Shown here one piece after another: positions 1 to 64,000 of a DNA stretch of 64,000 nucleotides. The stretch is from contig CAZDCF010000005.1 in NCBI GenBank assembly GCA_964503895.1, positions 16,972 through 80,971 of the forward strand, written 5' to 3'. The translations under genes were made by a program, and so were the position numbers. The number at the start of each line of letters is the position of its first letter. Position 1 is the first letter of the stretch. The notes under the pieces were generated by a model that saw only the letters and a list, made by a program, of their open reading frames with translations, did not search any database and was not told the DNA's origin. The DNA is from an uncultured Nitrospiraceae bacterium. Its GTDB lineage: Bacteria; Nitrospirota; Nitrospiria; Nitrospirales; UBA8639.

Positions 1-411
1 AATTGGTAGGAAAGGTGCGACAACCTCCAACGCAATATCCTGGGTCACAGTCATGGTCAGGACCACAGGACTGGACACCTCTTCTCCAACCTCGATAATT
101 TCATACTCACTTCGATATGTCTCTTGAATCGCACGTATCGAGAATATCCCATTTGCAGGCGCGATGAAGACAAACTCCCCTGCATCATCAGTTGTGTCGA
201 ACATGACCAATGCACCTTCTTGGTCACGCAATTCCACAGTTGCTTGGGCCACACGGCGCAAATCTTCGTTCTGTACATGACCCACAATCCGATGGCCCAG
301 AGAACCAGCCTGAGAGTCCTCTAAAAAACTAAAGACTGCAAAAAAGACAAAACCCCAAACCAGCAATTCTCGACTTTTTAATTTCCTTAAAAATATATTT
401 ATGTAAGACAT
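1..411 (-). CDS. N-terminal part (runs off the window edge) of an exported protein with a carboxypeptidase-regulatory-like domain; probable TonB-dependent receptor
   Basis: Own translation, absent from ORF track: ATG at 411, open to base 1. MSYINIFLRKLKSRELLVWGFVFFAVFSFLEDSQAGSLGHRIVGHVQNEDLRRVAQATVELRDQEGALVMFDTTDDAGEFVF...; signal peptide then IxGxV...ATV.L...TDxxGxF pattern typical of TBDR N-terminal extensions. The barrel itself is outside the window. Confidence 0.6.
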   Translation of the reverse strand, partial: MSYINIFLRKLKSRELLVWGFVFFAVFSFLEDSQAGSLGHRIVGHVQNEDLRRVAQATVELRDQEGALVMFDTTDDAGEFVFIAPANGIFSIRAIQETYRSEYEIIEVGEEVSSPVVLTMTVTQDIALEVVAPFLPI

Positions 412-545
412 AGTCACTCTATTCCAAAAAGAAGTAAGGGGTTGAAGGGCTCCTCAGGAAATACGCAGAAGACAATCATGTCCCAATGCATGCACACAGG
501 AAAAAGCCAACACACAACCCTGAAATGAAAAAAACAACGACGAGA

Positions 546-878
546 TTAGAAGAAGAGGGGTGGGCCTCGGGAGTCTTGGGAAGTGAGAACTACCGAAGAA
601 TAGACAGGATTTGATGCAAAGCATCGCTCTTGATTAACTTGAAGAGCAATATCGATTTCAACATGATCAAAGGCAATCGACCCACTGCCATTGGCCTGCA
701 GCCACTGGCACAAGTCAAAATCCGAGTGCTCATGGCCATCATGATCAATTTCCGAGAAAACGTGATGCACTTCTAATGCACCAGCAAACGCCAGAAGGCT
801 GAAAAAAAATAGTGCAACAAATATGGCTATCGCCGCTTGTGTAGAAGAGGGTCGATTTGGAAATTGAAAGATGTTCAT
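546..878 (-). CDS. DUF2946/CruR-like leader protein: TM helix, His-rich segment, C-terminal RGPP motif
   Basis: ORF track 546..905; start moved to ATG 878 because the promoter at 892-920 overlaps the longer start. Hydrophobic helix, HHVFSEIDHDGHEHSDFDLC, ends SRGPPLFF (RGPP codons 558-569). Confidence 0.7.
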   Translation of the reverse strand: MNIFQFPNRPSSTQAAIAIFVALFFFSLLAFAGALEVHHVFSEIDHDGHEHSDFDLCQWLQANGSGSIAFDHVEIDIALQVNQERCFASNPVYSSVVLTSQDSRGPPLFF

Positions 879-891
879 ATGATCGCTCGAG

Positions 892-920
892 ATCCTACCA
901 ACCAAGCTGTTTCAAGTCAA
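892..920 (-). promoter_or_regulatory. sigma70-type promoter of the RGPP leader/TBDR unit
   Basis: TTGACT-17nt-TAGGAT, with TGG just before the -10. Confidence 0.55.
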
Positions 921-923
921 TAG

Positions 924-940
924 TTGCAATTTGTTTGCAA
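924..940. promoter_or_regulatory. Palindromic operator-like site TTGCAA-N5-TTGCAA
   Basis: TTGCAATTTGTTTGCAA directly upstream of the -35 at 915-920. Confidence 0.4.
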
Positions 941-1054
941 TAAATAATTTGGCGAAGCCCAAAAGTGTAGTTACATTTTTCTCATAGGAAAAAGGATTCT
1001 GAGACTCTCGGGGGCTTGCAAAAAAGGCAAAACTCGTGGATTCAGAGAAGGGGA

Positions 1055-1486
1055 TTATTTTTCTACAAAAGAGGAGATGGCGGCAGCCAGTTCGGCGCCT
1101 GAGTTCAAAGCCGTGGATTTCCACCCAACACCGAGCCCCCCCCCAGCTTCCTCTTTAGGAATAATATGGAAATGCACATGAAACACGGCTTGATGGGCAG
1201 AAGCACCGTTATTTTGAAGAATATTATAATTTCTCACCCCTGTGGCTTTGAGAACCGCTCGACACAAACGCGGAAGGACCCAGCCAATGGCCGAAGCAGA
1301 TTCATCTGACAATTGATCCAGTGTTTCTGCTGGCTCTTTGGGAATAACGAGCGTGTGCCCCTTGGACAATGGATTTATGTCTAAAAAAGCAAGAACATAG
1401 TCATCCTCATACACCTTATGGCAAGGAATCTCACCATCAATGATTTTTCGAAAAATCGTATCAGCCATAGGAGACAGGATAAGCAA
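1055..1486 (-). CDS. HIT family nucleotide hydrolase (HinT-like)
   Basis: IFRKIIDGEIP, FLDINPLSKGHTLVIPK and histidine triad FHVHFHIIP; start may be ATG 1468. Confidence 0.92.
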   Translation of the reverse strand: MLILSPMADTIFRKIIDGEIPCHKVYEDDYVLAFLDINPLSKGHTLVIPKEPAETLDQLSDESASAIGWVLPRLCRAVLKATGVRNYNILQNNGASAHQAVFHVHFHIIPKEEAGGGLGVGWKSTALNSGAELAAAISSFVEK

Positions 1487-1861
1487 ATCTTACTCTGCAT
1501 GGCAAGATGCTTCTTTCTTCCAGTTTTGCTTGATTTCACTCCCTTGAGAACGACGATAGTTCCCTCGTCAGGAGTTTTTTAAAAAAATCATGGTGGATAC
1601 TGATTTTAAACAAGAACAATTCCAAATACGACCATACAACAGTTAAGTCTTTCTGGCTCTTTACTCCTTTCAGGCTGGTTTCCATTCTACGAAAAACTCC
1701 CGCGCATAGGGAACATATTTTTAAAATTCTCTGCTCCCGCTCACGTGCTTGATATACACCCTCTCATCTTGTTTCTATATCAGCAACCTTGACAATCCGA
1801 CAAGACATTATGGTACAAGTAGCACCCGAATGTGTTTTCACCTAAACCCAGGTTTTGACGA

Positions 1862-2305
1862 ATGCGATTTTTTCTGTATGCCGACAATCTTAACCCCACC
1901 CAATTAAAGCGGCGCGCACCAGAACACAAATTTTTATTTAAGGCCTATCTCGAAGATCACACAATTGGGCTATCTCGATTTTCCTCCCAATGGCGATGTG
2001 GCCTCGCGAACATTTTGCCCTCCCAGGGGGAACGGGTTTGGGGTGTAGTATTTGAGATTACTGACGAAGATCTAAAACTCCTGGATGCTTTTGATGGAGA
2101 GGTTCTAGAAGGCACATACCGCCACCTTGAAGTCAATGTCATGACGGAAAACGATCAAAAAGAATTAGTCACAACGCATGTTGCCCAAACCATTGGGAAA
2201 TTCAAAGCCAAAGACCATTATTTAGATTTCGTGGGTAAAGGGATCAAACATTGGGAACTACCAGATGAGTATCTTCAAATGTGGGAATTACTTCGTCCCC
2301 GTTAG
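1862..2305 (+). CDS. Gamma-glutamylcyclotransferase (AIG2-like) family protein
   Basis: FFLYADNLN, A-N-I-x-P, VWGVVFEI, LDxxDG...YR pattern; catalytic motif divergent. Confidence 0.7.
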   Translation: MRFFLYADNLNPTQLKRRAPEHKFLFKAYLEDHTIGLSRFSSQWRCGLANILPSQGERVWGVVFEITDEDLKLLDAFDGEVLEGTYRHLEVNVMTENDQKELVTTHVAQTIGKFKAKDHYLDFVGKGIKHWELPDEYLQMWELLRPR

Positions 2306-2416
2306 ACTGTCAAAAACATAGACTACGTCGAAATCACTCTCTTGACACCATGATGCCATCTTCCTTTTATAGGAACCAAACCACCGCTCAACAACCAACT
2401 AGCTTTCTCGAAAGGA

Positions 2417-2749
2417 GTGATCATGCCAAAACCCAAATATCATATTATGGTATGTACTAATACACGCCCACCAGGCCATCCAAAGCCGTCTTGCGGGTCT
2501 GAGGGATCACAAAACTTATTAATGGCCTTGAATATGGGATTAATGGAACGCGGCTTTCAGCCAGGCGAGGTCTTGGTGACCGGAAGTTCGTGCTTAGGTC
2601 CCTGTGAGCAGGGTCCCACGGTAGTCATCTATCCCGATGGCACTTGGTATTCACAAGTAAAAGATGAACACGTAGCATTAATTTTAGAAGAACATATCAA
2701 GAAGGGAACACCCGTCGCGCAGTTGAACCCCGATTCAGTCTGGAGCTAA
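2417..2749 (+). CDS. Thioredoxin-like [2Fe-2S] ferredoxin
   Basis: HIMVCTNxR..SC, CLGPCEQGPTVVIYPDGTWY; four Cys ligands. Confidence 0.9.
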   Translation: MIMPKPKYHIMVCTNTRPPGHPKPSCGSEGSQNLLMALNMGLMERGFQPGEVLVTGSSCLGPCEQGPTVVIYPDGTWYSQVKDEHVALILEEHIKKGTPVAQLNPDSVWS

Positions 2750-2776
2750 CCTCATACCACATCACCGCTTTTTATC

Positions 2777-3334
2777 ATGTCGAAACAACACGATTCTCAC
2801 TCCCATGGGCCAGGGCATCATCACGGCACCTCTTCCCCAGCAGAGCACAAAGCTCGAGGGCCCGCATCCATTCGTTGTGGAATCATCACCTGTAGTGATA
2901 CTCGAACACCAGAAACCGACAAAAGCGGACAATTGCTTAGAGAGTTATTGACCAAGGAGGGGCATCGAATTGACGCCTACCATATCGTCAAAGACGAGCC
3001 CGCAGACGTTCAAAAACTTATTCGCAATTTGGCCAAAGAACAAGCACTTGTAGCAATCATCATTAACGGCGGAACCGGCATTTCCCAGCGAGATTCAACT
3101 TTTGAAGCCATCGATGGATTGCTAGAAAAACGGCTGTTGGGGTTTGGAGAAATATTTCGTTATCTCTCCTACAAGGATATTGGCTCTCCCGCGATTCTTA
3201 GTCGAGCCACTGCTGGTTTGTATCAGGGGAAAGTGATATTTTCAATTCCTGGGTCCAGTGGAGCCGTTCGATTAGCCATGGAAGCCTTGATCATTCCTGA
3301 ACTGCCACACATTGTTGGGGAAATACAAAAATAA
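2777..3334 (+). CDS. moaB: Molybdenum cofactor biosynthesis protein MoaB/Mog family, His-rich N-terminus
   Basis: ITCSDTRT...DKSG, GGTGISQRDSTFEA, GFGEIFR, SRATAG, PGSSGAV. Confidence 0.88.
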   Translation: MSKQHDSHSHGPGHHHGTSSPAEHKARGPASIRCGIITCSDTRTPETDKSGQLLRELLTKEGHRIDAYHIVKDEPADVQKLIRNLAKEQALVAIIINGGTGISQRDSTFEAIDGLLEKRLLGFGEIFRYLSYKDIGSPAILSRATAGLYQGKVIFSIPGSSGAVRLAMEALIIPELPHIVGEIQK

Positions 3335-3359
3335 ATTCCGTGGATCTAGCTCTAAAACT

Positions 3360-4406
3360 TCACACTTCATTCGTTTCAACAGTCAACACAATTTTACCAA
3401 AGTTTTTCCTATCAAGCATTCGCTCTTGCGCAACCCGCGCATCATCCAATGAATAGATGGAATCGATAATAGGGCGTAGTTTATTCGTTTCAACAAGTCT
3501 GACTGTTTCGACAAACTCGTCTCGCGTACCCATATAAGCCCCAATAATTGTAAGCTGGCGAGAATACAAATAGCGCACATCAAATGAGGCCATCCTACCC
3601 GAAGTAGCCCCACACGTGACTAAGCGTCCACCTTTCCCGAGCGATCGCAGGCAATCCCCCCACACCTTTTGCCCAATATGTTCAATCACGACATTCACAC
3701 CACAACCCTGAGTCAAAGCAGCTATTCGCTCGGCGACATTTTCCTCGGAATGATTCAAAACTTCATCCGCGCCTAACATTTTTGCCTTCTCTACTTTGTC
3801 TGCAACACCGACAGTAGTAATAACCCTGGCCCCTAACAAATTCGCCATTTGTATGGCCATACATCCAACACCACTCCCTGCCCCCATAACGAGGACAGTA
3901 TCACCTGGCTGAACATCCCCCAAGGCCTTCACCATATGCCACGCTGTAACAGAAACCAAAGGAAAGGCTGCCCCTTGCTCGAAGGTTAAGTTTTCGGGAA
4001 GGGGAAAGACGTTTATAGCCGGCACGTTCACATATTCCGCATAACCACCATTTCTTTGTGCACCCAAAAGCTGATAGTTCCGACACCGATTATCTTTTTC
4101 GGCTAAACATTCACCACAATTTCCACAACCCATGCCGGGCATCACGAAAACAGATTGGCCTGGTGTTAAATGCCCCGAATATGCAGCTCCTACTTTTTCA
4201 ATCACACCACTCAGGTCGCAACCAGAAATATGAGGAAGAGCAATCTTATAGCCAGGAATGCCCTGTCGAAGCCAAATGTCAAGATGATTAAGTGCGCAAG
4301 CTTTAACGCGAACCAAAATTTCCTCATGACCAACTTGCGGTATTGGAACCTCTTCATAGATCAACTTCTCAGTACCACCGTGCTCATGGAAGGTTACGGC
4401 TTTCAT
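3360..4406 (-). CDS. Medium-chain (zinc-binding ADH/quinone oxidoreductase-like) dehydrogenase
   Basis: MKAVTFHEHGG, structural Zn CxxCxxC-x7-C, GAGSGVG nucleotide motif; catalytic Zn motif replaced (ALNHLD, GCD). Confidence 0.88.
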   Translation of the reverse strand: MKAVTFHEHGGTEKLIYEEVPIPQVGHEEILVRVKACALNHLDIWLRQGIPGYKIALPHISGCDLSGVIEKVGAAYSGHLTPGQSVFVMPGMGCGNCGECLAEKDNRCRNYQLLGAQRNGGYAEYVNVPAINVFPLPENLTFEQGAAFPLVSVTAWHMVKALGDVQPGDTVLVMGAGSGVGCMAIQMANLLGARVITTVGVADKVEKAKMLGADEVLNHSEENVAERIAALTQGCGVNVVIEHIGQKVWGDCLRSLGKGGRLVTCGATSGRMASFDVRYLYSRQLTIIGAYMGTRDEFVETVRLVETNKLRPIIDSIYSLDDARVAQERMLDRKNFGKIVLTVETNEV

Positions 4407-4429
4407 ATCTCTGCCTTTCCCGAGTGAGG

Positions 4430-5362
4430 CTAGAACAGTAGCTTGCCCTCAGCTACCATCACCGCTTGTCCTCCTACTTTTACTTCTTGAATCTTATCAT
4501 CATCTGAAAAGACTTGAACGAGAATACGGGAGGGTCGATCAATTTCATACCCTTGTTCCATAATTATTTCCGTGGTAGGGCCTACATCAACTACCCCATT
4601 TTTCACCAAGTACGCACCGAGTGCCCCGCTAGCGCTTCCCGTAGCCGGATCTTCAATAATCCCAATGGGTGCAGCAAACATACGGGTATGAATATGAGCC
4701 CAATCTTCGACGGCAATAGTAGTAAACACCATCATTCCATTGACTCCCAGACGATCACAAACTGCCATCGTTCCAGTTAATTCTACTTTAATCGACTTCA
4801 CTGCTGTAAGTGTCCGAACCGGAACGATAACCACAGGCAGCCCCGTAGAAACAATTTCAATCGGTAAATGGGTATCCACTATATTAGACTTATTTAGCCC
4901 TAACGCTCGACTGATTTCATACAGGTCTTGAAGATTATCAACCATTCCCAGAAATTGCGGTTCGGATTGGGACATAATCACTTGTTCCACGGACCCGTGA
5001 AAAACGCCCAATTCCACGGGGAAAAGACCAATATTGCATTCAAAGATAAACCGGGTCACCGGATCTTGCAGTGGAAACCTATTCAATAGACTCAACACAA
5101 AAAACGTTCCAATAACAGGATGGCCAGCGAATGGAATTTCTTGCGTTGGTGTAAATATACGAAGTTTGACAATAGCCGCAGGATCGGTAGGGGGAACCAC
5201 AAATACAGTCTCGGAGAGGTTCATCTCTCTAGCAATTTGCTGAAACTCTCGATCAGTTAAACCTTGAGCATCAGGAACCACAGCAACAGGATTCCCACCA
5301 AAAGCTTCATCTGCAAACACATCGGCTTTATAAAATTGAATGCGTCGAGTAGGAGTCGCCAT
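4430..5362 (-). CDS. PhzF-family isomerase/epimerase
   Basis: DVFA...GNPVAV, MNLSETVF, RIFTP..EIPFAGHP, EDPATGSA motifs. Confidence 0.9.
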   Translation of the reverse strand: MATPTRRIQFYKADVFADEAFGGNPVAVVPDAQGLTDREFQQIAREMNLSETVFVVPPTDPAAIVKLRIFTPTQEIPFAGHPVIGTFFVLSLLNRFPLQDPVTRFIFECNIGLFPVELGVFHGSVEQVIMSQSEPQFLGMVDNLQDLYEISRALGLNKSNIVDTHLPIEIVSTGLPVVIVPVRTLTAVKSIKVELTGTMAVCDRLGVNGMMVFTTIAVEDWAHIHTRMFAAPIGIIEDPATGSASGALGAYLVKNGVVDVGPTTEIIMEQGYEIDRPSRILVQVFSDDDKIQEVKVGGQAVMVAEGKLLF

Positions 5363-5517
5363 ATTTACAGGTTAGAAAAAACGAATTTGAGTGAATAGTA
5401 TTGGGACATTCCAAAACCTTCACCAACTCTTGGGAATAAACAATTTAGACTTAGAAATGTTAGCAAAAACAATTAACTATCGTGAAAATTTAAGGAACAG
5501 GCTGGCAGTAAAACACG

Positions 5518-6756
5518 TTAGGCGCTTAAAGGCAAGGCTTCATAACTCGAGGCTGACGGATTTCGAACGTAATCCTCCACAAAATTTTTCAGATTTCCGT
5601 TTCTGTAAAGTCGTGTATTCGCAAACTTGGTATCGATCTTATGCAATACTTTGACCTTCACTCCAGTCTTTTTTATAAATTCTTCCAAGGTCACACCCAT
5701 AATATCCATGTAAGATCCACGCCCAGATTCCATGACACTTTTAGGAATATGAATTCGCTTTTCATTCGTCAAGCGTTGCCGAATATCGTCAAATGTAAGC
5801 AGAACGGTACAATCCGAGTCCCCTTGCAGCATAGCATTGGGTACGTACAGAAATCGCGCGCGCTTCTTTCGATACATATTCAGTATCTTATGCACGCTTC
5901 CTGCCATCACCACCGTGTCTTTCTTCTCCAATTCAAGCGAATCAAACATACTTACAATTCGCTTCCGATTCAGAAAAGCCGTGACATACGCCTCTGTATG
6001 AATCGTAGTTTCATTAGGAAGACCCGCATCATAAATTCGCTCCGCCTCCACCGGAAGATACTTCCTGCCTTGCCGCATGATTGTAGTAGTATCTTCTTTA
6101 AGACCTCGAACTGGGGTAAGACAGCCCATCCACAAGATACATTTTTGATTGATGCGCGAAATCATTTCCGCGTCTTTGGACATCGTATGTTCATCGAATG
6201 AATAAAAATTAGCAGAGTTGACAGCCGGCCCATCCAACACCTTCATAAGATGCCGCTCAGAAGGTGCATGAGGCATGAGTTTTTCACGGTATTTACTCAA
6301 AGTTATAACAGACAATTCGAAGTTAATACGCCCAGGATATTGCGCAACGAGTTGATGAATTTTGGGGACATGCACAAACCCCACGGTAAAAAACGTGACA
6401 TTCTTATCTGTATGCTTCAAAAAATCTTCAACCCATTCCATCGCTTTGGGATGAAGGAACAGGTCTGTCCATTCCATATATTCATTCCCACCCAAACACC
6501 AAAACTGCATGGGATTAGTTGGCTTAGAATTAATATAATTAAGAATAAACTCCCAATCATCCTGCGTGGTTTTTGGCGGATCAAGGGTTTCACGGTATGA
6601 ATGATCGAGTTCATAACAAAAATCACATTCGACAGGACATTTTTTCCCGAGACTCAATGGAATCTTTCCCGCATCCATCTCGCGCTTCAGCACTTCTCGA
6701 TAATCTTTACCTTGAAGAACTAACGTTGGTTCGAGAATCGGAAGATCACGTCCCAT
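5518..6756 (-). CDS. Radical SAM protein, DUF512-like C-terminus, no PDZ domain
   Basis: CPVECDFC (CxxxCxxC); C-terminal VPN...LLTFDDI...IPKSVM...D..GVTLEE resembles the DUF512 region. Confidence 0.7.
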   Translation of the reverse strand: MGRDLPILEPTLVLQGKDYREVLKREMDAGKIPLSLGKKCPVECDFCYELDHSYRETLDPPKTTQDDWEFILNYINSKPTNPMQFWCLGGNEYMEWTDLFLHPKAMEWVEDFLKHTDKNVTFFTVGFVHVPKIHQLVAQYPGRINFELSVITLSKYREKLMPHAPSERHLMKVLDGPAVNSANFYSFDEHTMSKDAEMISRINQKCILWMGCLTPVRGLKEDTTTIMRQGRKYLPVEAERIYDAGLPNETTIHTEAYVTAFLNRKRIVSMFDSLELEKKDTVVMAGSVHKILNMYRKKRARFLYVPNAMLQGDSDCTVLLTFDDIRQRLTNEKRIHIPKSVMESGRGSYMDIMGVTLEEFIKKTGVKVKVLHKIDTKFANTRLYRNGNLKNFVEDYVRNPSASSYEALPLSA

Positions 6757-6871
6757 AATTTTTAATTCTTTACCTCTTTCCTTGAAACTTTTAGCAATAG
6801 GCTCTTTGACAGATACTCAAACTTTCTGCAAAACTTTTACTCATCACGAAGATATTAAAACGGCATACTCC

Positions 6872-7165
6872 ATGAATTCACCAACTACGTCAAAAAAAAT
6901 TCCACAATCTCCACCTGATGAATCCATCAAAAAAGCACTAGAGCTGTTCAAACTTCCTTTACCTCTTGATTCGACAACCTTATATCAACGTTATCAAGAA
7001 CTGCTGATAACCTGGCATCCTCACCGGTATGCAAATATGACGAACAACCCCTCTAAATACATGCAAATGTATAAGAAGGGCGAGGCTACGACCAAGGAAG
7101 TCCGGGCAGCTTATAAAATGTTAAAAGAGTGGCTAGATAGAGGAAACACGCCTTCTATGGTCTGA
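6872..7165 (+). CDS. J-domain-like protein with HPH instead of HPD
   Basis: ORF track 6782..7165, ATG at 6872. ALELFKL...YQELLITWHPHRY...KEVRAAYKML matches J-domain helix layout. Confidence 0.65.
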   Translation: MNSPTTSKKIPQSPPDESIKKALELFKLPLPLDSTTLYQRYQELLITWHPHRYANMTNNPSKYMQMYKKGEATTKEVRAAYKMLKEWLDRGNTPSMV

Positions 7166-7181
7166 CTAATTTACTCATAAT

Positions 7182-9149
7182 TTACTTCGCAGAGTGGCTG
7201 ACCACTCTGGTCATCCCAGGCTCTCCGTCTTTCCCTCCTTCTGGATCGGCCTTGGCTACAGGCCAAGTAATCAAACCTGCAACAGTATCTGGTTTAGCTT
7301 CAGCAGGCACATGGTTGGTAGCATAAATTTGCGGCAACCGATTCGTGCCGAATTTAGAGATATAGAGAAAGATCTGTTCGCGTGCATTAATGCGGACCGC
7401 CCAAGGTTCAAAATCATTTTGATAAAACTCTTCGCACAATTGCATTGCATCAAGACAATTCACGCCACCTGGTTCATTGAGGGTATAGTAGTAATCCAAG
7501 GGCATATCATATTCTTCTTGTTTGTGAATCGTGATTCCAAACTTTTCTGGATTTCTCACCATTGGGGTATGCCGGTAGGCCACAAAGTAAAACAGCTCAA
7601 CAGAATGAATATTGGACTTGTTATTCAGTAAAAACTGTCTGGTATCTTCAGCTTCCTCACGAGTTTCTCCTGGAAATCCATAAAACGCCATCACATGATT
7701 CCAAATACCAACCCTAGCCGCTTCCTTTAAATTATTCTCGATAACGCTCTTTAGAGCGTGTTTATCCATACGTTCTAAAACCCGTTCATTGGCAGATTCC
7801 ATGCCATAATAGAGCGTCTTACAGCCTGATTTGGCTGCAAGATCCCATAGTTCGGGATCCTGAAGAGATTCTTCAAACCGAATCAAAGTTGTCCATTTGA
7901 TATCGACGTTTTCTTCAATTAACAATTGCGAGACCTTCTTAAAAAGCGCAGGAGGATAGGATTCATCCGCAAACAAAAAGTGGTCTGCGTGATACTTTTC
8001 CTTCAATGCATTAACTTCGCGAACCACATCATTCGCGGGCTTACCTCGATATTGATCAAAATACCCCTGTCCATGATCACAGAAGGTACATTTGCCCCAA
8101 TAACATCCTCGGGTCGCAAGATACGGAAGAATTCTAGTTGGCACGAAATAAGAGTCCAGCGGAAAGCCTTCAAAATCTGGCAAGGGGAGGCTCGTTGTTT
8201 TTTCTGTGTAAATTTCTGAATTTATTCGAACATGCCCTTGCTCTCGATACATCAAATTCGGCACTGATGTCCATTCACGATCACCCACTAACGCTTCAAG
8301 TAACCACAGCAATGCATGTTCACCCTCGTACATAATAGCCGAGTCAAAAATCTCAGTAAAAAACGGTTCTTGCTTGGCTAAATCCTCTTGCAACCTAGTG
8401 ATAACATTTCCCCCAACAGTGATATGAACATCCGGATACGCCTCTTTGATCATTTTTCCAAAGGTCAACCCCGCAATAAGCTGCATTTGCGTTCCAATGG
8501 AAATGCCCACAACTTCAGGCCGTTCTTTAGCCACCAAGGGCAGCACCAATTGTTGGCAGACATCACGGTAGACATTTACCTGTGGATCATTCAAACACGC
8601 ATATACTTCACTAGACACACCAGGACGATACCCGAGGTTGCTTTCCATCGGGTAATAAACAAGCGAAGCTGGATAATAGGCTGCCGAGATATAGCGCATG
8701 ACATCACGAAATATATTCAAAGCCCATTCAAGTTTGCTTGCATCATAAAAATCCTCGCTTCGATTAATACGCTTGGCTTCTTCCGCATTGGCAGCCAAGT
8801 CCATGACATCCAAGGATAGAACTTCCTCCAGACAGGCTTTTTGATTGACTTCCTTTTCTGTTAACTCTCGACTAGTTTCCGCGGCTTTCAACTCCCGAAG
8901 TTGTTGGGTCATCCGAGCATTCACCCAAATCAGAAACATATCGCTAAAGAACAGTTCGTACATTTCAATGTTGATATCTCGCTGAATAACCTCATGGCCA
9001 TTTTCACGAAGCACAGCGGTAAGACTGGGAAGCGCAAGGTAAGGAGCAGTGGGCACCCATTCCGGTGGAAAGAGCAGCATGGTCTTTAACTTACGACCAC
9101 TTTTTGGCTTTGAACTTTTTGTATCAATTTCTATAAAGGAAGAAGACAT
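7182..9149 (-). CDS. B12-binding domain radical SAM protein (class B methyltransferase-like), paralogue 2
   Basis: LLFPP..PYLALPSL, PEVVGISI...VGGN...EGE cobalamin-binding Rossmann segment, TRGCYWGKCTFC. Confidence 0.88.
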   Translation of the reverse strand: MSSSFIEIDTKSSKPKSGRKLKTMLLFPPEWVPTAPYLALPSLTAVLRENGHEVIQRDINIEMYELFFSDMFLIWVNARMTQQLRELKAAETSRELTEKEVNQKACLEEVLSLDVMDLAANAEEAKRINRSEDFYDASKLEWALNIFRDVMRYISAAYYPASLVYYPMESNLGYRPGVSSEVYACLNDPQVNVYRDVCQQLVLPLVAKERPEVVGISIGTQMQLIAGLTFGKMIKEAYPDVHITVGGNVITRLQEDLAKQEPFFTEIFDSAIMYEGEHALLWLLEALVGDREWTSVPNLMYREQGHVRINSEIYTEKTTSLPLPDFEGFPLDSYFVPTRILPYLATRGCYWGKCTFCDHGQGYFDQYRGKPANDVVREVNALKEKYHADHFLFADESYPPALFKKVSQLLIEENVDIKWTTLIRFEESLQDPELWDLAAKSGCKTLYYGMESANERVLERMDKHALKSVIENNLKEAARVGIWNHVMAFYGFPGETREEAEDTRQFLLNNKSNIHSVELFYFVAYRHTPMVRNPEKFGITIHKQEEYDMPLDYYYTLNEPGGVNCLDAMQLCEEFYQNDFEPWAVRINAREQIFLYISKFGTNRLPQIYATNHVPAEAKPDTVAGLITWPVAKADPEGGKDGEPGMTRVVSHSAK

Positions 9150-9154
9150 AGCAG

Positions 9155-11050
9155 CTAGACTTTCGCCAATTTTTCCGAGCTCTCCTCAGGAGAAATGCGG
9201 AACTGAAGAGCCGGGATTTTATTCGTTCCAAAGTGGGCAACATACATGAAAACATATTCGCGAATAAAAATTTTCAAATCCCAGCCTGGGTAATGACTTT
9301 GTTCGAACTCTTCGAAAACCCGTTCAGCATCTTCAACACCCAAGCCATCCTTCACTGTAAAATAATAATCCAGCGCCAAATCCCACTCTGGATTCTTGTA
9401 ATAGGTGACTCCCCATTTTTCCGCATTCTGCGCCACAGGCGTATGCTTGCTCAAGTCAAAAGTGCCGAATCCAATGGAATGTACATGTTCCTTGTTGTCT
9501 TCCAATACTTGCATGGATACTTTTGCGTCTTCGTATCGCTCACCAGGAAAACCGAAGAAACCCATGACATGATTCCATACTCCATGGGTGGATGAGAGTT
9601 CCATGCTTCGCTGAATTACATCAAGAGTAGTAGCCTTATCCATGAGTTTCAGTACACGCTCACTGCCAGACTCATAGCCGAAATGCAAAAATTTGCACCC
9701 TGAATCTTGAGCATCTTGCCACACCTCATCATCCAACAAACTTTTTTCGAAGCGAATGTGCGTGGTCCAAGCAATTCCCATCTTTTCCTCTTTTAAGGCA
9801 CGCGTGAGTTTCCGAAACAAGGCAGGGGGATAAGATTCGTCCGTGAAATGGAAGTGATAGGTACTATATTTGTCTCGAAGAAATTTCACTTCTTCAATGA
9901 TTTCTTGAATCTTCTTTGTTCGATATCCGGCTGTATAGCCTTCGCCATGATCACAAAACTCACATCGGCCCCAATAACATCCACGTGTAGCAAGATAAGG
10001 AAGTATTGGCTCGGGAACGAAATATTTTTCCATGGGCAAGCCGTCAAAATCTGGGGGTGGCAAATCCGACATACTTTCAGAAGAGGTCACGGGCGAAACA
10101 TGAATACCCAAATCATCACGCCACAACAAATTAGGAATTTCATTGAAATCCTGATCCGTGCCAACAGCTTCAACTAATTGCAAAAATGCAGTCTCCCCTT
10201 CATACACTACAGCACTATCAAAATGCTCGAACAGCTTTGGCGTTTCCGGTAACACATCACGCAACCGGGTCACGGTATTACCGCCAATGGTCACATGGAT
10301 GTTGGGAAATTGTTCCTTAATCATGGCACAAAAAGTCATGGTCGAAAATAATTGCTGACGCAAAACGATGGAAATACCAATAATCTCAGGCCGCTCTGCA
10401 ACAATGGCTGGCTTTAGAATATGTTCAAATACATCTCTATAGATATTGACTTGAGTATCATCCACAGCCTGTAATATTTCTGAAGACATAAAAATTTTAT
10501 AGGAAAGATCCGTCTCCATGGGTGGCATACAAATACGAGCTGGCGCATATACCAAAGAAATTGTGGATGTCACTTCTCGAAAGATATTGATAGCCCATTC
10601 GAGTTTATCAACGTCATAAAAGTCTGGCGTCCGAACAATTTCCTTGGCACGTTCGGCTTTTTCTGTTAAATCAACCATTTTCGATCGCGTACATTCACAT
10701 AATGCTATTTGAAGTTCGCTCTCTTCATCAGAAAGTCCACGATCCCGGCCAAGCTTTTTTAAACGGTCGAGCTGTTGAGGAACACGTTTTACTACGCGCT
10801 TGAGAAAATCAGCGCTAAAGTACCAATCATACATTTCAAGGTTGACATCCTTTTGAACCACCTCATGCCCAGCTTGACGAAGAAAGGCCGTTAAAGTGGG
10901 AAGGCTAAGATATGGCTCTGAGGGATACCAATCAGGGGGAAAAACCAACATGACCTTTTTCTTGGGTCCGCTATCAGCCTGAGATTCTTTTCGACGCAGT
11001 TGTACCTGCTGAGGACTGATCAGCCCGCCTTTGTTATAATCAATCCTCAT
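9155..11050 (-). CDS. B12-binding domain radical SAM protein (class B methyltransferase-like), paralogue 1
   Basis: LVFPP..PYLSLPTL, PEIIGISI...IGGN...EGE, TRGCYWGRCEFC; 5 nt from paralogue 2. Confidence 0.88.
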   Translation of the reverse strand: MRIDYNKGGLISPQQVQLRRKESQADSGPKKKVMLVFPPDWYPSEPYLSLPTLTAFLRQAGHEVVQKDVNLEMYDWYFSADFLKRVVKRVPQQLDRLKKLGRDRGLSDEESELQIALCECTRSKMVDLTEKAERAKEIVRTPDFYDVDKLEWAINIFREVTSTISLVYAPARICMPPMETDLSYKIFMSSEILQAVDDTQVNIYRDVFEHILKPAIVAERPEIIGISIVLRQQLFSTMTFCAMIKEQFPNIHVTIGGNTVTRLRDVLPETPKLFEHFDSAVVYEGETAFLQLVEAVGTDQDFNEIPNLLWRDDLGIHVSPVTSSESMSDLPPPDFDGLPMEKYFVPEPILPYLATRGCYWGRCEFCDHGEGYTAGYRTKKIQEIIEEVKFLRDKYSTYHFHFTDESYPPALFRKLTRALKEEKMGIAWTTHIRFEKSLLDDEVWQDAQDSGCKFLHFGYESGSERVLKLMDKATTLDVIQRSMELSSTHGVWNHVMGFFGFPGERYEDAKVSMQVLEDNKEHVHSIGFGTFDLSKHTPVAQNAEKWGVTYYKNPEWDLALDYYFTVKDGLGVEDAERVFEEFEQSHYPGWDLKIFIREYVFMYVAHFGTNKIPALQFRISPEESSEKLAKV

Positions 11051-11157
11051 AACAATCCTGCACCAAAGAAAAGGTTTACAGAAAGAAAATACATGACTTA
11101 CTCACCCGCCGTTAAAACCCCCCTTGAAATCTAAAAAGATTGAGGGCGCCCTACAGC

Positions 11158-11187
11158 ATTCTATGACGCCGGAAAAAGGCTGGTCAA
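11158..11187 (-). promoter_or_regulatory. sigma70-type promoter for the B12 radical SAM pair
   Basis: TTGACC-18nt-TAGAAT about 110 nt upstream of 11050. Confidence 0.55.
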
Positions 11188-11314
11188 GGATGCTAACAGC
11201 CTGAAAAATAAAGGGTTACTAAATTGACAGGCCATTAAGTCGTGAGTATCGACTCTATGTTCCAAGAAACTACCGAAATCTCAATGGCTTTGAGTTCCTA
11301 AACCACTCTCACCC

Positions 11315-14300
11315 CTACAATAAATTCGGAGAAAGCCAGCGCTCGATTTCGGAAACTTCCATCTGCTTCCGAACAGCATAACTTTTGACTTGTTCTTGAT
11401 CAATTTTTCCAACCGCAAAGTATTTGGCTTGGGGGGAAGCAAAGTAAAGGCCGCTAACCGAAGCAGCAGGGAACATAGCAAAGGTTTCGGTAAGATGAAT
11501 GCCTATAGACTTTTCAGCATCCAGCAAATCAAATAAGATGCGTTTCTCTGAATGATCGGGACAGGCAGGATAACCAGGCGCTGGACGAATGCCTCGATAC
11601 CGTTCATTAATTAAATCCTCATTCGAGAATGTTTGATTTTTTCCATACCCCCACTCTTTACGCACTTCTCGGTGCAACCACTCGGCAAATGCTTCAGCTA
11701 ACCGATCTGCAAGAGCCTTAACCATGATAGAATTATAATCATCATGGTCTTTTTCAAATCGTTGGCAGAGCACTTCAATGCCAATGCCAGCAGTAACGGC
11801 AAATCCCCCAAGATAATCGGCTAGCCCTGATGATTTCGGCGCAATAAAGTCAGCTAACGCGTAATTCGAATCACCTTTCGGCTTTTCTAATTGCTGTCGA
11901 AGAGTATGAAAAACTGTGAGGACTTCTGAGCGCGATTGATCTTTATAGACCTCAATATCATCTTCCACACTATTAGCGGAGAACAATCCATAGACGGCCT
12001 TGGCGGACAACAACTTTTTATCGATGATTTCCTGAAGTAATCTTTGGGCATCATCAAATAATTCCTTGGCTTTGCTCCCAACTAAAGAATCTTCAAAAAT
12101 CTTGGGATAACGGCCCTTTAGTTCCCAGGTATGGAAAAATGGCGACCAGTCGATTACAGGAACTAAATCTTCTAATGACTGATTCTCGATCACTCGAGTT
12201 CCAAGAAAACTGGGCCTAGCAATATCCGAGGCTTGCCAATCGATTGGAATTCGACGCTTGCGGGCCTCATCCAATGGCAACAATTTTTTCATAGTCTTCT
12301 TGCTTTCGTAGGCTTCCCGCGATTGTTGTTGTTGTTGCCGAACTTTTTTGACGAACTCTGGCTTTTGTTCATTGTTCAACAATTGGCGAACCACATTCAC
12401 GGCTAACGACGCATCCAACACATGGATCACGGGGTCTTGGTAACCTGGGGCAATCTTCACTGCCGTATGTACCTTGCTGGTGGTTGCCCCTCCTATGAGC
12501 AACGGAATATCAAACCCTTCACGAGCCATTTCCTTAGCGTTATGAACCATTTCATCCAAAGACGGCGTAATCAGGCCACTCAAGCCAATCATATCGACTT
12601 TTTCTTCTTTGGCTTTTTCCAAGATTTTATCGCAGGGAACCATCACTCCAAGATCGATAATTTCGTAGTTATTGCAGCCCAGCACCACACCTACAATATT
12701 TTTTCCGATGTCATGAACATCGCCCTTGACTGTTGCAAGCAGCACTTTGCCTTGCGCCCCAGTTCGAGATACTTCTTTCTCTTTATCCATAAATGGCAAT
12801 AGATAGGCCACCGCCTTTTTCATAACGCGCGCACTTTTAACCACTTGGGGCAAAAACATTTTCCCCGCGCCAAACAAACCACCTACTATATTCATGCCAT
12901 CCATTAAAGGCCCTTCAATAACTTGAATCGGCTTATCGTACTTTTGCCGTGCTTCTTCTGTATCTTCATCAATATACTCAACAATTCCTTTGACCAACGC
13001 ATGGGAAAGACGCTCTTCGATTGTTCCTTTTCGCCAAATATCATCTTTGACTGCAGCCTTTCCTTGTTGCTTAACGGTTTCGGCAAAAGCAACTAGGCGT
13101 TCGGTTGCATCTGGCCGCCGATTCAAAAGAACATCTTCTACTAGCTCAAGCAGATCCTTGGGAATTTCTTCGTACACGCCCAGTTGCCCTGCATTGACAA
13201 TAGCCATATCCAAACCAGCCTTGATAGCGTGAAACAAAAACGCCGCATGCATAGCTTCACGCACCGCGTTATTACCACGGAATGAAAACGAAATATTGCT
13301 GACCCCACCACTGACCTTGCAATAAGGCAATGTTGCTTTGATCTGGCGCGTGGCTTCAAGGAAGTTAACAGCGTAGTTGTTGTGTTCCTCAATCCCTGTT
13401 GCCACAGTCAGAATATTAGGGTCAAAAATAATATCCTCAGGAGAAAACTTAAGCTGTTCAGTCAGGATCTCATACGCACGTGCACAAATCTCAACTTTCC
13501 GTTCAGTGGTATCCGCCTGCCCGACCTCATCAAACGCCATGACTACAACGGCAGCGCCATACCGTTTAATCAAGTTGGCCTGGTCTTTAAACTTCCCTTC
13601 GCCCTCTTTAAGACTAATGGAATTCACAACACCTTTGCCCTGAACGCATTGCAGCCCCGCCTCGATAACTGACCACTTCGAACTGTCGATCATAATAGGC
13701 ACGCGACAGATATCTGGCTCAGAGGCAATAAGATTCAAGAAATGCACCATGGCCTCTTCCGAATCCAACATACCTTCATCCATATTGATGTCGATAATCT
13801 GGGCACCACCCTCTACCTGCTGCCGCGCCACAGACAGAGCTTCTTCAAACTGACCATCCAGAATCAATTTGGCGAATTTTGGAGAACCAGTCACATTAGT
13901 CCGTTCTCCGATATTCACGAAATTTAGTTCTGGGGTTATGACTAACGATTCTAACCCACTCAATCGTGTCACATGCCCAGATTGGACCACTTCGTGGGGC
14001 TTCAGATCACTTACAGCTTGGGCTATGGCAGCAATATGCTCCGGGGTGCTTCCACAACACCCACCTACAATATTTAACCAACCATTGCTGGCAAAATCGC
14101 GCAAATCCTTACCCATGCGTTCTGGAGTTTCATCAAAACCGCCAAACGCATTAGGAAGGCCAGCATTGGGATAACAACTAATGTAAGTGGGCGCGATTTT
14201 CGACAACTCTTCGATATAGGGACGCATTTGTTTAGCGCCTAGTGCACAATTGATCCCCACGCTAAACGGGTGTACATCTGCAATCGAATTCCAAAATGCT

Positions 14301-14995
14301 TCGATTGTTTGCCCCGACAAAGTTCGTCCACTTTGGTCGGTAATTGTGACGGAGGCCATTACTGGGATTTCTACACCATATTCCTGACAGTATTGATTAA
14401 TTGCAAAGAAGGCCGCTTTGGAATTAAGGGTGTCGAAAATTGTTTCCACCAAAAAAAGATCGACCCCACCATCCACCAGACCTCGGACTTGCTCATAATA
14501 AGCTTTGCGCAGCTGTTCGAAGTTAACCGCTCGAAAAGCAGGGCTATTCACATCCGGAGACATGCAAGCCGTGCGATTGGTTGGCCCAATGGCTCCCGCC
14601 ACAAATCTTGCTTGTGAAGGATTCTTACTCATTACAATCTCAACAGCTTTTCGTGCTGCTTTTGCTCCAGCCACATTCAGGTCATAGGCCAAATGCTCCA
14701 TCTTATAATCAGCCATTGAAATAGTATTGGAGTTAAAGGTATTCGTCTCGATAATGTCCGCGCCTGCCTCCAAATATTGCTGATGAATCGAAACAATTAG
14801 GTCCGGCTGAGTAATAGCCAACAAATCATTATTCCCTTTGACATCACAGGAATGGTTGGCAAACTGGATGCCACGAAAATCAGATTCCTCCAATTTATGG
14901 AGCTGAATCATGGTGCCCATGGCACCGTCCAACACCACAATTCTCTGTTTTATAAGCGATTTTAGTTCTTGAAGCCGACCAGTTGAATTTTTCAC
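11315..14995 (-). CDS. metH: Cobalamin-dependent methionine synthase
   Basis: [38 protein letters not shown]12 motif, [12 protein letters not shown]; 1226 aa. Confidence 0.99.
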
Positions 14996-15129
14996 GTATT
15001 CCTCTTGCCTAAATCCTTGTCACACAAATGAATTTCCGAAAAATTCACCATGCCTTTAGTGAAATAAATAAGATAACTCGCAACCTTCGTTTGATATCTG
15101 AGAGGTTTTGATAGTGGAATAGAGTGGTC

Positions 15130-15159
15130 ACTATACCTAGCATGGAAGACAGGGGTCAA
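15130..15159 (-). promoter_or_regulatory. sigma70-type promoter of metH
   Basis: TTGACC-18nt-TATAGT. Confidence 0.55.
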
Positions 15160-15200
15160 AAGAAAATATGAACATAATGCCTCTCAAATAACTATTCAGC

Positions 15201-15230
15201 TTGACGAGATCTAATGTTAGGTAATAGGAT
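15201..15230 (+). promoter_or_regulatory. sigma70-type promoter, divergent from metH
   Basis: TTGACG-18nt-TAGGAT, 29 nt before ATG 15260. Confidence 0.5.
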
Positions 15231-15259
15231 GAAACGACCTTGTAGTTCCTGTTCATCTT

Positions 15260-16045
15260 ATGCTAACTCCGTCTCGTCAATTCATAGCCCACCTTTGGCT
15301 AGTTTTTATTTGCTTATTTTTCCTATCCCCAATCTCTCAGATTTTTGCCAAACCTTATTTCGAAGATGGGTATCTTGGGTTAACAAGAACCGAATTGCAT
15401 GACAAAATCGGTACACCTCATGCTATTCGTTCCCGAAAAGCCGCCTTGCGCGTATTCAGTTATTACTCCCCAAACGACTGGAAGAAATATTTTGGCAAGT
15501 TGGTTTCACCGGAAAATGGGGAAGACGTTTACACCTACAAACGCGATGAGGTTCAGGTCCGATACTCGTTTGTCTATACTCCTGACCTTCGTCAAGCAAA
15601 AGATTTTCCAACTTTGTTCATCAAACGGGTGGAAATAGAGTTCACGCCTGCAGCACCAATCGAAACCATACCTCACTTAGTAAAGGAGTTTACACCTTCT
15701 AATGAGCCCGATTCGCCAACGTTTCGATCCAATCTGTGGGTCCTAATCTTCCAAGGCCCTCCGTCTAAAGAGGCCGAGTTGGTAGTCAAGGAATATAACA
15801 AAGAAAACTGGGACTGGTCCCTTGCTTATCAACTTTTCTCATTAAACGGAATCCCGAACTATATCACCAGCAAATCTTTAATTGATCGATTGGAATTCAC
15901 GGTTCAAAGCCTGCCATTTGTAAAGGAAAGAAGGCAGCACACCCACGAACCCATGTTGAATCCCTATTCTCTTGAATTCGCCCAACGTCCTCCTGAGCCT
16001 CCAAAGAAACGAAAGACTATCCCTTTTCCCGAGTACGCGGACTAA
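15260..16045 (+). CDS. Hypothetical exported protein
   Basis: 261 aa ORF with signal-peptide-like N-terminus and Pro/Lys tail; no family recognised. Confidence 0.7.
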   Translation: MLTPSRQFIAHLWLVFICLFFLSPISQIFAKPYFEDGYLGLTRTELHDKIGTPHAIRSRKAALRVFSYYSPNDWKKYFGKLVSPENGEDVYTYKRDEVQVRYSFVYTPDLRQAKDFPTLFIKRVEIEFTPAAPIETIPHLVKEFTPSNEPDSPTFRSNLWVLIFQGPPSKEAELVVKEYNKENWDWSLAYQLFSLNGIPNYITSKSLIDRLEFTVQSLPFVKERRQHTHEPMLNPYSLEFAQRPPEPPKKRKTIPFPEYAD

Positions 16046-16067
16046 ACAAACCATCACTGTTATCTCG

Positions 16068-16424
16068 TCAGTCCGCAAATTTAATATCGCTAAGATCGGC
16101 TAAGAGAAGGTGGGATTCTCCCCACTGGCTTGAACTTTCCAATGACCAGGGTTCCTTTATCTTTGCGAATTTCATCCGTATACCGCAATTTCCTCCAAAA
16201 ATAAGATAGGCAATCCCGGCTCCAGAATCCTCCACTGGTTGGGCTAGCGCAGAACAATGGGGCTGTATTTCATCATCTGTCCATCCCACGACATCGCACC
16301 ACTCCCCTCGTGGAGACCGGTCATAGAGCTTTACCTGCAAAAGGGGTTTAGCTAGGCCTACATCTTTGAATCGAAGGAAGAGCGAACTTTCAAAATTTTC
16401 GCTACTTTCAACCTCTAAAAACAT
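16068..16424 (-). CDS. Hypothetical protein
   Basis: 118 aa ORF filling the gap between convergent/divergent neighbours; protein-like composition. Confidence 0.6.
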   Translation of the reverse strand: MFLEVESSENFESSLFLRFKDVGLAKPLLQVKLYDRSPRGEWCDVVGWTDDEIQPHCSALAQPVEDSGAGIAYLIFGGNCGIRMKFAKIKEPWSLESSSQWGESHLLLADLSDIKFAD

Positions 16425-16480
16425 CTTTTCTCCAGATTGACGGCTATCATCGTGCCCTGTTACAGTGCGAAAATGTTCTC

Positions 16481-16918
16481 GTGGTTACACAAAGCCCCCT
16501 CCCCGAATCTGTGATCAAAAATCCCCAACAACCAAGAGTAGGCGTGGAAGAACCTAAGTCCACAGCAACATCGGAAGACCAAAAGTATTCCTTTCTTTGC
16601 CGTAAGCCTGTCCGCATCACCCTATACTCACTCTTAGGAGCGTTCGCACTTTTTATGTTCGCCTGGGGAATGTTGCCCTCCTTATTAGATCCTACCTTCG
16701 AACAACACATTCAGGATAAGAAGGTAATTGCGGGTATGACCCGTGACCAAGCCATTCAAGCTTGGGGGTCACCCTATCAAATGAATGTGACCTATACTGA
16801 AAAAGGGATTCGAAGGGAAGAATGGGTCTACGAAGATTGGATTGACGCAGGCTCAGTAAGGCACCGATACCTTTATTTTGAAGAAGGCATTCTCGTCGGC
16901 GGCTGGTACTACAAATAG
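16481..16918 (+). CDS. Membrane-anchored protein with SmpA/BamE-like C-terminal domain
   Basis: One TM helix then GMTRDQAIQAWGSP...EEWVYE...YLYFEEG. Confidence 0.65.
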   Translation: MVTQSPLPESVIKNPQQPRVGVEEPKSTATSEDQKYSFLCRKPVRITLYSLLGAFALFMFAWGMLPSLLDPTFEQHIQDKKVIAGMTRDQAIQAWGSPYQMNVTYTEKGIRREEWVYEDWIDAGSVRHRYLYFEEGILVGGWYYK

Positions 16919-17070
16919 CACCCTCCTTAGTCCATTCCATAATTCTTAGAAATTTTTCTTGCACGGATTCAGAACTCTTTCAGAATGTCAGCGTTAAGTT
17001 ATCTCTCAAATATGGAACCGAATGGCTCTAGCTGAATAAATCATTTTGAGCCGGATAGACCCCCCAAGCA

Positions 17071-17361
17071 TTAAGGCGTTTCAGTTATTTGGGCTCGACG
17101 GCCTCTACCCCCGCCGTCACTAATGACTAATACACGCTTCCATTCCCGAATTTGATAAACAGCCCACGCATTAGGTACTCCCTTGTAGTAGGCATCGGGA
17201 TCTTCTCCTTTTGTACTTAAATAGGTTGGTTCCGTGAACCCTTCATCTAATACATACTCCATTAGATTATCCGTAGTGAGTCCCTCGCCTTGTAAGGACA
17301 CGTCAGCCAAAAAAGTCAAAATTTCGTCTGGATCGGCAAGATTAACTGGTTGCAAAGCCAT
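17071..17361 (-). CDS. Hypothetical acidic protein
   Basis: 96 aa ORF with GAGG-type SD upstream. Confidence 0.65.
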   Translation of the reverse strand: MALQPVNLADPDEILTFLADVSLQGEGLTTDNLMEYVLDEGFTEPTYLSTKGEDPDAYYKGVPNAWAVYQIREWKRVLVISDGGGRGRRAQITETP

Positions 17362-17524
17362 GTTAATTTTCCCTCAAGTATGTTAGTATAGGACGCTTGT
17401 ATTGTAGGTTTAGGTTTTTGAGAAAAGCAAATATTGCTTAATTGGTTTCGAGCATAATAATTCCGATAAAGCTACACTCTCTTATGCCATACATTAGGCA
17501 CATACCGCATTCTGATGGATTCGT

Positions 17525-18274
17525 ATGATTTGGAAGCTTTCGGCTAACCAATTTCGCGAACGCTTATTTGATATCATCAGCCACAAACAGCACTGGTCGA
17601 CTCCCTACTTTGATGGAAGTACCGCAACCAAGGCCCAACTCAATATACATTTCCGTCAAGAGTACGCTGTCTACATAAGAGACTTTTCTGTTTTACTTGC
17701 CCGCCTATTGGGGAAGAACCCACCATGGAAAATGCGTCGTCAACTCGCGACTACCATTTATGAAGAAGAGACTGGTGGCTTATCACTCGACAAACCTCAT
17801 CAGGAACTTTTTTTGAAAATGATGAACGGCCTTGGCTTTCCCAGGGCAGAATTTCGCGATGTGGAATTGCTCTCGAGAAGTTTTGCCTATCGCGAGTGGC
17901 TGGACACGATTTGCCAAAAAGAAGAATGGATCGTAGGTGCAGCTATCCTAACGCTGCTGGTTGAAGGGTCAGCCAATGATCGAGCAGAGGTTTTCAGCCA
18001 GGAACAACCAAAATCCAAGTCCGAAATCGAAGACATCGTCCGAAAGCATCCCCTGGTCGTGTACCATGGCCTAGACCCCGAACATATGGACCTTGTACGT
18101 GTACGGGAAATGATTGAGCCCTCAAATCGTCGTGGGGTGTATGATCTCATTGTTAAAGAAACTATTGCTAGCAACCAACACACCTTGGTCTTAGAACACC
18201 TCGAAGAAGGCTTAAAGCTCTGGCTCCAATACCGAGATGGTATTGCTCGGGCTTGCGGTATCCGTGAGGCCTAA
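17525..18274 (+). CDS. Heme-oxygenase-like helical fold protein (PqqC/TenA/CADD-like), metal site apparently degenerate
   Basis: YEEETG...PHQELF and LVEG motifs; third ligand helix reads RxxxExxN rather than HxxxD/ExxH. Confidence 0.7.
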   Translation: MIWKLSANQFRERLFDIISHKQHWSTPYFDGSTATKAQLNIHFRQEYAVYIRDFSVLLARLLGKNPPWKMRRQLATTIYEEETGGLSLDKPHQELFLKMMNGLGFPRAEFRDVELLSRSFAYREWLDTICQKEEWIVGAAILTLLVEGSANDRAEVFSQEQPKSKSEIEDIVRKHPLVVYHGLDPEHMDLVRVREMIEPSNRRGVYDLIVKETIASNQHTLVLEHLEEGLKLWLQYRDGIARACGIREA

Positions 18275-18437
18275 CTCTCCCATAATTTCGCCGGGGGCTT
18301 CTTGTTAACCTAACACTAACATGAATCTCAAAATTTCCTGATCCGAATCTCGAATAAAAGCAAAGTTTCGAATTTCGCACTGTCCTCATCCTTAGTTATT
18401 TCTGATTTCGAAATTCGAATTTTCTCTATGCTTACCC

Positions 18438-18854
18438 TTACCTAACCAACAAGAAATGAAGTGCTGTATCTGCTAGTATCGCTCCCAAGGCTATAGCATT
18501 TAATGAAAAAAGTGCTCGTTGTCCTTTCCCCCATGCACTATACATCCCCCAAAGAATAAAGACTTGCGTGAGGATTGAAAACGGCCGATGAACATTTGCG
18601 GACATGCCTCCGCTCTCACTTGCAATGGCAGAAGCAGCTGCTAGCAAATAGCAAACTAATGCGCCGATTTGAACCCATATTGCCCGCTGCTCTTTTGCAA
18701 GACGCACCACAAGAACCAAAGCCCAGGTTAAACACACCACCACCACAAGAAGCAGCAAGGGAAATAATGGCCAAAGAGTCTTAGCGCTCAATTCCAAAAC
18801 AAAACTTCCATAAAAAAATACGGTAGTATCTTCCCAGACTAGTGCAACTGTCAA
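18438..18854 (-). CDS. Hypothetical membrane protein
   Basis: About four hydrophobic helices; 9 nt downstream of the exonuclease gene. Confidence 0.65.
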   Translation of the reverse strand: MTVALVWEDTTVFFYGSFVLELSAKTLWPLFPLLLLVVVVCLTWALVLVVRLAKEQRAIWVQIGALVCYLLAAASAIASESGGMSANVHRPFSILTQVFILWGMYSAWGKGQRALFSLNAIALGAILADTALHFLLVR

Positions 18855-18863
18855 AAAGGAATG

Positions 18864-19580
18864 TCAAGAAATCTCTACCAATTGAGAGTTCCTGAGTATG
18901 TCTTGACTTGGCAAAAGTTCTCGAAAGGTCATCCTACTATAACACGCGTAGGTTACATAGGCATCTTGGAGACAATACTCTGCGATTTCTTTCCCTTGGC
19001 CAGCTGCCCACATATCCGCCACTTGCTTCCCACTCCCTGACTTTGTTTCAACATTCAACGCCCTAGCCAAAATATCGAGTTTTACCCAACCTCGCATATC
19101 CCAGTTACTCCAAACAGCCATGGTATCATACACAGGCTCTGTGCGAAATTTAGCCAAACTAATTTCCATAGACGGCTTGACCCTATGAATAATTGAACGC
19201 TTTTTAATAAATGGTAAATCAAACCCTAAGCCATTGTGGGTAATGAACAAGGTTGGATGAATTTCAGCAAGCCTCGCCCAAAATTGACAAAGCAATTCCT
19301 CCTCATTCGAACCATACCAACTTATAGCCCCCTTAGGTTCCATGGAAGGGGAAAAAATAAGCATGCCAATGCAAACAATACGACTATAGGTCCCATCGAA
19401 AGATGAGCGCTCATATAATTCATCTTCCTTTTTCATGCACTCCTGTATTTCCACATGAGAAAACAAATCAGTCGCAGAACCCCCTTCACAAGACTCTGCT
19501 GCAACAAGATCAATACCTGCTAATCTTGCCCATTCCTCACGAGGAGCTTGGACGGTTTCAATATCAAGCACAACTTTCAT
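18864..19580 (-). CDS. PolB-like DEDDy 3'-5' exonuclease domain protein
   Basis: ExoI LDIET, ExoII HNGLGFDLPF, ExoIII YCLQD. Confidence 0.85.
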   Translation of the reverse strand: MKVVLDIETVQAPREEWARLAGIDLVAAESCEGGSATDLFSHVEIQECMKKEDELYERSSFDGTYSRIVCIGMLIFSPSMEPKGAISWYGSNEEELLCQFWARLAEIHPTLFITHNGLGFDLPFIKKRSIIHRVKPSMEISLAKFRTEPVYDTMAVWSNWDMRGWVKLDILARALNVETKSGSGKQVADMWAAGQGKEIAEYCLQDAYVTYACYSRMTFRELLPSQDILRNSQLVEIS

Positions 19581-19635
19581 GGAAGACCAAAGATTCCGTT
19601 ATTAGTTACCTAGTTAATTTGTCATTATAGTGGGC

Positions 19636-20049
19636 CTAGCTCACGTCACCTTGGTGACGTTCTTGAAGCTTCGCCACTACAGGCTGATCAGCAGGCAGAA
19701 AGGTAAAATTTGATAATTCTCCAGCAAACACCCATCGAAAATCAGCACATCCGAGCGGTTTGATTTCTCCAGGAATCAACGAACAAAAGAAAAAATTCAA
19801 CTCTACAGTCTTATCCGGATATTCATGCTGAATTACCATAAATCGGATTGGCCCTTTTATCTCAGCCCCTAATTCCTCACGCAATTCTCGCATAAGACAA
19901 GTTTCCAAACTCTCACCATGCTCCAGTTTTCCTCCAGGAAATTCCCAATACCCAGGGAAGTGCGTACCAAGCCCACGCTTAGTAATAAGATAGCGACCCT
20001 CACATTCGATCACCGCTGCGGCAACTTGGATGACATTTTTTGTAGACAT
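19636..20049 (-). CDS. mutT: 8-oxo-dGTP diphosphatase-like NUDIX hydrolase
   Basis: WEFPGGKLEHGESLETCLMRELREELG Nudix box; FLPAD C-terminal motif. Confidence 0.85.
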   Translation of the reverse strand: MSTKNVIQVAAAVIECEGRYLITKRGLGTHFPGYWEFPGGKLEHGESLETCLMRELREELGAEIKGPIRFMVIQHEYPDKTVELNFFFCSLIPGEIKPLGCADFRWVFAGELSNFTFLPADQPVVAKLQERHQGDVS

Positions 20050-20061
20050 AAAAACAGAATT

Positions 20062-20775
20062 TTATTTTTTCTCAGCTGGATAAGCCTGACAAAAGTCTTG
20101 CATAGGACAATACATGCAGTAAGCATTTCGAGCGGTACAGACCATGGCCCCGAAATCCATCAAGGCCTGGTTGAAATCATATCCTTTCCCCTTAGGGATT
20201 AATTCCTCGGACATTACCCACAACCGAGACTTTTTCGTTCTGGGATCACCGTTTCCTATGAAAACTCGATGCAACACACGCATCACATTAGTATCAAGAA
20301 TCGGTGCATCCTCATTAAAGGCAAACGACCGAACTGCGCCAGCAGTATAACGGCCAATGCCTTTCATGGACTGAAGTTCTTCAGAATCATTAGGGATCGT
20401 ACCGCCATAGCGTTCAACGGCCTCACAGGCAATACTATGCAACCGATAGGGGCGGATATTGTAACCGAGGGGATACCAAGTTTGTCGAACGTCATCAGGC
20501 TCAGCCGCAGCCAAATCTTTCAACGTAGGATACTTTTCTAAGAACTCATGGTATTTAGGAATAACCCGATCAACCTGAGTCTGCTGTAGCATTACCTCAG
20601 ATACCAAAATCTTGTACGGGTCAGACGTTCTACGCCAAGGCAAATCCCGACCAAATTCGCTATACCATTTTAAGAGCCGATTTTGGAATTTCCGTTTTGG
20701 GCCACGCGCAACCGTAGGAGGAGTTGCAGAATTTACCCTCCCAGACTTTTTAGAAGATTTTCGAAATGTTACCAT
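20062..20775 (-). CDS. mutY: A/G-specific adenine glycosylase, catalytic domain only (no C-terminal domain)
   Basis: RDLPWR, VSEVMLQQTQV, LGY, HhH KGIGRYTA, LDTNVxRV, Fe-S C-x6-C-x2-C-x5-C; ends right after the cluster. Confidence 0.9.
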   Translation of the reverse strand: MVTFRKSSKKSGRVNSATPPTVARGPKRKFQNRLLKWYSEFGRDLPWRRTSDPYKILVSEVMLQQTQVDRVIPKYHEFLEKYPTLKDLAAAEPDDVRQTWYPLGYNIRPYRLHSIACEAVERYGGTIPNDSEELQSMKGIGRYTAGAVRSFAFNEDAPILDTNVMRVLHRVFIGNGDPRTKKSRLWVMSEELIPKGKGYDFNQALMDFGAMVCTARNAYCMYCPMQDFCQAYPAEKK

Positions 20776-20805
20776 AATAAATAGAGGGATTCATAAAAAG
20801 TCATC

Positions 20806-21156
20806 TCAAAGAGACTGGATCAGCATACGCATCTCTGGGACAAGATCCCCTCCCCCGTTTGCATTACCTGATTGCGCTGCATTGATACCAGCGGTGAGTG
20901 CCGCCCTGGCTTCATCGTTCCTCTTCAGCCCAACCAACGCGCGACCTAAGGCAAAGTGAGAAGCAACGTGCACGGGATCAAGTTGCACCGCAACACGAAG
21001 GTGTTCCACAGCTTCCTCAAGATTCCCGCCTTCCTTGAGGATCTTATCCCCGAGACCATAACGTCCAAGAAATCCATCAGGTTTTTTAGCTACCATCCTC
21101 CTGAAATCCTCGACATCCATAGGTTCCTCCGATGAACAATTAGTTTTGTATTCCAC
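20806..21156 (-). CDS. TPR-repeat protein
   Basis: RYGLG..., EAVEHLRVAVQLDP..ASHFALGRAL...EARAAL TPR pattern. Confidence 0.75.
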   Translation of the reverse strand: MEYKTNCSSEEPMDVEDFRRMVAKKPDGFLGRYGLGDKILKEGGNLEEAVEHLRVAVQLDPVHVASHFALGRALVGLKRNDEARAALTAGINAAQSGNANGGGDLVPEMRMLIQSL

Positions 21157-21235
21157 CGTTTTGTAGATTATTTGACACGCACAAACCCTAGGGCTCTATG
21201 ACTCCACCCTTAGTTGTAAGTTCTTGAAAAGAAAG

Positions 21236-21322
21236 TGGTGCGGGAGACGGGAATTGAACCCGTATGCCCTTGCGGGCGCAGGATTTTAAGTCCTGTGCGT
21301 CTGCCGATTCCGCCACTCCCGC
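21236..21322 (-). tRNA. trnL: tRNA-Leu (anticodon TAA)
   Basis: GCGGGAG acceptor...CTCCCGCA-CCA; anticodon arm CAGGA-CTTAAAA-TCCTG; long variable arm; GGTTCAATTCC T-loop; 87 nt. Confidence 0.97.
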
Positions 21323-21334
21323 ACAGCGGGCGTC

Positions 21335-21363
21335 ACTCTACCATTGCGGTTGCTGACAGGCAA
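21335..21363 (-). promoter_or_regulatory. tRNA-Leu promoter
   Basis: TTGCCT-17nt-TAGAGT with TGG before the -10. Confidence 0.45.
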
Positions 21364-21404
21364 GAATGGAGGGATAAAACATCGATAAAGGCTAAGTTGA
21401 AACA

Positions 21405-22448
21405 TTATGTACGTGGAAGTTCAACGGCCTTATACCAATCCCAAAATTGACTCACCCCTTCATGCACTGAAAATTTGGGGGCATAACCTAGCAAATCTTT
21501 AGCCTTCTTAATATCCGCGTAGGTATAGGCTATATCAGCTTCAACCATAGGCGCGGGAACAAGATTAGCTGGGTTTCCCGCCAGCTGCTCTATGATCTTT
21601 ACAAAATCCGACAATAACACTGGCTGCCCACGCCCGAGATTGATTATCTCATATCCTAAAGGTCGATCGACTGCACCTATAATTCCTTGGACAATATCGG
21701 TAACAAACGTCCAATCGCGATGCATTTGCCCAGAATTATAAAATGGAACCTCACGTCCAGTAAAAATGTTATCCAAGACCTTATAAGCCATCATATCCGG
21801 ACGTCCTCGTGGGCCATATACCGTGAAAAATCTCAGCGCAGTAAACGCCAGCCCATACAAATGGTGGTACGAATATCCTATAAGTTCCCCGCCCCGCTTA
21901 CTCGCAGCATATGGGGCAAGAGGACGGTCAGAGACATCATGTTCAACAAAGGGAATTTGTTTGGTATTACCATATACTGAGGAAGTTGAGGCAAAGACAA
22001 ACGTCGGCAACGAATCTGGCTTTACTTCTCTAGTTGTCCGGCCAACAGCAGCATCAAGAAGATTTAAGGTGCCCATAATATTCACATCGTAATACACATG
22101 GGGATTTTCTATCGACACTCGAACTCCAGCCATAGCCGCCAGATGGACAATTGCATCAAACGAATAAGTAGAAAAAATTTTAGCCACCAGTTTCTTATCG
22201 CGAATATCGCCTTCCACAAAGTCAAGGGCATTTGCCTGTCCTGATTTCGTTAGGACCTGACGCACCTCTTCAAGGTTAGCGCGTTTTCGTGCAGGATTGT
22301 AATAATCATTGAGGTTATCTAAACCAATAACCTTGTCGCCTCGAGACGCAAGAAGTTGAGCAGTATGACTACCAATAAACCCTGCTGCACCGGTTACTAG
22401 AATTGTTTTACCCAAGGATTCTCCCCACGACTGAGCTACCCATATCAA
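21405..22448 (-). CDS. NAD-dependent nucleotide-sugar epimerase (UDP-glucuronate 4-epimerase-like)
   Basis: LVTGAAGFIG, HLAAMAGVR, ASTSSVYG, YAASK, LRFFTVYGPRGRPDM; start may be near 22415. Confidence 0.92.
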   Translation of the reverse strand: MIWVAQSWGESLGKTILVTGAAGFIGSHTAQLLASRGDKVIGLDNLNDYYNPARKRANLEEVRQVLTKSGQANALDFVEGDIRDKKLVAKIFSTYSFDAIVHLAAMAGVRVSIENPHVYYDVNIMGTLNLLDAAVGRTTREVKPDSLPTFVFASTSSVYGNTKQIPFVEHDVSDRPLAPYAASKRGGELIGYSYHHLYGLAFTALRFFTVYGPRGRPDMMAYKVLDNIFTGREVPFYNSGQMHRDWTFVTDIVQGIIGAVDRPLGYEIINLGRGQPVLLSDFVKIIEQLAGNPANLVPAPMVEADIAYTYADIKKAKDLLGYAPKFSVHEGVSQFWDWYKAVELPRT

Positions 22449-22690
22449 AAGGGTTTACCAAGAAAATACTGTAATAGCACGGGCAGTTCTGTCTCAACAC
22501 TTTTTCATCAATCCTAAAAAGTTGGGGCTAAAGTTCCAGAACAAATCTTACTGTATACATATTGAGTCAGACCATCACCATTGGTAAAATACGAGAATTA
22601 CCCGTTTTTTTCTGGTTATAGACAAAATACTCAATCACACCCATCTGCCTTGTTCTTTTTCCATAGGGTTCGAAGGGCCTGATTTTCAAG

Positions 22691-22987
22691 ATGGAACCAC
22701 TCGCGACCACCGAAGTCAAGGACATTACAGAAGAAGATACTGGTCTCAAAACCGGGAAGGACTTTGAGTGTAAAGTCATTGTCTACAATTGTGACTGCCA
22801 CACCTATCAGCAGGTCATCGATCTTTTCTGCCGTTTCATACCTGGAATGAATTCGTCCAAAGCATTTGAACTCGCATGGCGAATTGATCATCAAGGAAGT
22901 GCAGAGGTCTATCAAGGCTCAAGGAAAATGGCTGAAAATATTGCCGCTAAACTCGCCGGAGGCGGGCTCCGGGTCGAAGTCAGATAA
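22691..22987 (+). CDS. clpS: ATP-dependent Clp protease adaptor ClpS
   Basis: KVIVYNxDxHT...V...A..LAWRIDxQGSAEV fold pattern; pocket residues variant. Confidence 0.8.
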   Translation: MEPLATTEVKDITEEDTGLKTGKDFECKVIVYNCDCHTYQQVIDLFCRFIPGMNSSKAFELAWRIDHQGSAEVYQGSRKMAENIAAKLAGGGLRVEVR

Positions 22988-23099
22988 TTCAAACCTCAGG
23001 GCACTCCCTCAAATTCAGATTGGCTCGAGTCTGACACTTCTCTCCACTATTGGGTCACTCTGGAATACTCTTTGGATTAAAGAAATTGGCTGCTTTAGG

Positions 23100-23756
23100 C
23101 TATTTTCTGCGCTTATTCTTTCTAGCCAACTTTGCCTTAGGAGTGACTTTTACCCTGACTCGTGAAGCAGAAGCACTTTTGGAGGAAATTCTTTTCTTGG
23201 TCTTAGCTCTACCCTTAGCCTTGGCACTTGATTGAACCCGGGGGTTCAACCGAACTTTGCCTTTTACCTTGGCTTTGATCTGGGACTTCTTAGCTTTTGC
23301 TAGAGCTTTCGATTTCAGCCTGGCTTGGATTTTTAGTTTTTTCTTCGGCTTAACTTTGCCTTTTGGCTTTGACTTGGCCATCACAATCTTCTTCTTTTCC
23401 CCTAAGGCCTTCACCGGTTTAACCTTATGAGCCTTTCCTTTCTTCGAAAGTGTGGGCCTTGAAGATTTTTGGGGCTTGGAGGACACGGATTCCGATTTGC
23501 GGGCGACCGGACGTAAAGATCTTAGCGCTGGTTTTTTCGCGGTCGGAAGGACTGCTTTTGTTTTGGATGTGGAAGGAGGAGCGGGCAGTTTTCTAATTTT
23601 CAAGGATTTGAGACTATTTCCACTGTAGACTTTAACCTGATACAACTCCATGAGCTTGCTGACAGCCTTTTGGTCACCCTTCCGAGCCAGCGTGAGCAAA
23701 TGGCGCCGCTGGTTCATCTCCTCTTCTTCAGTATGTGAGGTAACTCGCCTCTCCAT
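23100..23756 (-). CDS. Lys/Ala/Ser-rich basic low-complexity protein (histone H1-like)
   Basis: Very high Lys/Arg content, repeated KAK/KPK; short N-terminal helical segment. Confidence 0.6.
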   Translation of the reverse strand: MERRVTSHTEEEEMNQRRHLLTLARKGDQKAVSKLMELYQVKVYSGNSLKSLKIRKLPAPPSTSKTKAVLPTAKKPALRSLRPVARKSESVSSKPQKSSRPTLSKKGKAHKVKPVKALGEKKKIVMAKSKPKGKVKPKKKLKIQARLKSKALAKAKKSQIKAKVKGKVRLNPRVQSSAKAKGRAKTKKRISSKSASASRVRVKVTPKAKLARKNKRRK

Positions 23757-24084
23757 GATAAAACGCCCACAGAACCCTTTAAGCTAGAAAGAACCAATCT
23801 CGAAAGCCCTGAAAAATCACAGTAATCTACACCTTTAAAAAAATATTTTCCAGCTGGAAGTATCGAAAACTACTCAAAAATATCTGCCATTTTACCTGGT
23901 TGTAATTTGAACAGTCTCAGACATCCTGGTTGGCAGGTTTAGTAAAGAAGATGGAACCTCAAAGCCGATGACTAAGGAAATCAATTTTGTTGATATAACC
24001 ATAAACTCGCAGGCGTCTTCAGCCAAACAACGGATTTGCCCGAAAATCAAAAAAGGGTTGGAAATTTCTATCCGATTCACAAGA

Positions 24085-24270
24085 CTATTGTTTAGCAAAT
24101 ACGGTTGCATCACATGAAAAATATTTCAGTTGCTTGAAAGGAATGATCATGATCTCCTGCGGCGTATCAATTTCCAAGACTTCCATGTCGTCACTGATGG
24201 TATGCCGAACTGCATTATTAACTATAACTTCTTGATTATCCGTAAATACAACTTTCACCCAATACTGCAC
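24085..24270 (-). CDS. Small hypothetical protein (61 aa)
   Basis: AGGAG SD upstream; beta-rich protein-like sequence MQYWVKVVFTD... Confidence 0.6.
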   Translation of the reverse strand: MQYWVKVVFTDNQEVIVNNAVRHTISDDMEVLEIDTPQEIMIIPFKQLKYFSCDATVFAKQ

Positions 24271-24351
24271 AATAGACTCCTTTCATCAACGCTACAGGAG
24301 AAAACATTTTTTTCGCCCAACGGGAAAAATATGACATTATAGATAAACCAT

Positions 24352-25209
24352 TCACTTCTTTTTTTTCGTTCGGAGAGCCGACTCCTTGTACCCCACGGAT
24401 TGCCCTAATTCCCGAGAACGTTGCGTCGCACTCTGAACCGCATTGATTACTGTGCCTCGAAGTTTCCCCTCTTCCAAGCTATGTAACCCCGCGATCGTGG
24501 TCCCACCCGGCGAGGCCACACGATCCTTTAATGTACCAGGATGTTCTACACTATTGATGACCATTTTTGCCGCTCCCAATACAGTTTGGGCAGCTAATAC
24601 TCGAGCCACCGATCGCGGCAACCCCATTTTCACTCCGCCATCAGCTAATGCTTCAATAAATACATAGACATAGGCCGGCCCGCCACCGCTCAGCCCTGTA
24701 ACCGTATCAATATGGGATTCCTCGACAACCACGACTTTCCCCACGGCTTCAAAAATAGACTTGCCAAGTTCGAGGTGCTGATCTGATACTCCGGGACCTC
24801 CAGTTATCGCGGTAGCACCCTCCAAAACAATACTGGGGGTATTCGGCATGACCCTGATGATCGGCGCCTTCCATTTCAAACCCGCTTGAATTCTTGAAAT
24901 TGGGACCCCGGCCGCCACAGAAATGATCAACGGTCGGGTACGCCCTGAGAGCTTTAGCTCCGCGAGAACCTTTTCAAGAACCTGAGGCTTGACACATAAA
25001 ATAACAATGGTGGCCTTTTGCACAGCTTCCACATTGTTGGATCCTACCCGTACACCGTATCGAGTCTCAAAATGCCGAAGGCGTTCGCTCGAGATATCCG
25101 TAGCGAAAATCTGTGAAGGCTGGACGACCTGGCATTGAAGAAGCCCTGAGACTAAGGCTTCGGCAATATTTCCGGCACCAATAATAGCAATTCTCTGATT
25201 TTTCAGCAT
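24352..25209 (-). CDS. proC: Pyrroline-5-carboxylate reductase
   Basis: IGAGNIAEA, LCVKPQ, ISVAAG, RVMPNTP, GLSGGGPAY, VASPGGTT. Confidence 0.97.
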   Translation of the reverse strand: MLKNQRIAIIGAGNIAEALVSGLLQCQVVQPSQIFATDISSERLRHFETRYGVRVGSNNVEAVQKATIVILCVKPQVLEKVLAELKLSGRTRPLIISVAAGVPISRIQAGLKWKAPIIRVMPNTPSIVLEGATAITGGPGVSDQHLELGKSIFEAVGKVVVVEESHIDTVTGLSGGGPAYVYVFIEALADGGVKMGLPRSVARVLAAQTVLGAAKMVINSVEHPGTLKDRVASPGGTTIAGLHSLEEGKLRGTVINAVQSATQRSRELGQSVGYKESALRTKKKK

Positions 25210-25295
25210 AACTGGGCGAGTATAGCCTCTGGTTGGCCCCCATTCAACTTAATGAATTGTTGATCCTCTAAAAACTGGCCAAGGCTTAAACAAGC

Positions 25296-25325
25296 TTGAT
25301 GCCATTTTCCTGGGAGGAGTATAGT
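25296..25325 (+). promoter_or_regulatory. sigma70-type promoter for the HEAT-protein pair
   Basis: TTGATG-18nt-TATAGT. Confidence 0.45.
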
Positions 25326-25481
25326 AAACAAGTTAGAAAGGTGTGGAAAATCGAGGAAATTAAGAGGCGCCACAACTAATATAACTCGATACCATTTTCA
25401 TTTAAACTATTGTTTTGGTCATCAAAAACCCAAGTAGCCACCCATGACGCTATGGCGTGACCATGCCAAAGGAGGCTCCTT

Positions 25482-26582
25482 ATGAAAAAATGGTCATTTT
25501 TCACCTGGTCTCTTTTAGCTCTAATTATCTTTGATGTCTCTGGCAGTTTCGCCAGACGAACACATCTCACGGCGGAACAAAAAGATCAACTCGAAAAAAC
25601 TCAAACTATTCTAGTCTCGGTTTTGGCTCTAACAGAAAAGGGTCGTACTGATAGCACTCGCCTACAAGAAATTGTTATCCGGCGTCTTGAGGAGGTCGGA
25701 TACACGCTAGTTATAGATCGAAAGCAACCCCACGATGTTGAATTCAAGGTTAAATGTGAAGAACGAAAGACATGGGCTGGTACTACAGCTCAAGGAGGAG
25801 ACGCCGAACTTGCTGATGCCCCAACCCGACTTTGGAAGGGCCCGGCATGTCTTTTTACATACCTTCTCGGCGGGCAAGGGCTTGGATGGTATAAGGAAAT
25901 CCGAACACATTTTGAAGACGCCACCAGTGCCGCCAAAGACGCAGGGGGCAAAGATTCTGGCTCATATGCCCTGGAACAATTAACCACCCAGGTTCAAAAT
26001 TATGACTTCCCTGTTCTCATCACCGCCGAGTGGGGACAACCTAACCGTTTGATAAAGCTCCTAAATAACCCTACAACCTCTAAACTCCGGCAACTCAAAA
26101 TTCTTTCTACCCTAAGTTCTCTTGAAGCCGATAAAGCCCTTCCTCAATTGACTAAATTGATGAAACAAAAAGACCTGGCCCAAGAAGCCATTACCGCACT
26201 AAAAGGTGTTGGGGCCGATTCCATACCCATACTCATAGACTTGTTTCAGAATTCTCAACAAACCGAGATTCAAGCAGCTGCTGCCAAAGCATTAGGTGAC
26301 GTGGCTGGATCCACCGGTGATCCCACCGCCATTCCCCCACTCTTGAAATACCTAAAAACCTCATTAAAAACTATGAAAACTTCGCAGGACATAAATTTTC
26401 CTGTGCTAACGGAAGTGGTTTGGTCCATTGGCAAATTACGTGATGACAATTCCATGGAACCCATGACAGAGCTTAATGAAAAAGTCTGGTTGATATATGA
26501 CAAATCTCAGGAAATGACAAACCTTCGAGAAGCCACAAATTGGACCTATAAGCAACTAGACCTTGATGGGCATGTAAGCTAA
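25482..26582 (+). CDS. Exported protein with C-terminal HEAT repeats, paralogue 1
   Basis: Signal peptide, AAAKALG / VVWSIG HEAT-like helices; AGGAGG SD. Confidence 0.75.
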   Translation: MKKWSFFTWSLLALIIFDVSGSFARRTHLTAEQKDQLEKTQTILVSVLALTEKGRTDSTRLQEIVIRRLEEVGYTLVIDRKQPHDVEFKVKCEERKTWAGTTAQGGDAELADAPTRLWKGPACLFTYLLGGQGLGWYKEIRTHFEDATSAAKDAGGKDSGSYALEQLTTQVQNYDFPVLITAEWGQPNRLIKLLNNPTTSKLRQLKILSTLSSLEADKALPQLTKLMKQKDLAQEAITALKGVGADSIPILIDLFQNSQQTEIQAAAAKALGDVAGSTGDPTAIPPLLKYLKTSLKTMKTSQDINFPVLTEVVWSIGKLRDDNSMEPMTELNEKVWLIYDKSQEMTNLREATNWTYKQLDLDGHVS

Positions 26583-26646
26583 AATCCATGGTCATATATG
26601 TTTCTGTATTAAGTGACAGATTCAATCCCGTTGAGGAGGCTTCATA

Positions 26647-27756
26647 ATGATAAAAGGGAAAAAAAGAATGCTAATATTTGCCTGTCTTATACTATTGGGA
26701 CTCGCAACGGATAGTGCGGCTCGTCGATCACATATTAACCCAGAGCAACGAGAGAAATTAGTAAAAATCCAAACTGTGTATGTTAACGTCTTAACATTAA
26801 CGGAAGACGGAAAAATTCCATCCGACGACATTATGGCCATCATTAAAACAAGGATGGAAGAGTTAGCCTACAAAGTCGTTATCGACCGAAAAACCAAACA
26901 CGATGTCCAATTATGGGTCAAATGCGAAGAGCAGGCACGCTGGAAAGGAACAACACGATCAGGGGGTGATGCGGAATTAGCTGATGCTCCTTTACGAGTC
27001 TGGAGAGGACCTGCTTGCTTATTTAACTATCGATTAGATGGGCAAGATTTAGGGTGGTACAAACAAACACGTACAGATTTCGAAGATGCGTATGCAGCCG
27101 CGAAGAACGCTAAAGCGAAGAATTCAGGTAGGTACGCCATGACTCAACTCATGTTGAAACTACAGGAGTTTGACTTTCCCGTCATGATTGCAACGGAATG
27201 GAAACACACCGATCGACTGGCAAAACTACTTGAAGCGCCAAAGACCACCAAGGCTCGAAAACTCCGTATCCTCAAGACACTCTCCAGAATCGCATCGAAG
27301 GAAGCCTTTCCTCATTTAGTCAAATTAGCAGGAGATGAAAACGCAGAATTCGCGGAAGGAGCAATCATTGCTTTGTCGGGCATTGGCAGGGCCGCTACCC
27401 CGATCTTGACCGATATTTTTGTAACCACAAAGAACTCACGTATCCAGGCCGCAGCAGCAAAAAGCCTTGGGCTCGTCGGAGTTCACGCCGGCGACCCGAG
27501 AATTACCCCGCCCCTTCTTGATTATCTGAATAAAAATCTCGAAGACATGGATGAATCATCAGATATAGATTTTCCCGTGTTGACCGCAGTAGTGTGGGGC
27601 ATTGCTGGACTCCGCAATGACAATTCTATTGTCCCAATTGAACAACTCAACATCAAAATTTGGTTAATCCGAGATAATTCAGAGGAAATGCGAAAGCTGC
27701 GTGACGCAGCCAATGTAGCTACCAAAATGGTCGACCTCGATTACCAAATTATGTAA
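26647..27756 (+). CDS. Exported protein with C-terminal HEAT repeats, paralogue 2
   Basis: Collinear with 25482..26582 (VKCEE, GGDAELADAP, GPACLF, LGWYK shared). Confidence 0.75.
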   Translation: MIKGKKRMLIFACLILLGLATDSAARRSHINPEQREKLVKIQTVYVNVLTLTEDGKIPSDDIMAIIKTRMEELAYKVVIDRKTKHDVQLWVKCEEQARWKGTTRSGGDAELADAPLRVWRGPACLFNYRLDGQDLGWYKQTRTDFEDAYAAAKNAKAKNSGRYAMTQLMLKLQEFDFPVMIATEWKHTDRLAKLLEAPKTTKARKLRILKTLSRIASKEAFPHLVKLAGDENAEFAEGAIIALSGIGRAATPILTDIFVTTKNSRIQAAAAKSLGLVGVHAGDPRITPPLLDYLNKNLEDMDESSDIDFPVLTAVVWGIAGLRNDNSIVPIEQLNIKIWLIRDNSEEMRKLRDAANVATKMVDLDYQIM

Positions 27757-27782
27757 ATCAAGGACCTCAACATTCTAAGAGC

Positions 27783-27826
27783 AAAGGGCCTCCTTCTTAA
27801 GAATAGAAAGAAGGAGGCCCTTTTTT
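27783..27826 (+). terminator. Intrinsic terminator
   Basis: Perfect 16-bp stem AAAGGGCCTCCTTCTT / AAGAAGGAGGCCCTTT, 9-nt loop, T-run. Confidence 0.88.
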
Positions 27827-27848
27827 CAAAAAAGAACGAGTTCATGCC

Positions 27849-28406
27849 ATGACTAAGCTACGATCAGCTTCATCGACCCACACGTTGACTTCTCATATCA
27901 TGATTCTTCTTACTTTTTCCTTACTCATCCCCATAATCACACCTATATCTTATGCTCAAATTCCAGAAAAGCATGCCGAACTCATACGTTTACTTCTTAT
28001 GCGTGACAAAGCAGAAGAAGCCATGTCGATGGGCGACCCAGAGGGAGCTTCACTCAATGCAGGCAAAGCCGCACTTATGGCGGCACTATTAGCTAAAAAG
28101 GAAGGCGATCCTGAACTTCAAACCTATTTTAAAGGCCTTGAAACCATGCTTCGAGCACAAGAAAATGTGTATCGGGCAATTGGCTTGTATCAACAAAGCG
28201 GAGAACAAGTCCCAGCTTCCTCAGGAGTATGCCGTTCCATCCATCTTGCTGCAGCCAACAGAAAAAAGGCTCAAAACTTAATGCAAAATCCTTCATCTTC
28301 AGGAGGCCCATTGCTTCAGAACCTGCTGATGGAATTACAGGAGTGGGAAAAAACAATTGAAGAACTACGAACCGATCTCATATGCCAAAAAATGTCACAC
28401 CGATAA
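27849..28406 (+). CDS. Hypothetical exported helical protein
   Basis: Signal-peptide-like stretch then TPR-like helices. Confidence 0.6.
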   Translation: MTKLRSASSTHTLTSHIMILLTFSLLIPIITPISYAQIPEKHAELIRLLLMRDKAEEAMSMGDPEGASLNAGKAALMAALLAKKEGDPELQTYFKGLETMLRAQENVYRAIGLYQQSGEQVPASSGVCRSIHLAAANRKKAQNLMQNPSSSGGPLLQNLLMELQEWEKTIEELRTDLICQKMSHR

Positions 28407-28617
28407 GAAAAAACAAGGTTAGTGCTATTCGACGAACCGAACATTGTCCGCATACTGCACACGAAGAGACATTAGAGAAAACCATAAAAAAATGCTATCA
28501 TGCGCTCCTACCCTGTCAAGAAAGTCACAAATGCAAAAACTACGTTATTACAGTGTGTTACAAGGATAACACTCGTGGGCATCGACAAACACGAACAGGT
28601 CAAAAGGAGAAGAAACC

Positions 28618-28788
28618 ATGGCTGAAGTAAAAGTCGAGGATGGGATTATTAAGGTGATTGGGTTAGATATTCAAGATCCTAAGATTGCCAAGATTTTGGC
28701 GGAATACCCCGAAAATCGGTGGTGTGAAGTTACCAGGCGTGCAATCAAAATCGGGTTAGGCTATCTACAAGGCGGGGCTCAGGATTGA
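28618..28788 (+). CDS. Small hypothetical protein (56 aa), missed by ORF track
   Basis: AAGGAG SD then MAEVKVEDGIIKVIGLDIQDPKIAKILAEYPENRWCEVTRRAIKIGLGYLQGGAQD*. Confidence 0.7.
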   Translation: MAEVKVEDGIIKVIGLDIQDPKIAKILAEYPENRWCEVTRRAIKIGLGYLQGGAQD

Positions 28789-29025
28789 CGGTCCGTTATG
28801 ATTGGCGACTTCGTAATACCCCGTGAGTAAAGTAACAACTATTCTAAAAACATACGAAAACAGATTTAGTTTTATTTCTTATATAACAGAAAACTACGAT
28901 CCCGCCACTCCAAACCTAGTACCATTGATATTAAGGACTATCTTCAAAAATGACGACATGCTCGAAGCGGAATTTCTCACTTCATTCATTTCCATCGATG
29001 TTAAAAAAATGGAAAAACGCAACAA

Positions 29026-30588
29026 ATGAATCCAGCTTCCGAGGCTAACCAGGTGCTAACGCAACTCGACAAGAACAGCATAGCCAACAGAGGGATACCC
29101 ATTGAGACCATTGAGCATCAACTCGCCATATTCCGGTGCGGCATTCCATTTACCACTATTACTAGACCATGCACGATCAGTGACGGGATTAATCAGATTT
29201 CCGATTCTGAATTTCCCAAATTAGAGAAAGCGTTCGGGAAAGCACTGGGTTCAGGACGAGTCACAATATTCGTACCTGCCTCAGGGGCAGCATCCCGAAT
29301 GTTTAAATCCCTACTGGCCTATTGTACAGAAGAAACAAGTTCATTACCGCTTCCGCCAGACGAAAAAACCAATTTAGAAAAATTCTTAGATAGGTTACCG
29401 GATTTTGCCTTTTATGAGGACTTAGCAAAAACTCTTGCTATCCAAGGTCACAACGTTGAAGACCTCATCGCCAAAGAGAATTTTAAGCCAATACTTGAAA
29501 CGTTACTTCATCCAACTGGACTCAACTATGCTAGACGGCCTAAGAGCCTCATTGCATTTCACCGATACGCAAACCATAACCGAACTCCAATAGAAGAACA
29601 TCTGCTAGAAGCAGCAGCTTACGCAAAAGCTGCTAATAATGCAGCCTACGTGCATTTCACGATTTTGCCAAAACATGTGAAGGCCGTTCAAGAACTTATT
29701 CAATCCGCCAGACAACGATTCGCACAAGATGACATCAATTGGGTCGTCACCTTCTCACCACAAAAGACTTCGAGCGACGCCATAGCCGTTGATATGGATA
29801 ATCAACCATTTCGAGATCAAGAGGGAAATCTTCTTTTTCGTCCTGGAGGCCATGGGGCGCTCATTTCAAACCTGAGTGATCTACAGGGAGACCTTATCTT
29901 TATAAAAAATATTGACAATGTGGCCCATGATCATCTGAAAGAAAAAACCTACATTTACAAACGGGCCTTAGGTGGTTACTTGGTTTCAATTCAACAAACA
30001 CTCTTCGAGCATCTCCATCAACTCGAAGAAGAAATTCTGACGACTGTGAAACTCGATAATATGGTTCAATGGGCAGAATACGCTTTACATTTTATGATTC
30101 CACAAAATTGGAAAGGGTGGGATCTCAAACGCCGCGCTGATTATCTCGGAAAATTTTTCCATCGCCCAATTCGGGTATGCGGCATGGTGAAAAATACCGG
30201 AGACCCTGGCGGTAGTCCGTTCTGGGTTCGACATGACGATGGGACAACTTCTATTCAAATCGTTGAATCCTCACAAGTTGATCTGAACTCCACAGAACAG
30301 CAACGCATCTTTACCTCCTCGACACACTTTAATCCCGTGGATATGGTGTGCGGGGTACGTGACTATAAAGGAAATTCTTTCGACCTAAGTCAATACATTG
30401 ACTTTAATACCGGGTTTATATCTCAAAAATCATATAAAGGTCGAGAATTAAAAGCACTTGAACTCCCAGGACTCTGGAATGGAGCCATGGCTAAGTGGCA
30501 CACCATTTTAGTAGAGGTCCCGCAATCCACCTTTAACCCTGTAAAAACAGTCATTGATCTTCTCTTGCCAGCACATCAACCACAATAA
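29026..30588 (+). CDS. DUF4301 family protein (nucleotidyltransferase-like)
   Basis: FVPASGAASRMFK, FRPGGHGALI, KNIDNV, RPIRVCGMV, HFNPVD, LPGLWNGAM, FNPVKTV. Confidence 0.88.
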   Translation: MNPASEANQVLTQLDKNSIANRGIPIETIEHQLAIFRCGIPFTTITRPCTISDGINQISDSEFPKLEKAFGKALGSGRVTIFVPASGAASRMFKSLLAYCTEETSSLPLPPDEKTNLEKFLDRLPDFAFYEDLAKTLAIQGHNVEDLIAKENFKPILETLLHPTGLNYARRPKSLIAFHRYANHNRTPIEEHLLEAAAYAKAANNAAYVHFTILPKHVKAVQELIQSARQRFAQDDINWVVTFSPQKTSSDAIAVDMDNQPFRDQEGNLLFRPGGHGALISNLSDLQGDLIFIKNIDNVAHDHLKEKTYIYKRALGGYLVSIQQTLFEHLHQLEEEILTTVKLDNMVQWAEYALHFMIPQNWKGWDLKRRADYLGKFFHRPIRVCGMVKNTGDPGGSPFWVRHDDGTTSIQIVESSQVDLNSTEQQRIFTSSTHFNPVDMVCGVRDYKGNSFDLSQYIDFNTGFISQKSYKGRELKALELPGLWNGAMAKWHTILVEVPQSTFNPVKTVIDLLLPAHQPQ

Positions 30589-30717
30589 TGGGAATTAAGA
30601 AGTTTTCTTGCAGCAAAATGCAAACAGTCTCATAATAAATCTTTGAGATTTGAATAGACTGAATTAAATTTCAAGATAAACTTATACAACAGTTTTACAC
30701 ATTCGAGAGGACCATCC

Positions 30718-32601
30718 ATGGCAGAAAAAATCGAAACTTTGTTAAAAACTTCGACCGTCTATCACCCAACCGAGAAGACATTAAAAGAAGCGCACATCAA
30801 AGATTACGAGACTGCATACAAAGAATCCATTGCCGATCCGGAAAAATTTTGGGAAGGCGTGGCCACAGAACTAGAATGGTTCTCTCCCTGGAAGCAAGTG
30901 CTAGAATGGAAATATCCTTGGGCCAAATGGTTTCTCGATGCCAAGTGCAACATCTCTTATAACTGCCTAGATCGCCACGTAAAAAGTTGGCGCAAAAATA
31001 AAGTCGCTGTCATCTGGATTGGTGAACAGGGAGAAGAACGTTTCTTCACCTATGCCGAGCTCCATCGACAAGTAAATAAATGCGCAAATGCCTTGAAAGC
31101 CATTGGATTAAAGAAGGGAGATGTGGTTACCATTTACCTACCAAAAATTCCCGAGCAAATCGTGGCTATGCTCGCCTGCGCCAGAATAGGGGTGATTCAC
31201 TCTGTGGTATACTCCGGATTCAGTGCACCGGCACTCGAATCCCGCATCAAGGACGCGGATGCCAAACTAATCATCACAGCTGACTATGGATATGATCGCG
31301 GGAAAAATATTGATCTGAAAAAAGTTGTAGATGAAGCCATAGCCAATTGCCCGAGCATCCAAAAATCCATTGTAGTACGCCGTGAAAAACCAGGCATTGC
31401 CCTAAAAGACAAGGACCTCGATTGGAACGAATGGTTGGAAGAACAATCTACCCAATGTGAAGCCGAACAACTCGACGCCGAAACACCACTATACTTTCTC
31501 TATACCTCAGGTACCACTGGCAAACCAAAAGGTGTGGTTCATGTACATGGCGGATACATGGTTGGCACGTACATCACCGCCAAATATGTCTTCGACCTCA
31601 AGGACGAAGACGTCTATTTTTGCGTAGCTGACCCAGGTTGGGTTACAGGCCATAGTTATATTGTTTATGGTCCCCTCCTAAACGGCGCCACCATCCTCAC
31701 CGCTGAGGGTAAACCCGACTATCCCAATCCCGGTCGATGGTGGGATCTTATTTCTAAATATGGCGTATCCATTTTTTATACCACCCCGACAGCGATTCGC
31801 TTACTCATGAAGTATGGTGAAGACTGGCCAAAAAAATATGACCTCTCTTCCTTGCGCATACTAGGATCAGTCGGCGAACCTATTAATCCAGAAGCTTGGG
31901 AGTGGTTTCATCGAGTTACCGGTAGCAACAAACCTATTATGGATACTTGGTGGCAAACAGAAACTGGCGCGATCCTCGTGACACCACTTCCATGTGTTCC
32001 TCTCAAACCAGGTTCAGCTACTAGACCTTTCTTTGGAATCGAAGCAGACGTGGTGGATAAGGAAGGAAACAGTATTAGCACCGGAGGCGGATTCGCAGTC
32101 ATCAAAAAACCGTGGCCCTCCATGATGCGCACAATCCATAAAGACCCCGATCGATACTTAGGCTATTGGAATAATATCCCCGGTTGCTATACCGCTGGCG
32201 ATGTCTGTCATAAAGATGAAGACGGATATTTCTGGTTCATGGGCCGCGCAGACGACGTGCTGAAAGTCGCGGGAAATAGAATCGGCACAGCTGAAGTGGA
32301 AAGCGCTTTAGTGAGTCATAACGCGGTGGTCGAAGCCGCCGTCATTGGCAAACCTCACAAAACCGCTGGGGAAATGATCAAAGCCTTTGTAATCTTAAAG
32401 CAAGGCCAAACCGAAAGTTCGGAATTGACCAAAGACCTCAAAGCCCATGTCCAAACGGAGCTAGGAAAAATCGCAGTCCCTCGAGAGATCGAAATAGTAA
32501 CGTCCCTCCCAAAAACACGCTCCGGAAAGATCATGCGCCGTGTACTAAAAGCCAAAGAACTCGGACAAGACCCAGGAGATATTTCAACGCTTGAAGAATA
32601 A
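30718..32601 (+). CDS. acs: Acetyl-CoA synthetase
   Basis: YTSGTTGKPKG, DTWWQTETG, GRADD, LPKTRSGKIMRR. Confidence 0.96.
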   Translation: MAEKIETLLKTSTVYHPTEKTLKEAHIKDYETAYKESIADPEKFWEGVATELEWFSPWKQVLEWKYPWAKWFLDAKCNISYNCLDRHVKSWRKNKVAVIWIGEQGEERFFTYAELHRQVNKCANALKAIGLKKGDVVTIYLPKIPEQIVAMLACARIGVIHSVVYSGFSAPALESRIKDADAKLIITADYGYDRGKNIDLKKVVDEAIANCPSIQKSIVVRREKPGIALKDKDLDWNEWLEEQSTQCEAEQLDAETPLYFLYTSGTTGKPKGVVHVHGGYMVGTYITAKYVFDLKDEDVYFCVADPGWVTGHSYIVYGPLLNGATILTAEGKPDYPNPGRWWDLISKYGVSIFYTTPTAIRLLMKYGEDWPKKYDLSSLRILGSVGEPINPEAWEWFHRVTGSNKPIMDTWWQTETGAILVTPLPCVPLKPGSATRPFFGIEADVVDKEGNSISTGGGFAVIKKPWPSMMRTIHKDPDRYLGYWNNIPGCYTAGDVCHKDEDGYFWFMGRADDVLKVAGNRIGTAEVESALVSHNAVVEAAVIGKPHKTAGEMIKAFVILKQGQTESSELTKDLKAHVQTELGKIAVPREIEIVTSLPKTRSGKIMRRVLKAKELGQDPGDISTLEE

Positions 32602-32609
32602 AACCTAGC

Positions 32610-32652
32610 AAAAAGAGCGCGCAGCCTCTGGAAATCTTGCTCGCTCTTTTCT
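32610..32652 (+). terminator. Intrinsic terminator after acs
   Basis: AAAAGAGCG(C)GCA ... TGC(T)CGCTCTTTT stem with one mismatch. Confidence 0.65.
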
Positions 32653-32835
32653 ACCTTAAAGCGACTCTACCCATTCCTAGTCATTAAGAACGAAAGGCCT
32701 TTAAGCCTGAAGCATGAAAGAACCAGGTGTATCCACACAACGGATAATCTGGACAGCCATACAAAAGCGCGAAAGGAGCGACCCACTAATCGATAGTTTA
32801 CCCGCTTCGTACTGAACAATGGAAAGAAAGACAGA

Positions 32836-32985
32836 CTAGTGGTTCTTCCCCATGGATTCGCAGGTAACCAAGGTAGCGCAACTCCATTCATAAAATTGCA
32901 CAATCAGCCACAGAACCAGTGGAATGGCCAAGGCAATTAGCATGGCAAAAAGTAAAACTCGGACTGGAATGGAAAGTTTATTCAT
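32836..32985 (-). CDS. Putative small membrane protein (49 aa), missed by ORF track
   Basis: MNKLSIPVRVLLFAMLIALAIPLVLWLIVQFYEWSCATLVTCESMGKNH*; one TM helix; no clear SD. Confidence 0.45.
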   Translation of the reverse strand: MNKLSIPVRVLLFAMLIALAIPLVLWLIVQFYEWSCATLVTCESMGKNH

Positions 32986-33090
32986 AGGGGGGCGCAAACT
33001 TAAAACTACAAAAAAATGTTAAAATCTCGTAGCAGCTATAATAAACTACGTTTCTATAAAGTAATCATGTTCAATCACCGATATCCACTT

Positions 33091-33693
33091 TTAGAGAAGT
33101 TGCCCAGAATTTTGCACGAACCTTTCGACATATTTTCCAATAAGGTCAGACTCCAAATTAACAAAATCGCCTGGTCGCCTCAGTCCCAAAGTGGTTATCT
33201 TGGCTGTATGGGGAATGATCGACACCGCCACGGATTTTTCCGAAACCTGATTAATCGTTAGGCTTACACCATCGATGGCAATTGAGCCTTTTTGAATACA
33301 ATATCGAACAATCGATTCCGGTACATCAAACGTCAGAATGATAGAGTTGCCATCTTGTTGCCGATCTCGCAATGTACCGATCCCATCTGCATGCCCGGAA
33401 ACCAAATGGCCACCAATGCGTTCATTCAACTTAGTTGCACGTTCGAGATTTACGACTGCTCCAGCGGCAAGACTTCCAATACTCGTTACATTCAAGGTCT
33501 CAGCAGAAACATCTACAACAAAATCTCGCTCATAGACTTCAGCCGCGGTTAAACACACACCAGAGACACTAACACTTTCACCGATTTTGAGATCATCTAA
33601 TATTGTCTCCGCTAGAATTGAAAGCCGAGCTCCATCAAAATTTCGGTCAAAGGTTTTGACCACACCCATTTCTTCCACAATACCACTAAACAT
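33091..33693 (-). CDS. ribE: Riboflavin synthase (alpha chain; ribC in E. coli naming)
   Basis: MFSGIVE, GVCLT, VNLERA, GGHLVSGH, KGSIAIDGVSLT, VNLESD. Confidence 0.96.
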   Translation of the reverse strand: MFSGIVEEMGVVKTFDRNFDGARLSILAETILDDLKIGESVSVSGVCLTAAEVYERDFVVDVSAETLNVTSIGSLAAGAVVNLERATKLNERIGGHLVSGHADGIGTLRDRQQDGNSIILTFDVPESIVRYCIQKGSIAIDGVSLTINQVSEKSVAVSIIPHTAKITTLGLRRPGDFVNLESDLIGKYVERFVQNSGQLL

Positions 33694-33826
33694 CCTTATG
33701 ATCCTTTTTATCGTTATCTATAAAGACCATCTTCACTACCCAAACAAATACCAAGATTAATACTATCACTCCACTAGCAGCGAGGGCTCCAATTACCACA
33801 TCGCTTGTGGTCATTACCTCTTTCAT
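33686..33826 (-). CDS. Small single-TM protein (46 aa) overlapping the ribE start, missed by ORF track
   Basis: GGGAGG SD then MKEVMTTSDVVIGALAASGVIVLILVFVWVVKMVFIDNDKKDHKDV*; stop overlaps ribE by 8 nt. Confidence 0.6.
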   Translation of the reverse strand: MKEVMTTSDVVIGALAASGVIVLILVFVWVVKMVFIDNDKKDHKDV

Positions 33827-33880
33827 TTTCGATTTTTCCTCCCTTTATATCCCACGGCATCACGCTGACTTCATCGCTGT

Positions 33881-35062
33881 TTAACGAAACTTAATGGCCC
33901 AAAAACCCCAGGCCGCCAGGAACTGAAGTGCGCCAATCAGCGTGAACGCCCCAGTATAACTGATTGTGGCAACAAGCACACCCGCCAAAATCGGACCACT
34001 TGCATGCCCAATATCCATAATTGTTCCGCGTAGCCCCATACCGGCACCGACATTGTCTGGGGCAGCAAGATCTGCAATTAACGCAGCAGATGAAGCGGTA
34101 ATCACTGACTCTCCAAACCCAAAACCAGCAGCCAAGAATAATAGGGAAAGAAATTTGGTGACATGCGGAATACCCATGATCGTCATTCCGCAAACCACCA
34201 AGCCAAGAATAATTAATGGCCGCCGCCCAAATTTATCCGACACTCGCCCCATCATTGGCTTCGAAAGAAAAGAAATAAAACCCTGAATACCAAACAAGAG
34301 GCCACTTTCGGCCAGACTCAGCCCAATTGAAAGTCCGTATAATGGCAGGAACGCCATAAGTAAACCCTTCGCCATCATTTTTGCGGCTTCCGCCACGCTT
34401 GTGGCAAGCATTTGCGTATGCCCTATCACTGCTTTCAAACCTTGTCGCAAGTTGTCCCAAATTTTTTCGGTCTTTACCTGGGGAAAAGGAATTTCTTCTG
34501 GGTACAAAAATAAAATGGTCACATACAAGCTCAGAGCCAACAATCCAAAACCACCCCCAGCAAGAAAGGTCTGCGAAAATCCTGCTGCATCCACCAACCA
34601 TCCACCGAACATCGGCCCCAGTAACATACCCGCCTGTGCCGAAGAGTGGTACCACCCCAGTGCTGCACCGCGATTCAGGGGAAACATTGAAGCCACTGAT
34701 GCTAGAGCCAATGGAGTAAACACGGCTGTAGCTAAACCATGAATAAGGCGTAACCCCGCCAATATCTCCAAATCAGTAACTAATGGATAGGCAAACGGAG
34801 GAAGAGCAAAAGCCAGAACCCCCACTAACATCAATCGACGACGACTCACAATATCTGAGAGTGCCCCTATTGGCAGTTTTAGAAAGATTCCAGTAAGCGT
34901 GGAGGCCGCGACAATAAATCCCACGACCACAGGACCTGCACCCAAAGATTCAGCAAACGGCGCTAACGCCGGCATACGAACCAGGTTATAACTGAGGAAC
35001 GAGCAGAACCCGACCCCACACAAGATCAGAAAAACTGGGTTGAATCTCATCATGAGAGCCAA
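33881..35062 (-). CDS. MFS transporter
   Basis: About 12 TM helices; GALSDIVSRR and GRVSDKFGRR motif A. Confidence 0.92.
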   Translation of the reverse strand: MALMMRFNPVFLILCGVGFCSFLSYNLVRMPALAPFAESLGAGPVVVGFIVAASTLTGIFLKLPIGALSDIVSRRRLMLVGVLAFALPPFAYPLVTDLEILAGLRLIHGLATAVFTPLALASVASMFPLNRGAALGWYHSSAQAGMLLGPMFGGWLVDAAGFSQTFLAGGGFGLLALSLYVTILFLYPEEIPFPQVKTEKIWDNLRQGLKAVIGHTQMLATSVAEAAKMMAKGLLMAFLPLYGLSIGLSLAESGLLFGIQGFISFLSKPMMGRVSDKFGRRPLIILGLVVCGMTIMGIPHVTKFLSLLFLAAGFGFGESVITASSAALIADLAAPDNVGAGMGLRGTIMDIGHASGPILAGVLVATISYTGAFTLIGALQFLAAWGFWAIKFR

Positions 35063-35217
35063 AATTCAGGAATTCTTGGCAAACCTACAAAATTTCGCCT
35101 GATAGAAATTTTCATTTTTTTTAAGACTGAAATGAATCGGCAGGAGCAAATAACGGCTAATCGAAATTCAAATCACCATCAAGCTTTAAAAAAGGAGAAT
35201 GATGTTTTCTAATAAAG

Positions 35218-35247
35218 ACGCTAGCACTGGACCAAAAAACCTGTCAA
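35218..35247 (-). promoter_or_regulatory. sigma70-type promoter of the MFS gene
   Basis: TTGACA-18nt-TAGCGT. Confidence 0.45.
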
Positions 35248-35300
35248 ACCCATTCATGTTTGTACTTCCTTTCAAATATTGTTAATATTTTCCCTCATTC

Positions 35301-37160
35301 ATGCCTCCTGCAATTCACCCAGTTGATCTCATTCAAGTCCTCCGGCATAAACACCTTACCCCGGCCATTATCTTTCTTACCTCCAGACGGGCTTGCGACG
35401 AAGCCCTCGATAGTTTCGAGTATCGCCATGTTCCTCTTCCTCCAAAAAGGACAGCCGCCCTAAAGAAGGTATTAGCGCCCATCATTGAAGAATTCCCTAG
35501 TATCGCACATCACCCGTTTATTCCCATGGTAGAACAATATGGCGTAGCTGCCCATCATGCCGGCCACCTCCCATCTTGGAAAATTGCCGTAGAAGAACTC
35601 ATGCGCAAAGGCTGCCTTGATGCAGTCTTTGCCACCACTACCCTAGCAGCAGGAGTAGACTTTCCCGCAAGAACCGTAGTCATCACACAATCAAGTGTAC
35701 GGAAAGCGCGAGACTTTATGGAGTTATCGGTAAGTGAAATTCAACAACTCGCCGGAAGGGGGGGGCGGCGAGGAAAAGATTTTGTCGGCTTTGTGGTAGT
35801 TACACCTTCACCATACATCGATATCAGCCACATCGCCAAAGGATTAACGGGAAATCCAGAAGCCATCGATAGTCAGTTTGTGGTTTCGTATCCTATGGTG
35901 CTGAATTTATTGAAAGCCCATTCCATTGAGCACATTCAACCAATCCTGGAAAAAAGTTTTTCCCAATTTCAGCTCAACCAACGCGCCGATAGCTTAGAGT
36001 CAAAACTCGATGGATCGGAACAACAGTTAATCAAATTTGGCCAACGAGAATGCACGGATTGGATCACACAATGGCAATCTTTCGAATTGGCTAAACGCCG
36101 GCGGTCACAGCGACATTTCAAAGTCCGTCACGAACCGCCCGAGGTCAATGCCCGCCTGGCCTTTATGACCCCAGGACGGGTCATAGGACTAACTCGTGAA
36201 AAGGCGATTGTGCTTCGACAATATCGGACCCGCGGCCAAGCACATGCCATGTTAACCGTGCTCCGTAGCCGAGGACGCATTCTCGAATATCCCGCAGGTT
36301 CAGTGACAGAAGTATTTGACCAGGTATTAGATATAGTGGAAACGCGATCGTTTCCCTGGTGTAATACAGGAAGTTTGGACCATGCTATTCAAGAACTCGA
36401 CAGATTACCAACTCGATTACGCCATTTGCCTATCCGTGTAGAAGAGGATACGTCGGAAAATCCTATCCTCGCGGAAACCTTACGTGATGAATTTCCCTGT
36501 CCCACATGCCCTTCACAGCATGCCTGTCGAAAAGATCATCCACGAGCCTTGCGGTTACGACAAGAGAGCCATCGACTCACAAAGACCATTCACACACTGC
36601 GAACCGAATTATGGCACCGCTTTCAACAACATATCGAAATCTTGCAAAAGTTTGGGTACCTCACCACAACATGTCAGCTGACCTCAGATGGCGAATGGGC
36701 AAGACTTATTCGAATCAATCACTCTTTGCTCATTACAGAACTCATTCGCATGGATGCATTTACAGGTACTGAACCCGCTATCCTTACCGGAGTACTTGCC
36801 AGCATTTCCCACGATGACGATCGTCCCGGCGCCTTTCCACGGCGAAGTTCTGCCCTGGGTAACGTTTTAAGAAAAGTCCAAACCGTAGCTCATTCACTTG
36901 AGGCATACGAAGATTCTCCGCTTCTTCGTTCAGACGTTGCCTCAATCGCTGAAATGTGGGTGGCGGAACCTCATTTGCCGTGGAGTCAATTAATTCGGAT
37001 GACTACCATGGCGGAGGGAGATATATATCGATTACTCGCTCGCACATTGGAATATTTATCACAACTATACAGTTTAAAGGCCACTCACCCAGGCCTAGCC
37101 AATATTGCTGATCAGGCCATGGAAACCATACGCCGCGATGTACTTGAGGAACTACCATAA
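35301..37160 (+). CDS. Ski2/HelY-like helicase, C-terminal half (RecA2, insertion, DSHCT-like)
   Basis: PAIIFLTSRRACD (IV), HHAG, ATTTLAAGVDFPAR (V), QLAGRGGRRG (VI); no Walker A or motif II. Confidence 0.88.
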   Translation: MPPAIHPVDLIQVLRHKHLTPAIIFLTSRRACDEALDSFEYRHVPLPPKRTAALKKVLAPIIEEFPSIAHHPFIPMVEQYGVAAHHAGHLPSWKIAVEELMRKGCLDAVFATTTLAAGVDFPARTVVITQSSVRKARDFMELSVSEIQQLAGRGGRRGKDFVGFVVVTPSPYIDISHIAKGLTGNPEAIDSQFVVSYPMVLNLLKAHSIEHIQPILEKSFSQFQLNQRADSLESKLDGSEQQLIKFGQRECTDWITQWQSFELAKRRRSQRHFKVRHEPPEVNARLAFMTPGRVIGLTREKAIVLRQYRTRGQAHAMLTVLRSRGRILEYPAGSVTEVFDQVLDIVETRSFPWCNTGSLDHAIQELDRLPTRLRHLPIRVEEDTSENPILAETLRDEFPCPTCPSQHACRKDHPRALRLRQESHRLTKTIHTLRTELWHRFQQHIEILQKFGYLTTTCQLTSDGEWARLIRINHSLLITELIRMDAFTGTEPAILTGVLASISHDDDRPGAFPRRSSALGNVLRKVQTVAHSLEAYEDSPLLRSDVASIAEMWVAEPHLPWSQLIRMTTMAEGDIYRLLARTLEYLSQLYSLKATHPGLANIADQAMETIRRDVLEELP

Positions 37161-37216
37161 TCCCAAATTCCTCGCTTTTGTTAGGGGAAGTAGTTAAGAA
37201 CAAATAGACAAATGCT

Positions 37217-38284
37217 ATGAATAACGACGAACTAACACAACGGCTCTACGATCAACCTGTTAGCCTACTGCATCGATTAGCCAAAGGTCGTGTAGCTCGT
37301 CACTTTCGAATGGGGAAGCCTCGAATCATTCAATGCCTACTAGAACTTTCTCAAGAAAAACGCAGTCGACTCATCGTTGAATTGGAAAACTTGATTGATG
37401 CTACCGCCCATACTGAACCAATTGATAAGCGGTCCACACAGCCAAAACCCAAGGAGCAAAAAACAAAAACTAGCCCGCCGAAAAAATTTAAACCACGGAC
37501 CCCCGAGCCCCCGTCGAAACCAGCCATCACTGCCTCAGAATTATTGGAAGGGATTGGCGTTCCTTCACCAAAGGAATTTAAACCAGACTTATGGCAAAAA
37601 GAAGCGATCGATCATTTAGCCACGAGTGATGTAATTGTGAGCGTACCCACCGGGAGCGGAAAAACTTACGTGGCGATAGAAGCTATGCGGCGTACCATCA
37701 ACGAAGACCGAACCATCATCTACACTTCCCCACTTAAAGCATTATCAAACACTAAACTCACAGAATTTTCCCATATCTTCGGCGCAAAAAAAGTCGGTAT
37801 TCTCACAGGAGATCGTCGAGACAACCCGCAAGCCCCGATCCTGATCATGACAACAGAGATTCTTCGAAATTTACTCTATGATGCAGCCAGTGGTGAAACC
37901 GATATGCGACTCGATACGTTGGGATTGGTCATCTTAGATGAATCACAGTTCATCGCAGATCCTGAACGCGGGGTAGTCTGGGAAGAAACCATCATCTTTT
38001 GTCCAACGCAATCACGGCTATTATTACTCTCGGCTTCTATCGGAAACCCAGACGAAATTTCTGCCTGGATGAGTTCAATTCGATCAAGACCCTGCCATCT
38101 CATTCACCATCGCGACCGATCCGTTCCGTTAAGGGCAGCTTACCTCGATCCATCAGGCAAACTCTCTCCATTGTTTCACAACAAAGATATCACCCACGGC
38201 AAGGGCTTCACCCTGCACCCAGAAACTAAATACCTCTTCACTCAATACGAAGACCAAACTTTTAGACCTAAGCATCGCAGATAA
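37217..38284 (+). CDS. Ski2/HelY-like helicase, N-terminal half (RecA1) with extra N-terminal helical domain
   Basis: WQKEAI, PTGSGKT (I), SPLKALSN (Ia), TTEILRN (Ib), DESQ (II), SAS (III), RSVPL. Confidence 0.88.
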   Translation: MNNDELTQRLYDQPVSLLHRLAKGRVARHFRMGKPRIIQCLLELSQEKRSRLIVELENLIDATAHTEPIDKRSTQPKPKEQKTKTSPPKKFKPRTPEPPSKPAITASELLEGIGVPSPKEFKPDLWQKEAIDHLATSDVIVSVPTGSGKTYVAIEAMRRTINEDRTIIYTSPLKALSNTKLTEFSHIFGAKKVGILTGDRRDNPQAPILIMTTEILRNLLYDAASGETDMRLDTLGLVILDESQFIADPERGVVWEETIIFCPTQSRLLLLSASIGNPDEISAWMSSIRSRPCHLIHHRDRSVPLRAAYLDPSGKLSPLFHNKDITHGKGFTLHPETKYLFTQYEDQTFRPKHRR

Positions 38285-38344
38285 GTAGTAGAGGTGGAAG
38301 AAAAAAGATTTATTGAGAAATAGGTAAGATGGATTAGTCAAACG

Positions 38345-38698
38345 CTACATTAGACGACGACCTGTCAGTTTCTTTTTTGATTCCGTGTCCTTATTTGGCA
38401 AACAAATTTCGCATTGGCACATCTTTCGAAGATTACCAAAAGTGTATAACCCTGTATCGTGCCCATCGCTCCAAGTAAATTTTAGGGCATAGTGGCCAAC
38501 AGGCTCTATATCTTTGAGCATGATGAGAAGCGGCACATCTTCGTCTTTGAGTTTAAGTTGACCGGTCCACTCATCAGTACAGCCTGCGCAAGGACAATGA
38601 AGACGGAGGTGTCGAATGGGATAGACGCCTTTATGACCATCGCTCCACTTGATACCGAATACACCCTTTCCAATCCAATTCATGTCTTTAGGTTGCAT
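38345..38698 (-). CDS. DUF971 (GBBH-like N-terminal) domain protein
   Basis: IKWSDGH...LRLHCPCAGC...PVGHYAL..TWSDGHDTGLY. Confidence 0.88.
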   Translation of the reverse strand: MQPKDMNWIGKGVFGIKWSDGHKGVYPIRHLRLHCPCAGCTDEWTGQLKLKDEDVPLLIMLKDIEPVGHYALKFTWSDGHDTGLYTFGNLRKMCQCEICLPNKDTESKKKLTGRRLM

Positions 38699-38709
38699 AA
38701 TACCCGTAC

Positions 38710-39546
38710 TTATTTTTCTTGTGCTCTCTTTACAACAGAATTTTCTTTTACCATGCCATATATGGATACAGGTTCAGGAGCTAAGAAGTCTATAGCTGGC
38801 AAACGTCTGCCCACAACCGACCTTGCATATGTGTCGATAATACCTTCCAATTCACGTCTTACTTGACCAGAAGCGTTGAGTCGCAAGGCTAATTCAAAAC
38901 GCAGACGTCGAGCTTGCTGTACAAATGCGATACTTCCCGAAGACATCATTAGACCATAGTCCCAACTGGCTTGATCGCATGCATGGCAAAGAAGACCTCC
39001 TGCCGAAGGCGAGAACCGCGGCATCATCGAACCAAAAATTTTCCCGCATGAGGCACAGTGATCGATCTGCGGACAGAACCCCGAGTGTGTCAGCACATGA
39101 ATCTGAAAAATAAGTGTTGTAAGGGAATAATCTTCTGACTCTATCAAGGCTTGCAACCCATCTCGAAGTGTATGAAAAAGTTCAAGACTAGGATCTCGTT
39201 CAGCGGCAATGCCATCCACTAGAGAAGCCATTCGTGCTGCAGCTATCATACGTTCCAGGTCTTCACGCAACAAGGCGCGGCTTTCAATTATATCAATGGT
39301 GCTGATAGAGGCCAGGCTATCATTGCGCTTGTCGAACAATGTCAGGTTCACATAGGTAAATGGCTCGATGGCCCCACCAAAGCGGCTTTTCATTTTCCTG
39401 GCCCCACGTGCAATTCCTCGAACTTTGCCAAGCTTCCACGAAAAAAAGGTGACAATGCGATCAGCTTCACCCCAACGCAAACTTTTAAGAACTATAGCTT
39501 CGGTGCTAATGAGTGCCATAAGGCCTCTAAAGAAGGTCTCCTCCAT
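38710..39546 (-). CDS. recO: DNA repair protein RecO
   Basis: EAIVL...GEADRIV, ARGARK.KSRF, CASC...C..C zinc motif; start may be 39519. Confidence 0.92.
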   Translation of the reverse strand: MEETFFRGLMALISTEAIVLKSLRWGEADRIVTFFSWKLGKVRGIARGARKMKSRFGGAIEPFTYVNLTLFDKRNDSLASISTIDIIESRALLREDLERMIAAARMASLVDGIAAERDPSLELFHTLRDGLQALIESEDYSLTTLIFQIHVLTHSGFCPQIDHCASCGKIFGSMMPRFSPSAGGLLCHACDQASWDYGLMMSSGSIAFVQQARRLRFELALRLNASGQVRRELEGIIDTYARSVVGRRLPAIDFLAPEPVSIYGMVKENSVVKRAQEK

Positions 39547-39629
39547 TGAAAGTAGAGGGTAAGGCAGATAGAAACGTAAAAAATAGAAAAAGATGCTTTC
39601 GGTTCTTGAGACAACTAATTATGGAACAA

Positions 39630-39667
39630 CCCTACCCCGCCCTCACTCTCCCCTTAACAAAGGGGAG
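39630..39667. repeat. REP-like C-rich element with 8-bp hairpin
   Basis: CTCCCCTT-AACA-AAGGGGAG preceded by CCCTACCCCGCCCTCA; single copy seen. Confidence 0.35.
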
Positions 39668-39696
39668 TAATCTTACGAGAAAACCTCGACATTCAA

Positions 39697-41133
39697 TTAG
39701 TGTAAATGTTCCAACATCATGGTCGCCAAACCGAGATAAATCGTCACGCCTGTGATATCCATAGCAGTGGTGATAAATGGTCCAGCAGCAACCGCAGGAT
39801 CGATCTTAAACTTTTTTAGCATCAATGGTGTCACAGTTGCCATACTGGCAGAAATGAGGAACGTGATAAGTAATGCACTACCAACGACGAGCCCCAAAGA
39901 GCCATTCCCTTGCCAAGCCCATCCTGCAGCTAATAACAACGTCCCACAAATGAGGCCTAGGGCTAAACCTATCCGCATCTCCCGAAACACCACTTTCCAA
40001 ATATCACTCATCTCGACGCGACCAGTCGCAAGCCCACGGATGATAAGTGTGGAAGATTGCAGACCCAAGTTTCCACCCATAGCGGCAATGACTGGAATAA
40101 ACGTTATAATCGCCACAACTTCCTGAATGGTAAAACGAAACCACCAAAGAATTAATCCCGAAACAAGGCTCCCCACCAAGTTGGCAAAAAGCCAAGGTAA
40201 GCGTAAACCAACCGCTTGTATGCTGGATGTATGCATCTCGGCATCTTCTTCAGCCGCCCCTGCCATCTTCAACATGTCCTTGGTATCTTCTTCACGGATA
40301 ACATCAACCACGTCATCAACGGTAATAATGCCAACAAGGCGTCCCTCATCCGCAACAACAGGAATTGCCAGAAGATTATAGTTGGCCACTTGTCGAGCAA
40401 CTTCTTCTTGATCCGTATCTACAGTCACACTAATCACATCCCGCGTGAGCATACTTTTTAAGGGTGCGGTAGGTGAAAGCACGAGTAGTTCGCGCAAAGA
40501 AACCACGCCCGCTAATTTTCCAGTTTGATCTGTGGCATAGATATAAAAAACAGTCTCTGCCTTAGTATCTTGCTGCAAAGTTTTAATCGCCTCTTGCGCC
40601 ATCGTGTCTTCTGGAAGAGAAAAGAATTCCGTTGTCATAATACTTCCTGCAGTTCCCTTTGGGTAAGCCATCAAGTTTACGACTTCTTGAGACTCTTCGT
40701 CCTTCATCAGAGGTAAGATTTCTTGTGACCGTTCCTCAGGAAGCACACCTAAGATATAAGCCACATCATCCGCAGGCACGAAACGAAGCATCCATGCGAT
40801 ATCAGCGGCATTGCTATCTTCTAACACTTGCGGAATCATTTCTTTACTCAACTCACTGACGACTTGCCCCTGTTCGGCAATGCCTTCCACCAAGTCAAAA
40901 GCTGTTCGGCGCTCCTGTGGAGTATCGAGGTGTACAATCACCCGAGCCACATCTGCAGGATGCAAACGTCTGAGCAAATTCGTGAGATTCGCAACAGCCC
41001 CTCGTTTAAGCAAACGACGGACAGAGAGCAGGACCATATCAAATTTGTTTTGATGGCTATTTTCTGCATGTAGAATTTCAGGTTTTACGACATCCCCGAC
41101 AGGCTGCTCTATAATTTTTACAGGATCGATCAT
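39697..41133 (-). CDS. mgtE: Magnesium transporter MgtE
   Basis: N-domain, TAGSIMT CBS pair, GIITVDDV, MGGNLG, GPFITTAMD TM region. Confidence 0.96.
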   Translation of the reverse strand: MIDPVKIIEQPVGDVVKPEILHAENSHQNKFDMVLLSVRRLLKRGAVANLTNLLRRLHPADVARVIVHLDTPQERRTAFDLVEGIAEQGQVVSELSKEMIPQVLEDSNAADIAWMLRFVPADDVAYILGVLPEERSQEILPLMKDEESQEVVNLMAYPKGTAGSIMTTEFFSLPEDTMAQEAIKTLQQDTKAETVFYIYATDQTGKLAGVVSLRELLVLSPTAPLKSMLTRDVISVTVDTDQEEVARQVANYNLLAIPVVADEGRLVGIITVDDVVDVIREEDTKDMLKMAGAAEEDAEMHTSSIQAVGLRLPWLFANLVGSLVSGLILWWFRFTIQEVVAIITFIPVIAAMGGNLGLQSSTLIIRGLATGRVEMSDIWKVVFREMRIGLALGLICGTLLLAAGWAWQGNGSLGLVVGSALLITFLISASMATVTPLMLKKFKIDPAVAAGPFITTAMDITGVTIYLGLATMMLEHLH

Positions 41134-41135
41134 GA

Positions 41136-42023
41136 CTAATAACCTAACTCGATGAGCATCCGCTCATTATCCCGCCACGCCCCCCTGACTTTCACATGGA
41201 GGTCAAGAAATACTTTAACGCCCAGTTCACGCTCAAGGTCAAGCCGGGCTGCGGTCCCAATTTCCTTTAGCCGGCCACCAGACTTTCCAATGATAATAGC
41301 CTTTTGGCCAGCCCTTTCTACCACAATCGAAGCAGCAATCAAAAACAACCGGCCTTTTTCTTGGAACTCATCAATTTTCACAGCCACTGCATAAGGCAAT
41401 TCTTTTTCCGTCTGTTCCAGGACCTTTTCACGAACAATCTCGGCAGCCAAGCGTCGCAATGACTGATCTGTCAGAAAATCTTCATCATATGCCCCTTCGT
41501 GCTCGGTTAACCGAGCAAAAACCAAATCCCGTAAACGATCTACGTTCAGCCTAGTTTTTGCGGATAACGGAACAATTTCAGCCCACTCGCCCAGTTGCTG
41601 ATACGCTTCGATTACCGGTAGAACTTTGGGCTTGCTCATGAGATCGATTTTATTCACTAATAGAAATACTGGTTTGCTTTTAGCCCTATCTGGCAAAGAA
41701 AATACTTGATCAATGACTTCTCGATCCGCTGCTCGAGGCTTCTGCCTTCCATCAACCATAACCGCCAACAAATCGGCATCATGCGCCGCATCCAACGCCA
41801 CCTGCACCATACGTCTATTCAGTTGATGCCACGGTCGATGCAACCCTGGCGTATCCAGCAAAGCAAGTTGCCCTTCTGGAAAATGCGCGACTCCCAAAAT
41901 TCGTGACCTCGTGGTTTGGGGTTTGTCAGAAACGATGGCAATTTTCTGACTGACAAGCGTATTCACAAGCGTGGACTTACCAACATTCGGACAGCCCACA
42001 ATGGCCATAGTTCCAAATTTCAT
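41136..42023 (-). CDS. era: GTPase Era
   Basis: GCPNVGKSTL, PQTTR, DTPG, NKID, KH domain ELPY/IIIGKSG. Confidence 0.97.
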   Translation of the reverse strand: MKFGTMAIVGCPNVGKSTLVNTLVSQKIAIVSDKPQTTRSRILGVAHFPEGQLALLDTPGLHRPWHQLNRRMVQVALDAAHDADLLAVMVDGRQKPRAADREVIDQVFSLPDRAKSKPVFLLVNKIDLMSKPKVLPVIEAYQQLGEWAEIVPLSAKTRLNVDRLRDLVFARLTEHEGAYDEDFLTDQSLRRLAAEIVREKVLEQTEKELPYAVAVKIDEFQEKGRLFLIAASIVVERAGQKAIIIGKSGGRLKEIGTAARLDLERELGVKVFLDLHVKVRGAWRDNERMLIELGY

Positions 42024-42179
42024 AATTCTTTTAGGAGAGATATAGAGGCGGAAGGGATAAACAAATGCATAAAAGAAGGAATTGATGTTTCAATTTCTCA
42101 TCATCTACGCATCCATATTTCCTTCCCAGTCCAACCCGACTCTCCGACAATACTTAGAGCATCGGTGTCCATAGACGTA

Positions 42180-43882
<1,703 letters not shown>

Positions 43883-43941
43883 CTAATTTTCCGCATTTTG
43901 ACAAGAAAAATGACCAAAATTTTTAGAAGATTGCGTGAAAA

Positions 43942-45372
43942 TTATAAAGATAAGGCGCGCTTAAGAAGCTCGTTAACTTTTTGGGGGTTAGCTTTGCCAT
44001 TCGAAGCTTTCATAACTTGACCGACAAAAAATCCGACCACAGCCTCTTTTCCTCCGCGATATTGCTCCACTTGAGCAGGATTACTGTCCAGCACTTCTTT
44101 GATCATTTGTTCTAAAGCGCCTTCGTCCGAGACTTGCTGAAGGTCCTTTTCTTCAACCAGTTGCGAGGCTGACTTTTCGCCAGCATAGAGTTCTGGGAAA
44201 ATATCTTTCGCAGTTTTTAGACTAATGGTCCCTTTATGAACCAATTGCAACAACTCTACTAAGCGCTCTGGAGAAACTGGGGAATCCTCAACCGCCGTTC
44301 CAGCTTGGTTCAGTTCCCGTAATAATTCACCCATGATAAAATTACTGATGGTTTTGGGTTCTTGGAATTGACTCACACAGGCTTCAAAAAAATCAGCTAG
44401 CTCTCGCGAACTCGTCAGCACACCAGCGTCATATTCTGGCAAACTATAATCCTTTGTAAACCGCTCCTCACGGGTTTTGGGTAATTCCTGCAACGTACCG
44501 CGAATTTCCTCAATCCACTCATCGTCAATTGAGAGCGGCAGAAGATCAGGATCGGGAAAATAACGATAGTCGTGTGCTTCTTCCTTATCTCGCATAACTG
44601 CAGTTTGACCGAGTTCAATATTCCAGAGGCGCGTTTCCTGATAGACCTTTCCACCTTCGGACAGGACCTTAGTTTGGCGTTTAACCTCGTATTCTATGGC
44701 ATCCTTGACAAACTTGAAGGAGTTAATATTTTTCAATTCCACTTTAGTCCCAAAAGTGTCAGAGCCAGTCGGACGAATCGAAATATTCGGCTCACACCGC
44801 ATGCTCCCCTGTTCCATGTTGCCGTCACACACATCGAGATAGACCAATACATCACGGAGCGATTTCAAATACGCCACAACTTCGTCGGCCGAATGCATAT
44901 CCGGCTCAGTGACAATCTCCAATAAAGGAGTCCCAGCTCGGTTCAAGTCCACATAACTATGGCTGCCTTCGACCACATGAACGTTTTTCCCAGCATCTTC
45001 CTCCAGATGCGCACGTCGGATGTGGACTCGCTTGCCAGAACCGTTGACATCTAGGTCAATCCATCCGTTTTCGCAAATCGGCTCTTCGTACTGGGAGATT
45101 TGATAGCCCTTCGGCAGATCTGGATAGAAATAGTTTTTACGCGCAAAAATATTCGTGGAGCGAATCGAACAGTTCAGAGCCAGTCCTGTTCGAATGGCCA
45201 TTTCCACAGCACGTTTATTGATGACTGGGAGCGAGCCTGGCAACCCCAGGCAAACCGAGCAGGTTTGGGTATTAGCAGGACGGCCAAACTCCGTTCCACA
45301 CCCACAAAACATTTTAGATTGGGTTCGAAGTTGTGCATGAACTTCTAGACCAATGACTGTTTCGAAGGTCAC
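43942..45372 (-). CDS. gatB: Asp/Glu-tRNA amidotransferase subunit B
   Basis: [38 protein letters not shown]. Confidence 0.99.
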
Positions 45373-45374
45373 AA

Positions 45375-45695
45375 CTAGGAGGCCGGTTTGTCACGAGATG
45401 GGTCACGCAAAGGCCGCATAGCTTCTTTACCAGCATCCACGGCATCTTTTACTACTGAACTGGCTTCGGACATAAACTCCCGGCTCTTGCTGACTACGTC
45501 ATCCCAGGTATAGTTGGTTCGTCCTGAAATATCTCGAAAGTCGTCACTAGCCCGTCTGGCGGCTCGCAATAAACTTTCTCGGGATTCTCTCCCAGTTTGC
45601 GGCGCGAGTAAAAAGGCGGTGGCCGCGCCTAATAAAATTCCGCTTAAAAACGCCAGCGCCACGCTTCCAGCGGAGGCTCCGTTATTCCCTGCCAT
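45375..45695 (-). CDS. YtxH-domain protein
   Basis: [24 protein letters not shown]. Confidence 0.85.
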
Positions 45696-46086
45696 TGTAA
45701 TACCCTCCTTCTTTATGAACCCGGCCCTTAATCGTCGTGGCCGCAGCCTTCATTCCCGAAAACACACGCACGAGATTCGTCATTATCGCACTGCTTTTCC
45801 CTTTGACAGCCCCATGCACTTGATGAACGGTATCCCCAACTTCGCCAATGGCATTCATCAACACAGCCGCTCGATCTACACCTTCCTTGGCTTGAGTAGT
45901 CAAAGCATGCACATTTTCGCTCGTACCCTTGATCTCTTTAAGCAACCTTGGCAATTCGTTATTGACTTGAGCCAAAAGCCGTTCGGATTGTGCAACGGCC
46001 CGCCGCAATTGAATCACGGTCGGCACGAGATATCCCACCAGCACCAAAAAGGCTACAGCAATCACAACCGCGGCAAAATCAATCAT
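45682..46086 (-). CDS. DUF948-domain protein
   Basis: N-terminal TM then coiled coil; adjacent to YtxH as is usual. Confidence 0.8.
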   Translation of the reverse strand: MIDFAAVVIAVAFLVLVGYLVPTVIQLRRAVAQSERLLAQVNNELPRLLKEIKGTSENVHALTTQAKEGVDRAAVLMNAIGEVGDTVHQVHGAVKGKSSAIMTNLVRVFSGMKAAATTIKGRVHKEGGYYNGRE

Positions 46087-46100
46087 GCATCACCCTTTCG

Positions 46101-47570
46101 TTAGCGGATTGCTGGACGTTTCTTTCGCCAATTGGTCACCATTTCGTACGCACGTGCCGCGCGCAACAGAGTTTCCTCTTCAAAAGGTCTGCCCATGATT
46201 TGCAATCCTATTGGAAGCCCATTCTGGCTGAAGCCAGATGGAATTGATATCGCCGGAATCCCAGCTAAACTTGCTGAGATAGTATATAGATCTGACAAAT
46301 ACATTTGTAGGGGATCTTCGATTTTTTCTCCCAATTGAAAAGCTGGGGTCGGCGTGACCGGTGCAACCAGCAAATCTACCTCTTCAAAGACCTGCTCAAA
46401 GTCCCGTTTGATCAACGTTCGTACGGCTTGGGCCTTGGCATAATACGCATCGTAATAGCCGCTGCTTAGGGCATAGGTGCCAAGCATGACACGACGTTTG
46501 ACTTCCGAACCAAATCCTTCTTGCCGTGTAGTCCGATACATTTCCAACAAATCTTGCGATACCTTGGAACGGAATCCGTATTTTACACCATCGTACCTGG
46601 CAAGGTTTGAACTGGCCTCAGCCGTAGCTAATACATAATAGGTGGCCACAGCGACTCCCGTATGCGGGAGTGAGACTTCTTTAATTTCTCCATTAAGCTG
46701 ATCCATTTCCTCAATGGCTTGGCGTACGGACTCCTCAACCTCATGGTCCAAACCTTCAGCAAAAAATTCTTTAGGCACCCCGATCTTCAGTTTCTTGAGG
46801 TCTTTCTTTTTAAATGCACGAGTAAAATCAGGAACGGGCTCATCGACAGATGTGGAATCCATAGGATCTTGACCGGCCAACACGTTCATCATGATAGCAG
46901 CATCCCATACATCTTTTGTAATGGGACCGATTTGATCAAGTGAGGAAGCAAAGGCAATCAGGCCATATCGAGAAACACGGCCATAGGTTGGTTTCAAGCC
47001 TACCACTCCACAAAATGCCGCCGGTTGCCTGATTGATCCACCAGTATCTGTGCCAATGGCAGCCACACACTCATCTGCTGCCACAGCTGCTGCAGAGCCA
47101 CCACTTGAACCACCTGGCACATAACTCAGTTTCCAGGGATTTCGGCTTGGTCCAAAAGCCGAATGTTCGGTGGATGACCCCATGCCAAACTCATCCAGAT
47201 TCGTCTTACCAATAGGAAAAAACTGATGCTCACGCATCTTGCGAACCACAGTTGCATCATATGGTGGTTTGAATTGGCCAAGGATTCTGGAGGAACATGT
47301 AGTAGCCAAATCTGACGTACAAATATTGTCTTTAATAGCAATGGGCATGGCCATAAGCGGCATGGTTTTTCGCCAAGATTTCAGTTCCTCATCGACGGCC
47401 TTCGCTTGCCCGAAAATCTCTTCCTTATCATTGACCGTCACATAGGCCTTAACCTTGGACTCCACCACACTCAAGCGCAGGTAATAAGCTCGCGCGATTT
47501 CATACGCGCTGGCCTTGCCTCCAGTAAACGCATCTTGTAATTCCTTAAGGGTTAATTTGAAGAGCGCCAT
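46101..47570 (-). CDS. gatA: Asp/Glu-tRNA amidotransferase subunit A
   Basis: IKDNI, KTNLDEFGMGSS, GGSSGGSAAAV, DTGGSIRQPA amidase signature. Confidence 0.99.
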   Translation of the reverse strand: MALFKLTLKELQDAFTGGKASAYEIARAYYLRLSVVESKVKAYVTVNDKEEIFGQAKAVDEELKSWRKTMPLMAMPIAIKDNICTSDLATTCSSRILGQFKPPYDATVVRKMREHQFFPIGKTNLDEFGMGSSTEHSAFGPSRNPWKLSYVPGGSSGGSAAAVAADECVAAIGTDTGGSIRQPAAFCGVVGLKPTYGRVSRYGLIAFASSLDQIGPITKDVWDAAIMMNVLAGQDPMDSTSVDEPVPDFTRAFKKKDLKKLKIGVPKEFFAEGLDHEVEESVRQAIEEMDQLNGEIKEVSLPHTGVAVATYYVLATAEASSNLARYDGVKYGFRSKVSQDLLEMYRTTRQEGFGSEVKRRVMLGTYALSSGYYDAYYAKAQAVRTLIKRDFEQVFEEVDLLVAPVTPTPAFQLGEKIEDPLQMYLSDLYTISASLAGIPAISIPSGFSQNGLPIGLQIMGRPFEEETLLRAARAYEMVTNWRKKRPAIR

Positions 47571-47631
47571 GAGAGAGATAACAACTTCTGAACCGGACTA
47601 CATTTCGAGGGCATGCTGTCAAAGAAGAGTT

Positions 47632-47988
47632 CTAGGGGTGATTCATCATTTTGTTGTGAGCATCCACTTGAATAATCTTTGGGAGATGATGCTTGGCTTC
47701 CTCATCATTATAATATTCATAGCAAAAGATAATGACCTGATCTCCGGTCACTCCTTTCCTAGCAGTTGGGCCGTTTAACACAACTTCGCCAGAGCCACGT
47801 TTTCCATTAATCGCATAGGTGGTAAATCGCTCACCATTATTGAGATTCGAAACCATCACTAGTTCATAAGGCAAAATTCCAGCAGCGTCCAATAAGTCTT
47901 CATCCACAGTCAGACTGCCTTCATATTCCAAGCAAGCATCCGTCACCACAGCACGATGAATTTTAGCTCTTAACATATGACGCAGCAT
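47632..47988 (-). CDS. panD: Aspartate 1-decarboxylase
   Basis: KIHRAVVT, YEGS cleavage site, NGERFTTY, LNGPTAR. Confidence 0.95.
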   Translation of the reverse strand: MLRHMLRAKIHRAVVTDACLEYEGSLTVDEDLLDAAGILPYELVMVSNLNNGERFTTYAINGKRGSGEVVLNGPTARKGVTGDQVIIFCYEYYNDEEAKHHLPKIIQVDAHNKMMNHP

Positions 47989-48006
47989 GGCTGTATTCCT
48001 TCTATA

Positions 48007-48300
48007 TCAACGTTCGCTAATAATTTTAGGCACCTGAAGCATGCCATCTTTTGCTACTGGAGCATTCCCCACAGCCTTGTTTTGAGGAACGGATTCGCGC
48101 ACTTCATCTTCCCGCAACACATTGGCCTGACTCACCACGGACGTCATAGGGCTTATTCCCTCGATGTCCACCTGATTCAGTTCTTCCATGTAAGTCAGAA
48201 TACTGCTGAGTTGATAGCTAAGTTGCTCTTTCTCAGCCTCACTGATTTGAATGCGAGCTAAATCCGCGACATATTCCGCTTCTTTTTGAGTCAGTTTCAT
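48007..48300 (-). CDS. gatC: Asp/Glu-tRNA amidotransferase subunit C
   Basis: VADLARI, IL.YMEELNQVD, LREDEV, VPKII. Confidence 0.95.
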   Translation of the reverse strand: MKLTQKEAEYVADLARIQISEAEKEQLSYQLSSILTYMEELNQVDIEGISPMTSVVSQANVLREDEVRESVPQNKAVGNAPVAKDGMLQVPKIISER

Positions 48301-48835
48301 TTGACAAAAACCTCAACCTCTCAATTTTATTAGAATTTTCAAAACCCAAAATCCTACGTTACGCACCACCCCTATTTGACCACGAATCAAATAAAAAGAG
48401 CAACGATTGAGTGACCGGTACTTTTAGCATGAAGCTCAAACGAAAAGCTACTGGCTACCAGACTCTGGACAGCATTCCTTCTTTGGCCATCAATTGGACA
48501 TCGGTCAAACTTTTCGGTTCTTTTCGTAACAATCTTTTCCGAAGCTGTCCGGATTTGGGCTAATGAAAGATTAACTTGCAATTGAGGGGTTTCAGAATTA
48601 GATTTCACCTTCCGCTTCTATCAAAAAATGAAAAACCTTCGACTCAAATTCCCTAACGAGACCAAAATTAACAGAGACAGAAGTCTAGGGACAAATCAAT
48701 GAAACCCTTAACATTGCTTGAAGACTAAAAGCTTAATTATTAATACCTATTTCTATCTAAAAAAGTGCGAGAAAACAATGCCTTGCTGCTTTTTAAAATG
48801 GTGTGCTAAGGTCTTTTTCCCGTGGGAAAACCTAA

Positions 48836-49426
48836 ATGACACTTCGCGTAGTTGCAGGAGTTCAAAAGGGCAGACGGCTAAAGCGGCCAATGGGTCCTGG
48901 GTTGCGACCGACTTCTGCTCGGGTCAAAGAGGCCCTCTTTTCCATTATTGCTGACCGTCTCCCTAATGCACAGGTATTAGATTTGTACGCGGGAACTGGG
49001 GCCTTAGGACTCGAAGCTCTAAGCCGTGGAGCACGAGAGGTTGTGTTTGTAGAAAACCAGGAATCGACAATAAACGTGCTGCGCGAAAATATACAAAACT
49101 GTTCTTTGACTCAATGCTGCACCATTATTGCCGAAGATGTGGAGACGTTTTTGACAACCCCTTCTTCACTCAATGATACCACAACATTCGATCTAGTATT
49201 TGCGGATCCCCCTTATGAAATTTCAAACTTAGATCCACTACTCTCTAAACTTGATGCCGCTCAACGAATTACTAGGAATGGGTTTGTAGTCGTGGAACAT
49301 TTCAAGAAAACCTTGCTCCCCCTACGAACCGGGCAACTACAACAATCAAAGCAATCGCGTTATGGCGATACTATGTTGAGCTTTTACCAATTTATTCCAC
49401 CGTCTACTGAGAACTCATGCGCATAG
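48836..49426 (+). CDS. rsmD: 16S rRNA m2G966 methyltransferase
   Basis: LRVVAG, RPTSARVKEALF, LDLYAGTGALGLEALSRG, FADPPY, YGDT. Confidence 0.95.
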   Translation: MTLRVVAGVQKGRRLKRPMGPGLRPTSARVKEALFSIIADRLPNAQVLDLYAGTGALGLEALSRGAREVVFVENQESTINVLRENIQNCSLTQCCTIIAEDVETFLTTPSSLNDTTTFDLVFADPPYEISNLDPLLSKLDAAQRITRNGFVVVEHFKKTLLPLRTGQLQQSKQSRYGDTMLSFYQFIPPSTENSCA

Positions 49427-49905
49427 GCGTCTATCCTGGCACCTTTGACCCAATCACCCGTGGTCATACCGACATCGTAGCCCGAAGTCTGCGATTATTT
49501 GATCGCCTCATTGTAGCTGTAGCACCCAATCCTCGAAAAGAACCACTTTTACCCATCAATGATCGAGTCGAATTAGCGAAAATTGCCACGAAAAACTTTG
49601 CGCATGTAGAAGTTGAGGCTTTCAACGGTCTTCTTGTCGAGTATGTGCATTCTCGTGGAGCCCACGGCATCATTCGTGGATTGCGCGCTTTGTCGGATTT
49701 TGAACACGAATTTCAAATGGCTTTGTTAAACCGAAAAATTGATGCACAATTAGAAACCGTGTTTCTCATGCCAAGCGAGGAATACTCGTATTTGACCTCG
49801 AACATTGTTAAAGAACTCGCCATGTTTGGGGGCCCATTAGAGGATTTTGTTTGCCCAGAAGTAGCTGAGAAACTACGGAAATGGTATCGCGGATCTAAGT
49901 CATGA
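49417..49905 (+). CDS. coaD: Phosphopantetheine adenylyltransferase
   Basis: YPGTFDPITRGH, RGLRALSDFEHE, SNIVKE. Confidence 0.97.
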   Translation: MRIGVYPGTFDPITRGHTDIVARSLRLFDRLIVAVAPNPRKEPLLPINDRVELAKIATKNFAHVEVEAFNGLLVEYVHSRGAHGIIRGLRALSDFEHEFQMALLNRKIDAQLETVFLMPSEEYSYLTSNIVKELAMFGGPLEDFVCPEVAEKLRKWYRGSKS

Positions 49906-51095
49906 AGCTTTCAATTCGCTCAGCCCGTATTGTCCCTTCACCAACTTTAAGTATTACGGCCAAAGCTAAAGCCATGATGGCTCAAGGAATTGGTGTCATC
50001 GATTTTTCAGCAGGCGAACTCGCGCAAGACACACCGGATTTTGCAAAGAGAGGTGGAGAGGCCGCTATTCAAACAGGTTTTACTCAGTACACACCAGTTC
50101 CTGGAACCGACGAATTACGACAAGCTATCTCGGATAAGTTTCAAAGAGACCAAGGTGTGACTTATGACAAGTCTCAGATTCTGGTTTCATGCGGCGCAAA
50201 ACATTCACTTTATAATTTATTTCAGGCCTTGATCGATCCAGGAGATGAAGTGATCATTCCTACGCCATACTGGGTGTCTTATCCTGATCAAGTCCTATTA
50301 GCCGATGGCACTCCGGTGATTTTGCAAACTCGTGAATCCGAGAGTCATGCCATTGACCCAAATGCCTTGGAGGCCTGCATCACCCCGAAAACCAAAGCTT
50401 TGATCTTGAATAGCCCCAACAACCCTAGCGGATCGATTTATACGAGGGCTACACTTCGACAGGTTGCGGCCATCGCAAAGAAGCATAAGATGCTAATTAT
50501 CTCCGATGAGATTTACGAGAAGCTTGTCTTTGGAGAACCACCATTTCTTAGCATTGTAACCGTTGCCCCCGAATGCATTGAACAAACCGTCGTAGTTAAC
50601 GGTATCTCAAAAGCCTATGCAATGACTGGTTGGCGCATTGGCTATGCTGCTGGTCCAAAAGATTTAATCGCAGCTATGTCGAAGATACAAGGGCAAAGCA
50701 CGTCCAATCCCACTTCCATTTCCCAGAAAGCTGCATTAGCTGCATTAAACGGTGGTTCAGCATTTTTTGAAGAAATGGTCAAAGACCTTCGCCCTAAAAG
50801 AGACTTTGTGGTCGAAAAACTCAATGCAATCTCCGGCGTGACATGCCCGGCACCTTCGGGAGCGTTTTATGCCTACCCAAATGTTGCTGGACTGCTCGGA
50901 CGTCGCCATTCCGGAGGAACGATTTCCACTGCTACTGACCTGGCAGCCTATTTGCTCGAGAAAGCCCACCTGGCCTGTGTGCCTGGCGAACCATTCGGAA
51001 GTCCTTCTCACCTTCGATTATCCTATACCCCAACCATAGAAGTCGTTCAAAAAGGCATGGAACGGTTACGAGCAGCAATTGACGTGTTGTCATAG
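49902..51095 (+). CDS. aspC: PLP-dependent aminotransferase class I (aspartate aminotransferase type)
   Basis: NSPNNPSG, SDEIY, SKAYAMTGWRIG. Confidence 0.9.
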   Translation: MKLSIRSARIVPSPTLSITAKAKAMMAQGIGVIDFSAGELAQDTPDFAKRGGEAAIQTGFTQYTPVPGTDELRQAISDKFQRDQGVTYDKSQILVSCGAKHSLYNLFQALIDPGDEVIIPTPYWVSYPDQVLLADGTPVILQTRESESHAIDPNALEACITPKTKALILNSPNNPSGSIYTRATLRQVAAIAKKHKMLIISDEIYEKLVFGEPPFLSIVTVAPECIEQTVVVNGISKAYAMTGWRIGYAAGPKDLIAAMSKIQGQSTSNPTSISQKAALAALNGGSAFFEEMVKDLRPKRDFVVEKLNAISGVTCPAPSGAFYAYPNVAGLLGRRHSGGTISTATDLAAYLLEKAHLACVPGEPFGSPSHLRLSYTPTIEVVQKGMERLRAAIDVLS

Positions 51096-51169
51096 ACTTG
51101 CCTTAACAACTAAAATTTTGGTGTTATTGAAACTTGAAGTACTAACGATATTTTACTCTAGGAAGGAAA

Positions 51170-51577
51170 TTGGCCGTGCCCATATACGAGTATCAGTGCG
51201 AATCCTGTGAGCACATATTTGAAACCCAGCAAAAGTTTTCAGACCCACCAGTAGAAGCATGCGTTAAATGTGGCAAAAGCGTCCGAAAACTAATCTCCGC
51301 CCCAGGCATCCTGTTCAAAGGAACAGGATGGTATGTGACAGACTACTCGAATAAATTGAAAGATCCCAATCTATCCAAACCCAGCGCATCAGCTGGGGGA
51401 AAACAGGATAGCGGGACTTCGGGAGTTTCAGGTGGGGATAGTGGTGGAGATTCTAATTCAAGTGGTGGAAAAAGCGACTCGAGTTCAACCTCGTCATCCT
51501 CTTCTGATTCCTCGTCATCCTCTTCTAGTTCCTCATCATCCTCAACATCGTCATCTTCGCCAAAATCGGGCTCTTAA
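51170..51577 (+). CDS. FmdB-family zinc ribbon protein with Gly/Ser tail
   Basis: PIYEYQCESC...CVKCG...FKGTGWYVTDY, then Ser-rich tail. Confidence 0.88.
   Translation: MAVPIYEYQCESCEHIFETQQKFSDPPVEACVKCGKSVRKLISAPGILFKGTGWYVTDYSNKLKDPNLSKPSASAGGKQDSGTSGVSGGDSGGDSNSSGGKSDSSSTSSSSSDSSSSSSSSSSSSTSSSSPKSGS
51489..51544 (+). repeat. 21-nt period tandem repeat encoding poly-Ser
   Basis: CCTCGTCATCCTCTTCT at 51489 and 51510; degenerate third copy at 51531. Confidence 0.7.
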
Positions 51578-51595
51578 AAGATGTGCCTACCGGAT

Positions 51596-52240
51596 CTAAA
51601 TTTTTGGCGGACCCTTACCAAACGTGTCTGACAATACATGGTTCCAAATCAAACGGGCAAACGCTTCATACCCCGCAGTATTAAAATGCAAACCATCACT
51701 GGAAAAACGGGCAGCCAATAACTGCCCCATACCGTCTCCGGTCTCATGAAATAAATCCAAGCATTTCATATTCAGATTCTCACACATATCTGTGATCTCT
51801 CTATTAAGCACGAGTCGCTGCTTAATATGATTTTGCGCCCAACCTGGAATTGATTGCCGTCCCTCTTCCCCTAAGCAAATAGACGGAATCGTCACACCCA
51901 CTGGCTCAATATCTGCCTCCCTCGCATACCAATACATCCGGCTTAGATTTTCGCGGATGTGTAAAGGGGTTAACCCCAATCCTAAATCATTAGTCCCTCC
52001 CAAAATCACAACGAACTTTGGATTACGTGCTAAAACAGATTGGGAAAACCGCTGAACCATTTCAGCTGTAGTTTCTCCGCAAATTGCTGTAACAACGACT
52101 TGTGCCTGAGATCCAAGCCACTCTTGAATAAAACCACCAGGAGGGGTCTCTACATTCGATCCAAAAACGTCCGCCTTGGTTTGATGCCCCACAGTCAAGC
52201 TATCACCAAAACATACTAAATAAGGGTTACCCCATTTCAT
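51596..52240 (-). CDS. SGNH/GDSL hydrolase
   Basis: FGDSLT, GETT, GGTND, DGLHFN. Confidence 0.9.
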   Translation of the reverse strand: MKWGNPYLVCFGDSLTVGHQTKADVFGSNVETPPGGFIQEWLGSQAQVVVTAICGETTAEMVQRFSQSVLARNPKFVVILGGTNDLGLGLTPLHIRENLSRMYWYAREADIEPVGVTIPSICLGEEGRQSIPGWAQNHIKQRLVLNREITDMCENLNMKCLDLFHETGDGMGQLLAARFSSDGLHFNTAGYEAFARLIWNHVLSDTFGKGPPKI

Positions 52241-52365
52241 CTGATGGCCAATCTTTCTCCCCGCCCAATCGAATTCGATGCTTCACTGATTAAACTCACC
52301 TGCATTTTCGTTATCCTGTATAATTAGGTCAACGACCAGAGCAATGTAATTTTGTTGTAAAACTC

Positions 52366-52395
52366 TTGACATCGAGACATCTCAGTGAATACCCT
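52366..52395 (+). promoter_or_regulatory. sigma70-type promoter of skp
   Basis: TTGACA-18nt-TACCCT. Confidence 0.45.
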
Positions 52396-52481
52396 GTAGC
52401 TTCGATACGGTACTCTGCTAGATGCACCGTGCCTCAGTCGTGAGACCATTTCCTACCAATCGAGAAACCCATCGCTAACAA

Positions 52482-53084
52482 ATGAGATTTAAGAAGGAGG
52501 CCTGTTCCATGCAAAGAGCGAGTCATATAATTTCTGCAAACACAAAACAGCAACTTGGCATGCTATTTTTCACCATACTTTTGGTAGGCTTTTGGTACGG
52601 CCCTCCACAAGCCTTTGCAGCAAAAGGATTTAAGGTTGGCATTGTTGATCCCCAGACAGTAATTGAAAATACCAAGGCTGGCAAACGCGCCCTTGCAACC
52701 CTAAAGGAACATGCGCAGGTTCGACAAAAATTGATAGCTGCGGACGAGGCAGAACTCAAATCCATTCAAGAAGAACTCCAGAATTCTGACGCGTTAGGCG
52801 ACAAAGAAAAACAAACTAAGCAAGGACTGTTTCAACGCAAACTTCAGGAATACCAAAGGCGCGGACAGGAATTTCAGACGGAACTTGGCAACAAACAGCA
52901 GGCTATGGTCAAAGAGTTCATAGGTAAGATCCAAGTAGCGACCAAAGCTGTGGCTGATCGCCATGGATTTTCTTTGGTTATAGACAAGGGTAATGAAGCA
53001 ACGTTAAAAATTGTGTTGTACAGCCGAAAAGGACTCGACATCACGAACGAAGTTGTCAAGGAGTTTAACAAAAAATTTCCCTAA
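52482..53084 (+). CDS. skp: Periplasmic chaperone Skp/OmpH family
   Basis: Signal peptide, KVGIVDPQ, long coiled coil, GFSLVIDK, DITNEVV. Confidence 0.88.
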   Translation: MRFKKEACSMQRASHIISANTKQQLGMLFFTILLVGFWYGPPQAFAAKGFKVGIVDPQTVIENTKAGKRALATLKEHAQVRQKLIAADEAELKSIQEELQNSDALGDKEKQTKQGLFQRKLQEYQRRGQEFQTELGNKQQAMVKEFIGKIQVATKAVADRHGFSLVIDKGNEATLKIVLYSRKGLDITNEVVKEFNKKFP

Positions 53085-53589
53085 ACGCTGATTGCTATTT
53101 TTCAAAGCCTCCTTCTTAATCTGCTAGATTTCCTTTTAACTTTTCCTCATTTGGTGAATTGTGGCCTGGCTCAGAGAAATAACACTTTTGACGCCAGGCT
53201 TTAACTCCGTCTTCCACTGATATCACTCAGGAATAACCCATTTCCTGAAGACTCATAGCTGCCAAATACAAACCAACATTCGCCACCAAAGAAAAGTCTC
53301 TAAATATTTTAGAACAGAAAATAAAAATTTGAGAAATTCCTAGTGAAGATCTAAACATAAACTAAATATTTCTATGTAGGTATATTTTTGTATAGTTTCC
53401 TGCTATAAAGAGCACTAAGACTCCCCATCTAATCCTATGGATATTGGCAAAACCCCTTGTTTTTTGGTTAATAACTATCTTTTTTTTGACAGCTATGGTA
53501 TAAATAAAAGTTCGGGTCGGTTAACCCAGTCCTTGAATAGACGGGGTCACTCAAATAGTACGGACCATTTTTTTTATGAGGGTGCGAAC

Positions 53590-54093
53590 ATGTCAAAAGG
53601 TAAAAATTCTATAAACATCCGAGGAACTTTGGAGCCCTTAAGCGCCTGGAAACGTCATAAAGCCTTGCAAGAACTAGCTCGATTTATGGGCCAGGAAGGA
53701 AGAGACCATCTTACCCAATTAGAGTATGATTTGGACGAAGACAAAACCTATTCGGTTCAATTTTTTGTAAGGCATTGGGGATCTTGGACTAGAGCAGTCC
53801 AGAAAGCTCGTGAGTTAGTGGATCAACAAGATGTGCCAAAACCCGAGACTTCGCCCTTTGCAGGTTGGGTTTCATGCCTTTGTGGGAAAGCCTGCCACTG
53901 TGAGAAACGATTCTGGAGCTCTGACCGTCGACGAATTCGCATGTGTGATGCCTGCCGATCCTGGTCGGATAAACTCTCAATTGATGACCAATTTTTCTAT
54001 CTTACGGATGATACGGTCCTCAACACTAGAGTCCGAAGCACGGGCAAGCAAGGACGTCCGAGAAAAAACGAAGTGCAAGTCAGCGCCAAGTAA
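53590..54093 (+). CDS. Hypothetical protein: homing-endonuclease-associated-repeat-like domain plus Cys cluster
   Basis: ORF track 53437..54093; ATG 53590 with GAGG SD. LQELAR..G...LT..EY......YS..F.RHWGSW..A, then CLCGKACHC and CDAC. Confidence 0.55.
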   Translation: MSKGKNSINIRGTLEPLSAWKRHKALQELARFMGQEGRDHLTQLEYDLDEDKTYSVQFFVRHWGSWTRAVQKARELVDQQDVPKPETSPFAGWVSCLCGKACHCEKRFWSSDRRRIRMCDACRSWSDKLSIDDQFFYLTDDTVLNTRVRSTGKQGRPRKNEVQVSAK

Positions 54094-54609
54094 GGACTCC
54101 AACTGAGGCCTACATTTCAAGAAACGTGTGCGTAGATACGGCCGCTTCTAAAAATTTTCACTAACACCGGCTAAACCAAAAACCTATTTTCACCAAGCAT
54201 TTTTCCTGAGTGGGACTCCATTCATTTCCTAATGAGTGGAGTCCAGGGATTCCCCTCGCTTTGTAAAATAAAAATGCCCTTCCTTTGGGTTCTAGTGGTC
54301 AATCCAGCTTTTCCACACTGGAAAAACATGATGAAAGTTTCTCCCACCCACATTTTCCTTGCCCTGTTTTTTTATTTTAAAAACCTCATCGGCACTTAGG
54401 ATTGCTTCTAATTCCTTACATCCACGAACCACCAATCTCAAGCCGATTTGTTAAAAGACAAATCACCGAATCGATGATTATCATGCCTCACTCAAGAACA
54501 CAAAATAGCTGCGCTATTGGCTTTCTTCACTCAAAACCCTGGGCTATTGCAAACTATCAGTTTGAGTGGTTTACTCTTCACATAAACTAAATTTCAAAGA
54601 TAAGGCCGC

Positions 54610-55044
54610 ATGGATAAAGGAAGACAAAATAAGAACGTTTGGCCTGACACACCGATCATCTTATATGATGGAACCTGCAATCTGTGCACAGAAAGCATAC
54701 GGTTTATCATTCAACGAGACTCACAAAAACAATTTCGTTTTGCTTCACTGCAATCATCTTTTGCGGATGCGTATGTCAAAAAGTTTGGGAAAGGGCGTGA
54801 GCATTTAACATCTATGGTATTAATTATTGGAAAGCAAGTTTATCGTCAATCGACAGCCGCGCTACTAACTGCAAAAAGGCTTGATGGGTTTTGGTCTCTT
54901 CTGACAATATTTTTGCTAATTCCACGACCCATCCGAGACCGTACATACGACTTGATTGCCGCATACCGCTACCACATATTCGGGAAAACAGATTCCTGCT
55001 GGAAACCCACACCTGACTTATCAGACCGCTTCATTGAAACCTAA
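54610..55044 (+). CDS. DCC1-like thiol-disulfide oxidoreductase (DUF393)
   Basis: LYDGTCNLC, FASLQS, RDRTYDLIA..RYHIFGK..C. Confidence 0.9.
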   Translation: MDKGRQNKNVWPDTPIILYDGTCNLCTESIRFIIQRDSQKQFRFASLQSSFADAYVKKFGKGREHLTSMVLIIGKQVYRQSTAALLTAKRLDGFWSLLTIFLLIPRPIRDRTYDLIAAYRYHIFGKTDSCWKPTPDLSDRFIET

Positions 55045-55062
55045 CAAATACACCATCACCCC

Positions 55063-55767
55063 ATGACAGCAAACAAAAAAATGGTCCCTTATTCCACCCT
55101 TACCCTAAATATTACGATAGCCCTGCTCCTGACTTTTAATTCTACAGCCATCGCCTCCCCTAAAAGCCCAGCGACACATATCCGACACCAGTCCGTCCCA
55201 ATCCTTGGCGTAACATTCGACAAAACGAAGCGCCCCTTGGGTATAGTGATGTACGCCATGATTCATTTCCAAAAACGAGCAGACCATGATGGACTTAAAG
55301 TACATTTTCGAAAAGTCCTAGGACGATTCGGCCCCATTGCTCGAAAAGCAGTAGCAACATCTATAGGCCTGGCTGCCAAAGTATCGAAACTAAAGGATGA
55401 TTCCTGGACGGTGATCCTAGAATTTCCTTATGCTGGCTTGACAATGTATGGGGCCAGTTTATCCGCAATGATAGCCCTTTCCGTTATTGCACTCGCTAAG
55501 GATGATGCTGTGAAATATGGCCGGACACTTACTGGAACAATTTTAAAGAATGGCCGCATAGGAACAGTTACAGGCATTCCCTATAAAGTCTATGCTGCTC
55601 ACGCAGCAGGCCTTGAACAAGTTCTCATTCCCGAAGAATACCACCCGCTTGATGGAGAATGGCGACTCCCCTTTCTTATGCATATCTCACATGTTGGAAC
55701 TCTCGAGAAAGCCTACCAACGCTTAACAGACCAACCATTATTTCCAAAACATTCCTTAAGGCAATGA
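55063..55767 (+). CDS. Exported stand-alone Lon-type (S16) protease domain
   Basis: Signal peptide; GAS*LS with Lys exactly 43 residues later (IPYK), TGTI..NGRIG, AAHAAGLEQVLIP. Confidence 0.75.
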   Translation: MTANKKMVPYSTLTLNITIALLLTFNSTAIASPKSPATHIRHQSVPILGVTFDKTKRPLGIVMYAMIHFQKRADHDGLKVHFRKVLGRFGPIARKAVATSIGLAAKVSKLKDDSWTVILEFPYAGLTMYGASLSAMIALSVIALAKDDAVKYGRTLTGTILKNGRIGTVTGIPYKVYAAHAAGLEQVLIPEEYHPLDGEWRLPFLMHISHVGTLEKAYQRLTDQPLFPKHSLRQ

Positions 55768-55988
55768 CGCGCATGAAAACTAATTGAGCCCGTAGGTCAC
55801 GCCATTAGTGACGCAACCATGACCAATTGGCTTTCCAGCAATCGCTGTATCACCATGGTGGGAACAGAAGATTTTTCTGGGTCATACACTTAATCGTTAA
55901 TTACTTGAAAAATGATACACAAGGTGTATGTTGTTTAAAACTAGGGCAGAACACTGATCCCGTGCATATGAGCCATGATCGTTCCTAA

Positions 55989-58832
55989 ATGAGCCCCCTA
56001 CTAAAAATAGTCCTGTTTCCTGCAATCCTTGGTGGCCTTATGGCGATGACGCCATGGTATCCCGCTTGGGAAAACACCTTCTATGACAAACGCATGACAT
56101 GGTTTGTAGAGGAGCATCCACGAGCCCAAGAAATTCTGTTGATAGGCATGCAGCGATCACCCCGAGAGTATATATGCGGGAATTATTCAAATCGTGGCCA
56201 GGCCACGACGGACAAAGCTCTGGCTGTTACACTTGAATCGCTAGATAAACTATCCCCCAAAGCTGTGGCTTTAGCGTTTCGTCTCCCGAACTGTGAAGCT
56301 CTCAAGCATCTGGGAGCCAAACTGGCACCCTTGAGAAATCAGGGCATTCCGCTTGTATTAATACCACCTAAAACGTCGGCTGTCACTGAAAGTAATGTCC
56401 CCCGTACCTTGCTCCTCCAAGATTTGTATTTAGAAGAGGATCCCAACTGGTATCGTGTTCAGTCTGGCGATACCTTATCAATGATTGCTTATCGATTTCA
56501 TACCACCGTGCGGACTCTCAAAAGCCTAAACAATTTGTCAGATGACAAGATTGCATACGGACAACGACTGCTGATTAGCCAAAAAGAAAAGGAGTCCGTC
56601 TCGCATCTCCCTACTACATCATTAACCGCAATCGGTACGCTTGAGATCAAAGCACAGGATACGGAGGATGGAATCTTACGAGCTTTAGATTTAGGATCTC
56701 GCATTCCCCCGATCGGAGTCCTCTTAGCTGACTTGCTCAACTTAGAGCAAACAGCTCCATTTGATCCTTTCCCAAAAATACAACCCACCGTTCAGAAGAA
56801 TAAAACCTGGCGCATTACCTATAGTGAGTCTTGGTATGCAGACCCGAAACCGTTTCACTACCAGTCCCTCGATCATTTTTCTGTTTTGGACAATCGAGCA
56901 ACAAAAGCTCTCATCAACGACAAAATCGTCATTCTTTTTGACGCAACAGAGGAATCTACGGTCAGGACCCCACGCGGTGAACTTGTCCCACGTGCTTATA
57001 TTCATGCCCAAGTACTACTCAATCGCCTGACGGGCATGACAATTGTCACATCTTCTTGGTGGCAAACTGTGTGCCTGATTCTTCTAGGCAGTAGTGCCAT
57101 GGCAAGCCTCTATCATATTTCGTCCTATCGACGACGGAGTAATTCTAATCCAATCATCATCTGGCTATATCCAGTCGGCTGGACTCTCTTTCTATTCCTA
57201 ATCTTAGGCATAGGCCAGTATCTCGCTTTTTTCATGACTCAATATATGATTGAGGTTATTCCTCCCCTTGTCGCCACTGGAATTGCTGCGTTTGGAGTTA
57301 CCATCCTCACATGGCATCAGTCCTTTGCTCGCTTGGCTTCACGGATGGAAGATATGCAATCGGAGCGAGATGTCATGCTGGATGAACGAGCACGATTACT
57401 TGAGACAGCAGAAGAAAATACAGAAGAAATCTTGAAAATGGATCGCCAGCTGAATGAACAAAACGCTGCTATATTGCTTTTAGAAGGTGACCTGAAACAG
57501 CAGAAAGACTTTCAGCGTCAATACCTGCCGCATAAGGTTCCCCTGAAGCCCCCTAAAGACGAGAGCTGGCTTGAGTTAGAGCAAGAAGCGAAAGGCTTCG
57601 ACATCGTGACTCGGGACAGAACAATGTTGCAGGCCTTCCATGCGCTCAAAGAGTTATCCCAAAATCCTGAGCGACCCATCTTTATTTCTGGAGACACAGG
57701 AACGGGAAAAGAGCTGTATGCAAAGGCTTCGCATCACTTGAGTGATCGTCCGAACGGTCCATTTAAAACCATTAATATGGGAGAACTTACTGGAGAGAAA
57801 CTCCTGTCGCGACTGTTTGGAACTGCAAAGGGTGCATTCACCGGCGTTCATGGTAGTGAAGGACTCTTTCAGCAAGCTCATCGCGGCACCTTATTCCTCG
57901 ATGAAATCGCCAATCTTAATAGGGAAGGACAAGGTCAAATCTTACGGGTACTAGAGGATGGGTGCTTTACACCACTGGGTGGGAAAACATCAATAAGAAC
58001 CGATGTACGTCTAATTTTTGCCACAAATAAAAATCTCAAAAAAGAGTGGGGAGAAGGACGATTCATGGAAGATCTGTATCACCGCGTAATGAGTGGGGGA
58101 ATCATTAGACTGATCCCACTGCAGAAGCGCGCCAAGGAAGACCGCCAACTGATAACAGACCATCTCCTTCGCAAAAATACTCGTCGCGATTCTATCCCTC
58201 GACTAACAGAAGAAGCCCTAGAATGGATTTTTGAACAGCCTTGGCCTGGAAATGTCCGTGAGTTAGACGGCGTTTTGTACCGGAGCCTTACGAACCATCC
58301 AGAAGTACCAACAATCCAACGAGAACATTTAGTGCAAGCTGTTGATACTGAAAGTCCCCTGTTACCAGATGAGCCTATGAGACAAGACTCAAGCCCGCTT
58401 CTGTCTCCAGAAGTGGTTGACCCACTTACCACGCAGTTGTCTGATGAAGAGTTCATGGGAAAATTCTGCGGCTTTCAAGGAGCTATTGGGCAGTTAGCCG
58501 CCGAGCTAGGTCAACACCGGGATCGCGTCACGCTAAGGGTCAAGGGATTGGCATTTGAGGCTATATGTCAGGGCGGGAGCCCTCCTAACTATGAGGAGTG
58601 TTGTGAGCGGATACTCCGAGGCCATGCTCTTTCTCGTCTCCCCAAGCGAAAACTAGAGAAGAAATTGAGGGGATATTGGGACACACTTGTAAGAACTTGT
58701 CAGGACTGCCCTTCACCTGACGAAGCGATAGCTTCTATCTTTAAGCAAAATGAAAATATGCTGACCCGCAAACACTATCTGCGCGACCTTGAGCCCTTCA
58801 TCAAGCAACACTACTCCTCCCTGAACCGGTAA
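55989..58832 (+). CDS. Membrane-bound sigma54-dependent activator: CHASE2 with inserted LysM, 3 TM, coiled coil, AAA+ domain, HTH-like tail
   Basis: LysM YRVQSGDTLSMIAYRFHTTVRTLKSLNNL..DKI..GQRL; CHASE2-like DGILR and KIV...TP.G...HAQ; GDTGTGKE, GAFTGV, LFLDEI, WPGNVREL. Confidence 0.88.
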   Translation: MSPLLKIVLFPAILGGLMAMTPWYPAWENTFYDKRMTWFVEEHPRAQEILLIGMQRSPREYICGNYSNRGQATTDKALAVTLESLDKLSPKAVALAFRLPNCEALKHLGAKLAPLRNQGIPLVLIPPKTSAVTESNVPRTLLLQDLYLEEDPNWYRVQSGDTLSMIAYRFHTTVRTLKSLNNLSDDKIAYGQRLLISQKEKESVSHLPTTSLTAIGTLEIKAQDTEDGILRALDLGSRIPPIGVLLADLLNLEQTAPFDPFPKIQPTVQKNKTWRITYSESWYADPKPFHYQSLDHFSVLDNRATKALINDKIVILFDATEESTVRTPRGELVPRAYIHAQVLLNRLTGMTIVTSSWWQTVCLILLGSSAMASLYHISSYRRRSNSNPIIIWLYPVGWTLFLFLILGIGQYLAFFMTQYMIEVIPPLVATGIAAFGVTILTWHQSFARLASRMEDMQSERDVMLDERARLLETAEENTEEILKMDRQLNEQNAAILLLEGDLKQQKDFQRQYLPHKVPLKPPKDESWLELEQEAKGFDIVTRDRTMLQAFHALKELSQNPERPIFISGDTGTGKELYAKASHHLSDRPNGPFKTINMGELTGEKLLSRLFGTAKGAFTGVHGSEGLFQQAHRGTLFLDEIANLNREGQGQILRVLEDGCFTPLGGKTSIRTDVRLIFATNKNLKKEWGEGRFMEDLYHRVMSGGIIRLIPLQKRAKEDRQLITDHLLRKNTRRDSIPRLTEEALEWIFEQPWPGNVRELDGVLYRSLTNHPEVPTIQREHLVQAVDTESPLLPDEPMRQDSSPLLSPEVVDPLTTQLSDEEFMGKFCGFQGAIGQLAAELGQHRDRVTLRVKGLAFEAICQGGSPPNYEECCERILRGHALSRLPKRKLEKKLRGYWDTLVRTCQDCPSPDEAIASIFKQNENMLTRKHYLRDLEPFIKQHYSSLNR

Positions 58833-58873
58833 CATCTTTTTCAGTAAGCCGGTCTTTTGCATTCTCATCTGTG

Positions 58874-58936
58874 TGCCGTGACTTGTCGGTAATCATGCTG
58901 TGACCTGCACGAGCTCACGGCATGATTGCCGTGAGC
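58874..58936. promoter_or_regulatory. Enhancer-like (UAS) palindromic sites
   Basis: Perfect GCTCACGGCA-TGAT-TGCCGTGAGC at 58913-58936; inverted 16/20 copy at 58884-58903; half-site TGCCGTGA at 58874-58881. Confidence 0.65.
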
Positions 58937-59052
58937 CATGATCTAGTCCTGCATCATGCTTCATTCTGAAAAATCTTTCTAATCTCTCAATAACATTAGA
59001 AATTTTTATCTTCTTTTCCCATTGCACCCCCAAAGTATGCCCACTGTTTGAA

Positions 59053-59070
59053 CTGGCATAGAAATAGCAA
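59053..59070 (+). promoter_or_regulatory. sigma54 (-24/-12) promoter
   Basis: CTGGCATAGAAATAGCAA: GG(59055-56)-N10-GC(59067-68), about 130 bp downstream of the palindrome. Confidence 0.7.
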
Positions 59071-59136
59071 CTTTATCTACAGGACAAGAGAACGATCGTG
59101 ACTTTTTGCGTACACACAAACGAAAGGAGATCCATC

Positions 59137-59436
59137 ATGTCACTGAATTTAAAAACCACTCCCCGCAAGCTAGTAACGTCAAAAATTCAAAAAGGGAGTC
59201 ATTTCCTGTTATGGCCTGACCGGACACGATCGGAATTGGAGCGCCTCTGCATTACAACTAAAGAAGTTGCACCAATTCCACCTCGGTGGCGACGTATTAA
59301 TCCTGCTCAATATCTCAAGGAACGACCCAGTAACGTTTGTATTCTCGCTGCTTCTGGACAAAAGCCCCCACTGATTATCCAACTCGTACCCGCAACGCAG
59401 CGGTTTAGTGACGTAACCCCAAATGCCGTACCGTAA
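59137..59436 (+). CDS. Small basic hypothetical protein (99 aa)
   Basis: ORF track 59098..59436; AAGGAG SD before ATG 59137; first ORF after the sigma54 promoter. Confidence 0.55.
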   Translation: MSLNLKTTPRKLVTSKIQKGSHFLLWPDRTRSELERLCITTKEVAPIPPRWRRINPAQYLKERPSNVCILAASGQKPPLIIQLVPATQRFSDVTPNAVP

Positions 59437-59505
59437 CATCTCCTTAAAAGGTCATAACGCACGATGAGTAGAACTTTGCCATTCTTCCTTAAAAGGAGAT
59501 TTACC

Positions 59506-60420
59506 ATGCGGTATAGAGCCATTCACAACGAACTTTTCAAGCAACTAGAAAACCAAGATTCCAAGGTCCGAGCCGCCGCAGCCTATAGTTTGGGAAAAAT
59601 GAAAGTGCGACGAGGAATTAAACATCTGGCGCGTGCGCTGCAGGATCACATCCCTGAGGTGCGTTACCATGCAGTTTGGGCATTGGGGGTGATCAGGGAC
59701 CCGAAAGCCTTTGCCTATCTCAAGATTGCCAAACTGGATAATGATTCGGAAGTGCAGTGCGCAATCCAGCAAGCCTTGTACCGACTTGCCCTACCCTCGA
59801 CAGATTCACTGATTGACATGCTTGCCAATCACCCAAATCCTCAGAAACGTTCACAGGCTGCAAAGTCATTAGGCACCCTTTGCGAGTCACAAGCCCTGGA
59901 GGCACTGGTCCGTGCACTGAAAGATCCCTCGCTGCGGGTCAAATTTGAATCGATTCGGGCCATTGGATACTTACATTTCAACGGAGATCCCAATTTACTC
60001 AAAAAGATTATTACTTCATTGAATGATGAAAATCCAGTCCTGCGCCGGCACATTGTAGTGGCAATCCGACACCTACTGACATACGGCATACCTATACATG
60101 AGCAGAATATTATTAGGCCCCCTCTAACGTCAGCGTCGTCTGCTCCTCAATTGCAAGCCTGCACTGAGATAACAACGACACATCAAGACTTAGAGATGCG
60201 TTATGCGGTTAAAAGGTTATTCAATTGTCTACGAAACGATCCAGACCCATTGATACGAGTTGAAGCTGCCAGGACCTTAGGACATCTGCTGGGTAACTCC
60301 ACGGCACCAGAACCTAGATGGAATGAATCTCGTCATAAGGCACCTATCAGTTCTAGCGATAGCATAGGCAGAAACACTCCCCTTGTTGTCTTGAAGGGAG
60401 GGGTAACAGGGGCTTTCTGA
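59506..60420 (+). CDS. HEAT (PBS lyase-type) repeat protein
   Basis: ORF track 59464..60420; AAGGAG SD before ATG 59506; VRAAAAYSLG, VRYHAVWALG, IRVEAARTLG repeats. Confidence 0.85.
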   Translation: MRYRAIHNELFKQLENQDSKVRAAAAYSLGKMKVRRGIKHLARALQDHIPEVRYHAVWALGVIRDPKAFAYLKIAKLDNDSEVQCAIQQALYRLALPSTDSLIDMLANHPNPQKRSQAAKSLGTLCESQALEALVRALKDPSLRVKFESIRAIGYLHFNGDPNLLKKIITSLNDENPVLRRHIVVAIRHLLTYGIPIHEQNIIRPPLTSASSAPQLQACTEITTTHQDLEMRYAVKRLFNCLRNDPDPLIRVEAARTLGHLLGNSTAPEPRWNESRHKAPISSSDSIGRNTPLVVLKGGVTGAF

Positions 60421-60522
60421 GATAGCCGAGATCCCCCGTTGTTTATCAATTTTATTCACGGTGTCTGTAGCAATTGAAAGCCTTGCCAAGACAATTGCTG
60501 TAGATGCCAGAAAGGAAAATCC

Positions 60523-61410
60523 ATGAACCACAAAAACTACTTAATAACTGGCATTGCTATTTTTTTCGTACTGGTGATGGGAGGAGCTGGGATTACCTAC
60601 ATTTTTCTTACCCATCAACCAGCAGTTGCAACAAAACCACTTACAAAAATTCAACACCCACGTAAGAGTAACCAGTCTCCAGAGAAGATTCCCACTCCGG
60701 CTCATGCTCACGACACTACAAAAGATTCCTCAAGACATTCTCCGGACCTGGTAGAGAAAGTCGAGACGGAATCTGGAGCATCTCTTGTACATGCCTCAAC
60801 CATTTATGTGGAACCATCGACTACGCCAAACGTTACAAAGCAGGCTTTCGAGGTCGAAAAGAGAAAAGAAGAAAAATTAACCTTAGTTGACCTACAGTTT
60901 GGTTTAAGTCGAACGGGATTGAAAACCCAGACCAAGACCACCCTTGATGCTTATGCGAAAAGACTGCGGGACCCGCAATGGAGTGTACTGATTGAAGGAC
61001 ATACGGATGAGACTGGATCAATCCGGAAAAATCTGCATGTTGGATTACGACGCGCCAACGCGGTTAGGCAATATCTGATCACGAAGGGAATTTCCAAAGA
61101 CCGTCTGCATGCCGTAAGCCTTGGGGAATATCAGCCAGTATGCATGGATACAACTCCAGCGTGCCAGTTACAGAACCGTCGCGTGAGTTTTGCCTTAGCA
61201 CGACGGGAAGGCATTGAAAAACAAAACTCGGTTCCAGTGCCACAGGAGCCGGTAACACTTTCTAAAAAAAGCGCGATATCAATTGAACTGGTAAATCTCC
61301 CTGAAATCCACAAGAGCACGATTGATACCCCGGGTAAAGTAAACCTGATATATCCTGACCCTGTTCATAATACTCCACCTCCCTCTATACCAGTTGAGGG
61401 TGACAACTGA
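60523..61410 (+). CDS. Inner-membrane-anchored OmpA-like peptidoglycan-binding protein
   Basis: N-terminal TM; IEGHTDETG..N..GLRRANAVRQYL..G...LGEYQP...NRRV. Confidence 0.88.
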   Translation: MNHKNYLITGIAIFFVLVMGGAGITYIFLTHQPAVATKPLTKIQHPRKSNQSPEKIPTPAHAHDTTKDSSRHSPDLVEKVETESGASLVHASTIYVEPSTTPNVTKQAFEVEKRKEEKLTLVDLQFGLSRTGLKTQTKTTLDAYAKRLRDPQWSVLIEGHTDETGSIRKNLHVGLRRANAVRQYLITKGISKDRLHAVSLGEYQPVCMDTTPACQLQNRRVSFALARREGIEKQNSVPVPQEPVTLSKKSAISIELVNLPEIHKSTIDTPGKVNLIYPDPVHNTPPPSIPVEGDN

Positions 61411-61454
61411 GAGAGATTTGACAACATACAAGGGGCGTTGATTTGAGGATTAAA

Positions 61455-61910
61455 TCAACACCCCTTGTAGTTTTTCTGCGCACATGCCCTTGCAAGTTGC
61501 TGCGCTTCTTTTAGCTGCGACTGCGTCATGGACTTTGAAAACTTATTTCTAGCTTTAACAGAAGTCTTATTGCCCAGAAAGGCGGCAATATTCCACCACA
61601 TATGAGCATACACTCTATCTTGCTTAACCCCTTTGCCATCATAATACATCTTGCCTAGCGAAGTTTGTGCGACTGTATCACCTTGTTCCGCACTAAGACG
61701 GAACCACTTTGCTGCTTCTTTATAATCTTGCGCCACTTCGCTACCCTTGTAATATTTAATACCCAGTAAGCGCTGCGAATCTACATCACCTTGTGCTGCT
61801 GCAGTTTTCAAATAATTGAGTCCATAGCTTTGACCTGTTGTTGCGCACCCCACTATGGTCGCACACAACACCACGCTCACGAGGACAAAATAGAATCGGC
61901 TAGTTAACAT
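61455..61910 (-). CDS. Sel1-repeat lipoprotein
   Basis: ORF track to 61994; ATG 61910 gives lipobox IVGC; two Sel1 repeats (QDYKEAAKWFRLSAEQG). Confidence 0.85.
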   Translation of the reverse strand: MLTSRFYFVLVSVVLCATIVGCATTGQSYGLNYLKTAAAQGDVDSQRLLGIKYYKGSEVAQDYKEAAKWFRLSAEQGDTVAQTSLGKMYYDGKGVKQDRVYAHMWWNIAAFLGNKTSVKARNKFSKSMTQSQLKEAQQLARACAQKNYKGC

Positions 61911-62026
61911 CGGAAAATCTCCCACAATATTTCGTGCCTCTATTTTTAAAAATTCAAAAGAGTAAATGGACAACCTGATAACTTTAGTAAGCATTGCGAT
62001 AATCTAGAGAATTCTTAAGGTAAAAT

Positions 62027-62425
62027 TCATTTTACTATTAATGTGCCCTTCATTCCTCTTTCAATATGGCGAGGCTTTCCACAGACAATATCATAGGTTC
62101 CTGCTTTAAGTGGAGTAATAAATATTTACTTTTTTTCTATTGTAGGGCCGGCTTCAATCTCCCAAAAAACTTTTGCTTCATCATCCGCATCAAACGGCAG
62201 GGTCACCTTTGTTCCTAACTTAAGTAAAACCCACTCATGTTCTTGTTTGCTATGATTGCTGAGTAGAAACGAAGTTGCTTCGCCTGGCTTAACAGACCAG
62301 ACATTTGGAATAAATTGAAAATCTATGGTTATAACTTCGATCACCGATCGAGAGTTTTCACCGTAAGCAAAAGAAAAAAATGGAAATATGCAGAATCCTA
62401 AAGCTAGCCAAATGTGTTTAATCAT
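62027..62425 (-). pseudogene. Exported cupredoxin (type-1 copper protein) interrupted by an in-frame TAA
   Basis: MIKHIW...EHEW...IEKK, TAA at 62126-62128, same frame continues IFITPLKAGTYDIVCGKPRHIERGMKGTLIVK* with C/H/M ligands. Confidence 0.85.
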
Positions 62426-62430
62426 ATGAT

Positions 62431-63051
62431 TTACCAACTGTCCTTTATGCCATCGATAACAAATTGACAAGCGAGAGAAGCCAGAATAATTCCCATTACA
62501 CGTGTCACTACGTTAATACCAGTAATCCCTAAAAAACGCTGCACCTTAGTAGCACCAATGAAGAGAAGCAGCGTGAATGCCAAAACGCAAAGCAGGGCAC
62601 CGATAACAAGAATCTGTTGAGTCAAATCACTCCCAGTTTGCCCCATGAGCAAAATAATTGAGGTTATTGCACCAGGCCCAGCAATCAGAGGGATTGCCAG
62701 GGGAAACACAGCAATATTATGTTGAATGCCAGCCTCCTCCATCTCTGCATGAACTGCTGAACGCAGCCCTGACTCACGGACTAGAAGCATATCGATAGCT
62801 ACTAGAAAGAGAAGAATTCCCCCGGCAATCCTCAAGGCAGGAAATCCTATGCCCAAAATGTTGAGAAACTTTTCTCCTCCAACAGCAAATGCCACCAGAA
62901 TACCAGTTGCAATCAGGGTTGCCCTGAATGCTATTTGGGATCTTTGAGTATCTGCATAGTTGAGGGTAGCGGCCAGGAAGAGAGGAACAAGACCGATTGG
63001 ATCGACTGTCACTGCAAAGATTACGAAAGATTGCCAGAAGAAATCAACCAT
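62431..63051 (-). CDS. MarC family membrane protein
   Basis: VDPIGLVP.F, IAGGILLF..A..ML, IAVFPLAIPLIAGPGAI, TRVMGIILA. Confidence 0.93.
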   Translation of the reverse strand: MVDFFWQSFVIFAVTVDPIGLVPLFLAATLNYADTQRSQIAFRATLIATGILVAFAVGGEKFLNILGIGFPALRIAGGILLFLVAIDMLLVRESGLRSAVHAEMEEAGIQHNIAVFPLAIPLIAGPGAITSIILLMGQTGSDLTQQILVIGALLCVLAFTLLLFIGATKVQRFLGITGINVVTRVMGIILASLACQFVIDGIKDSW

Positions 63052-63216
63052 ACCATTATCTATCTTTTTTCACCTTGCTTAGCCGCTCCCGTTCTTGAAA
63101 TATAACCCCTAGAAACTATTCTAGATTCTAAATGGGTAGGTACAGGCGCGGATTCTCCCCTAAGAAGAAGCTTGCAGAATAATTTTCACGGTGGGCATTA
63201 ATTAATACTTAAAAAA

Positions 63217-63657
63217 TTATGGCCTAGGTCCACACATGAGCACCTTTCTCCGATTGGCGTGCTTAATGTCCACCACAGAGAAATCTGGTGGCGGGAAACA
63301 ATACCTTATTGCAAGACCATTTTTAATAAGTACTGTGTAATTTTTAAAACCTCCATGAGAATTAGATAACTTTTTATAGCTTACACTTCCAGTTTGTAAA
63401 TATCCAAATTCTATTGGTAGTCCTGGTACTTCTAGATAACCCGTAGAACATGAGCTGTGTTTAAAGAATGCCTTAATGTTGGGCTTCAATATTGCTTTGA
63501 TTTGATTTTCAGTGATTCTTTGGCATTGCTCAGGACCCTGAAGGCTTCCATAATCAGCATTAGTAAGTTGTTCTTCCGATGGGCCAGTTCCACTACCAGT
63601 CACACATCCAATTAAAAAAAATAGAAAAATGAAATAAGTACTTTTAAAAATCTTCAT
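63217..63657 (-). CDS. Hypothetical lipoprotein
   Basis: Lipobox LIGC; four further Cys. Confidence 0.7.
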   Translation of the reverse strand: MKIFKSTYFIFLFFLIGCVTGSGTGPSEEQLTNADYGSLQGPEQCQRITENQIKAILKPNIKAFFKHSSCSTGYLEVPGLPIEFGYLQTGSVSYKKLSNSHGGFKNYTVLIKNGLAIRYCFPPPDFSVVDIKHANRRKVLMCGPRP

Positions 63658-63712
63658 ATTTTCTAACTACTCTCTTTTTCAAGAAACATATACAAAAGAG
63701 ACCCTACGACAC

Positions 63713-63987
63713 TTATAACCCATTCTTAGGGGTGACCTTCCCGATAATGTTTCCCTTTATATCCCACTCGGTACGCAGGCCTCTAGCTTACCATCTTTAC
63801 AAGTAACTTCAACCCTCTTCTGTCCATTACTACACCAATCCGTCCATAAACCGTCTGGCTTCCCATTTTTGTAGTTTTGTTCATTCCGCATCTCTACATT
63901 GGAGTACCACTCCGCCACAGGACTATTTAGTAGTTCCTTGTGAAGGAAAAGAAGAAAGATAAGGAGAGTGGAAAATAGAAAGGACAT
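63713..63987 (-). pseudogene. Degraded MORN-variant repeat (YwqK-like) gene fragment
   Basis: EWYSN...NYKNGKPDGLWTDWCSNGQKR..TCKDGKLE; restoring one G near 63780 continues GLRTEWDIKGNIIGKVTPKNGL*. Confidence 0.65.
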
Positions 63988-64000
63988 CTACAAATCGACA

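Follow-up and report, generated by a model that had tools for sequence, protein, structure and literature searches.

A short upstream open reading frame (uORF) in the analysed DNA, a stretch of 64,000 nt hereafter called the window, appears to encode a regulatory leader peptide of the CruR/CutF kind that controls the TonB-dependent receptor operon downstream of it. We give this reading, with zinc as the most likely metal, a probability of roughly 0.6. RAPP/RGPP uORFs upstream of TonB receptors are already published as a general class (PMC12992588), and the peptide encoded in the window reads as a new, probably zinc-linked variant of the CruR/CutF class. That it would be the first zinc-responsive nascent-peptide sensor, a leader that gauges periplasmic Zn(II) while bound to the ribosome, we put at slightly short of even odds.

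The features of the locus are listed in Table 1. The open reading frame, its RGPP codons (569–558), the 134-nt spacer behind it, and the ATG at 411 were all present as described in the original prediction. The encoded protein reads, in order, MNIFQFPNRPSSTQ-AAIAIFVALFFFSLLAFAGA-LEVHHVFSEIDHDGHEHSDFDLCQW...SRGPPLFF-stop, in which AAIAIFVALFFFSLLAFAGA is the 20-residue hydrophobic core of the export signal. The pattern PFAGA/ASA/AVA followed by LE/QD was kept across the homologues in the alignment. The transmembrane segment proposed originally calls for a small correction: because this very hydrophobic segment ends in AxA (AGA before LE), it may, as judged by eye, be cleaved as a signal peptide instead of forming a stable anchor. 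SRP would presumably target such a peptide. A TTG codon at 905 was also considered as the start of the uORF and was rejected because it sits inside the predicted promoter.

Table 1. Positions of the leader peptide gene, its parts, and the flanking elements in the window
Feature	Position	Strand	Description
Operator-like palindrome	924..940	.	TTGCAA-N5-TTGCAA, 4 nt upstream of the -35 box
Predicted sigma-70-type promoter of the uORF operon	892..920	minus	TTGACT, 17-nt spacer, TG-TAGGAT; from a consensus scan
uORF	878..546	minus	110 aa; ATG at 878, TAA at 548-546
uORF residues 1-34, putative export signal	777..878	minus	Basic n-region (R9), AxA site ahead of LEVHH
uORF residues 36-59, putative metal-binding block	702..773	minus	E-V-H-H-x-F-x-E-x-D-H-D-G-H-E-H-S-D-F-D-L-C-Q-W
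uORF residues 60-103, spacer	570..701	minus	Length kept, sequence not
RGPP arrest motif (R104 G105 P106 P107)	558..569	minus	R, P, and P invariant in the alignment
Three tail codons (LFF) and TAA stop	546..557	minus	Would be covered by a ribosome stalled at RGPP
C-rich, G-poor tract at the uORF 3′ end	546..605	minus	Candidate anti-Shine-Dalgarno arm and/or Rho-utilisation site
uORF codons 96-102	573..593	minus	GUAGUUCUC..UUCC.AAGA; predicted to pair with the receptor ribosome-binding site and AUG in the minimum-energy fold
Intergenic region	412..545	minus	134 nt with a central hairpin; weak ribosome-binding site GGAAUAGAG at 425-417
Presumed regulated gene, 5′ part	1..411	minus	ATG at 411; exported 806-aa TonB-dependent receptor, continuing to G000:C5:14962

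Homologues of the uORF were found in large numbers, with 36 in one database and 87 cluster representatives among 1.84 billion proteins, and 175 genomic loci were collected. Ca. N. defluvii (FP929003.1) is among the organisms with this locus. The elements HH..DHDGHEH..DLCxW and R-x-P-P were invariant in 22 aligned homologues and were also kept in about 85 further representatives; the invariant columns of the block are H38, H39, D45, D47, H49, E50, H51, D55, L56, C57, and W59. A chance open reading frame was rejected on this conservation. The conservation of RGPP, which the original prediction had listed as a check, was observed in the form R-[A/G/P]-P-P (RGPP, RAPP, or RPPP) in every full-length homologue, and more than 100 relatives, nearly all with the label Nitrospirales, retained [S/P]-R-[A/G/P]-P-P despite synonymous codon changes. 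Five Arg codons and, for each Pro, all four Pro codons were used. Because R-x-P-P was kept through this synonymous variation, selection acts on the peptide, and conservation of the motif as RNA only was ruled out.

The distance from the conserved Cys to the Arg of the motif was 46 residues in the window peptide. It was 46 or 47 residues in all 54 sequences of one set and in 60 of 61 sequences of a second set, in which the lone exception was a scrambled fragment. From the motif to the stop, the tail was 2–3 residues long in most relatives (three in the window, LFF). AlphaFold gave a low-confidence model of the peptide (mean pLDDT 64.6), with a single long helix over residues 12–64 and a disordered tail (pLDDT < 50 over residues 67–110). 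The putative ligands of residues 36–59, a block that may bind metal, form i/i+4 ladders along the predicted helix, but the model served solely to back the disorder of the spacer.

Pfam and NCBIfam scans assigned the uORF to no family. The original prediction had proposed an HMM search against DUF2946, the family of CruR. The window peptide lay below the DUF2946 (PF11162) gathering score of 23.7 bits and had no Pfam match at E <= 1 or even at E <= 10. Four of about 30 relatives matched the DUF2946 profile below threshold, at 12.6–16.3 bits (E 0.017–0.25), and these matches were co-linear and spanned profile positions 45–117 of 117, from the HH block to RAPP. A family-profile search of the 1.84 billion proteins returned only proteins with the D-x-C-x-W block, none of which had CXXC. 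The window peptide likewise lacks CXXC and has a single conserved Cys (C57, in DLCQW); the His/Asp/Glu cluster stands where the CruR family has CXXC. The replacement of CxxC by a His cluster and a single Cys, pointed out originally, was borne out as an invariant block across the homologues.

Reading of the whole contig identified the downstream gene as the TonB-dependent receptor that had been anticipated. Its 806-aa product consists of an N-terminal CarboxypepD_reg domain, a Plug domain, and a TonB_dep_Rec_b-barrel domain, and behind it lies the gene for a 153-aa, His-rich TonB_C-like protein. When the receptor was searched against PDB by sequence and by profile, nothing useful emerged and no link to ZnuD. 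Similarity to known zinc receptors was not detectable, and the N-terminal domain showed faint matches to the NikL Ni/Co model.

The anticipated synteny was also found: in nearly all of 80 genomes, the gene immediately behind the uORF encodes an outer-membrane transporter. This gene was one of two types in all 19 relatives' loci and in about 72 of the 80 genome loci. In the type-A operon, the uORF is followed by this receptor and the TonB_C-like gene. In the second operon (14 of the 80 loci), it is followed by genes for a novel 573-aa outer-membrane protein without a Pfam domain and for ZnuA-ZnuC-ZnuB. The three computational points that the original prediction had offered for its own refutation were all run, and it passed each of them.

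The ZnuA proteins of the relatives were closest to Synechocystis ZnuA and AztC. Genes for COG0523 and for ZitB-like CDF proteins adjoined about 20 type-A operons, and the CDF neighbour was closest to ZitB. Mn, Co, and Fe systems, too, belong to the ZnuA-type and COG0523 families. The zinc-gene context comes from relatives; in the genome of the window itself, the uORF is followed only by the receptor gene and the TonB_C-like gene. Since the uORF fronts either the receptor operon, often with COG0523 and ZitB-like CDF genes, or a ZnuABC operon, zinc is our best guess for the ligand. The original prediction had named Ni, Co, or Zn; the context is indeed other than that of copper, and among the three metals the neighbouring genes point to zinc.

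The same arrest switch might instead respond to copper, as CruR and CutF do, or to Ni/Co, as suggested for His-only CutF-like clusters, an alternative that we consider unlikely but worth some weight. Nitrospira has copper enzymes, the COG0523 and ZnuA-type families are not exclusive to zinc, and the NikL matches of the receptor would fit Ni/Co. Every characterised relative senses copper (PMC9426467, PMC9973294), and His-only CutF-like clusters adjoin HupE/UreJ (PMC9973294). However, the peptide has no CXXC or Met-rich Cu(I) motif, its putative ligands being His, Asp, and Glu with one Cys. The ZnuABC operon behind the uORF in 14 of 80 loci encodes a binding protein closest to the zinc-specific ZnuA and AztC, and the similarity of the CDF neighbour to ZitB likewise argues for zinc. 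Among the Pfam-listed loci, as distinct from the 80-locus census, none showed genes for HupE/UreJ, PCuAC, CopC, or multicopper oxidases.

The peptide could also be a stable periplasmic or membrane-anchored partner of the receptor, that is, a co-expressed metal-binding chaperone or zincophore-like protein in which R-x-P-P is non-regulatory. A conserved metal-ligand block joined to an export signal would suit this role, the operon encodes another His-rich periplasmic protein, and CutF was first taken for a chaperone (PMC9426467). A folded partner, however, would not pair an invariant length with an unconserved and disordered 44-residue tail. Moreover, no tetrapeptides are kept out of bacterial proteomes more strongly than RGPP and RAPP, except where they serve arrest (PMC12992588), and the motif always lies a few codons before the stop (2–5 in most relatives). 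The uORF is always the first gene of its operon, with a non-coupled gap of 81–177 nt to the next gene. Taken together, these points make a chaperone improbable.

It is highly improbable that the peptide arrests translation to monitor Sec/YidC export capacity, as SecM, ApdA, and ApdP do, rather than metal. Although such Sec monitors are also small secretory proteins with a C-terminal RGPP (PMC7897499, PMC10987492), the genes downstream of the uORF were never sec or yidC and were always outer-membrane uptake genes in zinc-related loci, and the invariant His/Asp/Cys block would not be needed for export monitoring. The reading as a RiPP precursor was rejected, modifying enzymes being absent from the neighbourhoods examined.

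Upstream of the uORF, the palindrome TTGCAA-N5-TTGCAA occurred once in the 64-kb window against an expectation of 0.05. Thirteen relatives' loci each had a single copy, always a short way ahead of the uORF, and so did 23 of 70 genome loci. It is a candidate site for a Fur-family (Zur-like) repressor, which would probably add transcriptional control to the operon. A FUR-family gene was close by in about 9 loci, and the FUR protein near the relatives' loci scored better on the Fur and PerR models than on the Zur model. The same arrangement of the -35 and -10 boxes could be seen in relatives. With the transcription start deduced from this promoter, the 5′ UTR of the uORF would be only about 7 nt long and has no Shine-Dalgarno sequence.

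Pyrimidines made up 63% of the coding strand of the intergenic spacer (545..412; T 43%, C 20%), in agreement with the original description, and the length of the spacer in the relatives had a median of 103 nt. It contained no intrinsic terminator, and an Rfam search of window positions 300–1100 gave no match. Unlike the body of the uORF and the intergenic region, which are balanced in C and G, the last 60 nt of the uORF were rich in C and poor in G, both in the window (C 40%, G 13%) and across the loci (C 40%, G 17%; C > 1.5 x G in 65 of 71 loci).

In the window, the helix between codons 96–102 and the receptor ribosome-binding site was missing from the centroid structure, the fold of the whole region was no better than that of shuffled sequence (z = -0.51), and the direct duplex of the arrest codons with the ribosome-binding site (-8.1 kcal/mol) was no better than those of synonymous recodings. 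RNAalifold analysis of 21 related loci gave only 8 consensus pairs and no compensatory pairs. The register of the helices joining the arrest region to the ribosome-binding site varies among lineages, which precluded a column-wise count of covariation, and energy-based controls replaced it as the test of pairing. The mean duplex energy of the uORF 3′ end with the downstream initiation region was -17.9 kcal/mol, compared with -12.5 kcal/mol for control genes of the same loci and geometry. Native uORF codons paired better than synonymous recodings (-17.7 vs -15.6), and cognate pairs surpassed foreign pairs by 2.0 kcal/mol over 16 clusters (p = 0.002); Pro and Arg codons opposite a GGAGG site will, however, create much of this complementarity by themselves. 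Pairing of the arrest codons with the ribosome-binding site is predicted in most relatives and is weak in this window. For most relatives, the support for unmasking of the ribosome-binding site is no weaker than that for CruR-style Rho termination.

These features suggest the following mechanism for a metal-responsive leader. The very hydrophobic N-terminal signal would lead the nascent chain co-translationally into SecYEG, and the ribosome would stall at R104-G-P-P107, with P106 and P107 expected in the P and A sites, respectively, as assigned for RGPP/RAPP arrest (PMC12992588, PMC10951233). At the stall, residues 36–59 would lie 47–70 residues from the peptidyl-transferase centre, so the block would have just emerged on the periplasmic side, with the fixed-length spacer of 46–47 residues acting as a ruler. 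While stalled, the ribosome would cover the C-rich 3′ end of the uORF, and the downstream gene would be expressed; once uncovered, the C-rich tract would pair with the ribosome-binding site, load Rho, or do both. Binding of periplasmic metal, most likely Zn(II), would fold the block and exert a pull that releases the arrest, after which the ribosome would terminate three codons on and the receptor would be switched off. The periplasmic geometry may not be what matters, because CruR could dispense with its signal peptide and cytoplasmic sensing of copper was proposed for it (PMC9426467).

A zinc-linked family would extend nascent-peptide metal sensing to a second metal and a second phylum. To our knowledge, copper, with CruR and CutF, is the only transition metal for which nascent peptides have been shown to act as post-transcriptional sensors. 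Neither zinc nor copper has a known riboswitch (PMC9426467). If the peptide is indeed a zinc sensor, Nitrospirales would control zinc uptake in two compartments, with a Zur-like repressor serving the cytoplasm and the uORF serving the periplasm. Different ligand chemistry with a ruler of the same length as that of CruR would offer a natural comparison for what sets the 45–47-residue distance, the candidates being the ribosome tunnel plus translocon or co-translational folding. The family also marks two uncharacterised candidate outer-membrane zinc importers, namely the divergent CarboxypepD_reg TonB receptor with its His-rich TonB_C-like partner and the 573-aa protein without a Pfam domain whose gene lies upstream of ZnuABC. 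In soils, oceans, and wastewater plants, Nitrospira oxidises nitrite and performs complete ammonia oxidation, and its acquisition of trace metals is therefore of practical relevance.

Among known systems, the RAPP/RGPP class (ApdA, ApdP, SecM-related peptides, and the TonB-related uORFs of Fujiwara et al. 2025; PMC12992588, PMC10951233, PMC10987492) has the same core, carried by a small secretory protein whose gene precedes a regulated one, and the window uORF shows each of these features, with a C-terminal core and a same-strand gene downstream. Of the arrest cores refractory to EF-P, RGPP and RAPP are the strongest; they are enriched towards the C-terminal ends of small secretory proteins encoded ahead of TonB receptors, and TonB-dependent receptors were among the over-represented downstream genes in a survey of such peptides (PMC12992588). 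These surveys classify by motif and downstream annotation only; the word zinc does not occur in the survey texts, and the His/Asp/Cys family, the fixed ruler, and the ZnuABC link are not described there (PMC12992588).

The targets and neighbours of the uORF are the usual zinc-starvation components of Zur-regulated uptake (ZnuD/ZnuK, ZnuABC, COG0523; e.g. PMC4176598), and a palindromic, Fur-family-like candidate operator lies just upstream of the -35 box. In contrast, the known systems are under transcriptional control by Zur alone, with no leader-peptide layer described, and no relationship of the present receptor to ZnuD was detectable.

CutF of Rhodobacter capsulatus and the CutF-like proteins (PMC9973294; bioRxiv 10.1101/2025.02.05.636593) resemble the window peptide in being shorter than 150 aa, with a signal peptide (by eye in our case), PP within the last 15 residues (106–107 of 110), and a same-strand gene within 1 kb downstream (134 nt here). 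As in CutF, periplasmic metal would be sensed by the nascent chain while SRP/Sec exports it co-translationally. An RNA structure masking the downstream ribosome-binding site, predicted in most relatives and weak in the window, may be opened by the stalled ribosome as in CutF. CutF, however, has CxxxC and PPP, and copper raises its stalling, which turns on a detoxifying oxidase; because the target here is an uptake system, metal should release the stall. The authors of the CutF studies noted His-only clusters that probably sense other metals, but the neighbours of those clusters are HupE/UreJ (Ni/Co) instead of TonB receptors or ZnuABC.

CruR (Bp2923) of Bordetella pertussis, a DUF2946 protein, has CXXC, then 45 residues, then RAPP three residues from its end, and copper relieves its arrest (PMC9426467). 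The window peptide differs in its motif HH..DHDGHEH..DLCxW with a single Cys and no CXXC, in not matching the DUF2946 HMM at threshold, in its lineage (Nitrospirales instead of Proteobacteria), and in a gene context that points to zinc rather than copper. In the relatives, a helix between arrest codons and ribosome-binding site is predicted, whereas CruR is documented with Rho-dependent termination only. The likeness to CruR extends over the whole arrangement, which comprises a first operon gene with an N-terminal export signal, a metal motif, a fixed spacer, R-A/G-P-P three residues before the stop, a C-rich and G-poor 3′ end, and a long intergenic region leading to a TonB-dependent receptor gene for metal uptake. 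The spacing of about 45 +/- 2 residues in DUF2946/CruR compares with 46 in the window and 46 or 47 in full-length relatives, and RGPP-LFF-stop corresponds to a RAPP-type motif about three residues before the stop. The first-in-operon position, with a long gap and then an outer-membrane uptake gene, is kept in about 72 of 80 loci. The CruR-like logic of the original prediction gains a ruler, 46–47 residues compared with 45 in CruR (PMC9426467), and the same outcome would be expected, with metal freeing the arrest and uptake being turned off.

The leader-peptide gene (uORF) and the genes behind it were analyzed on contig C5 of genome G000, in which the window corresponds to G000:C5:16972-80971; the remaining contig (L002) was retrieved for the downstream genes. 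The ORF, the position of RGPP, the pyrimidine-rich spacer, and the downstream ATG described in the original prediction matched the sequence in every detail, and extension along the contig also bore out the proposed TonB-dependent receptor: in a domain search, the 806-aa product of the gene after the uORF matched CarboxypepD_reg, Plug, and TonB_dep_Rec_b-barrel, and its C terminus reads ...RTQWLF. The third gene encodes a possible metal-binding partner in the periplasm, His-rich at the N terminus (FDHSTHESDHFEDEE..VHVHG) and weakly TonB_C-like at the C terminus. The His-rich part is conserved as THExDHxED..VHVHG, and the gene lies behind the receptor in most loci consisting of the uORF and a receptor (type A).

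Features of the uORF operon (window coordinates unless a locus or contig is named)
Feature	Position	Strand	Remarks
Palindrome TTGCAA-N5-TTGCAA	924-940		4 nt upstream of -35 box
uORF promoter TTGACT-17-TG-TAGGAT	920-892	minus	consensus scan
uORF	878 (ATG) to 546 (TAA)	minus	110 aa, MNIFQFPNRPSSTQAAIAIFVALFFFSLLAFAGALEVHHVFSEIDHDGHEHSDFDLCQWLQANGSGSIAFDHVEIDIALQVNQERCFASNPVYSSVVLTSQDSRGPPLFF, then stop
RGPP codons	569-558	minus	read from sequence
Spacer	545-412	minus	134 nt, 63% pyrimidine on coding strand
Receptor start ATG	411	minus	gene continues beyond window edge
Third operon gene	L002:7439-7900 = G000:C5:14410-14871	minus	153-aa exported protein, just beyond window

The uORF is a real, strongly conserved element. 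Homologues numbered 36 in one protein database, a profile of the family gave 87 matches among 1.84 billion protein representatives, and 34 of the 41 related genomes had a match. When one genome was scanned for each prokaryotic species, 175 loci emerged; nearly all of the best 80 were labelled Nitrospirales, Nitrospiraceae, or Nitrospira, and Ca. Nitrospira defluvii, with its complete genome, was among them. In the alignment, a hydrophobic segment with a ..PFAGA/ASA/AVA end is followed by the invariant block [LQ]-[ED]-[VI]-H-H-x5-D-H-D-G-H-E-H-x2-x-D-L-C-x-W, a stretch nearly devoid of sequence conservation, and, as predicted for orthologues, an invariant R-x-P-P, with 2–5 residues before the stop in most relatives. 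The length from the conserved Cys to the Arg of this motif is held constant despite the unconserved residues in between, being 46 or 47 residues in 54 of 54 sequences and, out of a further 61 representatives, in 60 (the other is a scrambled fragment). AlphaFold predicted a long helix (residues 12–64) followed by disorder (67–110, pLDDT below 50). The putative ligands on the predicted helix form i/i+4 ladders, H39-E43-D47-H51-D55 and D45-H49-D53-C57, a spacing that would lend itself to helix formation on metal binding. The uORF is present twice in some genomes (L068/L070, L050/L072, L104/L108), including cases with one copy before each operon type; at L085, a 573-aa-protein/ZnuABC cluster and a receptor locus whose uORF copy is truncated stand side by side in convergent orientation.

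A codon survey of 93 loci found five Arg codons in R-x-P-P (CGC, CGA, CGT, CGG, and AGG) and all four Pro codons at each Pro position; the second residue is Ala, Gly, or Pro, and the residue before Arg is Ser or Pro without exception. This synonymous variation shows that R-x-P-P is selected as a peptide. Among EF-P-refractory arrest cores, RGPP and RAPP are the strongest. Proteomes strongly exclude them, and they are over-represented close to the C-terminal ends of small secretory proteins whose genes precede, for example, those for TonB-dependent receptors (PMC12992588). In the CruR stall, the P site and the A site hold the two Pro codons (PMC12992588; structures, PMC10951233). We consider it quite likely that the uORF encodes a regulatory arrest peptide.

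In the 19 relatives' loci first examined, the uORF always preceded one of two genes: the receptor orthologue (11 loci), as predicted, or a gene whose exported product of about 573 aa has no Pfam domain (8 loci). In one of these eight, L016, a 1.1-kb stretch (L016:1770-2912) parts the uORF from the 573-aa gene. It holds a separate ORF with a CxxC motif (...RWPDGFVCPKCRG..); our guess is that the stretch is an insertion sequence and the ORF its transposase, which would uncouple the switch. Among the best 80 of the 175 loci, the order uORF, receptor, TonB_C-like gene was found in about 58 of 80 species genomes, and the order uORF, 573-aa protein, ZnuA, ZnuC, ZnuB in 14. PAP2 often came next in the receptor-type loci, divergent COG0523 and CDF genes adjoined about 20, and a FUR-family gene lay near about nine of the 80. 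Independent gene calls with Pfam annotation reproduced both arrangements.

The nearest relatives of the neighboring proteins were Synechocystis ZnuA (2ov1, 1pq4) with AztC and ZnuA models for ZnuA, ZitB for the CDF protein, and YjiA and ZigA models for the COG0523 protein; the receptor resembled no characterised receptor in PDB sequence and profile searches. Together, the neighbors form the component set of a zinc-starvation response, which makes zinc the most economical ligand. The ZnuA-type and COG0523 families have Mn, Co, and Fe members too, and zinc is somewhat favored as the ligand, provided that the peptide is the sensor. The 573-aa family (L026:8454-10175; L007-L013, L020, L036-L045, and others) always lies between the uORF and ZnuABC and is, by this position, a candidate for a new zinc channel of the outer membrane. 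Its only Pfam/NCBIfam match is a faint one to the BBP2 porin, and its N terminus bears one or two repeats of R-x-P-G-A-x5-P-K-D-L-x-x-R-T-G-G-M-P.

The gap between the uORF and the downstream gene is constrained in length (median 103 nt, range 81–177) and exceeds what translational coupling would allow. At its 3′ end, the uORF has a C-rich, G-poor tract: over the final 60 nt, C averages 40% and G 17% (40% and 13% in the window), and C is more than 1.5 times G in 65 of 71 loci. Composition is balanced in the body of the uORF and between the genes. The tract fits an anti-Shine-Dalgarno arm. In partition-function folds of 22 loci, the downstream ribosome-binding site and start (21-nt window) paired in most cases mainly with nucleotides that a ribosome stalled at R-x-P-P would cover, for example, CCUCCACGU with ACGUGGAGG, CCCAUCUUCCU with AGGAAGAUGGG, and CGCGCUCCUCCUCA with UGAGGAGGAGCGUG. 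The mean duplex energy was -17.9 kcal/mol, compared with -12.5 for other genes of the same loci in equal geometry and -13.2 when these were matched for ribosome-binding-site strength. Native codons were modestly better than synonymous recodings (-17.7 vs -15.6, mean z -0.8). Across 16 sequence clusters, pairing of the ribosome-binding site with its own uORF end was stronger than with foreign ends by 2.0 kcal/mol (p = 0.002); the converse comparison gave no significant difference. Much of the complementarity is intrinsic to Pro and Arg codons opposite GGAGG, and no formal covariation was demonstrated in these helices. By analogy with cruR, for which a Rho-utilisation tract has been mapped (PMC9426467), the tract would fit equally well a Rho-utilisation site concealed by the stalled ribosome, and the two could act jointly. 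The window and its nearest relative have a weak ribosome-binding site (GGAAUAGAG), and the direct duplex in the window reaches only -8.1 kcal/mol. Codons 96–102 pair instead with the ribosome-binding site and AUG in the minimum-energy fold; this helix is absent from the centroid, and the region folds no better than shuffled sequence (z = -0.51). Because local pairing is weak, the Rho route is at least as plausible as masking at this locus.

The predicted 5′ UTR in the window is about 7 nt long and lacks a Shine-Dalgarno sequence, and relatives have an equal promoter layout. In two of their loci (L014 and L015), the apparent start is a GTG only 6 nt past the -10 box (VAWFQKY and VEWIQKN), which suggests leaderless translation. 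The palindrome occurs once in the 64-kb window (0.05 expected). Thirteen loci of relatives (among L004-L027) each have a single copy in the same position, and 23 of 70 genome loci also carry it; the L016 copy is a perfect palindrome of 23 bp (ATATTGCAAATAATTTGCAATAT). Its 7-1-7 layout presumably resembles Fur-family boxes, and our guess is an operator of a Fur-family repressor, perhaps Zur. Other Nitrospira lineages (L056, L062, L066, L071-L100) lack it and have different upstream repeats, which may reflect a different regulator. About 90–170 nt before the uORF, some of these palindrome-less lineages carry a GGATATT-N6-AATATCC inverted repeat, which lies upstream of the promoter, and others a conserved AAAGTCCA element.

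In the proposed switch, metal would turn the downstream genes off, since these are uptake genes; the arrest would persist when metal is scarce and be released when metal is bound, as proposed for CruR. With P106 in the P site at the stall, residues 36–59 would sit 47–70 residues from the peptidyl-transferase centre. The ribosome tunnel and the SecYEG channel together span about this length, so that the ligand block would have just arrived in the periplasm at that moment. With its 20-residue hydrophobic core, the peptide would be suited to export during translation through the SRP route, which has been shown for CutF (PMC9973294), with the caveat for this geometry that the CruR signal peptide is dispensable (PMC9426467). 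The metal-sensing arrest switch of the original prediction agreed with every computational test run, and its mechanism is inferred. We assign a probability of about 0.6 to the whole statement, namely, a regulatory metal-sensing arrest uORF including zinc.

Searches against DUF2946, the Pfam family of CruR, gave no match at all for the window protein and co-linear matches of 12.6–16.3 bits, below the threshold of 23.7, for a few relatives. Unlike CruR, the Nitrospirales family lacks CXXC, and its profile retrieved no CXXC proteins from the 1.84 billion representatives. The family is outside Pfam DUF2946, and remote homology is possible. Sensing of other metals by His-type relatives has been proposed for clusters beside HupE/UreJ (PMC9973294), and a published catalogue includes RAPP/RGPP uORFs that precede TonB receptor genes (PMC12992588). 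The Nitrospirales family and a zinc link are described in neither paper, the word "zinc" does not occur in the latter, and no publication on an arrest peptide responsive to zinc turned up in full-text literature searches. In Caulobacter, the DUF2946 gene CC2720 directly precedes the Zn/Cd efflux genes czrCBA, has a predicted Zur-box sequence, and is down-regulated together with czrCBA (PMC4176598); copper may therefore not be the only metal that true DUF2946 members sense. CruR has CXXC, 45 residues, and RAPP three residues from the C terminus, and lengthening this spacer by five residues impairs regulation (PMC9426467); the corresponding Cys-Arg distance in Nitrospirales is 46–47. The Nitrospirales peptide would work in a CruR-like manner, bears the rule-based features of "CutF-like" proteins, and is probably a Nitrospirales-specific, zinc-linked metal-sensing arrest uORF of the CruR/CutF kind.

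Follow-up and report, generated by a model that had tools for sequence, protein, structure and literature searches.

Cobalamin-type radical SAM enzymes in a conserved neighbourhood of nitrite-oxidising Nitrospirales: a gene pair plausibly involved in nitrite oxidoreductase maturation

OxsB of oxetanocin A biosynthesis (PDB 5UL2-5UL4) is a cobalamin-dependent radical SAM enzyme that contracts the deoxyadenosine ring; it has an HD-domain partner, OxsA, belongs to a plasmid-borne antibiotic cluster, and shows a CX4CX2C cluster loop together with an Ala-Asp-Glu “GGE” motif (PMC9204698). MgmA/QCMT (PDB 9CCB) and Mmp10 (PDB 7QBS) are the glutamine and arginine C-methyltransferases, respectively, of MCR in archaeal methanogens. 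DUF512, found in radical SAM proteins that also carry a PDZ domain (PDB 9CG1, 9CG2), is a proven cobalamin-binding domain (PMC11659888). In Nitrospira moscoviensis, the radical SAM gene NITMOv2_3622 belongs to the nxrC accessory cluster (NITMOv2_3617-3625) and is a neighbour of nxrC_2, which has the highest expression among the nxrC genes (PMC6606698); the word “radical” is absent from the main text of that paper, and this gene of the cluster is not discussed there. We found no paper on the gene pair described below, and a literature search for radical SAM enzymes in connection with nitrite oxidoreductase (NXR), nxrC or Nitrospira returned nothing relevant.

The window, i.e., the whole stretch of 64,000 nucleotides that was analysed, comes from an uncultured Nitrospiraceae bacterium, a marine nitrite oxidiser of the Nitrospirales and of the same genus as Candidatus Nitronereus thalassa; the block treated here (3360-14995) is a conserved neighbourhood within it. 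The metH gene, two B12-binding radical SAM genes, a third radical SAM gene, a small J-domain-like gene, a PhzF-like gene and an MDR gene of the original prediction, seven in all, were present and in place, and the features are as follows:

11315..14995, minus strand: metH, cobalamin-dependent methionine synthase (NF007024, 2106 bits against a cut-off of 1497)
11158..11187, minus strand: sigma-70-like promoter match upstream of B12b (TTGACC-18-TAGAAT, 10/12 consensus match)
9155..11050, minus strand: B12b, 631 aa, cobalamin-type radical SAM enzyme; CYWGRCEFC (CX4CX2C) at 9953-9979
7182..9149, minus strand: B12a, 655 aa, cobalamin-type radical SAM enzyme; CYWGKCTFC at 8079-8105
6872..7165 from ATG, plus strand: J-like gene, ~97 aa; the ORF is open from TTG at 6782
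5518..6756, minus strand: X412, cryptic radical SAM protein with predicted Mmp10/DUF512 architecture; CPVECDFC at 6616-6639
4430..5362, minus strand: PhzF-family isomerase-like protein (TIGR00654, 246 bits against a cut-off of 76.2; Pfam PhzC-PhzF match)
3360..4406, minus strand: MDR (zinc-ADH-like) oxidoreductase, with ADH_N and ADH_zinc_N (Pfam)
1862..3334, plus strand: flank of an AIG2-like gene, a thioredoxin-like 2Fe-2S ferredoxin gene and a MoCF_biosynth (MogA/MoaB-like) gene (Pfam matches)

By Pfam, metH encodes all five MetH domains (S-methyl_trans, Pterin_bind, B12-binding_2, B12-binding and Met_synt_B12); it is a housekeeping gene that adjoins the pair in only some relatives. The PhzF-family protein remained below the cut-off of the YddE-type equivalog NF007625 (208 against 386 bits), with no phenazine genes near its gene, and the MDR gene lies 23 bp downstream of it and reaches no equivalog cut-off. 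The genes of the block fall into separate transcription units, as had been supposed, because they are divided by gaps of 264 bp (between metH and B12b) and 155 bp and by the J-like gene, which is convergent with B12a, 16 bp lying between the two stop codons; B12b and B12a are only 5 bp apart. The sequence proposed earlier as a promoter of B12b does exist as a 10/12 match, but sites of this kind are no commoner in the region than in shuffled sequences (20 observed against 23.9 expected). No sigma-54 promoter was detected upstream of B12b or X412; within the window, neither a cobalamin or SAM riboswitch nor an NRPS/PKS gene or RiPP precursor was seen, the latter in agreement with the original prediction.

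B12a and B12b are paralogues (46% identical), each with an N-terminal Rossmann-type cobalamin-binding domain, and both exceed the Pfam cut-offs for B12-binding and Radical_SAM (PF04055, 64 and 55.7 bits, respectively, against 29.5), so the view of them as uncharacterised cobalamin-type radical SAM enzymes holds. Their cluster loop is CX4CX2C, not CX3CX2C, with cysteines invariant in 23 sequences, and the “GGE” motif reads F-A-D-E at residue 393 of B12a and F-T-D-E in B12b; from this loop and the Ala/Thr-Asp-Glu motif, both proteins can be classed as OxsB-like. OxsB is the nearest to B12a in fold and motifs, yet the two sequences are too dissimilar for a phmmer match. Moreover, the Rossmann domain of B12a is interrupted by a helical insertion (~100 residues), whereas OxsB instead bears an additional domain at its N-terminus, and unlike OxsB the pair has no OxsA-type partner gene or nucleoside-antibiotic setting: no HD domain was found among the neighbouring genes scanned against Pfam, and none came to notice in the syntenic loci, in which homologues of the window genes were mapped. 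The nearest sequence relative of B12a in the PDB is MgmA, and its ESM Atlas neighbours come from Planctomycetota, Nitrospirota and Nitrospinota. Since OxsB is not a methylase, methylation by the pair, as originally proposed, is not assured.

Family membership was judged by the curated NCBIfam and Pfam cut-offs, and the families named for comparison (HpnR, BchE, PhpK and the PoyC-type TIGR03975) all scored far under them. The top NCBIfam model for B12a was that of the PhpK P-methyltransferases (TIGR04479), with 152 bits for B12a and 115 for B12b against a cut-off of 600, and the top model for B12b was that of the PoyC-like RiPP C-methyltransferases (TIGR03975), with 115 and 124 bits against 281.85; such scores place the pair outside both families. 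No phosphonate or RiPP genes were found near the pair, and no NHLP/Nif11-type precursor. Identity with BchE (62-73 bits against 481), BzaD (66-75 against 450), HpnR (46-51 against 650) or HpnJ (64-70 against 578) was likewise rejected. In the comparison with the MCR methyltransferases MgmA and Mmp10, the equivalog model TIGR04014 reached 54-69 bits, its cut-off being 360.

The weak matches to HpnJ, HpnR and the “lipid biosynthesis B12-binding/radical SAM” model TIGR04072 bear on a possible role of B12a/B12b in modifying a lipid of nitrite-oxidiser membranes, be it a hopanoid, a branched fatty acid or a membrane-spanning lipid, in the manner of HpnP/HpnR or of ladderane-associated B12 radical SAM enzymes. 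Signature methyl-branched fatty acids of Nitrospira, and the housekeeping-level conservation and constitutive expression of the genes, would fit such a role; nevertheless, the TIGR04072 scores (62-66 against 360), like those of HpnR and HpnJ, are far under the cut-off, no lipid biosynthesis gene occurs in any syntenic locus, and the third paralogue described below, B12c, is part of the nxrC cluster rather than of a lipid one. A lipid substrate is thus very improbable.

The small gene between B12a and X412 had been taken for a J-domain gene. Its product does give a weak HscB J-domain match (E 6e-5) and carries the UniRef name “J domain-containing protein”, but the HPD motif is not conserved, being HPH in the window and HPA, HPS, NPA, NPT, YPP or DPA in orthologues; judged by the His-Pro-Asp motif, the protein would not be a J-domain co-chaperone, and it is called J-like here. 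The core WHPxRYAxLTNNPxKYMxMYKKGEAxTKEI is conserved in 17 loci, the gene adjoins B12a in every locus examined, and it was not found in three genomes without the intact pair. This constant association and loss with the pair, the unusual invariance of the 30-residue core, the presence of TIGR03975 and ApyD among the best NCBIfam matches, and the methylation of a protein by MgmA would all be expected if the J-like protein were itself the substrate of B12a/B12b in a RiPP-like or protein-modification cassette. We consider this improbable, given that TIGR03975 reaches only 115-124 against 282 bits, that no leader/core organisation, protease or exporter is apparent, that the protein resembles a folded helical domain of the J type, and that its gene is transcribed convergently to those of the enzymes and not with them. 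The co-loss could also reflect one deletion of adjacent genes.

Synteny was compared across ~30 related loci of three families, designated f1, f2 and f3. The B12b-B12a-J-like order was kept in every locus long enough to show it, with B12b orthologues of 66-88% identity in all three families, whereas X412, PhzF, MDR and metH come and go. The synteny proposed earlier as a check thus turned out to be conserved for these three genes and scattered, in some relatives, for the others. The metH gene lies within ~5 kb of the pair in 7/12 f1 loci but never so in the f2 and f3 loci examined; MDR is present in only part of the syntenic loci; in f1 and f2, though not in f3, the neighbour of the PhzF gene is X412 or the J-like gene. 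Three genomes show the loss directly: in the complete single-contig genome G061, the flank and MDR-PhzF are kept while B12a, B12b and the J-like gene are absent; G092 retains B12b and an 80-aa remnant of B12a, with no J-like gene; and G028 lacks all three genes. The AIG2-Fdx-MoCF flank keeps its synteny across f1 and f2, being as conserved as the gene order of the pair itself; gene order within one bacterial order can persist without functional coupling.

These comparisons bear directly on the single pathway that had been proposed for the block, in which the three radical SAM enzymes, the PhzF-like protein and the MDR oxidoreductase methylate, isomerise and reduce a small molecule while MetH regenerates methionine. 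All genes but the J-like one are co-oriented and closely spaced, the B12b-B12a-J-X412-PhzF order persists throughout f1 and in part of f2, and the three radical SAM enzymes, like MetH, are probably cobalamin-dependent. Against this, X412 is unlinked in f3 and missing from 23/47 f2 genomes, most of those checked still having the pair; G061 carries MDR-PhzF and no pair; the presence of MDR and metH nearby varies; and the two gaps and the convergent gene divide the block. One pathway therefore has little to recommend it, and the neighbourhood is better read as at least four units. The first would be metH and the second the operon B12b-B12a together with the J-like gene convergent to it, apparently the only part inherited and lost together; the third would be X412, a putative cobalamin-type radical SAM enzyme, and the fourth PhzF-MDR, which has no demonstrable link to the others.

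The distribution of the B12 family points to nitrite oxidation. The pair was found in 23/24 f1, 6/6 f2 and 5/5 f3 genomes and in 0/5 genomes of a fourth family, f4; in the phylum sample, the family was present in 14/14 f1 and 35/35 f2 genomes, while ~150 other Nitrospirota genomes gave only two weak matches (29-30% identity). NxrC follows the same course (44/47 f1, 47/47 f2, 20/21 f3 and 0/5 f4). So, within Nitrospirota, the B12 family is essentially confined to NXR-bearing families, with the proviso that the absence in f4 is perhaps one evolutionary event, so that the NXR link is confounded with phylogeny. Three f1 genomes seemingly without NxrC were considered as a natural experiment and rejected, nxrC being broken at contig ends in them.

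A search of genome contigs with the B12a/b/c alignment gave >599 matches, and the 80 loci among the matches listed were all from Nitrospirales. The CX4CX2C motif recurs in the third paralogue, B12c, which is 33-34% identical to B12a and B12b. In its own genome and in 16/16 relatives it follows a Fer4 gene, a NarJ/TorD-like gene and the gene for NxrC (EB_dh), ~300 bp from nxrC, and it may have its own promoter. Its counterpart in N. moscoviensis is NITMOv2_3622, and B12c is a fixed member of the Nitrospira nxrC accessory cluster, located between nxrC_2 with the TorD-like gene and a second nxrC; B12a/B12b sit elsewhere in the genome. NITMOv2_3622, NITMOv2_1729 and NITMOv2_1730, the last being the J-like gene, were each expressed at 286-376 RPKM, above the median (PMC6606698). 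Additionally, contigs of four marine metatranscriptomes cover X412, the J-like gene, B12a and B12b; most of these contigs derive from relatives of 95-99% identity, and their depth is unfit to rank the genes because this stretch served to select the runs and genes of lower conservation are lost from such contigs.

Our preferred reading, to which we assign a probability of roughly 0.55, is that metH, B12a/B12b, X412 and PhzF-MDR are separate units and that the B12 pair most likely targets the NXR system, because B12c follows the nxrC and TorD-like chaperone genes and the family is confined to NXR lineages. B12a and B12b would then be nitrite-oxidiser-specific cobalamin radical SAM enzymes that plausibly serve as maturation factors of periplasmic NXR; for the pair, this link is drawn from a 33-34% identical paralogue and a single-clade distribution. 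Each enzyme is predicted to bind a [4Fe-4S] cluster, SAM and cobalamin; the 5'-deoxyadenosyl radical would abstract hydrogen from an unactivated carbon, after which the cobalamin could either deliver a methyl group or aid a rearrangement. The target would most likely be a precursor, still in the cytoplasm, of the periplasmic NXR system (a subunit or a cofactor), with the J-like protein possibly acting as a substrate-holding adaptor. The three NXR-bearing genomes without an intact pair mean that it is not essential for nitrite oxidation.

Alternatively, the enzymes could tailor a cofactor and not a protein, for which the NxrC haem, the NXR molybdopterin and, in the manner of BzaD/BzaE, the lower ligand of a cobamide are candidates. 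The position of B12c next to the genes for the haem-b subunit and the Moco-inserting chaperone, the MoCF_biosynth and 2Fe-2S ferredoxin genes in the conserved flank, the weak BzaD matches (66-75 bits), and the fact that OxsB, the nearest fold, has a nucleotide and not a protein as its substrate are consistent with this. At the same time, BzaD remains far under its 450-bit cut-off, the flank is kept where the pair is deleted (G061), and the pair has no other linked gene of a cofactor pathway, so that cofactor tailoring in place of protein modification appears unlikely.

Both the global nitrogen cycle and wastewater treatment depend, in a key step, on nitrite oxidation by Nitrospira-type bacteria, and little is known of how these bacteria assemble periplasmic NXR. 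A lineage-confined B12 family with a member in the nxrC/chaperone cluster, expressed during nitrite-oxidising growth, is a candidate for a step in NXR maturation, which, if true, would tie nitrification to vitamin B12 supply; the natural pair-less comammox genomes are ready-made controls.

The remaining radical SAM protein, X412, matched no Pfam or NCBIfam model. It contains a CxxxCxxC motif, CPVECDFC, at residues 40-47, with C40, C44 and C47 invariant in 23 homologues, and one homologue (P0245, 62% identical) passes the PF04055 cut-off (31.7 against 29.5 bits). The predicted model of X412, of moderate confidence only (pLDDT 66), has a radical SAM fold, with radical SAM enzymes as the top fold matches; Foldseek returned only weak generic radical SAM matches, an exhaustive structural aligner placed Mmp10 and DUF512 proteins nearest, and a profile search against PDB sequences gave nothing. 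No sequence model of Mmp10 or DUF512 is matched (DUF512 at best 12.5 bits, in a homologue, against 25), and the likeness comes from the predicted fold, which is closest to that of Mmp10 and the DUF512 proteins; unlike the latter, X412 has no PDZ domain.

X412 is present in 46/47 f1 and 19/21 f3 genomes, adjoining proC on another contig in f3, and is absent from 23/47 NxrC-keeping f2 genomes. Within f2, an intact X412 was found in 0/21 AmoA-positive against 23/26 AmoA-negative genomes, while the B12 trio persists in 15/17 AmoA-positive genomes of the phylum sample; the pattern of X412 is thus separate, with loss in comammox Nitrospira, which argues for a separate role. A cyanase (PF02560) was considered as sharing this profile and rejected, since its occurrence (29/47 in f1, 5/21 in f3) differs. 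By analogy with MCR and its radical-SAM-installed modifications, it can be tentatively supposed, though we regard it as rather doubtful, that periplasmic NXR of Nitrospira-type oxidisers carries, on a subunit or cofactor, radical-SAM modifications made by B12c and B12a/B12b, to which the J-like protein would offer the substrate, and that X412 is a further Mmp10-type protein modifier, of a target unneeded in comammox; neither C-methylation nor any other radical modification of NXR has, to our knowledge, been reported, and our literature searches yielded none. With X412, the small Mmp10/DUF512 class, in which only one function is known, would gain a member that is bacterial and lineage-specific. 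A distant X412-like protein (P0304), which gives no functional clue, sits on a phage-like contig.

The genes named in the original prediction (metH, two B12-binding radical SAM genes, a third radical SAM gene, a PhzF-family gene, an MDR oxidoreductase and a small J-domain gene) were all confirmed by the ORF map combined with Pfam and NCBIfam scans, and are arranged as follows.

Genes of the metH–MDR block (window coordinates)
11315-14995, minus strand: metH, five domains; NF007024, 2106 bits vs 1497
9155-11050, minus strand: B12b, B12-binding plus radical SAM, paralogue of B12a (Pfam, NCBIfam scans)
7182-9149, minus strand: B12a, B12-binding plus radical SAM, paralogue of B12b (Pfam, NCBIfam scans)
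6782-7165 (ORF; ATG probably at 6872), plus strand: J-domain-like gene (J-like)
5518-6756, minus strand: X412, cryptic, 412 aa, CPVECDFC at residues 40-47
4430-5362, minus strand: PhzF-family gene (Pfam, NCBIfam scans)
3360-4406, minus strand: MDR oxidoreductase (Pfam, NCBIfam scans)

The spacing of these genes divides the block into separate pieces: 264 bp separate metH from B12b, only 5 bp lie between B12b and B12a, the stop codons of B12a and J-like converge 16 bp apart, the starts of J-like and X412 diverge 115 bp apart, and gaps of 155 and 23 bp follow between X412 and PhzF and between PhzF and MDR, respectively. The promoter proposed for this region exists as a promoter-like site (11187-11158), but such sites are no commoner than in shuffled sequences. 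No riboswitch was found in the window, and no sigma-54 site upstream of B12b or X412. A metatranscriptome contig matching 7102-7490 crosses the 16-bp gap between the convergent J-like and B12a ends; the two transcripts may overlap, or the contig may represent DNA carry-over.

The window proteins were mapped onto 15 loci of relatives and 9 further loci. The reading of the block as a single pathway is only partly supported. The order B12b–B12a–J-like is conserved in every sufficiently long locus of f1 (the family of the window's organism), f2 (the family with comammox Nitrospira) and f3 (a third family), but X412, MDR and metH are not constant companions. X412 lies between J-like and PhzF in all f1 loci and in one f2 genome, is absent from four other f2 loci, and in f3 is located on a separate contig next to proC. 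MDR is present in some syntenic loci only, and metH is a close neighbour of B12b (about 5 kb or less) in 7 of 12 f1 loci but in no f2 or f3 locus. The flank formed by AIG2-like, ferredoxin and MoCF_biosynth genes is as conserved as B12b–B12a–J-like, so gene order in Nitrospirales can evidently last without obvious functional coupling. In the window this flank (1862-3334) comprises AIG2-like, thioredoxin-like 2Fe-2S ferredoxin and MogA/MoaB-like (MoCF_biosynth) genes, and its synteny with the block extends over f1 and f2; a tie to molybdenum cofactor supply for the periplasmic nitrite oxidoreductase (NXR) is possible.

The B12a/B12b pair was found in 23/24 genomes of f1, 6/6 of f2, 5/5 of f3 and 0/5 of a fourth family, f4; the NxrC-like haem subunit matches this range (44/47, 47/47, 20/21 and 0/5, respectively). 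A real absence of NxrC from three f1 genomes was considered and rejected, assembly breaks being responsible. Among 201 Nitrospirota genomes, the B12 radical SAM family was present in 14/14 of f1 and 35/35 of f2, and the other families of the phylum (about 150 genomes) yielded two weak matches only, with 29-30% identity. Within Nitrospirota, the family is essentially restricted to NXR-bearing families. All homologues of X412, B12a and J-like belong to Nitrospirales/Nitrospira, one J-like homologue bearing the name Candidatus Nitronereus thalassa, and the RNA runs containing the window's stretch are marine metatranscriptomes, which together identify the organism as a marine nitrite oxidiser.

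The third family member in the window's own genome, B12c, is encoded on another contig (591 aa, 33% identical, CYYKDCAFC). The gene of this CX4CX2C protein belongs to the nxrC accessory cluster (contig 9, 40000-50075; L038:2001-18518), where it directly follows nxrC, and the genes upstream of it encode a sigma-54 regulator, a WD40 protein, a conserved unknown, a 4Fe-4S ferredoxin, a NarJ/TorD-like chaperone and the 317-aa EB_dh haem protein. In relatives the downstream genes encode an unknown protein, TPR, TatA, NHL, a second EB_dh, PDZ and multihaem cytochromes, and the cluster order is identical in 16/16 relatives examined from f1, f2 and f3. This is the published nxrC accessory cluster (PMC6606698), in which N. 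moscoviensis nxrC_2 (NITMOv2_3624), the highest-expressed nxrC, adjoins a TorD-like chaperone gene; the radical SAM gene goes unmentioned in that paper's main text. In N. moscoviensis, the B12a-sized gene NITMOv2_1729 (1953 nt) and the convergent NITMOv2_1730 (258 nt) are both expressed above the median, at ≈ 364 and ≈ 286 RPKM.

The enzymes represent a variant, particular to this lineage, of cobalamin radical SAM classes that are already known. The scores of B12a and B12b approach no NCBIfam equivalog, and the sole PDB match by sequence for B12a is MgmA. Foldseek with the confident B12a model (pLDDT 83, pTM 0.85) ranked TsrM, MgmA and OxsB together. The known example of a CX4CX2C loop is OxsB, whose "GGE" motif reads Ala-Asp-Glu (PMC9204698); at the corresponding position B12a has FADE and B12b FTDE. 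In this class, whose chemistry is established and described in part in PMC12846815, one SAM methylates cob(I)alamin; cleavage of a second SAM at the [4Fe-4S] cluster produces a 5'-deoxyadenosyl radical that removes hydrogen from the substrate, and the resulting substrate radical receives the methyl group of methylcobalamin. B12a and B12b would likewise perform radical chemistry at an unactivated carbon, with methyl transfer or rearrangement as the outcome. In OxsB the cofactors serve ring contraction instead. The most likely target would be a component of the NXR system that is modified in the cytoplasm and then exported, as suggested by the fixed position of B12c following the nxrC and chaperone genes and by the restriction of the family to NXR-bearing lineages; the J-like protein would act as an adaptor or, less likely, be the substrate itself. 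A tie of B12a/B12b to NXR maturation is plausible, its main weakness being that it is guilt by association, drawn from a paralogue that is distant and from a distribution at the level of a clade.

The intact pair is missing from three f2 genomes. The complete, single-contig comammox genome G061 (contig 1, 2823400-2843300) keeps the flank and MDR–PhzF and has lost B12a, B12b and J-like; the comammox genome G092 (contig 2, 133000-152900) keeps B12b and a B12a N-terminal stub of about 80 aa; and G028 lacks B12a, B12b and J-like altogether. None of the three yielded a J-like gene. This co-loss, together with co-inheritance, defines the pair plus J-like as the unit; X412 stands apart from it, and NXR-bearing genomes without an intact pair indicate that the pair is dispensable for nitrite oxidation. 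In G028, which also lacks X412, the PhzF homologue is in two pieces (residues 5-133 and 172-310; G028:C16:41843-42648), which suggests a frameshifted or decaying gene.

X412 was found in 46/47 genomes of f1, 24/47 of f2, 19/21 of f3 and 0/5 of f4. Cross-tabulation with AmoA in the same sample, AmoA-positive genomes being taken as comammox, gave intact X412 in 0/21 AmoA-positive and 23/26 AmoA-negative f2 genomes, a pattern repeated within each of two genera; one comammox genome retains a remnant with two stop codons (G123:C1:1381728-1382018). The B12 trio is retained in 15/17 comammox genomes of the phylum sample. The cyanase profile across genomes does not match that of X412. In two f3 genomes the X412 homologue lies immediately downstream of proC (pyrroline-5-carboxylate reductase), apart from the pair (L020:6600-8712; L021:9361-11735).

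X412 itself matched no Pfam or NCBIfam family model; a homologue with 62% identity clears the Pfam Radical_SAM threshold, and all three cysteines of CPVECDFC are invariant in 23 homologues. Its structure model is of moderate quality (pLDDT 66), and its ESM Atlas neighbours agree with its fold match to Mmp10/DUF512. X412 is probably of this nature; DUF512 has been shown by experiment to be a cobalamin-binding domain (PMC11659888). The family is very narrow, with only one other full-length cluster among 1.84 billion representatives. A mostly viral cluster lies near X412 in the ESM Atlas, and a gene on a phage-like contig (L035:7047-8180) codes for a protein distantly like X412 (21% identity, E 8e-7); it is flanked by a beta-helix protein gene and small unknown genes, near capsid genes.

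Follow-up and report, generated by a model that had tools for sequence, protein, structure and literature searches.

A Ski2/HelY-like helicase encoded by two genes in Nitrospirales, in C-then-N order in three families

The window, by which we mean the whole 64,000-nucleotide stretch of DNA analysed here, contains two open reading frames on the + strand that carry between them the motifs of a superfamily 2 (SF2) helicase. They occupy positions 35301-37160 and 37217-38284 in the ORF list and lie 56 nt apart, as described in an earlier note made from the sequence alone. We refer to the product of the upstream gene (619 aa) as the C-half and to that of the downstream gene (355 aa) as the N-half; the genome encodes one C-half and one N-half, with no second copy of either. 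The intergenic region upstream of the C-half gene, delimited by the ORF list and the sequence (35063..35300, +), presumably contains the promoter for the pair, since the adjoining MFS-type gene is divergent and lies on the - strand; a simple sigma-70 scan of this region returned no site. The spacer between the C-half stop codon (TAA) and the N-half ATG (37161..37216, +) was also scanned, and neither a terminator-like nor a promoter-like site was found within it. By reading of translations only, the neighbors include genes for riboflavin synthase, an MFS-like membrane protein, RecO and an MgtE-like protein.

The C-half gene (35301..37160, +) was characterized using Pfam, phmmer matches to PDB sequences (MTR4 and SKI2), an AlphaFold model and Foldseek. 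Its product comprises most of RecA2 with motifs IV, V and VI, a winged helix, a putative stalk with a KOW-like arch and a helical-bundle/DSHCT domain, and it also contains a CxxC-x5-C knuckle. Pfam matched Helicase_C at aa 78-158 and DSHCT (PF08148, E 1.9e-23) at aa 459-615, the latter corresponding to 36675..37145 (+). Motif mapping and conservation place the RecA2 catalytic motifs at 35358..35780 (+): motif IV, TPAIIFLTSRR, at 35358-35390, the RecA2 segment HHAGHLPSWK at 35553-35582, motif V, FATTTLAAGVDFPAR, at 35628-35672, and motif VI, QLAGRGGRRGKD, which contains the arginine fingers, at 35745-35780. Motifs IV, V and VI are invariant among 16 Nitrospirales, as are 205 of the 625 C-half columns overall, and dN/dS values for this half range from 0.04 to 0.12. 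In the AlphaFold model a five-strand barrel (aa 293-342) lies between long flanking helices, and Foldseek aligned the model with Mtr4, FRH and Ski2 over ~690 columns, including the stalk and the KOW-like barrel, at E 1e-30. At the sequence level, phmmer pairs PGRVIGL of the C-half with the Mtr4 segment FLQPGRLVKV, which we take to be the start of the Mtr4 KOW barrel, while the MTR4 stalk gave a weak Pfam match to the C-half (19 bits, under the cutoff).

The N-half gene (37217..38284, +), supported by Pfam DEAD, PDB phmmer matches and an AlphaFold model, encodes in order a helical N-terminal domain, a K/P-rich linker, RecA1 with motifs Q to III, and a tail composed of a hairpin and a helix. The Pfam DEAD match covers aa 127-279 (E 9e-22), and DEXQc_Suv3 was also matched. 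The RecA1 motifs, located by motif mapping and conservation at 37577..38038 (+), are a Q-like motif (37577-37606), motif I PTGSGKT (37646-37666), motif Ia TSPLKALSN (37724-37750), motifs Ib TGDR and Ic TTEILRN, motif II DESQ (37937-37948) and motif III SAS (38030-38038), all on the + strand. Every one of them is kept in the 16 Nitrospirales, where 121 of 369 N-half columns are invariant; dN/dS is 0.09-0.17. Pfam and motif mapping thus bear out the earlier reading that the upstream gene has only motifs IV-VI and the C-terminal domains, and the downstream gene only motifs Q to III. Motif II is DESQ in Nitrospirales, whereas Acidobacteriota and fused relatives have DEAH; this replacement is probably tolerated, because the DExQ form is known from Suv3.

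Two parts of the N-half lie outside RecA1. The N-terminal extension (37217..37570, +; conservation and AlphaFold model) consists of a conserved domain of 3-4 helices (~aa 1-62) and, after it, a disordered linker rich in Lys and Pro (to ~aa 118), and is present in Nitrospirales families f1-f3 and absent from family f4. The tail (38117..38281, +; phmmer, conservation and AlphaFold model) comprises RSVPL, the hairpin RAAYLDPSGKLSPLF, the conserved helix HPETKYLFTQYE and a basic end. In Ski2/Mtr4 its homologs are the elements directly after RecA1. The hairpin presumably belongs to RecA2, as in Hel308 and DExH structures, and the tail as a whole is a candidate docking element for the C-half. Pfam at lenient thresholds matched neither the N-terminal domain nor the tail to any family, and neither half reached an NCBIfam model.

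The position of the break was obtained from phmmer alignments of both halves. With human MTR4 as reference (6d6q_M numbering), aa 121-314 of the N-half correspond to residues 141-327, and the C-half from aa 10 onward aligns with residue 380 and beyond; with SKI2W, the N-half stops at 539 and the C-half begins at 556. These alignments indicate that no sequence was lost or duplicated at the break, as had been claimed, but the claim that it falls at the RecA1/RecA2 linker has to be amended: the break is not at the hinge itself but in a variable basic loop ~50 residues past the R-x-V-P-L end of RecA1. The conserved hairpin and helix precede it, and the motif IV strand follows ~19 residues later. 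As judged from its motifs, the motor has its Walker motifs on one side of the break and the arginine fingers on the other, and RecA1 is parted from most of RecA2.

In families f1-f3 the two genes are adjacent in C-then-N order in every genome that yielded both halves (32/32); the pair also occurs in this order at 34 named GTDB loci, one of them on the complete chromosome of Ca. Nitrospira defluvii. The spacer in relatives varies from a 4-nt overlap up to 217 nt; it is in family f3 that the C stop overlaps the N start by 4 nt, an arrangement typical of translational coupling. In family f4 the two genes are unlinked (5/5 genomes, on different contigs), and both are monocistronic in G027, the f4 genome whose gene surroundings were inspected. 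In one Nitrospira MAG (L058), no N-half lies inside 4 kb of the C-half. Wherever the assembly permits judgement the halves co-occur, and the seeming exceptions stop at contig breaks. The helicase was not found in the rest of Nitrospirota, outside Nitrospirales. Its order-wide occurrence, like that of a core gene, counts against a role in defence; identification as Hachiman HamB or another defence helicase was considered and rejected, PADLOC having returned only partial motor-core matches (20-57 bits) and the neighbors being those listed above.

The window derives from a MAG of 135 contigs, which would be compatible with an assembly artefact or a decaying pseudogene, that is, with a fused gene that has been mis-joined or broken into non-functional pieces. 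However, the C-then-N order recurs in dozens of independent assemblies, one- and two-contig genomes among them, and the presence of the same pair in closed genomes, e.g. that of Ca. Nitrospira defluvii, disposes of the misassembly against which the earlier note had cautioned. The ORFs are intact, their motifs are invariant and purifying selection is strong (dN/dS 0.04-0.17 over the two halves). Fused genes in all relatives and relaxed selection would have spoken against a genuine split; the split found is order-wide and constrained. Cross-genome conservation effectively refutes this explanation, whose probability we regard as negligible, and the C-then-N two-gene arrangement is real and old.

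At two loci (L060 and L063) the C and N ORFs share a frame with a lone TGA between them, as would be expected if a single permuted polypeptide were produced via stop-codon read-through; frameshifting or intein-type trans-splicing are further routes to such a product. This is very improbable, as the reading frames of the two ORFs differ at most loci, the spacers range from -4 to 217 nt and the f4 genes are on different contigs. Read-through and frameshift were rejected on account of the differing frames and variable spacers, and split-intein trans-splicing was rejected as well, there being no intein-like residues at the junction and the two chains summing exactly to the canonical helicase. Nor, on our preferred reading, is the arrangement a circularly permuted single chain.

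The split is not peculiar to this genome: it is Nitrospirales-wide and is found at the equivalent position in two other phyla, where a survey for the same split and order, as suggested in the earlier note, recovered the normal order. In Acidobacteriota (Pyrinomonadaceae and Blastocatellia types) an N-half of 301 aa is followed, after a 129-nt spacer, by a C-half of 617 aa, and in Bdellovibrionota/Oligoflexia an N-half of 259-284 aa abuts a C-half of 481-494 aa, shorter by 120-140 aa; in both cases the split is at the aligned position. These proteins share with those of Nitrospirales the breakpoint, the basic C-terminal tail of the N-half and a C-half that starts with M(P/K/R), ~20 residues before motif IV. 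They differ in that the genes are N-then-C or unlinked (the latter in many Acidobacteriota), in having DEAH as motif II, and in the absence of the helical N-terminal domain. Fused relatives of ~700-920 aa occur in Desulfobacterota and cyanobacteria (31-39% identity), and fused bacterial relatives of ~900 aa can be aligned over their whole length (31-33% identity). In the C-half tree the Acidobacteriota and Bdellovibrionota sequences share one starred clade with Nitrospirales; the trees, built under LG+G4 (94 rows), fit one ancient fission or several alike (AU test, p = 0.27). The gene context of the nearest outgroup (P0126) was obtained by an alignment-based contig scan, single-protein scans having given none. 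No example of a Ski2/HelY helicase split in nature turned up in searches of the literature.

We consider it probable that the two genes encode the subunits of a fissioned Ski2/Mtr4/HelY-like DSHCT SF2 helicase, and that the swapped order came later by ordinary rearrangement. The N-half would provide the ATP-binding/hydrolysis motifs (Q, I, II and III) and the hairpin-and-helix tail, while motifs IV-VI, including the arginine fingers, would come from the C-half together with its winged helix, putative arch and ratchet/DSHCT bundle. The active enzyme would arise by non-covalent association of both proteins and bind ATP where the two subunits meet. Because Walker A/B and the motif VI arginines are on separate polypeptides, the active enzyme would have to be a heteromer, in agreement with the earlier note, and we infer that the halves assemble as a heterodimer. 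It probably acts as HelY/Mtr4 do, unwinding RNA in the 3'-to-5' direction during processing or decay, with RNA as its presumed substrate.

It had been argued correctly that one nonsense or frameshift change could not give the permuted order. This order needs no exotic origin, because the same split exists elsewhere in the normal order and separated halves can move; the unlinked halves of f4 and many Acidobacteriota demonstrate that the separate genes are mobile. The C-then-N order would be a Nitrospirales-specific change after fission. One route to it is translocation; the other is a tandem duplication of an N-C pair after which the outer copies were lost. Neither flank of the pair (intergenic spaces of 238 and 60 nt) contains a remnant of a duplicated half, and the two routes therefore fit equally well.

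It is also conceivable, and in our view quite improbable, that the halves have parted in function, e.g. with the C-half serving as an adaptor that binds RNA and the N-half as an NTPase working alone. The unlinked halves of f4, many Acidobacteriota and L058 agree with such separate roles. Docking was not supported by the AlphaFold model of the natural in-frame L060 C-stop-N read-through chain, a stand-in for a multimer, which had a pTM of 0.52 and an N-half tail pLDDT of 53-67, versus 65-90 in the N-half alone. On the other hand, interdependent motifs are kept on both chains (Walker A/B; the motif VI arginines and motif V), the halves co-occur where assemblies allow judgement, and they adjoin in three families, some with the 4-nt overlap. 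It is likewise unlikely that the split serves regulation, whether through control of assembly or because partners exchange the motor half, as the earlier note had suggested. Separate transcription of the halves in f4 would permit separate control, and the Nitrospirales N-half has gained an N-terminal helical domain of its own; yet the genome has no second C-half-like or N-half-like partner, and co-orientation, the lack of a terminator-like site in the window's spacer and the f3 overlaps point to co-expression in most lineages. A broader proposal, to which we attach little likelihood, is that of an obligately two-subunit Ski2/HelY-like class in at least three phyla, with the ATPase site in trans and activity gated by subunit supply or assembly. 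On this view, both the C-then-N order of Nitrospirales and the N-terminal domain newly acquired by the motor half would be adaptations that favor assembly in an ordered, co-translational way.

Our preferred reading, a two-subunit helicase, can be compared with known systems. The pair has the RecA1 motifs, RecA2 motifs and C-terminal domains, including DSHCT, of the Ski2-like SF2 group (Mtr4/Ski2/HelY/Hel308). SF2 helicases are single-chain motors in which two RecA domains close on ATP via a covalent hinge; here, and across Nitrospirales, the two RecA domains are encoded by two ORFs and not in one polypeptide. On sequence grounds, the two-chain motor is a feature that marks this helicase as a variant within the Ski2-like SF2 group. 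HelY of Mycobacterium (KEGG helY), reportedly an RNA-stimulated 3'-5' helicase, has the same domain set: DExH-type RecA1, RecA2, a winged helix and a ratchet bundle with DSHCT. HelY is one chain of ~900 aa, whereas the Nitrospirales helicase has two chains, swapped gene order, DESQ as motif II and an extra N-terminal helical domain. The likeness to HelY is drawn from the domain set, from the JGI labels of relatives ('ATP-dependent RNA helicase HelY' on the Acidobacteriota and Bdellovibrionota C-halves) and from unnamed fused representatives. Among solved structures, the eukaryotic Mtr4, Ski2 and FRH are the best sequence and fold matches (phmmer E 1e-31 to 1e-39); these are single chains of at least 1000 aa that work with the exosome, and their identity to the halves is ~20%. 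To our knowledge, bacteria have no exosome.

If the two-chain motor is true, it would provide a natural system for asking how far the helicase cycle depends on a covalent link, as well as a ready-made scaffold for a split helicase. The permuted order also illustrates clearly how circular permutation can be mimicked when a gene is split and its parts are then rearranged. Such genes are now annotated as 'hypothetical' or 'helicase-related protein' and risk being thrown out as fragments, and the arrangement described here is a cue for correcting their annotation. Other split nucleic-acid motors, namely Nanoarchaeum equitans reverse gyrase, phage T4 UvsW/UvsW.1 and Cas3'/Cas3'', are likewise encoded by two genes whose products are presumed to reassemble. 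As far as is known, their breaks fall outside the two-RecA motor core, unlike that of the Nitrospirales helicase, in which the ATP site would span two chains.

Two adjacent + strand genes encode the helicase: ORF-C (35301-37160, 619 aa), the C-half running from RecA2 motifs IV-VI to the DSHCT domain, and ORF-N (37217-38284, 355 aa), the N-half with RecA1 motifs Q-III, which follows after 56 nt. The pair is a separate unit, as its neighbours on either side are encoded on the - strand. ORF-C matches the Pfam families Helicase_C, MTR4-stalk (weakly) and DSHCT (E 1.9e-23), and ORF-N matches DEAD (E 9e-22); neither reached any NCBIfam model, with partial matches to Hel308-type models covering residues 240-456 (ORF-C) and 28-207 (ORF-N). 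Among solved structures, MTR4 and SKI2 are the top matches of both halves. ORF-N residues 121-314 align with MTR4 141-327 and ORF-C from residue 10 with MTR4 380 onward, while on SKI2W the ORF-N alignment stops at residue 539 and that of ORF-C begins at 556. These complementary alignments indicate that the two proteins together make up one canonical helicase with nothing lost or duplicated, in agreement with the earlier note.

The window's genome is a 1.84-Mb, 135-contig MAG in which each half is single-copy. We searched 40 relatives from four families (f1-f4) and 19 genera of Nitrospirales, where the halves are separate open frames of ~620 and ~355 aa. The split and the C-then-N order described in the earlier note recur throughout families f1-f3, with the halves adjacent and on the same strand in all 32 genomes that yielded both, and with spacers ranging from a 4-nt overlap (f3) to 217 nt. 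The few genomes without one half are incomplete, or their contig stops beside the half that was found (160 nt past ORF-C in G034). A named GTDB sample, probably overlapping in genomes with the 40 relatives, supplied 34 further C-then-N loci, among them that of Ca. Nitrospira defluvii, whose chromosome is complete. Ca. Nitronereus thalassa, at 83% identity, is the nearest named relative. In family f4 the halves lie 13.6 kb apart or on different contigs (5/5 genomes), and in one of these, G027, both are monocistronic among unrelated genes and the N-half has no N-terminal extension. ORF-C has pairwise dN/dS values of 0.04-0.12 and ORF-N of 0.09-0.17, with dS near saturation in the more distant pairs; both halves are thus under purifying selection, as expected if their function is retained. 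We conclude that the split arrangement is not an artefact, but real, old and selected.

Several individual loci deviate. In one Nitrospira MAG (L058:3986-7077) the C-half is followed by a NAD-dependent epimerase gene and no N-half was found within 4 kb, reflecting a chimeric contig or one more case of unlinking. The N-half of one f4 genome (G033:C128:27734-28165, locus L043) consists of two opposite-strand fragments at a contig end, likely an assembly artefact. Two contigs labelled Planctomycetaceae and Nitrospinota (L061 and L120) carry C-halves 61-71% identical to that of the window; mis-binning of Nitrospirales contigs probably accounts for these, not gene transfer.

Across 16 aligned Nitrospirales, ORF-N retains motifs Q-like, I, Ia, Ib, Ic, II and III together with its tail elements, and ORF-C retains motifs IV, V and VI and the start MPP[AS]IHP. 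Motif II (37937-37948) is DESQ in 16/16, whereas Acidobacteriota halves and the fused protein at L068 have DEAH or DEVH; a 3-residue insertion directly precedes it in Nitrospirales. In SF2 helicases, ATP hydrolysis uses the Walker motifs together with the motif VI arginines. Here these are located on different chains, so that by the SF2 mechanism hydrolysis would require both proteins together. The gene pair most likely encodes a two-subunit HelY/Mtr4-like RNA helicase; a defence-system reading was not supported.

The N-half begins with a conserved ~60-aa helical domain and a Lys/Pro-rich disordered linker (37217-37570) without any Pfam match, present in f1-f3 and missing from f4; Acidobacteriota and fused relatives instead have only a basic low-complexity N-terminus. 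AlphaFold modelling of the N-half from the Nitrospiraceae MAG locus L060 (17-row MSA, mean pLDDT 80) gave a confident RecA1, preceded by a helical domain (aa 1-64) and a disordered linker (aa 67-96) and followed by a tail of two short strands and a helix. At L060 (3986-6919), as at L063 (3519-6452) in a second Nitrospiraceae MAG, the halves share one frame, interrupted by a single TGA, and read-through would yield a permuted 977-aa chain. The shared frame is probably due to chance, since the frames differ in most loci. Production of a single chain by read-through, frameshift or intein was rejected, as frames differ between loci, spacers vary, the halves are unlinked in places and no extra sequence is present. 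The L060 read-through chain, folded in place of a multimer from an unpaired 34-row MSA, had a mean pLDDT of 80.8 and pTM of 0.52, with the N-half tail at pLDDT 53-67, below the N-half-alone model; these values speak neither for nor against docking of the halves. Foldseek matched the read-through model to Mtr4, FRH and Ski2 (E ~1e-30, ~690 aligned columns), which supports a Mtr4-like C-half with stalk, small barrel and ratchet bundle. Between a KOW-like barrel and a long return helix, the C-half has a conserved knuckle-like CPxC-x5-C motif with His (CPTCPSQHAC, 36498-36527), which may be a zinc site; similar Cys patterns occur in the homologs P0126 and P0130 (fused).

The earlier note had placed the break at the RecA1/RecA2 linker. 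The split itself is real, but its position differs: ORF-N runs ~50 residues beyond RSVPL, where RecA1 ends, taking in a conserved hairpin RAAYLDPSGKLSPLF and then a helix HPETKYLFTQYE, and ORF-C starts ~19 residues ahead of the motif IV strand. From Hel308 and DExH structures, we take the hairpin to be part of the RecA2 sheet. The break would in that case lie not in the inter-domain hinge but inside RecA2, at a long, variable loop of Mtr4/Ski2. Breakpoints align across split lineages: every N-half has an Arg/Lys-rich end, and in every C-half 18-22 residues precede the LLPAIVF strand.

In this phylum only Nitrospirales yielded the N-half (24 of 25 sampled f1/f2 genomes, excluding the window's own); ~125 genomes of other families gave generic helicase matches at most and no N-half. 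A full-library search with ORF-C revealed a gap beyond the Nitrospirales cluster, followed by relatives of no more than 39% identity. The majority are fused proteins of ~700-920 aa, which match ORF-C from residue ~240-290 on and ORF-N as well. C-half-only proteins starting at the equivalent point occur in several other lineages: the gene of the P0132 family (Acidobacteriota, ~617-621 aa) follows a 301-aa N-half gene after 129 nt, the P0170 family (Bdellovibrionota/Oligoflexia, ~470-500 aa) directly abuts a 259-284-aa N-half gene, and P0126 relatives (Blastocatellia type) have the N-half upstream. In 80 named loci, the order is C then N in all Nitrospirales and N then C in 18 Acidobacteriota loci, about a dozen further Acidobacteriota loci having a lone C-half within the 4 kb inspected on either side; the fused form occurs in Desulfobacterota, two cyanobacterial-lineage MAGs and one unclassified MAG. 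The permuted order is restricted to Nitrospirales among the genomes searched. Source names for the halves include 'hypothetical protein', 'helicase-related protein', 'superfamily II RNA helicase' and 'HelY', and we found no account in the literature of a naturally split Ski2/HelY-like helicase.

The phylogeny obtained places Nitrospirales C-halves in a single clade (support 100/100), nested in a well-supported clade with three other split and three fused clades whose branching order the tree does not resolve. The fused P0145 (977 aa) falls inside a Pyrinomonadaceae-type split clade (support 100/98), which suggests secondary re-fusion of the halves, a gene-call or sequencing artefact being the other candidate. 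Constraining all split forms and P0145 to one clade was 14 log-likelihood units worse and was not rejected (AU p = 0.27); therefore one ancient fission with later transfer and re-fusion, and several independent fissions at a permissive loop, are equally possible.

For splits in normal order, one stop or frameshift would suffice; the Bdellovibrionota halves abut, and at L128 they share a frame. Fission would leave the halves as independent, movable genes, and that they move is indicated by their unlinking in f4, in many Acidobacteriota and at L058. The Nitrospirales order would then have arisen after fission, by translocation or by tandem duplication of an N-C pair and loss of the outer copies; around the window's pair no relic is left to tell these two apart. 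Either way, the permuted order is accounted for by ordinary rearrangement after fission.

Follow-up and report, generated by a model that had tools for sequence, protein, structure and literature searches.

The gene at positions 55989 to 58832 of the window (the whole stretch of DNA that was analyzed, 64,000 nucleotides) probably encodes a functional sigma-54 activator of the one-component kind, integrated in the membrane. The protein falls in a family common in Nitrospirota and, within it, in a subclade in which a LysM domain of the peptidoglycan type sits on flexible linkers in a length-variable loop of CHASE2; the same judgment covers the steps from periplasm to promoter proposed below. To our knowledge, CHASE2 is a widespread bacterial sensor domain whose ligands and mechanism are largely unknown. 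Its usual outputs are a cyclase, a kinase or GGDEF/EAL, whereas the output here is a sigma-54 AAA+ domain, and sigma-54 activators are textbook soluble proteins.

Architecture of the activator and its LysM insertion

The original prediction of an N-terminal anchor, CHASE2 halves around a LysM domain, three TM helices and a bEBP AAA+ domain was borne out by Pfam, hydropathy and the AF2 model. The parts follow one another as TM helix, LysM-split CHASE2, three TM helices, heptad-patterned helix, sigma-54 AAA+ domain and putative Fis-type HTH with an extension, and the alignment with orthologues (53-77% identity) is co-linear over the full length.

55989 to 58832, + strand: membrane-bound sigma-54 activator gene (P0001), 947 aa; single open frame and its translation, Pfam domains, orthologues
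55998 to 56048, + strand: N-terminal TM helix or signal anchor, aa 4-20; Kyte-Doolittle peak 1.78, AF2 helix 3-18, kept in 7/7 clade members
56049 to 56360, + strand: CHASE2 N-terminal half, aa 21-124; Pfam, and alignment with LysM-less CHASE2-bEBPs up to the 'G.PVVL' block
56361 to 56624, + strand: CHASE2 loop insertion, made of a linker (aa 125-153), the LysM (aa 154-196, nt 56448-56576) and a second linker (aa 197-212); Pfam, AF2, alignment
56625 to 57056, + strand: CHASE2 C-terminal half, aa 213-356; Pfam, with the blocks 'IG.L....DGV.R' and 'K.V.L' common to the whole family
57057 to 57314, + strand: three TM helices, aa ~357-442, with a cytoplasmic RRR loop; hydropathy, AF2 helices 357-376, 388-417 and 424 onward
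57315 to 57482, + strand: heptad-patterned helix, probably a coiled coil, aa ~443-498; heptad pattern, AF2
57603 to 58355, + strand: sigma-54 AAA+ domain and lid, aa 539-789; PF00158, PF25601, Walker A/B motifs
58443 to 58829, + strand: probable, divergent Fis-type HTH, aa ~819-861, and a family-specific helical extension to aa 947; family alignment, AF2, HTH_8 of relatives

Pfam matched CHASE2 (PF05226) to aa 20-366 with an E value of 3.8e-10 (40.2 bits against a cut-off of 26.3), and since this match runs from profile position 11 to 251 out of 257, the domain must contain about 90 residues more than the profile accounts for. The aligned relatives match CHASE2 with E values of 1e-20 to 1e-24. 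Hydropathy and the AF2 model place TM helices at aa 4-20, 357-376, 388-417 and 424-442, with RRR at 381-383 on the cytoplasmic side, which gives the CHASE2 topology of one N-terminal TM helix, an extracytoplasmic domain and then three TM helices. As judged from sequence and model, the LysM and CHASE2 are thus periplasmic and the protein is predicted to reside in the inner membrane; this topology puts the LysM in a diderm periplasm, within reach of peptidoglycan, as had been expected. A sequence search of the PDB found no solved CHASE2 structure, and a Foldseek search of the PDB with the CHASE2 core gave no significant match.

The gene caller's version of the protein (P0002) begins at M20. The first 20 residues are kept in all seven orthologues, with M1, V8, L9, A12, G15, G16 and M20 invariant, and because they are both conserved and required for the topology, the ATG at 55989 is the better start and the start at M20 was ruled out.

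The LysM (PF01476) was matched at aa 155-196, which corresponds to nt 56451-56576 and agrees with the position first proposed, with an E value of 1.2e-13 and 51.2 bits against a cut-off of 20.9. In the AF2 model it folds as beta-alpha-alpha-beta (strand 154-156, helices 163-169 and 174-181, strand 193-195), and the linkers on its two sides (130-150 and 200-210) have pLDDT below 50. Foldseek superposed it on the LysM domains of peptidoglycan hydrolases, with an rmsd of 0.5-1.0 Å over 44 residues for 4uz2, 4xcm and 8rhf; the identity was 43% for 4uz2 (0.6 Å) and 50% for 8rhf. By Pfam, AF2 and Foldseek, then, the predicted domain is of the bacterial peptidoglycan-binding type, and from the 43-50% identity to wall-hydrolase LysMs together with the conserved positions GDTL...N.L...GQ.L, we infer that it would bind a GlcNAc-containing glycan, peptidoglycan or chitin. 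Within the clade the LysM is the best conserved periplasmic segment: 47% of its columns are invariant, compared to 35-41% in the CHASE2 halves and 0% in the second linker. The insertion point was set by alignment with 23 LysM-less relatives. The loop spans 96-98 residues in the LysM clade and 21 in the LysM-less relatives closest by alignment, and some LysM-less relatives carry unrelated inserts of 45-50 aa in the same CHASE2 loop.

Beyond the membrane, Pro and Gly are absent from aa 443-498, hydrophobic residues occupy a fraction of 0.62-0.75 of the a/d positions in the heptads, and the AF2 helix that starts in TM4 is unbroken to aa 469, where the model ends. These features make a coiled coil here, as originally claimed, plausible but not proven. 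The segment is longer in the LysM-less relatives by alignment.

The AAA+ domain was matched by Sigma54_activat (PF00158) at aa 539-701 (160.8 bits against a cut-off of 20.2, E value 3e-47), and AAA_lid_14 (PF25601) was matched at aa 716-789. Walker A is GDTGTGKE at aa 568 and Walker B is LFLDEI at aa 635. The sigma-54 contact loop at aa 615 reads GAFTGV, with GAYTGV or GGFTGI/V in the orthologues; its F/Y-T-G core is kept, and the last Ala of GAFTGA is replaced throughout the clade. The original prediction had overlooked a C-terminal domain of DNA-binding type at aa ~819-947, in which A, R, G, Y and N residues are invariant across the family alignment. The Pfam scan found no HTH_8 (PF02954) match in the protein itself; HTH_8 was matched at the equivalent position in three relatives (L005, L007 and L009, E values 1.7e-6 to 1.4e-3), and the domain gave weak profile matches to the NtrC DNA-binding domains 3e7l, 4fth and 1ntc (E values 0.1-0.3). 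AF2 models it as eight helices with a pLDDT of 86, including a three-helix unit above 90, and a fold search of the PDB with the whole domain gave no significant match. The genome encodes RpoN (418.9 bits). The protein is predicted to be a working activator that would form open complexes with the sigma-54 holoenzyme in an ATP-dependent manner.

Distribution of the family and of the LysM clade

Of 301 Nitrospirota genomes, 51 encode the signature C-terminal domain of the CHASE2-TM-bEBP backbone, as a rule in a single copy. Hence the claim that this architecture is undescribed holds in part. The literature search found no paper on CHASE2 joined to sigma-54 or to enhancer-binding proteins, but the backbone is not rare, JGI automatic annotation already gives names to CHASE2-sigma-54 activator fusions, and only the LysM insertion is special and new. 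Word-index searches with the LysM-less sensor region and with the family profile returned few CHASE2 proteins, those with cyclase, GGDEF/EAL or histidine kinase outputs appearing as distant matches only; the range given for the backbone covers Nitrospirota. A PF05226 search of the organism's own genome had no match and missed even this gene, and is therefore uninformative about other CHASE2 proteins.

The LysM insertion defines one long-branched clade (1.9 substitutions per site) of about 10 sequences from Nitrospirales MAGs and metagenomes. Such a long branch could mean a change of function. When the periplasmic domain was used as a profile against the whole library, the best 150 matches were all multi-LysM proteins, besides the clade representative and two fragments, and a weaker lineage with LysM in CHASE2 could be hidden behind them. 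In every genome checked the family is represented by a single member, either with or without the LysM. Eight lineages carry the LysM-type gene as an intact ORF of full length, and in one clade member (P0011/L016) the lid-HTH region is lost through an internal deletion.

The LysM-less members are only 26-34% identical and are usually translationally coupled, or predicted to be co-transcribed, with secreted TPR/Sel1 proteins. This partner is absent from the LysM clade. A Sel1 lipoprotein encoded at 61455-61994 was compared with the Sel1 protein that partners the LysM-less relative, and homology between the two was rejected, since the likeness is only generic, at the level of the repeats.

A conserved candidate enhancer, predicted promoter and probable target operon downstream

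The original prediction had also pointed to a promoter downstream of the gene, and a GG-N10-GC site at 59054 was kept in all six LysM-clade loci with full downstream DNA. This site is part of a module of two palindromes of the form ACGGCA-N4-TGCCGT, a predicted sigma-54 promoter, a gene for a small basic protein and an OmpA gene that is found in the same six of six loci; a seventh locus, cut short by the contig end, still has the palindromes.

58885 to 58935, no strand assigned: candidate enhancer made of two palindromes, one degenerate (58885-58902) and one a perfect 10-4-10 (58914-58935) with ACGGCA-N4-TGCCGT; kept in seven clade loci
59054 to 59069, + strand: sigma-54 promoter-like site TGGCAT-N5-TAGCA (GG-N10-GC); sole match in the window
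59137 to 59436, + strand: small basic protein, 99 aa, 16 K+R against 6 D+E, first gene past the promoter; Shine-Dalgarno AAGGAG upstream
59464 to 60420, + strand: HEAT-repeat protein; Pfam HEAT_2, E value 7e-38
60523 to 61410, + strand: membrane-anchored OmpA-domain protein of peptidoglycan-binding type, the conserved last target gene; Pfam OmpA, E value 4.7e-17, N-terminal TM segment

The 16-mer of the perfect palindrome occurs once in the 1.84-Mb assembly. By chance, 0.26 promoter matches would be expected in the window. The element is found at the same place in L010, L011, L012, L014, L016 and L018, and its -12 part is TAGCA/TGGCA rather than TTGCA. The small protein matched no Pfam family, and its motif ELE.L.I....PPRW.RI.PAQYLKER is kept in six loci. 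Orthologues of the OmpA-domain protein follow the activator in L010, L012, L014, L016 and L018 (48% identity to the L018 counterpart), while the HEAT gene is present only here and in the closest relative (L010/L011) and is absent from L012, L014, L016 and L018. Genes upstream of the activator are not conserved across the LysM-clade loci; a secreted Lon_C-like protein encoded at 55063-55767 was considered as part of the system and was dropped, as it is present only in the closest relative.

The same module was sought downstream of the 23 LysM-less relatives and was absent, except for a related layout in L008, a LysM-less member from the same genus whose gene is followed by a palindrome, a sigma-54 promoter and, further on, a gene of OmpA type (38% identical). 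Apart from this, the palindromes and promoter co-occur strictly with the LysM clade. The conserved candidate enhancer, predicted sigma-54 promoter and OmpA-type target directly downstream support a one-component route to sigma-54 transcription, and from this gene order the neighboring operon, with its gene for a wall-binding OmpA-like protein, is probably turned on by the activator. The originally proposed signaling from the wall to sigma-54 thus gained support for its one-component route, and its unusual part is not the fusion of membrane CHASE2 to a bEBP.

Proposed mechanism, alternatives and related systems

We propose that the C-terminal HTH would bind the two conserved palindromes, which start about 50 bp past the activator's own stop codon, and that the AAA+ ring would remodel the sigma-54 holoenzyme at the promoter of GG-N10-GC type, which lies about 130 bp beyond them. 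Judging from the conserved layout, firing of this promoter would yield the small basic protein and the inner-membrane-anchored OmpA-domain protein. The least certain steps lie at the sensing end. There the LysM may touch the peptidoglycan layer or GlcNAc-containing fragments, a change in this contact may alter the conformation of CHASE2, and a signal passed on through the TM helices and coiled coil could permit or block oligomerization of the AAA+ domain, as the coiled-coil linkers do in NtrC1/DctD. In the LysM-less relatives the co-transcribed secreted TPR/Sel1 protein is probably an accessory sensor. Thus, the state of the wall may be coupled to transcription via one protein. Counted against this account are the GAFTGV/GGFTGI/GAYTGV loop, the lack of a Pfam HTH_8 match, the very long branch of the clade, the -12 variant and the HEAT gene that is not conserved, together with the chance that the LysM is no more than an anchor.

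A stronger form of the proposal, which we put forward tentatively as somewhat short of an even chance, takes the LysM as the true signal input. In that case its occupancy or mechanical load, doubly tethered in CHASE2, would directly gate assembly of the sigma-54 AAA+ ring at the enhancer adjacent to its own gene, and a feedback loop would induce a peptidoglycan-tethering OmpA-type protein. Rather unlikely, to our mind, is that the LysM is a positioning or anchoring device that fastens the sensor to the sacculus (at a given depth or site of the envelope, for example) while the CHASE2 core senses an unrelated cue, as in the LysM-less relatives. The only role of many bacterial LysM domains is to keep proteins on the wall, the core blocks of CHASE2 persist on both sides of the insert, the two low-confidence linkers suggest a loosely tethered module, and LysM-less relatives also appear to control an OmpA-like gene. 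However, the loss of the TPR/Sel1 partner in the LysM clade suggests that the LysM replaces an accessory sensing function, and a double tether within the sensor loop is well placed to pass on strain.

Both peptidoglycan and chitin oligomers are ligands of the LysM class, and Foldseek listed chitinase and plant chitin-receptor LysMs at lower ranks. This would suit a sensor of nutrients or surroundings that responds to a GlcNAc polymer from outside, for instance chitin oligomers that enter the periplasm. We judge this improbable: the best structural and sequence matches are the bacterial wall-hydrolase LysMs, the conserved target is a peptidoglycan-binding OmpA-type protein rather than chitin-utilization genes, and no chitinase or GlcNAc-uptake gene was linked in any clade locus examined. 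It is very improbable that the protein is a decaying or repurposed member that lost sigma-54 activation and whose promoter-like site is served by another activator. The altered contact loop (GAFTGV/GGFTGI), the lack of an HTH_8 match, the long branch and the deletion in P0011/L016 could be so explained, but the intact ORF in eight lineages, the retained Walker A/B motifs, F/Y-T-G core and C-terminal invariants, the strict co-occurrence of palindromes and promoter with the clade, and the status of sole family member in each genome all argue against such decay.

The favored reading, a working activator with a wall-type LysM in its sensor, joins CHASE2 to a sigma-54 motor in a compact system with a single gene-adjacent promoter as output, which could be moved to a reporter strain. 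Because the LysM within the sensor is of known specificity, it gives the testable hypothesis that the cell wall is monitored, and the LysM-bearing and LysM-less relatives (the latter with TPR/Sel1), both single-copy, form a natural built-in control. The system is also relevant to the idea that the cell exterior is the main province of sigma-54 control, and shows how membrane-tethered AAA+ activators might assemble. If the LysM were the signal input, a single protein would form the whole pathway from wall to transcription, as a bacterial counterpart of the plant LysM receptor kinases, and a CHASE2 domain would for the first time have a defined ligand context.

Compared to bEBPs of the NtrC1/DctD/ZraR type, the protein shares the AAA+ core with Walker A/B and has a variant of the GAFTGA loop, a probable C-terminal Fis-like HTH, a candidate tandem palindromic enhancer ~130 bp upstream of a predicted -24/-12 promoter, and a helical or coiled-coil linker before the AAA+ domain that could gate ring assembly. 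Unlike them, it has no receiver domain and no partner kinase, its regulatory module is a transmembrane CHASE2 with four TM helices, its divergent HTH carries the family-specific helical extension of ~90 aa, and the last residue of its loop is V or I, not A. The LysM-less CHASE2-bEBPs of Nitrospirota share the backbone throughout, N-terminal TM helix and C-terminal domain included, and also occur at one copy per genome, but they lack the LysM, have a longer coiled coil and usually the TPR/Sel1 partner, and the LysM clade is a separate long-branched lineage from them.

Similar logic is found elsewhere. PspF with PspA/B/C likewise relays the envelope state to a sigma-54 activator, but PspF is soluble, is inhibited by protein-protein contact at the membrane, and has neither periplasmic sensor nor wall contact. 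ToxR/CadC/TcpP are also inner-membrane DNA-binding activators with a periplasmic sensor and a target promoter adjoining the regulator gene; they differ in their N-terminal winged helix, single TM helix, sigma-70 promoters and lack of an AAA+ motor. Pfam and NCBIfam found no OmpR-type winged-helix domain in our protein, which has four TM helices, so the likeness to ToxR/CadC is in logic only. In the Burkholderia 'BiofilmReg' operon, a LysM-FecR periplasmic protein adjoins a CHASE2 histidine kinase and a response regulator (PMC5192318). A LysM-bearing periplasmic element is thus functionally linked to a CHASE2 sensor there as well, as an independent LysM-CHASE2 link in trans, but that LysM belongs to a protein of its own and the signal leaves through a two-component phosphorelay (PMC5192318). 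Here the LysM is fused into CHASE2 and the sigma-54 activator is covalently attached. The plant LysM receptor kinases (CERK1, NFR1/5) and the PASTA kinases (PknB/PrkC) also couple an extracytoplasmic glycan or muropeptide module to a cytoplasmic signaling domain. Their output is a Ser/Thr kinase, and their LysM or PASTA repeats are the whole ectodomain and not an insert; the likeness is one of convergence, not of whole-protein homology.

Domain order and topology of the activator

The activator gene is real, intact and conserved. The topology of its product was assigned from hydropathy together with an AlphaFold2 model covering aa 1-470, which was built from a 31-sequence family alignment (mean pLDDT 76.6, pTM 0.69).

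Features of the activator and its downstream promoter
55989-58832, + strand: activator ORF, single open frame, 947 aa
aa 4-20: N-terminal TM helix (hydropathy and AlphaFold2)
aa 20-366: CHASE2 (Pfam, E 3.8e-10, 40.2 bits, cut-off 26.3)
aa 21-356: periplasmic domain (hydropathy and AlphaFold2)
aa 155-196: LysM (Pfam, E 1.2e-13)
aa 357-376, 388-417 and 424-442: three TM helices (hydropathy and AlphaFold2)
aa 539-701: Sigma54_activat (Pfam, E 3e-47)
aa 716-789: AAA+ lid (Pfam)
59054-59069: sigma-54 promoter-like GG-N10-GC, conserved 3' of palindromes and an AT-rich block

The same two sources place an RRR loop on the cytoplasmic side. In the model the last TM helix continues without a break as a helix, and aa 443-498 show a heptad pattern with zero Pro or Gly. 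Walker A, Walker B and a GAFTGV loop were all found, and the sole NCBIfam match is the generic core of sigma-54 enhancer-binding proteins (bEBPs). These results confirm the architecture given in the original prediction, which also located the LysM accurately but omitted the last 160 residues from its domain list. These residues can be aligned throughout the family and include invariant positions, Pfam HTH_8 matches at this position in three relatives, and a family profile gives weak matches to NtrC DNA-binding domains. The AlphaFold2 prediction (pLDDT 86) shows a unit of three helices and, after it, another five, and the C-terminal domain as a whole has no fold match in the PDB. Our reading is that the C-terminus comprises an HTH of divergent Fis type and a helical extension specific to the family, which would make the activator a complete one-component regulator.

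The start chosen by the gene caller, M20 (P0002), is unlikely, since the first 20 residues are kept in every orthologue and provide the TM helix required by the topology; the ATG of the 947-aa frame is preferred. In one LysM-clade locus (L016, 2164-4629), the protein P0011 has 821 aa and is without about 127 residues over the AAA+ lid end and HTH, while a near-identical protein (L018) has 948 aa; the shortening reflects either a genuine deletion in this variant or an error of assembly.

LysM insertion and distribution of the family

The activator and seven orthologues were aligned with 23 LysM-less relatives of the same order. All of these sequences share the CHASE2 blocks that flank LysM, and the loop between the blocks measures 96-98 residues in the LysM clade compared to 21 in LysM-less relatives of the same family; in relatives from two other families this point is occupied by unrelated inserts of 45-50 aa. 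By this alignment, LysM is a true insertion, sited in a hot-spot loop of CHASE2. In the AlphaFold2 model it forms a beta-alpha-alpha-beta unit (aa 154-195, pLDDT 66-86) bordered by two segments with pLDDT below 50 (aa 130-150 and 200-210), so that it is modelled as a separate module on two flexible tethers. Foldseek searches of the PDB with LysM matched only LysM domains, with those of wall hydrolases at the top, namely Thermus NlpC/P60 (4uz2; 43% identity, 0.6 Å) and Pseudomonas MltD (8rhf; 50% identity). The CHASE2 core had no significant structural match by Foldseek against the PDB, and a PDB sequence search found no solved relative of the CHASE2 region. LysM is the most conserved periplasmic segment within the clade (47% invariant columns, versus 35-41% in the CHASE2 halves and 0% in the second linker), which argues for selection on LysM.

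The host is an uncultured Nitrospirales bacterium (assembly 1.84 Mb, 92.6% complete) in which rpoN is present, and the Nitrospirales MAGs OY820905 and OZ252040 are sources of related loci. Only about 10 full-length LysM-bearing relatives (55-70% identity) were found in a 5.8-billion-protein collection, and the LysM-bearing form occurs in three species of the genome collection, whereas the LysM-less backbone is found across the order. The signature C-terminal domain of this backbone was detected in 51 of 301 Nitrospirota genomes, always in frames of 860-1010 aa and mostly once per genome. All genomes checked have a single family member, either with or without LysM, and the activator's own genus contains both kinds. 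In a tree built on the region from the AAA+ domain to the C-terminus, the LysM clade is monophyletic (support 100), has a very long stem (1.9 substitutions per site) and branches outside every LysM-less member; the LysM-less members otherwise group by taxonomy. JGI automatic annotation already names such proteins 'NtrC family response regulator/CHASE2 domain-containing sensor protein'. Our searches, with many subscription journals outside their reach, found no paper combining CHASE2 with sigma-54 or enhancer-binding proteins; of 68 CHASE2 papers, those related to signalling concern cyclases, kinases, GGDEF proteins and caspase-like proteins, and broader searches on membrane-bound bEBPs yielded nothing relevant. 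The backbone is a common, uncharacterised family, and what is new is the LysM insertion, together with the enhancer, promoter and OmpA module that co-vary with it.

Downstream module

Every LysM-clade locus having downstream DNA carries the same ordered elements 3' of the stop codon: two ACGGCA-N4-TGCCGT palindromes about 31 bp apart, a conserved AT-rich block, the GG-N10-GC promoter-like sequence, a Shine-Dalgarno site, a gene for a small basic protein in which the motif PPRW.RI.PAQYLKER is conserved, and a gene for a TM-anchored OmpA-domain protein. In the window the first palindrome is degenerate; the second (58914-58935) is perfect, with a 10-4-10 layout, and occurs once in the whole assembly. 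The promoter pattern has a single match in the window, where chance would give 0.26. Genes upstream of the activator vary between loci, and a HEAT gene is limited to the window and its closest relative. None of the 23 LysM-less loci carries the same module. Related elements are found at L008, a LysM-less member of the same genus, which has downstream a GCGGCA-N5-TGCCGC palindrome, a TGGTAC-N5-TTGCT promoter and an OmpA-like gene; the OmpA domain of its product shares 38% identity with that in the window. This suggests that control of a peptidoglycan-binding OmpA-type protein is older than, or independent of, the LysM insertion.

The small basic protein (59137-59436, + strand) and its orthologues range from 57 to 141 aa around a strict ELE.L.I...PPRW.RI.PAQYLKER core, and belong to no Pfam family. 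At one LysM-clade locus (L014, genome G006, 9596-10000), about 400 bp extra lie between the activator stop codon and the palindromes. This stretch, absent from the other loci, contains two tandem copies of GAAGTCCCCCCTTTGGAA in direct orientation and an inverted repeat rich in G+C.

Proposed mechanism and neighbouring genes

Sequence and models show the topology, domain order, LysM fold, intact ATPase motifs and conserved cis elements, and the LysM variant offers a concrete, testable hypothesis for CHASE2 signalling. FtsH is a membrane-anchored AAA+ hexamer, and bEBPs of the NtrC1/DctD class have linker-controlled oligomerisation. The activator's HTH domain would bind the palindromes, and its AAA+ ring, held under the membrane as in FtsH, would activate the adjacent sigma-54 promoter; the nearness of the target to the regulator gene would suit a membrane-bound factor. 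Contact of LysM with peptidoglycan or muropeptides may alter the CHASE2 conformation, and this change, relayed by the TM helices and the probable coiled coil, may gate oligomerisation as in NtrC1/DctD. The induced OmpA-type protein could then tie the inner membrane to the wall, closing a feedback loop.

The path from LysM contact through CHASE2 to oligomerisation is the weakest of these steps. LysM may be a mere anchor of the sensor, or it may bind chitin oligomers. The change in the GAFTGA loop and the long branch of the LysM clade also leave a small chance that the activator's function is altered.

LysM-less members have upstream genes for signal-peptide-bearing TPR or Sel1 repeat proteins, whose stop codon often overlaps the activator start codon; in one subgroup a trypsin-like protease and an unknown secreted protein are encoded there instead. 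No upstream partner gene is conserved among LysM-clade loci. Burkholderia encodes a LysM-FecR periplasmic protein beside a CHASE2 histidine kinase (PMC5192318); there LysM is on its own protein, whereas here it is built into the CHASE2 sensor. Taken together, these patterns suggest that CHASE2 sensors cooperate with accessory modules that face the wall or envelope, and that the LysM clade has its module built in.

In the protease subgroup (L030, 402-2134; L033, 244-1926), the secreted trypsin-like protease precedes the activator, the unknown secreted protein has about 200 aa, and a CarboxypepD_reg-domain protein is encoded downstream. At L023, in a relative belonging to a different family of the order, the gene immediately upstream of the CHASE2 sigma-54 activator encodes a CHASE2 adenylate/guanylate cyclase (5166-7385, - strand), placing two CHASE2 receptors with different outputs in tandem. 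The gene directly upstream of the window's activator, at 55063-55767 (+ strand), encodes a secreted protein of 234 aa that has a signal peptide; its sole domain is of the Lon protease C-terminal (S16) proteolytic type, without ATPase. It is conserved at that place only in the closest relative (L010/L011). A Sel1-repeat lipoprotein gene (61455-61994, - strand; lipobox IVGC), also in L010, is convergent with the OmpA-like gene, unlike the upstream TPR/Sel1 genes of LysM-less relatives; its product resembles the L008 Sel1 protein at repeat level only. A Zn-ribbon (CxxC...CxxC) protein (51170-51577, + strand) has a C-terminal half that is almost pure Ser/Gly/Asp low-complexity tail, and its orthologue at the same place in L010 has a Zn_ribbon_8 domain.
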